A stretch of DNA of 63,226 bases, filler included, from Octopus bimaculoides (lineage: Eukaryota), in assembly GCF_001194135.2 (NCBI RefSeq). It is 6 parts of 5 records of this genome, joined end to end, with 100 filler letters (N's around TTAATTAATTAA, not from the genome) between each part and the next. Parts side by side here need not be neighbours in the genome. Positions count along the whole stretch, not along the records: positions 19,601 to 29,022 come from NC_068995.1; 5 more parts are not named here. One strand, written 5' to 3'. Positions 1 to 63,226 of the stretch are shown here, one piece after another (the first letter of the stretch is position 1; every line of letters starts with the position of its first letter). The position numbers and the translations under genes were made by a program. The notes beneath the pieces are model-generated. The model did not search any database. It was given only the letters and a program-made list of their open reading frames with translations, and was not told the origin of the DNA.

Positions 1-13627: not shown

Positions 13628-14508
13628 ACCACCACCACAACTAGTGTTGGTTTGTTTACGTCCCCATAACTTAAAAGTTGGTGAAATAAGTATATTCATC
13701 TCATACCCACTGACTTTCTTTATATTTTATATTTGTCTGTCTGTATGTGTGCATGAATGTATGCATATATGTATGTATGTATGTATGTATGTATACGTGC
13801 TTGAGTGTGTATGCTTGTGTCTCCATGTCTTAACATTGTGTGATAGTTGTAAATGAGTGCCACTGTCATACAGGCAGTGTCATTCATTTCCAATATTCTG
13901 TGAGAACATACCTGGTCATGGGGGGGGGGGGAATATTACCTTGTTTAAAAACAGGTGAGGGTGGATGACAGAAAGGGCATCCAGCTGAGGAAAATCTGTC
14001 TTGAATAAACTCTGCCAACCGACGTAAGCATGGAAAAGAGGATATTAAAACAACAACAACAACAACAACTATGACAAGGATGATGACGATGGAGTGAAAA
14101 TGTGAACTGAATCAAAAAACAAAAAGAATCAATACTAAAACAATAAACACAATAGTGAGTGACATGGTAGTCAACTGCCTCGGTACTGACATCAGAGCTA
14201 CTTTAGTAGAATCAGAATGGTAAAGAATATATGATATAAGCTTTTACTACTAAAAATATGCTTTTTTCGTTGGTATCTTTGGGGAAATCTACAAAATGAC
14301 TCTACTTGAATTGTTCTGGCAGCTACTAATATCAGCAACAATATCAACAATAGCATGAACATCATAAACAATAAGGCCAGTATATGAAGAAACAGTAGCT
14401 AAAAAATGTTTATCATGGTTTTTTGTGGGGGGTTTTTCGGGTATATTTCTATGTATATTTTTTATGTATAATGTTAATGTCTTACTGTCATATCATGTGT
14501 GTGTGTGT

Positions 14509-14571
<63 letters not shown>

Positions 14572-14707
14572 CATATATATACACGCATACATACATTCAT
14601 GCATATATGCATATATATGTGTGTATGTATGTATGTACGTATGTATGTATGTATATATGTATGCATGTTTATATGTATGTATGTAGGTATGTACATATAC
14701 AAACAGA

Positions 14708-14742
<35 letters not shown>

Positions 14743-14771
14743 TATATGCATATATATATATNNNNNNNNNN

Positions 14772-14802
<31 letters not shown>

Positions 14803-16147
14803 CATACACACATATATTGATGGATACACACACACACCTTTACATACACACAACACAAATATCAGTATATTCACTCATGGACTTGTACACTTACCAAAGA
14901 AAAAATATATATACCTGAAAACATCTTAAACAAATATAATACAGACATAAACACATAACCACATTTATGGACATACACGTAAAAACATAAAAGTACACTT
15001 AAATAAATATATATGCCAACTTAAACAAACACATATATAAACACAATGATAAGGTTAAAGCTTACTTAAACCTAAAACCAAATTCTATAATTAGTATTAT
15101 TTCAATTTTTACCTCCACCTTGGCAAAGGTGGAGGTATTGCTTTCATTCGTGTTTGTTTGTTTGTTCATGGACAAGATATCTCAAGAACCACTGGATGGA
15201 TTAGGATGAAACTTTCAGAGATGTTTGGCCTCGTGACTGGCATGAACTGATTAGATTTTGGGATCGATGTAGAACTGAACAAGGATCACCTCCAAACCTT
15301 CTAATANNNNNNNNNNNNNNNNNNNNNNNNNNNNNNNNNNNNNNNNNNNNNNNNNNNNNNNNNNNNNNNNNNNNNNNNNNNNNNNNNNNNNNNNNNNNNN
15401 NNNNNNNNNNNNNNNNNNNNNNNNNNNNNNNNNNNNNNNNNNNNNNNNNNNNNNNNNNNNNNNNNNNNNNNNNNNNNNNNNNNNNNNNNNNNNNNNNNNN
15501 NNNNNNNNNNNNNNNNNNNNNNNNNNNNNNNNNNNNNNNNNNNNNNNNNNNNNNNNNNNNNNNNNNNNNNNNNNNNNNNNNNNNNNNNNNNNNNNNNNNN
15601 NNNNNNNNNNNGGCTACACCAGGCTCCAATCTGATTTGGCAGAGTTTCTACTGCTGGATGCCCTTCCTAACGCCAGCCACTCTGAGAGTGTAGTGGGTGC
15701 TTTTACATTCCACCGGAACGAAGGCCAGTCAGGCGGTACTGGCAACAGCCGATTTATAAAATAGCATAGATGCTGGTAGTTGCAATGGTAGTGATAGGAG
15801 TGGTGCTGTTGGTAGAATGTGACATACAGGTGGTGGTGATTGTGATGGTAGTAGTAATGGGTGATGGTGATGGTGATGGTGGTAGTGGTGGTGCTGTCAA
15901 GAGTAGTGTTGGAGATGGTGATGGTGATAATGATAATGGTGGTGCTGACAGAGAAAAACCCACAGGTGGTGGTGGTGAGGGTAGTAGTTGTGGTGGTGAT
16001 GGTGATGGTGATGGTAAAGGTAGTAATGGTGGGGATGGCGATGATGGTAATGGTGGTGCTGGCAAACAGGAACACACTAGTGGTGATGATGGTAGTCATG
16101 GTGGTGATGGTGTTGGTGGAAGTGTTGATGCTAGCAAAGAATAACAC

Positions 16148-16191
<44 letters not shown>

Positions 16192-17079
16192 GCTGATTTA
16201 CTGGTCTATTATTGTTGTTATTGCTGCTGCAGAGAGAGGTGTTGGAGTTGATAGCAATGATGACGATGATGATGATGATGATAACGACGACGATGATGAC
16301 GATGATGATGAGGATGATGATTGTGGTGATGGTCGTGGTGATGGTCATGGTGGTGGTGATGACGACAACAACAGTGATATTGAATAAGATAACTTGTTAA
16401 ACTGTCCTCATCTCTTGTACAATATTGATTACTATCACTGCTATGATCACTGCAAAGACGGACTTCCTTCCTGCACTTCACCCACCATCCACCCTGTCAC
16501 CTACCATCCACCAATAAACATTGAGATGAAACCTTGACACTGCAATGATTGATGTACACAAAATTCACTTGCTTAAACAGTAATAAGCTTTCTACTCCTT
16601 TTTGAGATGACATTTGCAACTGCCCCTTTCACTCACTTTCTCTCTCACCATCTCTCTTTGTTTTGGGGGGTTTTTTTCTATTTATCTTCCTTTTTATTTT
16701 TTTCATCCTTACTTTTGCTGATAGTGGAAGTCACTAGGTTCTCTTTCTAAACCATTTACTTGCAACCTGTGGCATGTTACTATGAGAAGAGTGTGCAACA
16801 AAACCAGATATGTGAAGAATTCTATCTGCACAAGCAGAACAGGAGACAGCTGAGTGAAGAAAGCTCTCATAGCAAATATTTGTGAGATTGGAGCCAGCCA
16901 GATTAAGATTCTTTCTGCAATTAGTCAATGGTATGCTTCTTTCATATGACAATTAGTAGTGAATCTTTAGTGTGAATTTGTAATTAATCTCATGTTCAGT
17001 TCCTGCCAAAGTCAACTTTGCCTTTCTACCTTCCTGGGTTGATAAAATAAGTACCAGTGAAGTACTGGAGTCAATCATC

Positions 17080-17430
17080 ATCATCATCGTCGTCGTTTAA
17101 CGTCCGCTTTCCATGCTAGCATCGGTTGGATGATTTAACTGAGGACTGGTAAAACCAGATGGCTACACCAGGCTCCAATCTGATTTGGCAGAGTTTCTAC
17201 AGCTGGATGCCCTTCCTAATGCCAACCACTCTGAGAGTGTAGTGGGTGCTTTTACGTGCCACCGGCACGAAGGCCAGTCAGGCGGTACTGGCAACGGCCA
17301 TGCTCAAAATGGTGTATTTTACGTGCCACCTGCACAGGAGCCAGTTCAGCGGCACTGGCAACGATCTCGCTCGAGTGTCTTTACACATGCCATCTAGCAC
17401 AAGTGCCAGGAAGGTGATGCTGGGCACAGG
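17080..17430 (-). mobile_element. SINE family C, (GAT)n-tailed, with internal 60-65-bp subrepeats (representative copy)
   Basis: Block CATCATCGTTTAACGTCCGCTTTCCATGCTAGC...GGATGCCCTTCCTAA. Other copies at about 11040, 12900, 15612, 18035, 19895, 20110, 30118, 32770, 33700, 39745, 40895, 51220, 53350, 55230, 56365 and 60635. Confidence 0.85.
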
Positions 17431-19224
17431 TGCCCAACAAATCCCCTCCTACAAAACTGCTAGCCTTGTGCTAAAATTTGAAACAGTTATTATAAGTATT
17501 GTCATTAGGCAATGAGCAGCAGAATCATTAGCATGCTGGACAAAATGCTTAGCGACATTTTATGTCTTTATGTTCTGAGTTCAAATTCCACCAAGGTCAA
17601 CTTTGCCTTTCATCTTTTGAAGGTTGAAAATAAGTACCAGACAACTACTGGGGGACAATATAACCGACTTCCCCCCGCCCCTCAAATTGCTGGCCTTGTA
17701 CCAAAATTTGAAAGCATTATTAGTATAGTTATTGATGTGGCTGCAGCAGCACATCATCAGATCATATTTTGGCAGTATGCAAGTAATCCTTCACAGAACG
17801 TTCCTGGGGGCATAACCAAGTCATGAACATCCTTGCTAATGCACTAAACAACAACAATACCACAGCATCAATGTTATGAGAGTCAACAGTATGTTACACC
17901 CTACTGTTTCTCACAAGGATTGTAAGAAATGCAGGAATGTCAACAGAGGAAATCTAAGATCCAGACTTCTGAAGATCTTCTGAATAAATTTATAGCACAG
18001 AGAAAATTAAGAATTTTATTTTCCCAAACCATTATCATCATCATCATCATCGTTTAACGTCCGCTTTCCATGCTAGCATGGGTTGGACGATTTGACTGAG
18101 GACTGGTGAACCAGGTGGCTACACCAGGCTCCAATCTGATCTGGCAGAGTTTCTACAGCTGGATGCCCTTCCTAATGCCAACCACTCCGAGAGTGTGCTG
18201 GGTGCTTTTACGTGCCACTGGCACGAAGGCCAGTCAGGCGGTACTGGCAATGGCCACGCTCAAAATGGTGTATTTTACATGCCACCTGCACAGGCGCCAG
18301 TCCAGCGGCACTGGCAACGATATTGCAATAAAATAGCAAAGTCATGACGGATAAAACAACTTGATCATGAAGATAACTTTTTCTATTCTAGGCACAAGGC
18401 TCGAAATTTTGGGAGAGGGGGAATCGATTAGATTGACTCCATTATGTAACTGGTACTTAATTTATCAACCCTGAAAGGATGAAAGGCAAAGTTGGCCTCG
18501 GCAGAATTTGAACTCAGAACATGAAGACAAATGAAACACTGCTAAGCATTTTACCTGTGTGTTAACATTTTTGCCAGCTCACTGCTTTTTGATCATGAAG
18601 ATAATAATGCCTTAAAAAGTCATTGTGGATTGAACCATGTTTAATTTCAACATCTTCCAGACTTTCAAAATGATGACCATCCATCAGTGGGTTTTGATTG
18701 TTAGAGAGATGTTTACAGGTTGACGAGAGCCATATTCTCTATTGAAAATTTTGTTTTTTTCATTTAACAACTTATACATTCAACATTTATATGGTCGTTT
18801 GATCTGCAAGAAATAACAACTAAACAGCCCTTAAGTCACACATATTGTTTAAGAAAAACTCTTCAGACAATTTACTCATAAATACAATAAAAGCTAAGTT
18901 AAACAATGACAACACAAGTGTATTAAGTTATTAATAACTACTTCAGTTTATGCTGTATCAAGCTGGATTTTTCTGTCTGGATCTCCCATTCCTCAAGAAA
19001 TAATCAATGGACACTTGGTCAACAGTTGTAGGAAGAAATGCCAGACTACTTCACAAAAAATCAACAGAGATATTCTTGAAATTTCCTGCATTCTTTCCAA
19101 TAGGAACAGCACTGGAAGACAAATAACAAAGGCCCATTTTATATTGCAACAAATTATATAACTTTTAATATGTATACATATATGAGTGTATAAGGCAGGC
19201 TGAATGGGAGAAAGAGAGCCTGCC

Positions 19225-19500
19225 TTATGTCGACCCAATAGAGGGACCAGCTATCCGAGTTGATAGTACCAGGGTAGATAAAGCAATTAAGAGTATGAAG
19301 ACCGGGAAAGCCCCCGGCCCATCAGGAATCACTGCAGAGATGCTCAAAATATCTGGCAGTGTTGGCTATAGCCTAGTCACCCGTATTACGAACCAGGTGA
19401 TACACGAAGGAGTCATACCCTATGACTGGTGTAGCAGCATCATAGTCAACTGCTACAAAGGTAAAGGGGACGCTTTAGATACAAATAATTACAGAGGCAT
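19225..19500 (+). mobile_element. RTE-clade LINE reverse-transcriptase N-terminal fragment, truncated by a spacer
   Basis: DKAIKSMKTGKAPGPSGITAEMLK...IPYDWCSSIIVNCYKGKGDALDTNNYRG matches the KAPGPDG / W...KGKGD...NYRGI motifs of non-LTR RT. Confidence 0.9.
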
Positions 19501-21664
19501 NNNNNNNNNNNNNNNNNNNNNNNNNNNNNNNNNNNNNNNNNNNNTTAATTAATTAANNNNNNNNNNNNNNNNNNNNNNNNNNNNNNNNNNNNNNNNNNNN
19601 TATATACATATATATGACAGGCTTCTTTCAGTTTCCGTCTACCAAATCCACTCACAAGGCTTTGGTCGTCCCGAGGCTATAGCAGAAGACACTTGCCCAA
19701 GGTGCCACGGAGTGGGACTGAACCCGGAACCATGTGGTTGGTAAGCAAGCTACTTACCACACAGCCACTCCTGTGAATTTATTAAATTTTCTTAATTTTG
19801 TTCTCCATAAAGATTTAAATATTGATATTATATAGCTACTTTTAACAACAATGATGACAACCACCGCCACCATTTCTACCACTGCCACTGCCATCATCGT
19901 TTAACATTCGTTTTCCATGCTGACATGGGTTAGACAGTTTGACTGGGACCGTTAAACCAGAGTGCTGCACCAGGGTCCAGTCATTTGTTTTGGCTTGGTT
20001 TCTATGGCCGGATGCCCTTCCTAATGCCAACCACTTTTCAGAGTGTACTGTATGTGTCACCAGCACAGGTGCCTTTTTATATGTCACCAGCACTTTGTAA
20101 TTGATATCTATCATTTTTGTGGCCGTTGCCAGTACCGCCTGACTGGCCTTCGTGCCGGTGGCACGTAAAAGCACCCACTACACTCTCGGAGTGGTTGGCG
20201 TTGGGAAGGGCATCCAGCTGTAGAAACTCTGTCAAATCAGATTGGAACCTGGTGTAGCCATCTGGTTTCACCCAGTCCTCAGTCANNNNNNNNNNTGTCA
20301 AATCAGATTGGAACCTGGTGTAGCCATCTGGTTTCACCCAGTCCTCAGTCAAATCGTCCAACCCATGCTAGCATGGAAAGCGGACATTAAACGATGATGA
20401 TATGAACTGATAAGCACAGCTTCTGTGGAGGTGGTATCTGAATTGTTGAGTGTAGAGTCAGCTGATATTTGCAAACAACATGGTACTATGTGACTTATTA
20501 TACCAATCTTTATTGAGAACAGAATTGCCAAGACTGAGATGGTTGAATAATATCCATAATCTCAGTTGATCAGCTTGGAAATCCAAGTGGAAAGTGTAAT
20601 GGTAGTTGCTTCTTAAAGAACCCTATGGAGGAGGTGCCAGAAGACTCTACCCCCAACAACCCTCTCAGGAATAATAGGTGGAGAAGATACTTGAGCACAC
20701 CAACTGCCATAAACTTTATGCTTGCCACTCACTTTCATGCAATTATTACAACTACCATGTTGTCAAGCATCTGAATTCAATTGTTCTTTGTTTGTCATAG
20801 AGGGTAAAAATGGGGTCTGTTATTCACATAAACTTGGTGTTAAGCTTTGGTTTGAACTTAAGATCATTGGTTCCCAAAACTACTTCCTTAAAAATCAATC
20901 TCGGTCATCACAGCTCTTGTAAATACTGCAATCCAAGTTCAACTAAGAAAGCTTTAGCGTTAATCTTTTAGCATTCAGATTATTCTGTCAAATGTAATGG
21001 TTATTTACTCACATTGTTTTGAATTAATTATGCAGTATCTTGTAGTTTTAAGATTTCAATGATGTGACTGTTTACTTTTAGAATAACACTGTAGGGTAAG
21101 TGTGAGAGGCTAGACCTGGCTTATTTGAACATAAAAACAGGTAGAATATTTGGGCCAGATGTGGTCAGTTTAAATATTAAAGGGTTAAAGAAACTGGAGG
21201 TAGAATAAAAGTTACAACTGTTCTGTAGTAGCAAGTTAACTTGTAACAACTTAATATCTGTTAAATATTAAGAAAAATTTACATTTACAGAACATAAGCA
21301 GTTATGAGAGTGGATGTGAAATAATACTCCGGTGTAGATGCCTGCTACTTGTAAACATAATAGGTAAGTGTTAGTATACTTGATATAGTAAAACCAAGAA
21401 ATTTAAATTAATTGAATTAATCATGAATTTGGTCTTAGCCAAATAATAAGGTGAAGAGTCATGCCAAAGAATCAAGAGCAACACCTGTTGATCATGCAGG
21501 ATATCATTCATGTCAAGTGAATAATTACAATAATTAGCTAAAGACTATTTCACAGCATTTGCAATGTTGTTTTTTGGTTCAAGGTTATCCCTGAGCAAGC
21601 AGACCTATGATCAAAGCTGTTCTAGCCATGACCATCCCACCTGTTTTCAGAGACCTCTAGGATT

Positions 21665-22010
21665 AAACTGTGAAGGTGCATGGCTCACTGGTTAGCATGT
21701 TGGGCTCACAGTCATGAGGTAGTAAGTTTGATTCCCAGATCAGGCTGTGTATTGTGTTCTTGAGCAAGACACTTTATTTCATGTTGCTTCAGTTCACTCA
21801 GCTGTGAAAATGAGTTGTGATGTCACTGGTGCCAAGCTGTATCGGCCTTTGCTTTTCCCTTGGATAACATCGGTGTCATGAAGAGGGGAGGCTGGTATAC
21901 ATGGACGACTGCTGGTCTTCCATTAACATCCTTGCCCTGACTTGTGCCTTGGAGGGAAACTTTCTAGGTGCAATCCCATGGTCATTCTTAATGAAAGGGG
22001 GTCATTACCC
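21665..22010 (+). mobile_element. tRNA-derived SINE with a V/CORE-like central block
   Basis: tRNA-like head GGTGCATGGCTCACTGGTTAGC...GTTTGATTCCC followed by TTGTGTTCTTGAGCAAGACACTTTA. Confidence 0.6.
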
Positions 22011-22344
22011 GTTTTACCCTAGGATTAAATTATTTGTGTTCGTTCTTTGCTTAAAAAAGTAGGGGAGGGTGTGATTATGAGCACTGTCCTATCACAAAAA
22101 AATTGAGCCCCAGGTTTCACTTATGTTACATTCTCTGAGTAAACAACTAGGTTATACAAAAGCAGGTTACTTTTTTTTACAGAATAAGATATCTCAATTT
22201 TCCAATCTATTTAAACTAATACCTATATTCTCTCAACAAGGCAGACAGAGATAAGGACATAACATGATTTCAGAGAGAAGAGTTCAAATTCAAATCTTAT
22301 TTTTAAAACTTAAAGAAATTAGTAATTAATAAATAATGATTTAC

Positions 22345-22459
22345 GTCGCTAGCTTTCTTTTTCACTGCTTTCCTTTCATAACTACGTTCAAAAGCATCGG
22401 CCAATCTTCTCAAGTCTCTTCCAAGTGCATGTGCTTCTTGTTCCTTTGCATAATCTTCA
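22345..22459 (-). CDS. Internal coding exon of a BH3-containing (Bcl-2-family or BH3-only) protein
   Basis: Strong acceptor (ttttcccttttttcttttttttttcag) and donor GAC|GTAAAT. 115 nt, phase 2 in and phase 0 out. Encodes EDYAKEQEAHALGRDLRRLADAFERSYERKAVKKKASD; LGRDLRRLADAF fits the BH3 pattern. Confidence 0.75.
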
Positions 22460-22949
22460 CTGAAAAAAAAAAGAAAAAAGGGAAAAATATAAAGTTTGAA
22501 CAAGAAAAGAATTAAAAGAAAAAAAACTTAACAACAAATCTTAAGTTTACTAACAGAACAAGCAGCTTGTGGTCATCATTAGCCATGAGGCCAGCAATTT
22601 CAGAGGAAGGGGTATATTGATTACATCGACCCCAGTACTCAACTGGTACTTATTTTATCTACCCCAAAAGGATGAAAGTTGACCTTGGTGGAATTTGAAC
22701 TCAGGACATAAAAACAGACAAAATGCCACAAAGCATTTTGCCTGATGTGCTAACAATTCTGCCAGCTCACTGCCTTCTTGTGCGAAGAAAAAAAATCAAC
22801 CAAAAGCTTTCATTTATGAAATTCTTAAATATTTAAAGGTATAACGTTAAAATTAGAGATATTGGGGAGAGATCATTTTTTTTTCTAACCATTTAGCATT
22901 CAAATTACTTTGTCAAATGTAATGTTTATTTACTCTTTTTTTACTCTTT

Positions 22950-23375
22950 TACTTGTTTCAGTCATTTGACTGCAGCCATGCTGGAGCACCGCCTTTAGTC
23001 GAGCAAATCGACCCCAGGACTTATTCTTTGTAAGCCTAGTACTCATTCTATCGGTCTCTTTTGCCGAACCGCTAAGTTACAGGATCAGATAGCACTGTAG
23101 CAACGGCAGAAACCAAAGGTTGGTGAGTATTGGTAAATGATTCTATCGGTTGTCAAGCGATGTTGGGAAGTGGACAAACACAGACACACAAACATATACA
23201 CACACATACATATATATATACATTCTTTCAGTTTCCATCTACCAAATCCACTCACAAGGCTTTGGTCGGCCCGAGGCTATAGTAGAAGACACTTGCCCAA
23301 GGTGCCACGCAGTGGGACTGAACCCAGAACCATGTGATTGGTAAGTAAGCTACTTACCACACAGCCATTCCTGCG
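22950..23375 (-). mobile_element. SINE family B (tRNA head GGCGCAGGAATGGCTGTGTGGTAAG, CORE-like TTGGGCAAGTGTCTTC) with an extended tail
   Basis: Related copies at about 19615, 24795, 28755, 34205, 37050, 43615, 53185, 55095 and 57905. Confidence 0.85.
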
Positions 23376-26300
23376 CCTGTGTATTTGTTCATAGTGTTTT
23401 GAATTAATCATGCATTATCTCATAGCTTCAAATTTTCAATTATGTGATTGTTTAATTTTGGTGGGTAGGTGTGAGAGGCCAAATCTAACCTGTTAGAACA
23501 TAAAACAAGTAGAACATTTGGGCCAGATATGGTTGGTTTGAATACTAAAGGGCTAAAGATTTTTAATAGTTTTAGTTTGCAAGAAGTAAATGTCCATGGC
23601 CTTCACAGGTTCTCCAAAACAAATGAGGTAAACAACAGACATTCCTGAACAACTGCAGGAAAAACTTGACCAAGGAGGGAATTCCAGCTGATTGACATTC
23701 AGGAGGTAAGGATTGTACATAACAGAAGATACAATAGAAGATGAAAAAAAACAGGGACAAGTTGGGTAGACCCAAGTGAACAAGATATGAGACCGGCCAG
23801 TTGCAAGGATCAGATAGCACTGTAGCAACGGCAGAAACCAAAGGTTGGTGAGTATTGGTAAATGATTCTATGCCAATCAGTTAAGTGGCATTTTTGCTGC
23901 AGACTTGAATGTTTGCCAGGAGCACAACAGCAGCAGTCCCACCACCATTCTAGGTATGAGAGTATCTGATAATAAAAGGCAGAATTCTCAACAAATATCA
24001 GAATTGGAAGCTCTGGTTCCAAGTACAGAATCGCTTTAAATATGAAACAACACACACACACACACACACAAACACACACTAAAAATGTCTGATGTGCATG
24101 TTAACAGTCCGAAGAAAATATAAATGGTGTCAAACTAGCAGAAGTCTTCTTTTAACAAATGTAACCCAGGATTGCTCTTTATGAACTTACTAACAGGCAG
24201 TTAAATTTGCCTCCAACACTCTGTATTGTCTTACATGTGTATGTGTGTGTGAACCAAGTGGCAAGTACATAGGAGCTAGACATGTTAAAAATAACAGCCA
24301 AATCTACCTTAAATCAAGACTTTTTGTCTTTAGTAAAAACAGACATAAAATATTCACTCACTGACATACTCCCACCTCTGGGTCACTGGTGTGCTACCAC
24401 CTCTTTCTCTCTCTCTTTGCCTTTTTTTTCTTGTTATTATAATAGCCCCTCCAACACAGACCAGGTTGGGTTCATGCAAACTTCATTCAGACATTCCTCA
24501 CCCAGTTGTCTCTTCCCCTCAATCACCACTGTTACACCTACTAACCCCACCCCACCAACAAACTAGCAACTATAACCAATCCTTCTTTTCCAGAATCCAT
24601 CCCTCTACAACTCCTTCTTTGCTCATGATTCTCTTGTTGATTAGCTATGATTCAAGGAAGAACATCACCAGGTCTCAGAAGGCCTTAAAAAAAAAATGGC
24701 AATGGCAGGTACTGCCTTTTCCTCTAAGACCTAACTAGTGAGAAAAAAAAAAAATGTAACAAAAAAAACTTATAAAATTACCAATCTTTTATCTGTTTCT
24801 TTTACTTGTTTCAGTCACATGACTGCAGCTATGCTGGGGCACCAACTTGAAGGGTTTTTTAGTCAAGCAAATCGACCCCAGGGCTTCTTTTGCCGGATTG
24901 AAGTTACAGGGACATAAATATAGTTGTCAAGTAGGGGGGGTGGGACAAATACACACACACAAAACACACACATACACATATATACATATAAAAATGACGG
25001 TCTTCTTTCAGTTTCTGTCTACCACGTCTATTCACAAGGTTTTGGTCAGCCTGTGACTATAGCAGAAGACACTTGCCCAAGATGCCATGCAGTGGGACTG
25101 AACCCAGAACCATGTGGTTGGGAAGCAAACGCCTAAAAGCAAAAAGTTACAGAAACGTTTTGTGATTAAATTTTACAAATATGACAAGTTTACTAATGGT
25201 TAGATGCCTTCAGAATATTTCTGTTCATCTTAAAGTAAAATACCAAGATGACATAATTTACCCAACAAAACTTGATGTGTGTGTGTGTATGGGGAGGAGA
25301 CATACTAAATAAAATTCCATAACTATGAGCGGTAGGTAAGGTACATTAGTCAGCGGGCAAGTGTTGTTAACTTGCACTATATAACAAAAGACAAGCATAC
25401 AGTCATCTTGACCATGACAGAATTAGTGGGAAGAGCAGCTCTAATGGGGGGAAGGGGATAGTAGTAGACAGAGAGAAAGAGGAAAGGTTGTACAGTGGAA
25501 AAACATGAAAATGACTGTGACAGTTCTACTTTTAAAAGATCATTATCATGGGATTTCCTCTTGTATATATTTTAGATATATTTTTAAAGCAAAGCAGTGA
25601 CGTCAACAAGGAAAATACCAACACTCCAACTGCAAAAATATTTTTTCAGTTAACTCATGAAGGATTTCGTTATAAGTTGCAGTTTTTTTGCAACTGAACA
25701 AATTTATTGATACAATGTGTTTCAAGTTCTTACCATCCTGTTGTTTAAATTTGTTTTCATTAACAAGAGTACCCTTTTTTCTAAAAATGACAGGCTGTGA
25801 TTTGAAGAAATTGTTTCTAGTAGGACAAGCAGCCCTGTATAAGTCTCTTCATTATCAGTAAAATGGAAAGGAGTGTTATTAGGCAAGTTTCCTATACACT
25901 GTTAAATCATCAAAATGTTTTCAGCATAAAACACGCACACACACACACACACACACACAAAGGACATAGTTGTGACCAGGTACTGGCTCTCATGGCTTCT
26001 GATCTTAACTGATTGGAAGTGTTATCATATACATTGTTTTGTCTTGGTATAAAAGATGGGCTACAGCAAATATTCTGCTCAATACCACAGATTTGAGTGT
26101 CAGTTATTTGACCTTAACCAGTTCAACATGACACTTAGTGGCTGACGATATGTGCATCTCTGATCACGAGCACAAGTAGTGGGGGAGCATCATAACCATG
26201 TGTTGAGAGGAATTCTGTGGGGCTTGAATAATTCACCTCTGGAAACATGGGTGTTTTGTTCATCATCCTTAAGTAACCCTTATTCAAGGACCTTTTGAGC

Positions 26301-28342
26301 AGAATGGGCTACTCAACCTGAAGAAAATTTTAACTGGGTCCCATCTGCAAGGTCATGTGCTGTTTATCTAGATATGAGATCACTATGTTGTGCACATATG
26401 GTTGTGATGCATGTGCCTGGTGTATCCTTATCANNNNNNNNNNCACTATGTTGTGCACATATGGTTGTGATGCATGTGCCTGGTGTATCCTTATCAGACA
26501 GGTAGTCATGATGGGTATACTGGGTTTCATATATTTTACCCCAGTGTCACTTTGATAGCATGCACTGCTCTCTCACTCAATAATAATAATAATAATAATG
26601 AAAATCTTTTCTACTATAGGCAGAAGGCCTGAAATTTTGGGGGAAGGGGCAAGTTGATTACATCGACCCCAGTACTGAAATGGTACTTAATTTATCAACC
26701 CTGAAAGGATGAAAGGCAAAGTCAACCTCAGTGGTTTTTTAAAATCCAGAATGTAGTGACAGGTGAAATACCACTAAGCATTTCATCAAGCATGCTAATG
26801 ATTCTGCCAGCTCACTGCCATAATAATAACAATAATAATGATGGTTTCAAGTTTTGACACAAGGCTAACAATTTCAGAGGAGGGACCAAGTTGATTAAAT
26901 CAAACCCCAGTGCTCAACAAGCATTGTTTTATCAACCTGAGTGCTCAATAGAATTTGTTTCATTGACCCCAGTGTTCAGCAATACTTGATTTATCGACCC
27001 CAAAAGGATGAAAGGCGAAGTTGACCTCAGTAGAATTTGAACTCAGAACATGAAGCTGAATAATAAATAAATTTCAACAAAGAACAGGGATAATAGCAGC
27101 AATGCGATGATGTCATTCTACTAATTCAAAGTGGGTTAGAGAAATGGAAAAAAAAGAGGATTTGCAACGGCTGCAGCAGCAGAACAGCGCGCGACTGCTG
27201 AAACCGTTTCCCACAACGACTGGAGGCACTGGGCCGCCGGCGGACGCTGGAGAGGAAGGAAGGAAGACAAGAGAGTTATTGAGGTTCGTGGAGCCGCAAA
27301 GTGTGCAGCACCGTCAGACTAGCGCACTGTATACGGGCGGGCACAGGCTGGGTGAAAAAATTGAAGGCTTCGCTGGTGAGCAATCTGAGAGTTTGTAAAA
27401 AAAGATGAGAGACAAAAGCAGAAACAGAAGTTTCTTAACCCTTTAGCATTTAAACCAACCATATCTGACCCAAATATTCTTCCTGTGTTATGTTCAAACT
27501 AGCCAGAACTGGCCTCTTACACATACCCTACAATGCCATACCTGCCTTGTTGATTGTGCAATGGTAAATTACGAAAATAATGAGGCTAGTGTATTTACCC
27601 CAAGAGCGCAGTGAAACAGATACCCAGGTTTGTGAAAGTAATGTTAGTACATTAAATGCAAAGTGTGAACGAGTAGTGTGTGTTTGTGTGACTTGTTGGT
27701 TGTGCAATGGTAAATTTAGGAAAACGGTAAGGCTAGTGTATTGATTGCATAGAATAGCCAATACAGATTGGAGGTCAAAAGTACCTATGAAATCAAGAGA
27801 CCAAAGCATTCTTAGAAAAAGTATTTGGTACAGTTTTAACCCTTTAGCATTCAGATTATTCTATCAAATGTAATGCTTATACATTCAAATTATTTGATTT
27901 ACTCATGCTTTGTCTTGTAGCTTTGAGATTTCAATGATGTGACTGGTGTTGGTTTGTTTACATTCCTGTAAATTAGTAGTTCAGCGAAAAGAAACTGACA
28001 GGATAAATACCAAACATTAAAAAGTAAATACTAAATACTGGGGTCAATAATTTATTCAACTAAAACCCTTCAAGGTAGAGTCCCAGCATAGTCGCAGACC
28101 AATGATTGAAACAAATAAAAGATAAAAGATTGTACCCAAAAGTTTAATGCTCAGTGATGGATTTAACTTTATTCATCTGCTAGTTTTGCAATTTTGCACT
28201 TCACATTGCATACATGCATACAGCGTAATACAAAGAGAACCGAGAGTTTTGGCAGTCTGACTCCTGGACATAGGAAAGGCACTTGACTGGCTGATGTCTT
28301 CATACAAAAATCAACAGGACTGATATTAGTATAGCTTTTTAA

Positions 28343-28563
28343 CCCTTTTGTTACCGTATTTATTTTGAGATGCTCTGTTTTTCTTTCAATTACGTTAAAT
28401 ATAACAAAGAATTTAGTAAAATAACTTAGTTATCATTCTGCTAGTGTTAGGAACATAAATTGTGACTAAGGTTTGGTGGAAGATTTTAATTCAAAACTTA
28501 TGAAAACAAGACATTTGTCCTCAGAGTCAGAGCCGGTTTCAGCCGGGGTTGGTATCAAAAGGG
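28343..28563. mobile_element. piggyBac-like MITE flanked by TTAA
   Basis: TTAA|CCCTTTTGTTACC ... GGTATCAAAAGGG|TTAA. A second family ending AAAGGG|TTAA occurs at about 20955-21187, 23380-23555, 27436, 27836 and 51810-52010. Confidence 0.75.
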
Positions 28564-28964
28564 TTAAGGATAAGGATGAAAGGCACTGTTAAATATGAAT
28601 AAAGTAGTAAAGTTATTGACTACAATGGCTACAGTGTTTAAACCAATGTGTTGTTTGGGTGTGCCTAAGAAATCACATTACTCGTATGAGCTCACCGAAA
28701 TAGGCACCCAGCAGTGATGAGGAACAAACACAAAGACACACACCTATAGATTTTTTTTTCTTTTTACTTGTTTCAGTTATTTGACTGCAGCCATGCTGGA
28801 GTACTGCCTTTTTGTCAAACAAATCGACCCCAGGACTTAATCTTTGTAAGCCTAGTACTTATTTTATCGGTCTTTTTGGCTGAACCATTAAGTTATGGGG
28901 ATGTAAACATACCAACACCAGTTGTCAAGTGATGGTGGGGGGGACAAACACAGACACACATACA

Positions 28965-29022
<58 letters not shown>

Positions 29023-29269
29023 NNNNNNNNNNNNNNNNNNNNNNNNNNNNNNNNNNNNNNNNNNNNTTAATTAATTAANNNNNNNNNNNNNNNNNNNNNN
29101 NNNNNNNNNNNNNNNNNNNNNNTCTCTCTTTCTCTCTCTCTCTGAAAGTATCTGTCATTACAGTATCGAAATGTGATTGTTTCAGTTAGTAGAATAGTTT
29201 CATTTTTAAAGTGAAAGTATTTGACATGAGTGTTTTTGTTTCACTTTTAACACGTAATTCTTAAATAGT

Positions 29270-29462
29270 GGAGGAGATATTATGTTGCTGTGGGCTCGAA
29301 CTCTGCAAGAAGTTAAACATTTTTTTGACTAAAACACAACTGGAACCCTAAGTAAAGCATCTGTAAAATTTGAATGAAATTGGTTCCGTAGTTCTCGAGT
29401 TTTAGGGATTCACACAGACAGACAGACAGACAGACACACATTCTCATTTTTATATATATAGA
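29270..29462 (-). mobile_element. Non-autonomous Helitron 5' portion
   Basis: Minus strand begins A|TCTATATATATAAAAATGAGAATGTGTGTCTGTCTGTCTG..., the usual TC 5' terminus followed by a (CTGT)n tract. Confidence 0.65.
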
Positions 29463-29794
29463 TTATGAAGATAAGCAAATCCATTTCAAATAAAAACATA
29501 ATGTAGTATCCTAGTGTGAAGCCCTGCTTCGGTCATGAATGACCATGGGATTGCACCTAGAAAGTTACCCTCTGAGGTATGAGTCTAGGCAAGGTTGCTT
29601 ATAGAAAACCAGCAGTTGCCCATACATACCAGCCTTCCCTCTCCATGTTACTGATGTTATCCTAGGGAAAGGCAAAGGGGCCGGTACAGACAATTTTTTT
29701 GCTCTCACAAAACACATCTTCCCTTGGCCAATTTTTTTTACTACATATATGTTGTGGATAATTAATTGTCATTGCTGTTGGATTTGACTTTAAG

Positions 29795-30990
29795 ATGTCT
29801 GGAAAGATACTATTAAGTAGACCTGAAGGCAGTAGTGCAAAAAAGAACCGTAAAGGGATTACATTGGATATTAAATTTGATGTTTTAAAAAGACTTGATG
29901 CAGAAGCAAGACTAGGTTTGCCAAAACATTACATCTTGCAATATCTATAGTGAAAACAATACATGACAACAGAGAGAAAATTATGTCAAGTGCTCAAAAA
30001 GCTACTCTGTTAAACTTGGACCTTATTTTTCCATGGATCTAATATAATGCTTAAAATGGAGTGACACTTGAGTGTATGGATTGAGGAATAGAATTGACAT
30101 AATGTGGCAATAGATATCATCATCATCATCATCGTTTAACGTCCGCTTTCCATGCTAGCATGGGTTGGACGATTTGACTGAGGACTAGTGAAACCAGATG
30201 GCTACGCCAGGCTCCAATCTGATATGATAGTAATTAAAAAGAAAGCCAAAAGTTTATATGATGTTTGCTGAAAAAAGAAGGTGAATCTTATGAAAAACCT
30301 TTTTTGGTTTGTAAAGGTTGCTTTGAAAGGTTTAAGAAGTGCATGACTTTGCACAACATAAAAATGACTGGTGAAACAGTGAGTGCTGGTATAGAGGCTG
30401 CTACAAATTATACTGAGCAGGTGAAGAAAATGATTGTTGAAGGGGGAAACACACAGGAGCAAGCATACAATGTTGTTGAGACTGCAGTTTTCTGGAAGTG
30501 CATGCCCGCTAGAACTTTTATTTCTTGAGAAGAAAAATCAACATCAGGATTTAATGCTTCCTAAAAAAAGAGTGATTTACAAATGTTTTTGTAAAGGTAC
30601 AGTGCCAGACACAATATTTCCAACAAAGCATTGCTTCTTTGAGACAATGCATTGAGGCACCCAGCAAACTCAGATGGCTTTTCTGATAATGTGAGAGTAG
30701 AACATATCCCCAAGAACACTACTCCTTTGCTACAGCCACTGGATCAATTTGTGATAGCTAACTTCAAGGTATATTATATGAGAATTTTTAAACAACTTAT
30801 GAAAGCAACTGGCAGAGACAATAAACCTACAATTAAAGATTTCTGGAAGAGATTCAACATAATGGATGCTGTGGAAAATATAGTTGACTTGTGAGATGAA
30901 GTGAAACCTTCAACTTTGAACAGAGCTTGGAAAAATATATGGTCAGACTGTATCCATTACATTACAAGTTTTCCTCAGGCAGAAAGTTTA
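29795..30990 (+). mobile_element. Tigger/pogo-like DDE_1 transposase pseudogene
   Basis: HTH start MSGKILLSRPEGSSAKKNRKGITLDIKFDVLKRLD; KGCFERFKK...LHNIKMTGETVSA; YNVVETAVFWKCMPARTFIS; PKNTTPLLQPLDQFVIANFKVYY. Multiple stops and frameshifts. Confidence 0.92.
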
Positions 30991-31029
30991 CATTGAATTT
31001 GGAAAGATATTGTGACACTTGCAGAGGAC

Positions 31030-31464
31030 ATAGGATTTGAGGAGACTTGTTGTCATCAAACCTCAAGATAGAATACCTGCTAACTAATTCCGCATGCACT
31101 ACCATAATGATGATGATGATGAAGACGACGACGTACCAGGCAGTGATACTCATGGCTTCTAATTTTAACTGACTGGAAATGTTATCATTCTGATAAATAT
31201 CAGAACCAAGCCAGAGAGCTGAGGAGACTGTGGAAGACCAAGACAACAGTTATTGCTGTAGTAATTGGTGTATTTGGCACAACACCCAAACTGTTACCTA
31301 AAAGACTGAAAGAAACTGGAATTGAAGTTTGTGTTGTCAACATGCAGAAAAGCACCATCCGGTATTCTGCTAGAATTTTAAGAACGGTGCTTGAGATTTG
31401 AGGAGACTCGTTGCCATCAAACCTCAAGATAGAATACCTGCTAACTAAATTAACATGCACTAGT

Positions 31465-31503
<39 letters not shown>

Positions 31504-31505
31504 AT
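31030..31505 (+). mobile_element. Two tandem 3' ends of an R4/Dong-like (RLE) non-LTR element
   Basis: TVIAVVIGVFGTTPKLLPKRLKETGIEVCVVNMQKSTIRYSARILRTVL matches the PVIIGALG...LQK...ARILR RLE C-terminus. The 3' UTR GAGGAGACT..CATCAAACCTCAAGATAGAATACCTG occurs twice. Confidence 0.75.
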
Positions 31506-32210
31506 AATCCTTTCTACTAAAGGCACAACGGACTTGAAATTTTTTTGATGAGGGGGATTAGTCGATGACTGGTACTTAATTTATCGACCCTGAAAAGATG
31601 AAAGGCAAAGTTAACCTTGGCAGAGTTTGAATTCAGAATGTAAAGACAAACAAAATGCTGCCAAGCATTTTGCCCAGCATGCTAACATTTCTGCCTGCTT
31701 GCTGCCTTAATTATAATAATAATAATAATAATGGTAATAATCCTTTCTATTATAGGCACAAGGCCTGAAATTTGGGGGAGGGGGACTAGTTGATTACATC
31801 GACCCCAGTGTTTCACTGGTACTTAATTTGTCGACACCGAAAGGATGAAAGGCAAAGTCAACCTCAGTAGAATTTGAACTCAGAACATAGCGACAGGCAA
31901 AATACTGCTAAGCATTTCATCCAGCATGCTAACGATATTGCTAGGTCACTGCCTTAAATAGTAATAATAATAAGGGTAATAATAATATTAATGGTTTCAA
32001 ATTTTGCCACAAGGGCAGCCGTTTTGGGGGGAAGGGATGAGTTGATTACATCGACCCCAGTATTCAACTGGTACTTATTTTATCGACCCCAAAAGGATGA
32101 AAAGCAAAGTTGACTTTGGTGGAATTTGAACTCAGAACATAGTGACAGGTGAAATACCACTCAGTATTTCGTCCAGCGTGTTAATGATTCTGCCAGCTCG
32201 GCACCTTAAT
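31505..32210 (-). mobile_element. Head-to-tail train of tRNA-derived SINE family A copies separated by (TAA)n
   Basis: Three consecutive copies of the AAGGCAGTGAGCTGGCAGAA...GACTTTGCCTTTCATCCTTT...AAGTACCAGT family. Other copies at about 5790, 17505, 18375, 22575, 26600-27055, 36265, 36530, 39425, 44550, 48410, 50553, 52470 and 62670-63226. Confidence 0.9.
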
Positions 32211-32379
32211 AATAGTAATAATATTGATGATGATATCTAACCTTGGTACAAGAACACATATTGCATGAGGAAACAAGGGATTATATACATCCACATTCTA
32301 GTACATGACTGATACCTAATTGGATCTATCCCAGTAGTTGACTGGTACTTTATTTTATCAGCACCTTTCAAAGTTTATT

Positions 32380-32472
32380 GTTACACACTCAAGCATCCTA
32401 AACCCAAATTACAGTATTGTTCACATATCTGGAATAGTGCTGCTGTTACACACACACACACACACACACACA

Positions 32473-32566
<94 letters not shown>

Positions 32567-33090
32567 GCATTCCTGTACTGCTGGCATATCTGGGGCAGTG
32601 CTGCAATTATGCACAGAAACATCGTAGACCCACATCACACATCAGTACTGCTCACATATGTCGGACAGTGCTGCAATTACATACAAACATCTTAGATGCA
32701 CATTACACTTTTCAATTACCTGAGACAATGTTACTGTTACACAAGCATCCTAGATTTACATACATTACAGCCTGGTGTAGTCATCTGGTTCACCAGTCCT
32801 CAGTCAAATCGTCCAATCCATGCTAGCATGGAAAGCGGATGTTAAACGATGATGATGATGATGATGATGATGACTGCTGTTCTACATATATATACACACT
32901 TCATCCACATTACAGTACTGCTGATATATCTAGGACAGTGTTACTGTTATATACACAAACATGTCAGGTCAACATTATAGTACTACTCATGGTGATGAGA
33001 TATTAGTGCTATTACACACACATACACACAAGCATCGTAAACCCACTTTGCAGTAATGCTCACATGTCTAGACTAGGCCCATATTACACT
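32380..33090. repeat. Degenerate minisatellite with a unit of about 60-65 bp
   Basis: Recurring unit approximately CACAAGCATCCTAGACCCACATTACAGTACTGCTCACATATCTAGGACAGTGCTGCTGTTACA, interrupted by CA/CT microsatellites and a truncated SINE. Confidence 0.7.
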
Positions 33091-34485
33091 ATCATTATTC
33101 ATATATTCTGCTGTTCCAAACATCCTGAACTACATCCCAAAGGAAGCCAGTCACCTGACTGGAAAAGATTTGCTCACTTCACTGGCTCAATAGACACACA
33201 GTTTCTTCTCTCTCTGCTCCAGTCTCAAACACAAAGGTAAGCAAATTATAGGACTTATACACTTCATCAAGCTGGCTATGAATTCACACTCTGATACTAA
33301 CCAGTTATATGCAGTGTGTAAATTTATTGCTTGTTAGCAGTGGTGTGTAAGGCTTATAGTTGGTTAAGCAACGGTGTATATATATATAACCAATAAGTCC
33401 GTATATAGCTAACTGTAGAGTGTAAGTTCATAAATAGCTGACCTTAGTATGAAATTGCATGTCATGTGGTTAAGTAATGTACACTCCCATACCAACATCA
33501 TCATCATCATTATAACGTCCACTTTTCTATGTTTGCATGTGTCAAAGTTTATTAAGGCAAATTTTCTATGAGCATATGCTTGCACATACATGCATACATA
33601 CATACATGCATGCATACATACATACATGCATGCATACATACATACATACCGAGACCTTTGGAAATATGCTGTGCTTGAGAAGACCCGGCAAGCCAAGTGA
33701 GACCATAATTCGTGGCCTATGCCAGTGGTGTAACCAGCCCACTTATGCGTACCTTTCCTTCATTGGACACTAAACTCTGCTTGCGAAGACCTGATGAGGC
33801 AAGTGAAATTGAAATCAAATTCGATGACAACACCACATGACTGGCATCCATGCTAGTGGAGCACTAAGAGCACCATCTGAGCGGGATCATTGCCAGGGCC
33901 ACTGACTGGCTCCCATGCTGGTGGCACGTAAAAGACACCATTTGAGCGTGGCTGTTGCCAGTACTGCCTGATTGGCCCCTGTGCCGGTGGCACGAAAAGC
34001 ATCCACTACACTCTTGAAGTGGTTGGCATTATGAAGAGCATCCAGCTGTAGAAACTCTGCCAGATCAGATTGGAGCCTGGTGCAGCCATCTGGTTCGCCA
34101 GTCCTCAGTCAAACCATCCAGCCAATGCCAGTATGGAAAGCGGATGTTAAATGATGATGATGATACATACATACATACATGCAAACAAACAAACAAACAA
34201 ACAAACGACTTGCCCAAGGTGCCACACTGTGGGACTGAACCCAAAACCATGTGTTTGGGAATTAAACTTCTTAACCACACAGTTATATCTGCACCTATCA
34301 GTTATGTCTGCATCTATAAGTCACATAAATTCATATGTAGTTGACAGTAGTGTGTAAACCCGTAACTGACTAACACATAGTGCTGCACTGTTTGCTCCTC
34401 ATTATATATGACGTTACTCTGTTCACTTTTTCCTCTGTCCGAGTGTCCAGCCCCTATAAATGTGTCTTACTGTGTCTACTTGCAG

Positions 34486-34594
34486 TGCTGATGACCAACG
34501 TGAGAAGATGAAGAAGGAAGCAAAAGAGGCCAATCTAAAGGCTCGACGCATTAAACTGTCAACCATGTTACTTCACGAGAATAAACAGTATGAG
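34486..34594 (+). CDS. TCHP: Trichoplein keratin filament-binding protein, internal exon
   Basis: ttgcag acceptor, GAG|GTAAAA donor. Encodes ADDQREKMKKEAKEANLKARRIKLSTMLLHENKQYE, similar to human [28 protein letters not shown] as recalled. Confidence 0.85.
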
Positions 34595-35377
34595 GTAAAA
34601 TATGCTTTAGACTTAGGGTAACTGTTGAGGTTGATTTCATGGTTTATATTGTTGAATACATTGAAAGCATGATGAATGTATTGTACAAAACTTGTGAAGA
34701 ATCAATGAAACCCATCACACTGTTGCAAAGTCTCAAAGAAAATGAAAGAGTTATATTTCTAGGAAACTGCTCAATTATGGTTGTTTGTTCATTTAATCAT
34801 TTTTCCATGCTCTTATAAGTTGCATGGGGGCTTATTTGAAGCTGAGTTTTAGTTAAATTCTCTTCCTGTTATTAGCCACTTATCTGTTTTCCAAGTAAGC
34901 AATTTATTTTATTCCACAAAAATTTTGAAACCAACAAAGTAACCAGTTGACATCAACTGCTTCACTGGGCCATAGATAACTGCAGCTGTGGAATGCCAAT
35001 TTCCATGCGCACCAATTACACACATGCATGTGCATGTGTGCATGTACAAGGGGCTGAATTAAGACTGATACAAGCTCTAAGTACTTAAAAGATATGTATG
35101 TCCCCATACATATGTATTTCAAAATGTAAACAATAATAAACCATAAGATAAATTCTTATTTTTCAAAATGAAACAAAATTAATAGTAAGAAGGAAAATAA
35201 TATTTATTTTTGTATACTTCCATTTTTGAGATATTCACAAATGTCTTTAGTTCACAGCAGGGCCAGATTAAGACCCTTAGAGACCCTAAGCTCTTGAAAT
35301 ATTTTGGTGTCCCCGTATATATGTAAGTCAAAATATAAACAATAATAAACCATAAAATAAATTTTTATTTTTGTACA

Positions 35378-35516
35378 GAGCTCCTACCTCTGTTTGTAAT
35401 GAAGGGCCTCTCGCTCAGCATGAAAGGTAGACTCTATGATACCTGTATGTGAACAGCCATGCTACATGGCAGCGAAACATGGGCTGTGACTGCTGAGGAC
35501 ATGCATAGGCTTGTAA
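35378..35516 (+). mobile_element. RTE LINE post-RT fragment
   Basis: ELLPLFVMKGLSLSMKGRLYDTCM*TAMLHGSETWAVTAEDMHRL. Confidence 0.85.
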
Positions 35517-35790
35517 GAAAAATTGACACTGGAGGAGTTGAAAATCGAGCAAGAACAGTATGTCCCAGGTCAGTCAGGACTTCCAGGCTCCAGAAAATCA
35601 TTAGTTCCAGAGTTCACAGAAATCCAAAGTGCTCCATGAGAAAGATGGCTGCTGAGCTGGGAGTTTCAAGAGAATCTTTGAGGCAAGTTGCCAAAAGTGA
35701 CTTGGGACTTGCTTCATTGAAATGATGAAAAGTTCACAGCCTAACAACTGCTTCAAGGGGGAAGAGACTCACAAGAAGTCATGCACCACT
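35517..35790 (+). mobile_element. maT/Tc1-mariner transposase N-terminal HTH remnant
   Basis: DTGGVENRAR..PRSVRTSRLQKIISSRVHRNPKCSMRKMAAELGVSRESLRQVAKSDLGL. Confidence 0.8.
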
Positions 35791-36049
35791 TGAGTGGCTC
35801 ACCAAGTAACTTGCAAGACAAATATCCTTTGTTGGAGGAGGTGATCTTGTGCCAGATGATGATAGGTTAGAGTAACAGAGAGACAGAGAAGCAGAAACGG
35901 GTGTCTTGCTGTAAATAAGGTACATGGTTACCTGGCCAGAGAGAGAGAGGGAGAGAGAGAATGATAAAATTAGAAATATTGTAAGTCATTTTCAGAATAA
36001 TAAAGGTTGTTCTAAAGCGTCTTCAGCACTTCTTTTATTCTTTTAAAAG

Positions 36050-36154
36050 ATTGAACTGAAACAGCAGACACCTCGAAAGAATTATGAACTTCTGGACCAG
36101 ATGAAGGAACGTGTTGAAACTCTACATAGTGCTCGAGAAATAAAACGTAAACAG
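36050..36154 (+). CDS. TCHP: Trichoplein internal exon
   Basis: Phase 0/0, 105 nt. Encodes IELKQQTPRKNYELLDQMKERVETLHSAREIKRKQ (compare LKSAKEEQRKL). In frame with both flanking exons. Confidence 0.85.
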
Positions 36155-37412
36155 GTTTGTGTTGGCACCAAAATGTTTGCATATTTGTTCTTTTGTTGTT
36201 TCATGTTTGTTTATATATTTTCCTTTTTTATTTTCTTTTTTTCTCCCTCTCTTTAATATTTCTTATTTCTTTATTGCCCACAAGGGGCTAAACATAGAGG
36301 GGACAAACAAGGACAGACAAAGGGATTAAGTCGATTACATCGACCCCAGTGCAGAACTGGTACTTAATTTATCGACCCTGAAAGGATGAAAGGCAAAGTC
36401 GACCTCAGCGGAATTTGAGCTCAGAACGTAACGTAACGGCAGACGAAATACCGCTTAGCATTTCGCCCGACGTGCTAACGATTCTGCCAGCTCACTGCTT
36501 TAATATTTCTTTAATATTTCTATACTGATTTAAGGCAGCGAGCCAGCAGAATCATTAACATGCCAGACAAAATGTTTAATGGTATTTCGGCTGTCTTTAT
36601 GTTTTGAGTTCAAATTCCATTGAGGTTGATTTTGCCTTTCATCCTTTCAGAGCCAATAAAATAGGTACCATTTGTATACTGGGGTCGATGTAATTGACTA
36701 GCCTCATCCCCCAAAATTTCAGGCCTTGTTCCTCTAGTAGAAAGGAATATTTCTATACTGATTTCAGTCACTGGACTGTGGCTATGCTGGGGCACTGTAT
36801 ACAGTTAAGTACTGGTGTAACAAATTGGAAGTGGGTGACAATGTATTTAAGTCACCATAGTAACAGAATCTATCAAATACTTCCAGGAAGCTTTCTGAGC
36901 ATTTAAAACATTTTATCTAATATGTACTCTTACTGAGCAATTCTCTTGTACGTCAGCTACATATGAAGTTTATCTTCTTGTCAGCCTGCTTGTGACCCCT
37001 TTACACTTGATGGAGGTTCACAGTTTACATTGTATGGAATTTTCACCAGGCATGGCTGTGTGGTTAAGATGCTCACTTTGCAACCACGTAGTTTCAGGTT
37101 CAGTCTCACTGCACAGCAGCTTCTACTATAACCTTGAGCCAACCAATGCCTTGTGAAGGAATTTGGTGGATGGAAACTGTGTGGAAGGCTGTTATATACA
37201 AATACACAAGCGTAAGTAAAGAATTATACGCTCTCTTGTTTATGTAATTTATTAAAACAAAAGCAGGAGTTGAACAGTTACCTTGTGTAGACGTGTGTGT
37301 GAGTGGATTGAGGAGTTTACTACAGTGTCACCTTTCACCTAGCTAGAGCGACAGATCTGGTTTGTAGCCCTTGAAAGATTATTGTGTAGTAACTTCAAGG
37401 TGGTGGTGGTGC

Positions 37413-37491
37413 TTCTTCTTCTTCTTCTTCCACTTCTTCTTCTTTTTCTTTTTCTTCTTCTTCTTCTTCGTCTTCTTATTCTTCTTCTTTC

Positions 37492-37522
<31 letters not shown>

Positions 37523-37640
37523 CTTCTTCTTCTTCTTCTTCTTCTTCTTCTTCTTCTTCTTCTTCTTCTTCTTCTTCTTCTTCTTCTTCTTCTTCTTCTT
37601 CTTCTTCTTCTTCTTCTTCTTCTTCTTCTTCTTCTTCCTC
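37413..37640. repeat. Long (CTT)n repeat in a TCHP intron
   Basis: Direct reading. It explains the poly-F and poly-L ORFs. Confidence 0.97.
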
Positions 37641-37799
37641 CACATGGATCTACTATACCTCTAGATGCACATTTGGTCAGGTACTATTTCAGCCTCCATA
37701 TCTTCCTTCTTCATATTGTCCTTGGTTTCTAGATCTGTCCAGCTCTTCCGCTTCCTCTGAAATCAATAATCAAATAATCACCAGTTTCTGGTGAATGAT

Positions 37800-38060
37800 G
37801 CATTCTTTCTTCACCAGGAAAGAACTTAACGATGGCAGCCATCTCTCCATCTCTCCATTTTCTGGTGGGAATAAAACCTATCTGGCATGTACATGTTTAC
37901 CTGATTAGCAGATGATCAAGGTGGCTGGCGCTGGTTTCTTGAAATGGTTAGCTCATTTGCTTCACAGTACTCCAGGAGCCTTGATCTCTCCTCATTCCAT
38001 ACACCGTATCCATTGCCTGGTGTTGCCTTGATATATGCATTAAAGTTACCAGCCATGGAC
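37800..38060 (-). mobile_element. RTE LINE endonuclease C-terminal fragment
   Basis: MAGNFNAYI...GYGVWNEERSRLLEYCEANELTI resembles GDFNGHVG...RNEEGxRLLEFCxANxL. Confidence 0.7.
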
Positions 38061-38206
38061 ACTTCCTCACTCTCTCCTATTACTGTCTCTTTTTTTTTAT
38101 CTTTGTCTCTATTATACCCTTTCACTCCTTCCTTTATCACTCTCGATCATTCTCTCTCACTCACTCACATCTGTCTCTTTCACTCGCTTATTATTGTCTC
38201 TTTCAG

Positions 38207-38263
38207 TTGGCAGATGAGAAATTACTGGAACATTGGCAAAAAAATGCTCCTGAAATTCAACAG
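38207..38263 (+). CDS. TCHP: Trichoplein internal exon (57 nt)
   Basis: tctctttcag acceptor, CAG|GTCAGT donor. Encodes LADEKLLEHWQKNAPEIQQ, compared with human IAEQLLYEHWKKNNPKLRE. Confidence 0.9.
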
Positions 38264-38528
38264 GTCAGTTGTTCTCTTAGATTACATCTATTACACACTC
38301 TCCTTCACTCACACTCAGTGAGTTACTCATTGTCTCAACAGATTTTCTTCACTTGAAACACTTGAAACATGTCTGGGCTGTTTGTCGGTTCAATTGATTG
38401 TTACATCCCTTAGAAACAACTAATCTCCTGTTGGTGGCAACAAGAAGGGCTCTAAAAAAACTCTGGCTCAATGTTACCCACCTCTTATTCATGCAAGCAG
38501 GGAAAGTAGATGTTAGAACAATGATTGT

Positions 38529-38573
<45 letters not shown>

Positions 38574-38813
38574 NNNNNNNNNNNNNNNNNNNNNNNNNNN
38601 NNNNNNNNNNNNNNNNNTTAATTAATTAANNNNNNNNNNNNNNNNNNNNNNNNNNNNNNNNNNNNNNNNNNNNTAACAAAACTGTCCGACAAACGGGAAC
38701 ATGAAACTCTGAGTAACAACTTTTGTTATATTTCTGCTGCTTTTAAATAAAGCATATTACTCTACCTCTGGTATTTGAGTACTCTTTTTTCCACCTTCAT
38801 GTGCTTACTCCGG

Positions 38814-38844
<31 letters not shown>

Positions 38845-40534
38845 TGGTGATGATGGAGGTGAATGTGGACTTGGTAGTGCTGAAAAGCAAAAACTTCATT
38901 GGATGTACCACTTTATCCAAACAAAGGAGCATTTGAATGCTTGGCAATGATTCACTCATGAATACACAATTGTCAATTGTCACCTTAAAGTAAATCAGCT
39001 TATTCACTGCGATAGATTATGATAGATTATATTGCAATAAAGAAAGTTTCACCTTCACTGCACTAACAAGCTGCACATCACTACTTCTGATATATATATA
39101 TATATATCACCTGCACATACATACATGCATATATATATATATATATACACCCACCCACACATGCATACATACATGCATACATATATATATATATACACAC
39201 ACACACACATATTTACACACTCCCCCTCACACACATATATAACAATCATACGTGCTTTGTTTGGTCTTCTACATACACTCTGTGTAACCCTCCAACCAGG
39301 ATTTCAGAACAAAAGATACAATGCCAACATATGAAGCGGTACATGGAGTTTCTAAATATTGAATATATGTTACACGGCTTAATTATATTGTGCTGCATGA
39401 GCACGCTGTAGTTATTATAACTGCATGAGGCGATGTGGTGGCTGAATCGTTAGAATGTCGGGCAAAATGCTTAGCGACGTTTTGTCCGTCTTTACGTTCT
39501 GGGTTCAAATTCCGCCGATGTCGACTTTGCCTTTCATTGTTTCGGGGTCAATAAAATAAGTTCCAGTCGAACACTGATGAAATCGACTTACCCTATCTCC
39601 ACAAAATTTTGAACCTGATATTTTGTGTATGTGTGTGTGCGTGTAATGTGTGTGGAATCTGGGCTAATGATGAAGCAGGCCGCTGGGCCAGTGATCAAGA
39701 GAAGGTCGTCGGTTTGATTATTAGACTCAGTGGCACATAATGTCATCATCATCATCATCATCATTTAATGCCCGGTTTCCATGCTAGCATGGGTTGGACG
39801 ATTTGACTGAGGACTGGCGAACCAGATGGCTGCACCAGGCTCCAATCTGATCTGGCAAGGTTTCTACAGCTGGATGCCCTTCCTAACGCCAACCACTCCG
39901 AGAGTGTAGTGGGTGCTTTTACGTGCCACCGGCACGAAGGCCAGTCAGGCGGTACTGGCAATGGCCACGCTCAAAATGGTGTATTTTACGTGCCACCTGC
40001 ACAGGAGCCAGTCCAGCAGCACTGGCAACGATCTCGCTCGAATGTCTTTTCACGTGCTACCGGCACAAGTGCCAGGAAGGCGACGCTAGTAACGATCATG
40101 CTCAAATGGTGCTATTTACATGCCACCGTCCTTGTATAAAACAATTCGTTTCAAGTTGCCCCAGTCCACAATGTGCTTGAATTCCTGTGTTTTTTCGTTT
40201 TTTAATCCAAAATGGAAATGAATAACAATTTCTCTATGTGATCGACTTGAAGAATTGTTAAGATGTTTTTCTTAACATGAAACCAATGGTAGCCTTAATA
40301 CACAAATAAAGAATCTGTATTCACCAATGCGGTGTTGAGCACTCATTCTCGTTATTCGATATTTACATGTGTGTGTGTGTGTGTGCATATATGAGTGTGT
40401 GTATGTGTGTGTGCGTGTGCGTGTATATGCACACACACATGAAGACATTACAGGTCCAACAACCATATTAATTGCATGTATGGAAATATCAATATTTTGC
40501 CAATATCTTGTAAATTGTAAGTTATTGTTTATAA

Positions 40535-40875
40535 TTTCTATACCACATGTGCAGGAATTGTTGTTAAGAGACTTGCGAGTGATTCCTCAACTAAAACTTG
40601 CTTTAGCTCTTTCCACGACAATGAAGGAAGCAAGCAGATCCTCACTTGCTGTTCTAATATGCACCATAAATGTTCGATTCTAGGGATCAATCCAAGTGGT
40701 GATTGTTGGGACTTGTCCAAATAGTCTGCTTCACTTTCCTGTTCTTTGGACCAATTTTTGAATGCCACTAGCTGTGTGCATTGGCGCAATATCTTCTTGG
40801 AAGATTGCGTTATGATCAGGAAAGAATATTTGTACTTTAGAATGGATGTGATCAGTCAAAATACTCAGATAATCT
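40535..40875 (-). mobile_element. Tc1-like transposase C-terminal remnant
   Basis: FQEDIAPMHTAS (compare FQDDNAPIH) and QQSP...IEHLWCILEQQVR...SWKELKQVLVEE. Confidence 0.8.
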
Positions 40876-41520
40876 TTGGCATTAACTCAGCCATCATCAT
40901 CATCATCATCATCGTTTAACGTCCGCTTTCCATGCTAGCATGGGTTGGACGATTTGACTGAGGACTGGTGAAACCGGATGGCAACACCAGGCTCCAATCT
41001 GATTTGGCAGAGTTTCTACAGCTGGATGCCCTTCCTAACGCCAACCACTCAGAGAGTGTAGTGGGTGCTTTTACGTGTCACCCGCACGAAGGCCAGTCAG
41101 GCGGTACTGGCAACGGCCATGTTGAAGAACTAAAGAGCCAAGGGTATTCCGTGATATGGTCGCTCAAATCATAACAGAGTCACTTCCAAGCGTCACAGTA
41201 GGAGCCAAATAGTCAGGATTGGAGGTTTCTCCAGGCTGTCTCAAGACAAAAACTCACCCTGAGGTGGGAAAAAGGGTGAATGATGGTTCTCCAAAGATGA
41301 CATTGTTTCGTTGTGACCACTTCTGAAAGTCTAGACGCTATTTTTTTCTGATGAGGGGTCACGAAAGTTTTAACACTCGCAGCCCTCCTATGGCACCAGT
41401 TTTATAAAGCATAAAATGAAGGGTTTTGGTTGACATGGGATTATGAAGGTGGTGGTTTAACACTGTTATCATTTTTACTGCTGTACAGTTCTATATTTGG
41501 GAGATGAGGAATTATGTACG

Positions 41521-41860
41521 TTATTTACATTTGATGGATATTTATCCTCATCTTGTTACCACAACATCTTGGCTGATGTACTCTCCAGCCTTCATCAGGT
41601 GTCCCGGGGGAATTTTGGGCATATGGCATAGTGGTTAAGAGTGCAAGCTACAAACCCCAAGATTCCGAGTTTAATTCCAGGCAGTGACCTGAATAATAAT
41701 GATGACAACAACGACGACAACATCAGAAAAATACCTTAGGAATGAGAACCCAGGTTTGAAATTCCCCCAGGACACCTGATGAAGGCTGGAGAGTACCTCA
41801 GCCGAAATGTTGTGCTAACAATAAACATGATGAGGACAAATATCCATCAAATGTAAATAA
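41521..41860. mobile_element. Inverted pair of Penelope-like ends with hammerhead-like cores, enclosing a tRNA-like SINE head
   Basis: 41521-41614 is the reverse complement of about 41763-41860. The plus arm reads GACAC-CTGATGA-AGGCTG..CAGCC-GAAAT-GTT-GTGC. A-box TGGCATAGTGG at 41624-34 and a decayed B-box at 41669-78. Confidence 0.7.
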
Positions 41861-43457
41861 TTTACTGCTGTAGTTTGATGGCTTTTAAACTCTATATGTT
41901 TCACTATTATGCAGGCCCTCTCCGTGTACTTTGCTTTTCGTCCAAAATTATTCTTGCCAGATCTGGTTTTTACATTTGCTTTGGAATGCTAACGTGAATT
42001 TACACACCACCTCTCAAAACGTTAAACAAATCAGCAGNNNNNNNNNNNNNNNNNNNNNNNNNNNNNNNNNNNNNNNNNNNNNNNNNNNNNNNNNNNNNNN
42101 NNNNNNNNNNNNNNNNNNNNNNNNNNNNNNNNNNNNNNNNNNNNNNNNNNNNNNNNNNNNNNNNNNNNNNNNNNNNNNNNNNNNNNNNNNNNNNNNNNNN
42201 NNNNNNNNNNNNNNNNNNNNNNNNNNNNNNNNNNNNNNNNNNNNNNNNNNNNNNNNNNNNNNNNNNNNNNNNNNNNNNNNNNNNNNNNNNNNNNNNNNNN
42301 NNNNNNNNNNNNNNNNNNNNNNNNNNNNNNNNNNNNNNNNNNNNNNNNNNNNNNNNNNNNNNNNNNNNNNNNNNNNNNNNNNNNNNNNNNNNNNNNNNNN
42401 NNNNNNNNNNNNNNNNNNNNNNNNNNNNNNNNNNNNNNNNNNNNNNNNNNNNNNNNNNNNNNNNNNNNNNNNNNNNNNNNNNNNNNNNNNNNNNNNNNNN
42501 NNNNNNNNNNNNNNNNNNNNNNNNNNNNNNNNNNNNNNNNNNNNNNNNNNNNNNNNNNNNNNNNNNNNNNNNNNNNNNNNNNNNNNNNNNNNNNNNNNNN
42601 NNNNNNNNNNNNNNNNNNNNNNNNNNNNNNNNNNNNNNNNNNNNNNNNNNNNNNNNNNNNNNNNNNNNNNNNNNNNNNNNNNNNNNNNNNNNNNNNNNNN
42701 NNNNNNNNNNNNNNNNNNNNNNNNNNNNNNNNNNNNNNNNNNNNNNNNNNNNNNNNNNNNNNNNNNNNNNNNNNNNNNNNNNNNNNNNNNNNNNNNNNNN
42801 NNNNNNNNNNNNNNNNNNNNNNNNNNNNNNNNNNNNNNNNNNNNNNNNNNNNNNNNNNNNNNNNNNNNNNNNNNNNNNNNNNNNNNNNGGGGGGGGGGGA
42901 GAGCAAGTCAATTAAATTATATATCATCGGTTGCCCTGTATGGTCAGAGTGCATGAGTTGGAACATATAAAAGCGTAACAGAATAAAGAACTTCAAAAGA
43001 TTTAAATGAAAAGATTGAAATAAAAACTGTCTACTTTTCTAAAGAAACTTCTTTAATAACCGTAAAAATTTTGTTCACAAAATCATAATAGAACAAGTTT
43101 TACATGCAAATGTAGTGCTATATGTACATACACATACATCCAATTGTTTGGTTCTCTTCAGAGGTAACCCAGTTAAGCATGGACAATGCTTAAATATTGA
43201 TGTCTAGTTTTGAGAGGTTCTGAGGCATACAGATATACATGCATACATGCATACGAATAAACATATACTTATCAAAAATGGAGGCGAACACCATTCCTCC
43301 ATGTGATCGGCTTGAAAAATTGTTAAGATATTAAGATACTTTCCTATTTTTCTTTTTATGAAACCAATGGTAGCCTTAATACACAAATAGCAAAAAATTT
43401 ATCCACCAATGCAGTGTTCAGCACTCATTTTCATCGTTTGACATTTACGTGTGTTTG

Positions 43458-43541
<84 letters not shown>

Positions 43542-44004
43542 TGTGCATATGTATGTTTGTGTGTATGTATGTATGTATGTATGTATGCTTGTATGTATGT
43601 ATGTCTTTATCTTTTTACTTGTTTCAGAGGGTTTAGTTGAACAAATTGCCCCCCTATATTTGTTTTTTAAGTCGTCTGTTACTTATTCTTTCGGTCTCTT
43701 TTGCCAAACTGCTAAGTTACAGACATAGACAAACCAACACTGATTGTCAAGTGGCCGTGGGGACAAACACAAATACAAAGATACACACACACACACATAT
43801 ATACATATATACGATAGGCTTCCACACAATTTCCACCTACCAAATTCACTCACAATGCATTGGTCAACAAGAGGAAATACTTTTTCTCGGAGCCGTGCAG
43901 TAGTACTGGATCCAAAACCACATGGGTATAAAGCGAATTTCTTAAGCACAGCCACGCCTGCATCTAATATTCAGTTTATTTCAAAATTTCTTGCCAATAG
44001 AGAA

Positions 44005-44255
44005 CGAACCGGTTTCTGACCCAGATTTTTACAGTTCCAGCGATGGATTGAATCTGTAGCCTTCGAATTAGTGTTCTCCTTTCTGGTTTAGAGAAGACTA
44101 ATTTCTCAAGATTAGTATTTAGGCAGTGTGTTACATATCCCAGGGCCCCAATGATTACAGGTATAAACCTGAACTTGTAATCTGGATAGTTATAAAACTG
44201 AAAGCGTATCTTGGGTACTGGCTTTACGAAATCCTTATCAACTGTCCATAGATGT
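44005..44255 (-). mobile_element. R4/Dong-like RLE C-terminal fragment
   Basis: YPDYKFRFIPVIIGALGYVTHCLNTNLEKL...IRRLQIQSIAGTVKI. Confidence 0.8.
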
Positions 44256-44943
44256 TTTCTTTCTCTTTTATTCTTTTCTGACCACATTGGTGTCCAGATG
44301 GCAACAGAGTTCCACAACAATATCTGACTGGTTGTGTTTCAACTCGGTGGCTGTTTTAATTGAAAATAGTCTTTTGACCCACCAATTTCAAAATAGACAA
44401 CTTTGAAAATTACTATTTTTAAATCTCACAACATGTTCCTAAACCAGGACTGCCATGTTAGGTTGGCAAACAATTTTTACTACACAAACAACTTCGTCTG
44501 CAGTGTTTTCTTTTTGTATTATCCTGTTTCAGACAGTTCTTATTTCTTTATTGCCCACAAGGGGCCACACATAGAGGGGACAAACACAGATACTCAAAGG
44601 GATTAAGTCGGTTACATCGACCCTATTGTGTAACTGGTACTTAATTTATTGACCCCGAAAGGATGAAAGGCACAGTCGGCCTCGGCGGAATTTGAACTCA
44701 GAATGTAATGGCAGACGAAATACCGCTAAGCATTTTGCCCAGCGTGCTAACGTTTTTGCCAGCTCGCCGCCTTAACTGTTTTAGACAGTTCTGGCCACCA
44801 CCTTGTCACATGGGAAGATAATATTTGGAAGACGTTCTCTCACAGATGGCAATAATATAGCTGATGCCTTCAGTCTTGATCTTACAAAACCTACATATGT
44901 TGTCTGTCAGTGTATTCTGGGTTTTTTTGTTTTTTTTTTGCTC

Positions 44944-45032
<89 letters not shown>

Positions 45033-46584
45033 CCCTGCTCATGTACATATTTAGAAAATTATATTGTTTGAAAAAATTGTCTATCTTAACTTCAACTTTT
45101 AATTTCTTTTCCTTTGAATTTATTTATTTTTGCTTTATATTTTATATTTATGACATATATATTTCATATATTGTATTGTATATTTGTTTCACAGATGAAT
45201 AAATGCTTTACCCTGGGTCATTATATATACGTAGTGCAGAGGAACGATATGTAAAGGCAGATTAAGATATTGAAATAAATGTCAGGCAAATAATGAGACA
45301 GCGAGAAACATGGAGCCTTTTTTAAATTACATTATTGTGAACTTAAATAATTAGCTGTATCAGTTCATGCTTCATTATTTCCTTAAAATGCAAGAGAAAA
45401 ACATCCATTGAAATCACAAACAATTTTTGCAATTTAGTCTCTGTATGACCTACATAAATTGCTGCTGTGAAGCCATTGTCTACGAGTTCGAACTGCACCC
45501 ATTCTTTTCCATTGTCAGTTTAAGCCATTTTCCACTTTGAATGATACTATTATAGTTGGATAGGTTGTATTCCATCTAATGTGACTCTACTCAGAAGGCT
45601 GCAATACCATGTGATTTATTTGGAGGCTGCCATTGGTTGGGTTGCATATTGGTGCACGATAGAGTAAGAAACAAATTGCACCAATACAAACCAATCAGAT
45701 TGGTAGAACAATGGGTCCAAAACAGCACCCAAAGGTTAGCTGTTACCGGCTACGTTTGTATGTATGTATATATAATAGAGAGAGGAATTTCACTGGAATT
45801 TGCTATAGACAGCCTCTTGCCAAGTCATTTGGTGGGAGACAAAATAGACGATAAAAGGAAGATTTCTGTAGCAGCAAAGAAAGGTGTCCAATCAAATAGA
45901 ACAAGGCATATATATACAATGATACAGGAGTCTCACTAAAACTGATTTCCCATCACAACAGGAGTCTATTGGTTTGACCTTGACCATCGAGTCCAGACTG
46001 ATAATCCTTTTCTTATTTGAAGAAGCAAGTTGTTCATATAGGATGCCATGAATTGTGGAATGCCTGGCAGTACCTTGTCACTTCAGACAGAAACTGGAAA
46101 GCTGCCACCTGCTGCACAAAAGAGCGAAAGATGACTAAATCCAAGTTGGTTTTTTTCCCCCCACTTACTTGAAAATATCCAAACCAGGCCAATAGACCAC
46201 AGCTAAGCAAGGGTTGGGTGAAATCAGTGCCCCACAAAACTCTCTCTATATATATGTATATTTAAGATAGCAAATAAAGATGCCATAACACAATTAATAA
46301 AAGATTTACATGAAATACTGTGAGCTGGTATTAAGAGATCTGATAAATGGCAAAATACAGTAAATAAGATAAAAATAAAGGAGCTAATAAAGTGAAATAA
46401 ATGGATATGGGAATAAAAGAACAGATAAGAATATTAAAATGAAGGAAACTGTTAATATAAGACAAGGCTCTTGTTAAACCTGATTTTAAGGAAATCAATG
46501 TTGTTTTCTCCAGGAAAACAATAGTGACAGAGTTTATTCTGCAATCCAGTAGTTCGAGGGAAAATGATTTATGTAGTATGTCTG

Positions 46585-47330
46585 TGGGATATCCAGGAGC
46601 ATGAAACAAGACCCCTTTTGTCAGTTTTCCTGGGTGTTTGGTCTTGATAGCCTTTCATAACTACCTCAGCAAGTACTCTCTATCGATGGTGTGGACTTTT
46701 TGAAGATAGTAAACACAATGCCTCTTGTATCCCCAAAACTGAAGCCATGACCTTCCCTGCAGATGAAATGACCTTGGCCTTCTTTGGAGCAGGTAAGGAG
46801 GGGTTTTTCCCTGCATGGATTGCCTCTTTGTCTTTGGCTTAAAGTGATGAACCCAAGACCCATCCTGGTTTAGGAATCATTGAAGGAAACCAGCTAGATC
46901 TGCCTCAAACAATGTCATATTTTCCTTTTATGGGATCACCCTGATGTGCTTTTGATCAGGTGTCAGAAGACGTGATACCCACCAAGCAGAAACCTTTGTC
47001 ACACCAAGTTCATTGTGCAAAATACTCTCAACTTTCTCACAGGATATGCGAATAGCATTGGTTATTTGACTTACACTCAATCGACGGTCATCCCTCAGTG
47101 TGTAGTGAACATGATCAATGTTTTCCTCGGTGGTGACAGCTGCAGGACATCCAGACCTTGGGTCATCTTCAAGACTCTCCCTTCCCCTCCTAAATCCAGC
47201 TGCTCACTTTTGCACTGTTGATAGAACTGGAGTGTCGTCCTCTAATGTAGCAATCATGCCAGCGTGAATGTCCTTGGGAGCTAAACCCTTTTCCTGCTGT
47301 ATTAAAATACCGCAATACCAAATATTGTTG
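46585..47330 (-). mobile_element. mariner transposase pseudogene
   Basis: FRRGRESLEDDPRSGCP...TTEENID...DRRLSV...LHNELGVTKVSAWWVSRLLTPDQK...DGSWVHHFKPKTKRQSMQ...PKKAK..SSAGKVMASV..KGVLFH. The WVPRLL and AGKVMASVFWD motifs are decayed. Confidence 0.92.
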
Positions 47331-47514
47331 ATTTTCAGAAGTTGCTACTACATACTTTTGAAGTCAGATTATATGCGTGCAAAACCCATCCTATCTTATC
47401 ATGAATAAAGAGTGGAGCAGGATGAGTAAAAGATTTTCCATAATACACACACACACACACACCTATGCATGCATACATACATACATACATACATACATAC
47501 ATACATACATACAT

Positions 47515-47790
47515 TACTCATACCAACATTTGGGCTGATTGATTGGATGCCTTGATGAGATCCGAGCCATTGATGTGAAAACCCGGAAAATACTAACAAG
47601 CACACATAATTTCCACATAAACCGTGTTGTAGACCACTTCTACCTAAAACGAAAACAAAGTGGCAGAGGTTTAACATCGATCCAGAATGCCTTTGAATGT
47701 CGTATCATATCCCTTCAGTGACATCTTTTAATCACCATTTGTTGAAGTGCATCTCTTGACCAAGTTGACATACATGAGGCTGATAACATC
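47515..47790 (+). mobile_element. R4/Dong-like LINE post-RT fragment
   Basis: LDEIRAIDVKTRKILTSTHNFHINRVVDHFYLKRKQSGRGL resembles DxKTRKxLT..H..SDVDRLYxxRxxGGRGL. Confidence 0.8.
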
Positions 47791-49865
47791 ATAGGGTATA
47801 TATATATATATATATATATNNNNNNNNNNNNNNNNNNNNNNNNNNNNNNNNNNNNNNNNNNNNNNNNNNNNNNNNNNNNNNNNNNNNNNNNNNNNNNNNN
47901 NNNNNNNNNNNNNNNNNNNAGTCATTTAACTGAGGTCATGCTGGAGCACCTATACTGCCTGGCAATGTCCCCATAACGTGGTGGTTCAGCAATAGGAAAC
48001 AATAGAAGAAGTACTAGACTTTTAAAAAATAAGGACTGGGGTTGATTTGATCGACCAAATCTTTCAATGTGGTGCTCCATCATGGCTGCTGTCCAATGAC
48101 TGTAACAAGTAAAAGATAAAACATCGATTGCAATATTGTTCTCGCTTAAGCAACTAGCTGACCAATTCCCTTTTTGAAAATAGCCAGTCTTTTACTGTAC
48201 ATTTTAATCTTCATGGTAGTTTTTTTCCTTTCCCCAAAAGCAGTTTCATCCTGCAGTGAGACCCGAGATTTGAACCATAGCTCTTGGATTTCATCAATAT
48301 AGAACCATGAGCTAATACATTTTCCATAAAAGTAAGTGTGTTGTCAGAAAAGTTATGGATGCCTATGGAAATATGGCTTAACTTGCCAACACTGGCAGAT
48401 TAATATCGGTTTTTGATTTTGGCACAAGGCCAGAAGTTTTGTTGGAAGAGTTATGTCTATTACTTCGACTCCTGTGCTCAACTGGTGCTTATTTTATCGA
48501 CCCCGAAAGGTTGAAAGGCAAAGTCAACCTCGGTGGAATTTGAACACGGAACATAAAGACAGACGGAGTGCTGCCAAGTATTTTGCCTGGCATGCTAACG
48601 ATTCTGCTAGCTCGCTGCCTTCTGGCTGACTTAATTTATTGAGGCAACAGTCTTCAAGAGAAGTTTGCATATTTCCCCACACAAACAGTTTGGTTGAAGA
48701 TTCTAGAAGGACAGTTAACAGCTATAAAAGACTGGTAAATTCAACACCTAGTCAGAGAGCCACTAAGCCGTTTTGGGAATCTATGCAGTTTGTTTCAACA
48801 TGTTGTTCTCTCTCCACCTCTTTCATTTTTAAGTAACGTACTTATGCTGTAGTCGACAAAACAGCACTAACTTTTACCTGTAGTGTCCAGAAACACATTA
48901 ATTATATGCAGTGATTAATTTCCATCCACTATCTTCATTACATTATCCAGCAAGTTATCTATGGAACATTCCTAACCGTTATGTTAACTGAACATTGATC
49001 CTTAACTTGTTAAATCTACATATGTAAATATACCCATACAGCTTAAAATATTTGGAAATTCAAATTTTAGTGTGGTCATTATCTACACATGCAATCTTCA
49101 TTACATTTGAATTGAATCAGAAGAATATAAGACTAAGGCACTACACTAAAATTTCTTGGACAAATTTTGCAAGGCTAAATAAGACTGTTTTTGGGACCCT
49201 GGTAGATATCTAAAATTCTTGATTAAAGCGCATTCGATCACGTCTGTTTGAATTGAGCTGACCAAGGGCTAAACAACGTTTTAGTACCACAAAGAAAGCC
49301 GTTATGTTATGCTAAAACTATGATTATAGCAACCATACTTATACTTCTGAATAATTAGGAAATAATGGTTATAATTATAATTGAAAATAATGATTATTTA
49401 TTATTATCGGTTCCATAACGAAATTAATGTCACTTGAACTGTTTTTTCTTTATTTACAAATAAGAAAACCTCACCTTGTCTAGGTTTAGCATCACAAACT
49501 TAAGGACTACTCTGTATTTAAAACATGAATAATTTATTGGCCCTATATATTAATATTACAGCCGAGAATTTAAGATTGCTGTTATATAGCGATGTGAGCT
49601 GCATGACACAGTAGTCTCCCTTGTGGTACGAAATCCTATTAGCGACAACTAAACAATGACGTAGGAAAATAGGGCTTATTAGAAACGACATAAGACATCC
49701 TCAGCTGTAATAACAAGACTTAAGCTGTTAATATAGCGAATATAAAGAGTATCAAAAAGCTAACAAGAAATACATTTGCAATATTTGTATTGCCAGTGAT
49801 TAACGTATAATACATTTTGTTATCAGGGTAATTACCAGTCTTACACCGCATGAATCCCGGTGTTT

Positions 49866-49874
49866 ACCGGAAGT
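49866..49874 (+). promoter_or_regulatory. ETS-family (GABP/ELK-type) site in the CpG-retaining WDR12 5' region
   Basis: ACCGGAAGT, 25 nt upstream of the WDR12 ATG. This motif is typical of housekeeping promoters. Confidence 0.5.
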
Positions 49875-49898
49875 TATATATATTTTCCAATTTACAAG

Positions 49899-49951
49899 AT
49901 GTCGAACACCGGGTCGCACGTGCTGGTGAGACTCTTCACAAAACAATCTCA
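49899..49951 (+). CDS. WDR12: Ribosome biogenesis protein WDR12 (Ytm1 homolog), coding exon 1
   Basis: MSNTGSHVLVRLFTKQS(Q), donor CA|GTAAGT. All seven exons join in frame, with intron phases 2,1,0,2,1,0,1. Confidence 0.88.
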
Positions 49952-51162
49952 GTAAGTCCAGCTTTACTTTAACGTTTTCTTTTCCCTGTTAAGATAAACC
50001 CTAGATGCATATCTAGCACTCTTCTGCATTATTTGCTGGTTTCAATGATATCCAATGCTTTTCTTAGCGATTACATATCTGCTGGATTTTCTTTCTTTCT
50101 TTTCTTTTCCACTCATTCCAGGTTTCCTAACGATTGTAGCATCATTCTGTTACTGCTTCGCCTGCTTAAAATACCAATGAAATCTCCCTCATGTCCGATA
50201 TAAATATATATGTATATATGTGTGTGTGTAAAAAAAAAAAGTATAATAGATATGTCTAGAACTACTATTAAAAAAGGAAAAAAAATGGAGGGTGGTTAAA
50301 TATTTTAGTCCCATGGTCATTCTGTACGAGCAGACTGACCTGCGGTTGAACAAAAACTATTTGCAATTTATTTGAGGGTTGAATTGTCAAACAACTTCAA
50401 CTCACACCTTTTTTTTCTTTCATTTAAACGTTTGTTTTATTAAACTGTGTATAATATGTATATATTTGTAATTGTATGCATAAACTGTGTTTCTGTTCAT
50501 TGCGTTTCCGCTATATTATTATTACTATTTATTATTATTATTATTATTATTAAAGGCGGCGAACTTAGAACCGTTAGCTCGCCGGACAAAATGCTTAGTA
50601 GCATTTCGTCCGTCCTTACATTCTCAGTTCAAATTCCGCCGGGGTCGACTTTACCTCTTAGACTTTCGGGGTCGATAAATTAAGCACCAGTGAGATAGGG
50701 GGTGGGGTGGGGTGTCGATGTAATCGACACCCCCCTTCCCTAATTTCAGGGCTTGTGCCTTTAGTAGAAAGGATTGTTATTATTATTATTATTAATTAAA
50801 GTCTCATGATAACCAAATACTGTTTCATTCAATTCTTTCTGATAATTGCTGGATTAGCTTCTCCATTTCTGGCATGAAACCATTTGGCAATTTGGCTACT
50901 ATGAGATTATGAATAATAATTATAATAATAATAATAATAATAATGTGCTAATAATAAATTTTGCTGCTGAAACCCATGTATTAATACTCAAATCCATTTA
51001 TTTTATTACTGTAATTAGTTTAAATGTATCAATTACTCCTTGGATACTTTTGGATTTGTGGAATACCAGGAATCAATGGACTATTCCTTCAACTTAATCT
51101 TAACCATTAATCTAAATGGTTTGTTTACTTAATCTCTCTGTTCTATGCTGGTATGGGCTGGA

Positions 51163-51207
<45 letters not shown>

Positions 51208-52188
51208 CATCATCATCATCGACCACATTCGGATGGTGCTTTTTACGTGCCATATCGACATGGGGAGCCAGCCAGGCGGCACTGGCAACAACCCACGTAT
51301 GAACGGTGCTTATATATACATATATATATATATAATCATCATTTTACGTCCATTTAGCATGCTGGTTTGGGTTGGACGACGGTTTGATGGGAACAGGCGA
51401 GTCAGAAGACTTCACCAAAGTCATCTGTCCATTTTGGTATGGTTTCTATAGCTGGGTGCCCTTCTTAATGCCAACCATTTTACAGAGTGTACCGGGTACT
51501 TTTTACATGGCACCAGCACCAGTGTGGTTACCAAGTAACTTGCAGCAGGACAAGACCCTTCAAATGGGGTGGAGGGAGTAGTATTGAGGGACAGAAAGGT
51601 GCCTTGCATTAGAAAAGAGACATGGTGTCCTCAAGTGGAGAAGATAGAAAGATGGTGAAGATGTGACAGATGGCAGGGGGTGTGCACCCAAGTTACAAGG
51701 TGATGTATATAGTGGAGTGGATCAGGGATTGGAAAGGGTGGGTGATTACACACACACATGCATATCTATGGAATCTGTTTTATAAAGTAAAACAATTTTT
51801 TTAATCATTTCCCTTCAGCATCCAGATTACTCTAATAAAATATAATGCTTAGTTATTTGCATTGTTTTCTGTTAATCTTGCAGTTTATCATAGCTTCTCG
51901 GTTTCAATGGTTTGATTGTTTATTTTTAGAATGACATTGTAGGGTAAGTATGAGAGCCTGGATCTGTCCAGTTTGGGCCTCGTATGGCTGGTTTAAATGC
52001 TAAAGGGTTAAAATCACTTATCCTTCTCATTTGTTTTCATAGGTTTTATACATTATAACAATGACACACATTTAAAAATGTGTTAATTTGAATGGTGCTG
52101 AAAGGAGTTTTGTTGCTCTTGTTTTGACTTCTTTTCGTCTCATACTACATTATCTCATTCACCCTCTTCTCACATTTTCTTATTACAG

Positions 52189-52274
52189 GTATTCAGTTCC
52201 CGATGCTCCATTCTCTGTCCCCAGTAAAATCACTGTCAAAGAACTGAACAGTCTTGTCAATGGATTGCTAAAAG
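52189..52274 (+). CDS. WDR12: WDR12 coding exon 2 (NLE/UBL domain)
   Basis: YSVPDAPFSVPSKITVKELNSLVNGLLK, compared with human YAVDDVPFSIP...LSNIINKLL. Confidence 0.95.
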
Positions 52275-52872
52275 GTATTCTCATTATTCAAACTTCTGTC
52301 AAGTCTTTCCCTTTATTGGCAGCAGACTGGCTGGGTTATTAGAGCATCATTTTTTGTCTTTTTTTTTTTTTTTTGACCCCCAAGGCCTCAGAAGCTCCAG
52401 TTACTTGGTTCCCATGGTGTAAGTAACTGAGATCACAATCTTTGCTTTGAATGGAATCCCAGCCCATTTCAGGGTTCAAGGCTAACAATTTTTGAGGGGA
52501 GGGAACAAATTGTTTATATTGGCCCTAGTACTTGACTAGTAGTTTATTTTATTGACTCTGAAGGGATGAAAAGTTAAGTTGACTGTGGTGGGATTTGAAC
52601 TTAGAACATAAAAAAACCAAGAGGAAATACCATTAAGCATTTTGTCCACTGTGCTAACGATTCTGCCATGAACATTTATTGATGATATTCATGTGTTGTG
52701 TATACTTTGTATTACATTGCATTTGTAATGTTTATTTGTCTGTATATATCTGTATATATATTGTCTGTATATATTTATGGATGTTTGTTTTAAAAGGTAA
52801 CCAGCCTCTGTATGTTGCTCTATAACGTGTCGTTAATGTCTTTGTTTGCTGTCTTCTGTTTCATGTTCCCAG

Positions 52873-52979
52873 AAGCCCTCACTGACACACCAAAGCTGGT
52901 TGACTTTGATTTCCTTATCAAAGGAGAATTCCTTCACACAACTCTTCTTGAGCACCTCGTTCAAAGCAATATCTCCACA
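52873..52979 (+). CDS. WDR12: WDR12 coding exon 3
   Basis: EALTDTPKLVDFDFLIKGEFLHTTLLEHLVQSNIST (compare VEFDFLIKGQFL). Donor ACA|GTAAGT. Confidence 0.95.
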
Positions 52980-53798
52980 GTAAGTAATGTATTTGTCATT
53001 CGGCTGTGACCAACACCACTGCAACCAATCACCACCACCACCATCACTGATGCAGCCACTCACATCACAACAGATACAATGATACAACCATCATCATCAC
53101 CACAAACACTACCACCATTTATGCAACCAGTAACACCACCACAGACACCACTATAAGTACATACACACACACACACACACACAGTGGGCCTCTTTCAGTT
53201 TCCATCTCCAGATGCTCTCACAAGGCTTTGATTGGCCCAGGGCTATAGTAGAAGACACTTAACTGAAGGTATCATGCAGTGGGACTGAACCTAGAACCAT
53301 CTTGTCGGATGTTGGGGAGAGAACTTCTTACCACACAGCTATACTTGCTAGTGCCACATTAAAAGTACCCAGCACACGCTGTAAAGTGGTGTTAGGAAGG
53401 GCATCCAGCTGTAGAAACCAAGCCAAATCAGACCGGAACCTGGTGCAGTTCTGCTTGCCAGCTCTGGCCAAATTGTCCAACCCTTCATGATGATGATGAT
53501 GATGATGATATACATATAGATCATCATCATTATCATACATCTTTTGTCCATGCTGGCATGGGTTGGACAGTTTGACTGGGCTGGAAAGCTGCACCGGACT
53601 CCAGCCTGATTTGGCATGGTTTTCTACGGCTGGATGTCCTTCCTAATGCCAACCACTCTGAGAGTGTAATGGGTGCTTTTACATGCCACCAGCATGGGTG
53701 CCATTTGCAATGACATCGGTATCTGTGACAACTGATTTTGCTTGGCTTGATAGGTCTTCTTCTCAAGCACGACATAATGTCAAAGGTCATTGCCTCTG

Positions 53799-53990
53799 TG
53801 AGGCCCAACACTTGAAAGGTGCTCAGCCACTTTGCTTCCATGAGGCCCAACGCTTGGAAGGAACTCAGCCATCTCAGTCCGTGAGGCCTGCTCGTAAGGA
53901 ATTCATCTACCTTGCCTTCATGAGGCCCAACACTCAAAAGGAACTCAACCACTTTGCCTCGATGATGCCCAACACTCAAAAGGAACTCAG
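53799..53990. repeat. Minisatellite of about 40 bp, about 5 units, inside a SINE-derived tract
   Basis: Units begin TGAGGCCCAACAC at about 53799, 53841, 53882, 53920 and 53962. Confidence 0.8.
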
Positions 53991-54399
53991 GAGTTTGATT
54001 TGGTATGGTTTTCTACAGCTGGATGCCTTTCCTAACATGAACCACTCCAAGAGTGTAATAGGTGCTTTTACGTGCCACTGGCGTGACACCAGTATCTGCC
54101 ACAACTATGATGTCACTTGGCTTGATAAGTCTTTTCAAGCATGGCATAATACCAAAGGTCTCGGTCATATGTCAGTGCCTCCATGAGGCCCAACACTCGA
54201 AGGTGCTTTTCGTGTAACACCTCAATGCTCAAAAGATGCCTTTTACATGCCACTGGCATGGGTGCCAGTTACGTGACACCAGCATTGGCCACTATTACGA
54301 TTTCACTTGGCTCGATGGGTCTTCTCAAGCACAGCATATTGCCAAAGGTCTTGGTCACCAATCATTGCCTCTATGAGGCCAAAAGTTCAAAGATCATGC

Positions 54400-54605
54400 T
54401 TCACTACCTCATTCCATGTCTTCCTGGGTCTATCTCTATCACAGGTTCCCTCCTCAGTTAGTGATCAGCACTTCTTTACACAACTGTCCTCATCCATATG
54501 CATCACATGACCATACCATACTTGCACACCACATCTGATGCCTCTTATGTCCAACTTTCCTCTCAAGATGTTTACACTCTCTCATACATGCACACTGACA
54601 TTGCA
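54400..54605 (-). mobile_element. RTE LINE C-terminal fragment
   Basis: MCNVSVH...LRGKLDIRGIRCGVQ..WYGHVMHMDEDSCVKKC. Confidence 0.8.
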
Positions 54606-54664
54606 CAAGTGTATTTTCCTGTATAAAATTTACAGTTCAACTATACAATTTTTTTAATTTTCAG

Positions 54665-54771
54665 GAAGATGTTATTGAAGTAGAATACCTCGAGAGACAC
54701 CCAGCACCCCAGCCTGAAGATTCCCTTGTCCATGATGACTGGGTCAGCTGTATCCATGGAGGGAAACAATA
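54665..54771 (+). CDS. WDR12: WDR12 coding exon 4
   Basis: [35 protein letters not shown](Y), compared with [30 protein letters not shown]. Confidence 0.96.
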
Positions 54772-56079
54772 GTAAGTTACTCCCTACATGCTCTTCCTCC
54801 TCTTCTCACTCTGTGATCCTTTTATTTTTTTTCCTGGTTCTGTCCTTCACACCAGTGGTTCTCAAACAGTTTTTACCTTTTGACCCTTTTTGATTCCAAT
54901 TTTACTCCAGTGGACCCCCATCAATAGTTATTCAATGTTTTAAAAACATTTACTTTATTTTTATAATTAAAGCTGTTTTTCTCATGGCCAGACATGTTTC
55001 ACAGAAGATTGGGAATGAAGGTCACTGCTCGAATGACAATAACACTTGCTTACAACTATCACACAATGTCAAAGCAAGGAGACACTAACACACACACAAA
55101 TAGGGCTTCTTTTGGTTGGCCTGAGGATATAGTAGAAGACACTTGCCCAAAGTGTCACACTGTGGGATTGAAACTGAAACCCTATAGTTGGGAAGCAGTC
55201 TTCTTTACCATACAGCCACGTTTGCCATAGAAATACATTCAAGCATGGTCGATGCCAGTCCCTCCAGACTGGCTCCTGTACTGGTGGCACATAAAATACA
55301 CCATACCAATGTGGTCGATGCCAGTGCCATCTGACTGGCTCCCATGCTGGTGGCACGTAAAAAACACCATTTGAGCATGGTTGATGCCAGTACCGCCTGA
55401 CTGGCTCCTGTGCTGGTGGCACATAAAAAGCATCATTCGAGCGTGGTCATTGCCAGTGCCGCCTGACTGGCTCCCATACCAGTGCCGCCTGAATGGCTCT
55501 CAAGCTGGTGGTACATAAAAAGCATCATTCGAGCGTAGTTGTTTCCAGTGCCGCCTGACTGGCTCCCGTGCAGGTGGCATTCAAACGTGGTCAATGCTAG
55601 TACTGCCTGACTGGCCCCTGTGCCGGTGGCATGTAAAAAGCACCCACTACACTCAGTGGTTGGCGTTAGGAAGGGCATCCAGCTGTAGAAACTTTGCTAG
55701 ATTGGATTGAGTTTGGTGCAGCCTTCTGGCTTGCCAGTCCTCAGTCAAACTGTCCAATTCATGCCATCATGGAAAGTGGACATTAAATGATGATGATCTG
55801 AATTTATTAGTCAACGTAAGGCCATGGTTAGAAGTCACACTCCCTATAACCTTGTAGTGCTTGACAAAGCTTTATATGTAGTTGTTCTACTTGATGTAGC
55901 TCTATGTATCCTTGTAGCATTGAAAAGTTCTATGGAACCGTTTGATGATGACATAGCTCTGTAGATCTTGTGGTAGTTCACACAGCCCTATATAATTTGT
56001 GCTACGTGAAGAATTAACATTTAATTTATATCTTCGCATTTTTGTTGCTTATTTTTATAATATTTTCTTTTACCTTCAG

Positions 56080-56195
56080 TATATTATCAGGTTGCTATGA
56101 CAACACTATTCATATTTGGAACAAAGAGGGTGTCAACTTAAAGACAATATCTGGACACACAGCACCGGTTTTGTGTGTGTCTTGGATAAAACATG
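56080..56195 (+). CDS. WDR12: WDR12 coding exon 5 (WD40)
   Basis: [38 protein letters not shown]. Confidence 0.96.
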
Positions 56196-57506
56196 GTAAG
56201 TCTTTTAAATGTATTCTATAATTAAGGATGTTTCTTGAGTTGCCGGTTTAGTGCCTTTTACTAGTATCAGCACAAAAATTCTTTGTTTATGCCCCTGCGT
56301 ATTTTTACTTTGCTCTCACACTTCTCGTTTTACCACAAGTAAATGCTGATGTGGAGAGAGTATTTAGCCATAGCCAGCCCACTTATGCGTACCTTTCCTT
56401 CTTTGGACACAAAACCCTTCTTGCGAAGACCTGTTGAGGCAAGTGAAATCGAAATCAAAAATTGAACCAAATTCGTTGACTGGCACCCATGCCAACCTTC
56501 CTTCATTGGGCACTAAACTCAGCTTGCGAAGACCTGTTGGGGCAAGTGAGATTGAGACTGGACCAAATTCGATGACTGGCACCTGTACCAGTGGAGCACT
56601 AACAGCACCATCTGAGCGGGATCACTGCCAGAGCAGCGGTCTCGCTTCCGTACCAGTGGCATGTAAAAAGCATCGTTTCCAGCTTTGCCTTACTGGCACT
56701 TGTGCCGGTGGCATGGGGACAAAACATTGGACTGACTCCTGTGCAGGTGGCACGTAAAAAACACCATTTGAGCGTAGCCGTTGCCAGTACCACTTGACTA
56801 GCCTTTGTGCCGGTGGCACCTAAAAGCACCCACTACACTCTCGGAGTGGTTTGCATTTGGAAGGGCATCCAGCTGTAGAAACTCTGCCAGATCAGATTGG
56901 AGTCTGGTGTAGCCATCTGGTTTCGCCAGTCCTCAGTCAAATCGTCCAACCCATGCTAGCATGGAAGGCGGACGTTAAATGATTAGTGCCTTTTAACTAT
57001 TGAAATGGTCATTTTTTTTATTTTAGTGTCTGTTTTCCATGCTGTCATGGATTTTATAAGAGCTGCACCAGGTTCCATTGTTTGTTTTGGCTTGGTTTCT
57101 ACGGCTGGATGCCCTTCCTAATGTCAACCACTTTACAAAGTGTACTGGGTGCTTTTTACATGGTACCAGCACTGACAGAGTCACCAAGTATCTTGCAAGA
57201 CAAAATCCCCTCGGCTGGGAGTGGTGATGATAGGCTTTGTGCCAGTTGAAATATAAAAGATATAGAGGGGACAGAAATAATGCTTTTTTTAAATTTTGAC
57301 TTAGCAACTCTGGCTGTTACACTGATTGCATATGCTTGTGAGGTATTTGTGGGTTAACAGACGGAGAAAGAGAGCAAGTGTAGGGTCGGATGGGGTGGTA
57401 GTATTACTTTGTTGTTTGATATTTACATTGATTTCTTGTTTCTTCTTCCATGTTTTTCCTGGTTTTGGCTGAAATTCTAACAAACTACAAAACTACATTA
57501 AAAAAG

Positions 57507-57664
57507 ACGAAAGTCCTGTCTGTGAATTTGTCACTGGATCCCATGACCAAACACTGCTACTGTGGCAGTGGAATCCCAAAACCAAAGAAGTGAAATGCAA
57601 TTATGTGTGTCGTGGTCATTCGGCCAGTGTGGATTGTGTGGCAGTGGACCACACCAAAACAAGG
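57507..57664 (+). CDS. WDR12: WDR12 coding exon 6 (WD40)
   Basis: (D)ESPVCEFVTGSHDQTLLLWQWNPKTKEVKCNYVCRGHSASVDCVAVDHTKTR. The only in-frame acceptor is AAAAAAG at 57500-57506. Donor AGG|GTAAGT. Confidence 0.93.
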
Positions 57665-58261
57665 GTAAGTTCAGATGGCTTTTACTAGATTTATCCCTCT
57701 GGGGCCTCACTGAATATTGTCTGGTTGACTAAAATAGATTTTGGAGTAAGGATTATATAATAAATGGTGGCTAGCAAGAATAGGAGCAACGATGAGGATG
57801 CTGCCACTGTTACTGTTGTTTAGCCCTTGGTCAGACCTGATCAAGCAGACATAGTTAAAGGCATTCTAGCTTTGAGCATCTCGTCTCTTTTCTGGACATA
57901 TATGCCAACATGGTTGTGTGGTTAAGAAGGTTGCTTCCTAATCATGTAGTCTTTAGTTTCAGTTCCACTGTGTGGCACTTTTGGCATGCGTCTTCTACTC
58001 TAGCCTTAGGTCAACCAAAGCCTTGTGAGTGAATTTGGTAAATGGAGACTAAAAAGAAGCCCATCATATGTGTATGTGTGTGTGTTTGTGTACCCTTGTC
58101 TATACATCATGTAGTGGTTGTAAATGAGCATCACTGTCATACAAGCAGGGTTGTTCTCCTTAAGGTCCACTGGTGTTCCTCGTATTATTGTCAATGTAAA
58201 CCTCAACCACCACCACAACTAATCTAGGTATTTCATTTCATTTCTTTTTGGTATCTTGTAG

Positions 58262-58307
58262 ATCTGCAGTGGTTCCTGGGACAATATGCTGAAAATCTGG
58301 TCTACAG
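58262..58307 (+). CDS. WDR12: WDR12 coding exon 7; the gene is incomplete beyond this point in the window
   Basis: ICSGSWDNMLKIWST (compare FCSGSWDKMLKIWST). No later exon was recognised, and a spacer follows at 58627. Confidence 0.95.
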
Positions 58308-59215
58308 GTTAGTAATGAATGTTTTATTGTGAGTGGATTTGGTAGATGGAAAATGAGAGAAGCCTTTCCTGTATATATGTATGGATAGTATGAGTTTGCG
58401 TTCTTGAGCTACTTGTAAGCAAATGTCACTGTCATATAAGCAGGGTCGTTTCTGTGAAAAAAGTGCAGTCATTGAGTTGTGTCCTCTGCCTTGCTAGTAA
58501 AGGTGGGCAACAAGAGTGATATTTGGCAATGTAAAATCTGCCTTGAGGAATTTTGTCTCATCTCTGTAATTATGGAAAAGTGATAAAGCAAAGATTTTAG
58601 CATTATCATCATCATTTGACATCCATNNNNNNNNNNNNNNNNNNNNNNNNNNNNNNNNNNNNNNNNNNNNTTAATTAATTAANNNNNNNNNNNNNNNNNN
58701 NNNNNNNNNNNNNNNNNNNNNNNNNNATATATATAATATACAAGAATAAAGGTAGGGAATCGTCAATTAATATGATATATATATATATATGTATATTCAT
58801 GTAGGTGAAAAGGAATACAAACTAAATGCTGATGCATCTCACACCATCTATCACATCCTCAATGTTCTGTTGCATTCAAGTTTGCAGTGCTTAAAGGGTG
58901 TCTGCATCTGCTAATTACTCTGTAGACACTTCAAGCAATTAGCCAAGCCTGTTTCATACCACCAACTCATACTGGTTGGTAAGTGTTTAGAGATGTGCGT
59001 GCCAGGCAAGTGATCTTATCTGAGGCCTTGTGTTGCAAGTGAAAACAAGTGCAGCCTGTAAGGTACACATTGACCATTGAAGAACACACAAAACCTGTTA
59101 ACTTCACTTAAATATTTATTGTTTGGGTAAAGCTGAGAAAACGTAACAAAACTGTCTGACGAACAGTTACACGAAACTGTAAGGGTTTGTGAAGCTATTT
59201 TTGGCTTTAATGAAA

Positions 59216-59218
<3 letters not shown>

Positions 59219-59256
<38 letters not shown>

Positions 59257-59928
59257 GATACGTGTGTGTGTGTGTGCATGTGTGTGTGTATGTGTGTGTA
59301 TGTGTGCATGCATGTGTGTATGAGTGTGCATGTGTGTATGTGAGTGTGTGTATGTACATGTGTGTGTATGCATGTGTGCATGTCTGTGTGTGCAAGTGTG
59401 TGTGTGTGTGTGTGCATATGTGTGTGTATGTGAGTGTGTGCGTGCATGTGAGTGTGTGTGTAAATGCGTGCGTGTGTGTGCGTGTGTATATGAGTGTGTA
59501 TGTGTGTATGTGAGTGTGTGTATGTACATGTGTCTGTGTGTATGCATGTGTGTGAGTGTGTGTGTGTATGTGAGTGTGTGTGTATGTACATGTGTCTGTG
59601 NNNNNNNNNNGTGTGTATGTGAGTGTGTGTGTATGTACATGTGTCTGTGTGTATGCATGTCTGTGTGTGCAAGTGTGAGTGTGTGTGTGTGTGCATATGT
59701 GCGTGCATGTGAGTGTGTGTGTAAATGCGTGTGTGTGTATGAGTGTATGTGAGTGTGTGTATGTACATGTGTCTGTGTGTATGCATGTGTGTGAGGGTGT
59801 GTGTGTATGTGAGTGTGTGCGTGTGCATGTGTCTGCATGTGTGTGTGAGTGTGTGTGAGTGTGTGTGTGTGTGCATGTGTGTGTGTGTGAGTGTGTGTGT
59901 GTGTGCATGTGTGTGTGAAGGTGTGCAG
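59219..59928. repeat. Compound (GT)n array with a recurring higher-order unit of about 50-60 bp
   Basis: Recurring GTGTATGTGAGTGTGTGTATGTACATGTGTCTGTGTGTATGCATGT. Confidence 0.9.
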
Positions 59929-60894
59929 NNNNNNNNNNNNNNNNNNNNNNNNNNNNNNNNNNNNNNNNNNNNNNNNNNNNNNNNNNNNNNNNNNNNNNNN
60001 NNNNNNNNNNNNNNNNNNNNNNNNNNNNNNNNNNNNNNNNNNNNNNNNNNNNNNNNNNNNNNNNNNNNNNNNNNNNNNNNNNNNNNNNNNNNNNNNNNNN
60101 NNNNNNNNNNNNNNNNNNNNNNNNNNNNNNNNNNNNNNNNNNNNNNNNNNNNNNNNNNNNNNNNNNNNNNNNNNNNNNNNNNNNNNNNNNNNNNNNNNNN
60201 NNNNNNNNNNNNNNNNNNNNNNNNNNNNNNNNNNNNNNNNNNNNNNNNNNNNNNNNNNNNNNNNNNNNNNNNNNNNNNNNNNNNNNNNNNNNNNNNNNNN
60301 NNNNNNNNNNNNNNNNNNNNNNNNNNNNNNNNNNNNNNNNNNNNNNNNNNNNNNNNNNNNNNNNNNNNNNNNNNNNNNNNNNNNNNNNNNNNNNNNNNNN
60401 NNNNNNNNNNNNNNNNNNNNNNNNNNNNNNNNNNNNNNNNNNNNNNNNNNNNNNNNNNNNNNNNNNNNNNNNNNNNNNNNNNNNNNNNNNNNNNNNNNNN
60501 NNNNNNNNNNNNNNNNNNNNNNNNNTCGAAACAAATTGTTATTATTATTTTGGTTTGACTCATGTTTGGTCTTATTCCTAGCGTGTTACAATCTGTCACC
60601 TGAGGTATCCACAAGTTTTCAGCAGTCTTTTATCATCATCGTCATTTAACGTCTGTTTTCCATGCTGGCTTGGGTTGGATGGTTTGACTGAGGACTGGCA
60701 AGCCAGGAGGCTGCACCAGGCTCCAATCTGATCTGGCAAAGTTTCTACAGTGGGATGCCCTTCCTAACACCAACCACTGCGAGAGTGTAGTGGGTGCTTT
60801 TTACGTGCCACTGGCATGAGGACCAGTCAGGCAGCACTGGCATTGGCCATGCTCAAATGGTGCTTTATGTGCCTCCAGCATGGGAACCAGTCAG

Positions 60895-62620
60895 GCAGTG
60901 CTTAAAACCCTCCTGAAAATCCTTGCGTCCCTTAAGAGACAAACTTTCTGTAGGAGCTCTACTTGGCATTCTTTTCCAATCTCCTCAGCCATTTGTCTAT
61001 ATCTTGGCTTACAGTTCCCAATACACCAATTATTATAGGCACAACCATTACTGTTTGCATTTTCCATATTCTTCAGATTTCAAACTTTAAGGGAAACAAT
61101 TGTTTTTTAATTATTATGATTTTTATTTCAGTTTGGCTCAGGTTCAGTCTTATTTCTGGTAGGAATCATGTGGATAGCGGGTTACTACCTGTAACCTTAG
61201 GTATCCATGAATTTTCAGCAGTCTTTGAAGTGCTTAGAATCCTCCTGATAATCCTTGTGGTCCCTAAGAAACAAACTTTCTGTAGGAACTCTACCGGGCA
61301 TTCTATTCCAATCTCCTTCAGCCATTTATCTACATCTTGGCTTACAGTTCCCAATGCACCAATTATTACAGGCACAACCTTTACTTTTCACATTTTCCAG
61401 ATTCTTCTTATTTCAAATTTTAAGGGATTGTATTTTCTTTCTTTTTCTTCCTCTTTCTTTATGATCCAGGAATCAAACAAGCATGATGAGTCAATAATTA
61501 AGGAACTTTGCTTTTCCTTATCTTACCTTAATTACTATTATTATTATTATTATTAATATTATTCAGTAGTCTTATTTTTATCATATGCCTTCACTGCACT
61601 ACCGAGTGCAGCTCTGTGTGCCTTGGGTATATGATGTGGTTTGCTGTGGTGCTCTTATTTTCACTGTATTGTGTTTTATGTAGGATGTGTGCGGTGCCTA
61701 GTAGAGCTATTTTCTGTGTGTTATATATACTTGTTAGTCCTGGTAATGTTTTTTTTATCATGCCTAATGCACCTTACTATGACAGGAATTGTTTCTATTT
61801 TTAGGCTTCACATTCAAGTTACCTCTATTTCCAAGACTTTGTATTTTGAAAGTTTCTCCATTTCTTTTAGAGAAACATTGTCATCGGCTGGTATTGACAT
61901 GTCGACTATTATTATTATCATTCAGTAGTTTTATTTTTATAACGTGCTTTCACTTCACCTCCGAGCACAGCTCTGTGTGCCTTGGGTATGTGCTGTGGTT
62001 TGCTGTGATGCTCTCATGGTTACTGTATTGAAAGTGTTTTGTGTAGGATGTGTGCAGTGCCCAGTAGTGCAATTTTCTGTATGTTATATATACTTGTAAG
62101 TCCTGGTGTTTTTGTTATGTATTTGTCTGAATATTTTTTTATTATACTAAATGCACCTACTATGATAGGAATTGTTTTTGTTTTTAGATTCCACATTCGA
62201 GTTACCTCTATTTCCAGGTCTTTGTATTTTGAAAGTTTCTCCACTTCTTTTAGGGAAACGTTGTCATCTGCTGGTATTGATACATCAATTAAAAAGCATT
62301 TTTTTTTCTTCATGATCTTTGACAACTATATCTGGCCTATTGGCCTTAATTTCTCTGTGTGTATTGGTATATCCCAGAGTATGGTTGCTTTCTTGTTTTC
62401 TGTGACCTTTTCTGGCGTGTGCCCATACCATCTTTTTCTGTTGTTATTCCATAGCGTTGGCATAGCTTATTATTATTATATGTTTGACTTTTGTTATGTA
62501 TTTGTACAAGTTGGTTCCAAGTCTCACCCAGAGACCCCAAGAGACAACAAGTTAGAAGTTCATGTTGGTGTTATACCCAGGGTGTTATATGTTTGGTTTT
62601 GCACATAGTATTGTTCTAGA
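60895..62620 (-). mobile_element. Stack of four R4/Dong-like RLE 3' fragments from two subfamilies
   Basis: Two copies of PVIIGALGTVS...LQKVCFLGTTRIIR (about 60895-61090 and 61190-61450). Two copies of (RPDIVVKDH..)LIDVSIPADDNVSLKEVEKLSKYKDLEIE...LLGTAHIL (about 61555-61900 and 61915-62620), which include the PD-(D/E)xK motif. Confidence 0.9.
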
Positions 62621-62912
62621 GAATGTTTAAGATAACATAAGAAAATTATGAATCTGTTTTAATTTAATTTCTAAAGCAGCAAGCTGGCAAAATTATTTCT
62701 TCACCAGAAAAATGCTTAGCAACATTTCATTCATCTTTCTGTTCTAATTTCAAATGCTGCTGAGGTTGACTTATCCGTTCATCCTTTCTGGGTCAATGAA
62801 ATAAGTACCAGCTGGAAAGTAGGGTCAATGTAATCAACTTTCCCCCACTCCCTGAAATTGCTGGCCTTGTGCCAAAATTTAAAACCATTATTATTATCAT
62901 TATTATTATTAC

Positions 62913-62948
<36 letters not shown>

Positions 62949-63226
62949 GGCAGTGAGCTGGCAGAACGGTTAGCATGCTGGGCAAAATGCTTAGCAGCAT
63001 TTCATCCATCTTTACATTCTGAGTTCAAATTCCACCAAGGTCGACTTTGCTTTTCGTCCTTTCTGGGTCGATAAAATAAATACCAGTTAAGTACTGGCGT
63101 TGATGTATTCGACTCATCCCCTCCCCCGAAATTGCTAGTCTTGTGCCAAAATTTGAAATCATTAGCATGCTGGACGAACTGCTTAACAGTATTTTGTTCA
63201 TCGCTACGTTTTGAGTTCAAATTCCC

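What the first reader, a model, noticed from the sequence alone, without database searches (positions are those of the whole stretch)
22345..22459. Orphan exon encoding a near-consensus BH3 death helix
Seen in sequence: a cleanly spliced exon encoding EQEAHA-LGRDLRRLADAF-ERSYERK. Established: the BH3 pattern is hydrophobic-small-x-x-L-x-x-hydrophobic-small-D-x-hydrophobic (BAD YGRELRRMSDEF, BIM IAQELRRIGDEF, PUMA IGAQLRRMADDL), and every position is satisfied here (22390-22425). BH3-only proteins are poorly catalogued in molluscs because little outside the helix is conserved. Inference: this is either an uncharacterised cephalopod BH3-only apoptosis initiator or the BH3 exon of a divergent invertebrate Bax/Bak-like protein. 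I found no BH1, BH2 or TM exon in this block.
Basis: partly seen in the sequence, partly recalled or inferred. Interest (0 to 1): 0.75.

Follow-up and report, generated by a model that had tools for sequence, protein, structure and literature searches.

The report
BH3 exon of octopus Bax-like gene
The exon is real and encodes a BH3 helix, but it is the second of four coding exons of an ordinary Bax-like cell-death gene of Octopus bimaculoides, not a BH3-only protein. It looked orphaned because the next exon lies in an assembly gap at the edge of the piece.

Summary
Window 22345-22459 (minus strand, 115 nt) is a genuine coding exon with a strong acceptor, a GT donor and one open frame. It encodes EDYAKEQEAHALGRDLRRLADAFERSYERKAVKKKASD.

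It is exon 2 of O. bimaculoides LOC128249508 (XP_052829230.1, 139 aa, "uncharacterized protein"). That model joins a distant exon 1 to this exon and then reads into the intron.

The orthologues in O. vulgaris and O. sinensis (239 aa, both named "apoptosis regulator BAX") and in Argonauta hians (226 aa) use the same acceptor and donor. They continue into a BH1-BH2 exon ending in GGW and a transmembrane exon. They match Pfam Bcl-2 above its threshold, and human BAX is their best solved relative over the full length.

In O. bimaculoides the transmembrane exon is intact 4.9 kb downstream. Alignment with O. vulgaris places the missing BH1-BH2 exon inside a 1,024-N assembly gap that begins at the piece's left edge.

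The BH3 core is identical between the two Octopus species, with four synonymous changes and no replacements. The key Leu and Asp are kept in Argonauta.

Verdict: this is the BH3 exon of a multidomain Bax-like gene whose model was truncated by the gap. The BH3-only reading is not supported. Interest is low.

The parts
22345..22459 (-). Coding exon 2 of 4 (115 nt) of the O. bimaculoides Bax-like gene LOC128249508. Its first base completes a codon begun in exon 1, and it ends on a codon boundary. It encodes helix alpha-2 (BH3) and the start of alpha-3.
   Evidence: Searches give the sequence and the single open frame. Searches show identity to residues 89-126 of XP_052829230.1. Searches show the orthologous 115-nt exon in O. 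vulgaris with the same splice sites. One search gives omega about 0.13.
22390..22425 (-). BH3 motif LGRDLRRLADAF, with hydrophobic positions h1 L, h2 L, h3 L and h4 F, the small residue A, and the conserved D.
   Evidence: It aligns to BAX LSECLKRIGDEL in the full-length alignment of the orthologue. It is identical in O. vulgaris and O. sinensis and reads MGRELQLLADQF in Argonauta. The core has 4 synonymous and 0 replacement changes.
22460..22490 (-). 3' splice site of intron 1: polypyrimidine tract followed by cag.
   Evidence: It is used in the RefSeq model and is conserved in O. vulgaris.
22339..22344 (-). 5' splice site of intron 2 (gtaaat). The O. bimaculoides gene model ignores it; the orthologue uses it.
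   Evidence: The same gtaaatcatta sequence follows the exon in O. vulgaris, where it is spliced to the BH1-BH2 exon.
22303..22344 (-). Intron sequence that the annotated 139-aa model reads as a C-terminal tail (VNHYLLITNFFKF, then stop). Most likely an artefact of the missing exon 3.
   Evidence: Searches show that the model ends here. Searches show why. None of the three O. vulgaris isoforms stops after exon 2.
22460..29022 (-). 3' part of intron 1 (about 26 kb in all). It is repeat-rich. Exon 1 lies off the piece, about 19.7 kb beyond its right edge.
   Evidence: Searches place exon 1 at L001 10001-10263 and exon 2 at L001 36299-36413. The piece equals L001 29736-39157 reversed. One search shows the repeats.
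19601..22338 (-). 5' part of intron 2, running to the contig end. The 1,024-N assembly gap that starts just beyond 19601 hides exon 3 (BH1-BH2).
   Evidence: The contig before the gap is colinear with O. vulgaris up to about 510 bp upstream of exon 3. The contig after the gap resumes 22 bp downstream of exon 3.

Best explanation
The exon is coding exon 2 of a four-exon Bcl-2-family gene of Octopus bimaculoides. This gene is the orthologue of the gene that RefSeq and ENA name 'apoptosis regulator BAX' in O. sinensis and O. vulgaris.

The exon encodes helix alpha-2, the BH3 helix, of a multidomain Bax-like protein:
- Exon 1 gives a fast-evolving, probably disordered N-terminus and helix alpha-1.
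- Exon 3 gives alpha-3 to alpha-8, with a divergent BH1 and a canonical BH2 ending in GGW.
- Exon 4 gives the C-terminal membrane anchor.

By analogy with BAX, which is inference and not tested here, the helix would be packed against the protein's own core in the resting monomer. On activation it would be exposed and would insert its four hydrophobic residues and the Asp into the groove of a second activated molecule, or of a pro-survival Bcl-2 protein. That would drive or restrain oligomerisation and permeabilisation of the mitochondrial outer membrane.

The exon looks orphaned, and the annotated protein looks like a 139-aa BH3-only protein, because exon 3 falls in an assembly gap. The gene model therefore runs on into intron 2.
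For: Shown directly:
- The exon matches residues 89-126 of XP_052829230.1 exactly.
- The O. vulgaris orthologue is 78% identical over 94% of that protein, is 239 aa long and carries the Pfam Bcl-2 domain.
- The Pfam score is 53.5 bits against a cutoff of 31.4.
- The best PDB relatives of the O. vulgaris and Argonauta proteins are BAX, at 6.9e-12 and 2.4e-9. The alignments run from alpha-1 into the C-terminal (alpha-9) helix, nearly to its end in O. vulgaris.
- The O. vulgaris CDS is rebuilt exactly from four GT-AG exons of 275, 115, 228 and 102 nt.
- Argonauta has the same exon boundaries.
- O. bimaculoides exon 4 is intact, with acceptor, open frame and stop, at L001 41296-41394.
- The gap L001 39158-40181 is bracketed by sequence colinear with O. 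vulgaris positions 34286 and 35045, which enclose exon 3 at 34796-35023.
- Selection estimates: omega is about 0.13 for the exon and 0 for the BH3 core (4 synonymous, 0 replacement changes), about 0.12 for alpha-1, and about 0.86 for the first 60 residues.
- A small Bcl-2-family HMM ranks exon 2 and exon 1 first and second among 1,686 open segments of the 46-kb locus, matched to the BH3 and alpha-1 positions.
Against: - Exon 3 of O. bimaculoides itself has not been seen. It is inferred to lie in the gap.
- No transcript data could be consulted, so use of the donor in O. bimaculoides rests on orthology.
- BH1 in the orthologues is unusual: NWGR is replaced by THSR or TRSR.
- BAX leads Bcl-xL and Bcl-2 by only about 5 bits, so the pro-apoptotic assignment is not secure.
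- The structure prediction was too poor to test the fold (mean pLDDT 41).
Confidence: 0.93

Rival explanations
1. The annotated 139-aa product is real. Transcripts read through, or are polyadenylated within, intron 2. This gives an alpha-1 + BH3 protein with a short hydrophobic tail that acts as a BH3-only-like initiator, possibly alongside the full-length isoform.
For: Two annotations (RefSeq and UniProt) carry exactly this product. The tail VNHYLLITNFFKF is hydrophobic. O. vulgaris has the same reading frame and stop in the intron, and an AATAAA a few bases after that stop.
Against: Both models were built on an assembly in which exon 3 is missing, so read-through is the expected artefact. 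The donor gtaaat and exon 4 are conserved and intact. The three O. vulgaris isoforms and the O. sinensis RefSeq protein all continue into exon 3. Similarity of the intron tail is no more than the roughly 90% identity of the surrounding intron. O. bimaculoides has AATAAG, not AATAAA, at that place.
Confidence: 0.07
2. The gene is a pro-survival Bcl-2/Bcl-xL-like protein or a functionally divergent Bcl-2-fold protein, not a Bax-like effector. The exon would then encode the BH3 region of an inhibitor or of a non-apoptotic protein.
For: Bcl-xL and Bcl-2 score only about 5 bits below BAX. Exon 1 plus exon 2 align weakly to BH4 plus BH3 of Bcl-2 (E = 1.8). The BH1 signature NWGR is degenerate (THSR/TRSR), so canonical behaviour cannot be assumed.
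Against: Both octopod proteins, tested separately, have BAX as best hit. Only BAX aligns from alpha-1 into the C-terminal alpha-9 helix. The BH3 has all four hydrophobic positions and the Asp, which is typical of killers. NCBI's pipeline independently names the protein BAX.
Confidence: 0.2
3. The motif is a chance match in an open stretch of AT-rich intron and is not coding.
For: The strict BH3 pattern is expected 0.06 times per piece by chance. Open segments of 70-110 codons are common in the piece.
Against: The exon is part of annotated proteins in four octopod species with conserved splice sites. Its BH3 core is under purifying selection.
Confidence: 0.01

Closest known systems
Apoptosis regulator BAX of Octopus sinensis (XP_029646564.1) and O. 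vulgaris (CAI9734052.1), 239 aa
   Same: These are the orthologues. They are 78% identical over exons 1-2, with the same 115-nt BH3 exon, the same splice sites and an identical BH3 core QEAHALGRDLRRLADAFE. Introns are colinear at about 90% identity.
   Different: The O. bimaculoides model stops after this exon because exon 3 is in an assembly gap. O. bimaculoides starts at the second Met because the first ATG is TCG. There are six replacements in the exon outside the core, and one codex fewer is not implied: exon 4 is one codon shorter.
Vertebrate BAX (for example PDB 1F16, 5W62)
   Same: It is the best solved relative of the orthologues, aligned from alpha-1 through BH3, BH1 and BH2 into the C-terminal helix. 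BH3 has L and D in register. The intron after the BH2 Trp is a family hallmark. From memory only (UniProt isoform delta lacks residues 30-78), a BAX exon boundary falls a few residues after BH3, close to the octopus boundary.
   Different: The match is distant (best score 48.5 bits; identity was not computed). The octopod proteins add about 60 N-terminal residues that evolve almost neutrally. BH1 NWGR is THSR or TRSR. The BH3 (LRRLADAF) looks more like those of BIM, BAD and PUMA than BAX LKRIGDEL. There are four coding exons rather than six (the human count is from memory).
BH3-only proteins PUMA, BAD and BIM
   Same: The exon peptide alone hits only PUMA and BAD BH3 peptides at the top of a PDB search. 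With PUMA it shares EQ-A--G--LRR-AD-----YER.
   Different: The scores are not significant (E = 0.08-0.5; Pfam PUMA 14 bits against a cutoff of 26). The gene has BH1, BH2 and TM exons, so it is not BH3-only.
Cephalopod and mollusc Bcl-2 repertoire in the literature
   Same: Bax and Bak transcripts are reported in the squid Euprymna scolopes (PMC9389742). BAX, BAK and BOK are reported in molluscs (PMC11463336). Oyster Bax and Bak were studied functionally (PMC5550854).
   Different: None of these papers describes this O. bimaculoides locus. PMC5550854 states that no BH3-only homologue was known in molluscs, and this exon does not change that.

Membership tests
Bcl-2 family, multidomain (Bcl-2 fold, Pfam PF00452) | BH3 motif: hydrophobic-x3-L-x2-hydrophobic-small-D-x-hydrophobic, on helix alpha-2 | tested here: met
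   LGRDLRRLADAF at window 22390-22425. It aligns to the BAX BH3.
Bcl-2 family, multidomain (Bcl-2 fold, Pfam PF00452) | Profile match to the Bcl-2 domain above Pfam's gathering score | tested here: met
   The O. vulgaris orthologue scores 53.5 bits against a cutoff of 31.4, covering profile positions 1-100 of 100. This cannot be tested on the O. bimaculoides protein itself because exon 3 is in a gap. The 126-aa part alone gives no hit.
Bcl-2 family, multidomain (Bcl-2 fold, Pfam PF00452) | BH1 signature (NWGR) | tested here: inconclusive
   The orthologues have GGITHSR (Octopus) or GGITRSR (Argonauta) where BAX has GNFNWGR. Only the Arg and the flanking hydrophobic helix are kept.
Bcl-2 family, multidomain (Bcl-2 fold, Pfam PF00452) | BH2 (W-x3-GGW) with the conserved intron right after the Trp codon | tested here: met
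   The O. vulgaris sequence is WVELHGGW followed by gt, and Argonauta has WVERNGGW followed by gt. O. bimaculoides exon 4 starts at the matching acceptor.
Bcl-2 family, multidomain (Bcl-2 fold, Pfam PF00452) | C-terminal hydrophobic membrane anchor | tested here: met
   O. bimaculoides exon 4 encodes FAVLNPTSYNKYIISSLVVCVLAVGIYKWMKR and a stop at L001 41296-41394. This lies outside the window piece.
Bcl-2 family, multidomain (Bcl-2 fold, Pfam PF00452) | Globular all-helical Bcl-2 fold | tested here: inconclusive
   The AlphaFold2 model from a 3-sequence alignment had mean pLDDT 41 and pTM 0.23. It shows nine helices in the expected order, but the 3D model is unusable and no fold search was run.
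Bax subfamily (pore-forming effector) | Closest to BAX rather than to BAK, BOK or pro-survival members | tested here: inconclusive
   BAX is the best PDB hit for both octopod proteins and the only full-length alignment, but its margin over Bcl-xL and Bcl-2 is about 5 bits. No phylogeny with the full mollusc repertoire was possible.
Bax subfamily (pore-forming effector) | Permeabilises the mitochondrial outer membrane and kills cells in a BH3-dependent way | not testable with these tools
   This needs an experiment.
BH3-only proteins | BH3 is the only BH motif, with no BH1, BH2 or Bcl-2 fold | tested here: not met
   The orthologues carry BH1-like, BH2 and TM regions on exons 3 and 4. The O. 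bimaculoides TM exon is present, and the exon 3 position coincides with an assembly gap.

The most novel reading that the evidence does not exclude
Besides the full-length Bax-like protein, the gene may make a short BH3-only-like product. One route is termination in intron 2, which gives the annotated 139-aa protein. The other is skipping of exon 3, which is 228 nt and lies between codon boundaries, so skipping would join BH3 in frame to the membrane anchor. That would resemble the short isoforms of Mcl-1, Bcl-x and Bak. Together with the degenerate BH1 and the BIM/PUMA-like BH3, it would make this gene a source of initiator activity in a phylum where PMC5550854 (2017) reported that no BH3-only protein had been found.
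Probability: 0.08. Interest if true: 0.45.

Novelty: already known. Interest (0 to 1): 0.12.

Why it matters
The scientific value is small. The result corrects one gene model: LOC128249508 / A0A0L8G2G7 is not an uncharacterised 139-aa protein but the 5' half of the O. bimaculoides Bax-like gene.

It also gives a practical caution. A truncated multidomain Bcl-2 gene model looks exactly like a BH3-only protein, with a disordered N-terminus, one BH3 exon and a short hydrophobic tail. Motif-based or BLAST-based hunts for invertebrate BH3-only proteins can therefore pick up such artefacts.

PMC8998228 lists an O. bimaculoides candidate BH3-only protein in its Figure 5. I could not check whether it is this protein.

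The degenerate BH1 (THSR or TRSR instead of NWGR), conserved between Octopus and Argonauta, is a minor point that a Bcl-2 specialist might want to follow up.

Tried and rejected
- The 38-aa peptide was too short for the word-indexed protein search. A 42-aa version found nothing, although the protein is in the collection. The exhaustive HMMER search then found it.
- The peptide alone gave only sub-threshold matches, to PUMA, BAD, CEP152 and DALR. I did not build on the PUMA resemblance.
- Regex and HMM scans for BH1 and BH2 in the piece and in the 46-kb locus found none. This is explained by the assembly gap.
- Rfam found nothing in the piece.
- The AlphaFold2 model was of too low confidence to use, so I ran no fold search.
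- The Argonauta DNA was not exposed to the Python sandbox. I read its exons from the ORF list instead.
- The supplement of PMC8998228 holds only file names, and the paper gives no accession for its O. bimaculoides candidate.
- A chance ORF was considered and rejected on the orthologue evidence.
- Gene loss or pseudogenisation in O. bimaculoides was considered and judged unlikely, because exon 4 and all visible splice sites are intact.

Full report
**Observation**

The feature is on the minus strand. Read 5' to 3', a long polypyrimidine tract ends in cag at 22462-22460. An open stretch then runs from 22459 to 22345 and is followed by gtaaat.

The 115 nt are open in one frame only. After a first base that completes a split codon, they read EDYAKEQEAHALGRDLRRLADAFERSYERKAVKKKASD. 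Exon GC is 41%, against 25% and 32% in the flanking 200 nt.

On its own the motif is not strong evidence:
- A strict BH3 pattern is expected 0.06 times per 9.4-kb piece in six frames.
- Open segments of 70-110 codons are common here.
- The peptate alone, that is the peptide by itself, reaches only E = 0.08-0.5 against PUMA and BAD BH3 peptides in the PDB, and 14 bits against Pfam PUMA, whose cutoff is 26.

**Identity of the exon**

An exhaustive HMMER search of 1.84 billion representative proteins gave one hit, identical over all 38 residues. It is a 139-aa protein, XP_052829230.1 / A0A0L8G2G7, named 'uncharacterized protein LOC128249508' of Octopus bimaculoides.

Its locus (L001, chromosome CM046615.1) contains the window piece at 100% identity, reversed (L001 29736-39157). 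The model has three parts:
- an 88-residue exon 1, about 26 kb upstream and off the piece;
- 13 codons of read-through past the gtaaat donor (VNHYLLITNFFKF, then stop at window 22303-22305).

**Orthologues**

A search with the 139-aa protein found a 239-aa O. vulgaris protein, 78% identical over 94% of the query. It is named 'apoptosis regulator BAX' and carries Pfam PF00452. Its 90% cluster also holds O. sinensis XP_029646564.1, with the same name and length. A 226-aa Argonauta hians protein is 47% identical.

After ...KKKAST the O. vulgaris protein continues as follows:
- CNLDINSYSEFSRILKSLFTNGGITHSRIIVLFFF... (the BH1 region);
- ...YEWVELHGGW (BH2);
- FAVLNPTYYNKYIMLSTVVACMLAIGIYRWMKR (membrane anchor).

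It scores 53.5 bits on Pfam Bcl-2, whose cutoff is 31.4. Its best solved relatives are BAX chains (6.9e-12), aligned from alpha-1 into the C-terminal helix. Bcl-xL and Bcl-2 follow about 5 bits lower. The Argonauta protein also has BAX first.

**Gene structure**

The O. vulgaris CDS is rebuilt exactly from four GT-AG exons of 275, 115, 228 and 102 nt:
- Exon 2 has the same length and the same flanking cag and gtaaatcatta as the window exon.
- Exon 3 ends with the Trp codon of GGW followed by gt, which is the intron position typical of the family.
- Argonauta shows the same boundaries.

**Why the exon looked orphaned**

In O. bimaculoides the last exon is present and intact 4.9 kb downstream. 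It has an acceptor, 32 codons (FAVLNPTSYNKYIISSLVVCVLAVGIYKWMKR) and a stop at L001 41296-41394. Exon 3 is not found anywhere in the 46-kb locus.

The locus has a 1,024-N gap at L001 39158-40181, which begins exactly where the window piece ends (window 19601).
- Intron 2 is colinear with O. vulgaris at 84-92% identity up to O. vulgaris position 34286. A repeat copy then ends the contig.
- The contig after the gap resumes at O. vulgaris position 35045.
- O. vulgaris exon 3 is at 34796-35023, so it lies inside the unassembled interval.

**Selection**

Comparing O. bimaculoides with O. vulgaris:
- The exon has omega of about 0.13.
- The 18-residue core QEAHALGRDLRRLADAFE has four synonymous and no replacement differences.
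- Helix alpha-1 (residues 61-87) has omega of about 0.12.
- The first 60 residues have omega of about 0.86, as expected for a disordered N-terminus.
- In Argonauta the motif is MGRELQLLADQF, so the key Leu and Asp and all hydrophobic positions are kept.

**Mechanism**

What is shown is that the exon encodes the BH3 helix of a multidomain Bcl-2-family protein whose closest solved relative is BAX.

What is inferred from established BAX biology is the rest. The helix would be buried at rest and exposed on activation. It would then bind the groove of another activated molecule or of a pro-survival relative, and so control permeabilisation of the mitochondrial outer membrane.

Two points limit the functional claim. 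BH1 is degenerate (THSR or TRSR instead of NWGR). The margin of BAX over pro-survival members is small. A structure prediction from three sequences was unusable (pLDDT 41).

**Rival readings**

A real short BH3-only-like isoform cannot be excluded without transcript data. It has no support from the orthologues: three O. vulgaris isoforms and the O. sinensis protein all continue into exon 3, and the one read-through isoform stops after exon 3, not after exon 2.

A chance ORF is excluded by the orthologue evidence.

**Literature**

- Bax and Bak transcripts are known in the squid Euprymna (PMC9389742).
- BAX, BAK and BOK are known in molluscs (PMC11463336).
- PMC5550854 noted that no BH3-only homologue was known in molluscs, and this locus does not supply one.
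- PMC8998228 lists an O. bimaculoides candidate BH3-only protein in its Figure 5a. Neither the figure nor any accession is held, so I could not check whether it is this truncated model.

**Verdict**

This is an ordinary exon of a known kind of gene, with a gene-model error caused by an assembly gap. Interest is low.

Noticed in passing
window 20230-20351 and 26381-26496: Two 10-N gaps (20286-20295 and 26434-26443) are each flanked by a perfect direct duplication, of 56 nt and 53 nt. They look like gap-closure artefacts of the assembly rather than biology.
   Followed up: partly
window 27149-27354: A segment of about 206 nt with GC 54% and CpG observed/expected 0.93 (0.30 for the whole piece) sits inside intron 1. 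It carries an 84-aa ORF on the + strand (27144-27398) that is followed by a possible gtgagc donor. It is absent from the orthologous O. vulgaris site, where the flanks are only 44 nt apart. Its origin is unexplained.
   Followed up: partly
window 19601-19773, 23223-23373, 25003-25153 and others: The piece is dense in SINE-like interspersed repeats: a 151-nt family with three copies and several families of 55-99 nt. One copy lies at the very left end of the contig, next to the gap that hides exon 3, which probably explains the assembly break.
   Followed up: partly
window 23081-23146 and 23806-23871: A perfect 66-nt direct repeat with 725 nt between copy starts. It could mark the ends of an inserted element or a local assembly duplication (family D9).
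   Followed up: no
L001 about 9989-10003 (O. bimaculoides exon 1, off the window piece): The first ATG used in O. vulgaris and O. sinensis (MEQNMDN...) is TCG in O. bimaculoides. Its protein therefore starts at the second Met.
   Followed up: yes
L002 35024 onward (O. vulgaris intron 3): O. vulgaris isoform CAI9734053.1 (209 aa) ends ...GGWVRI. It reads through intron 3 and lacks the membrane anchor. A 232-aa isoform has a shortened C-terminus.
   Followed up: partly
L002 BH1 region (exon 3) and P0003: The BH1 signature NWGR is THSR in Octopus and TRSR in Argonauta. The Trp and Gly are otherwise near-invariant, so this is an unusual loss that is conserved across octopods.
   Followed up: partly
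PMC8998228, Figure 5a: The paper lists an O. bimaculoides 'potential BH3-only protein' found by BLAST with Bim, Bad and Bmf. If it is A0A0L8G2G7, it is a truncated Bax-like model. I could not check this because the figure is not held.
   Followed up: partly
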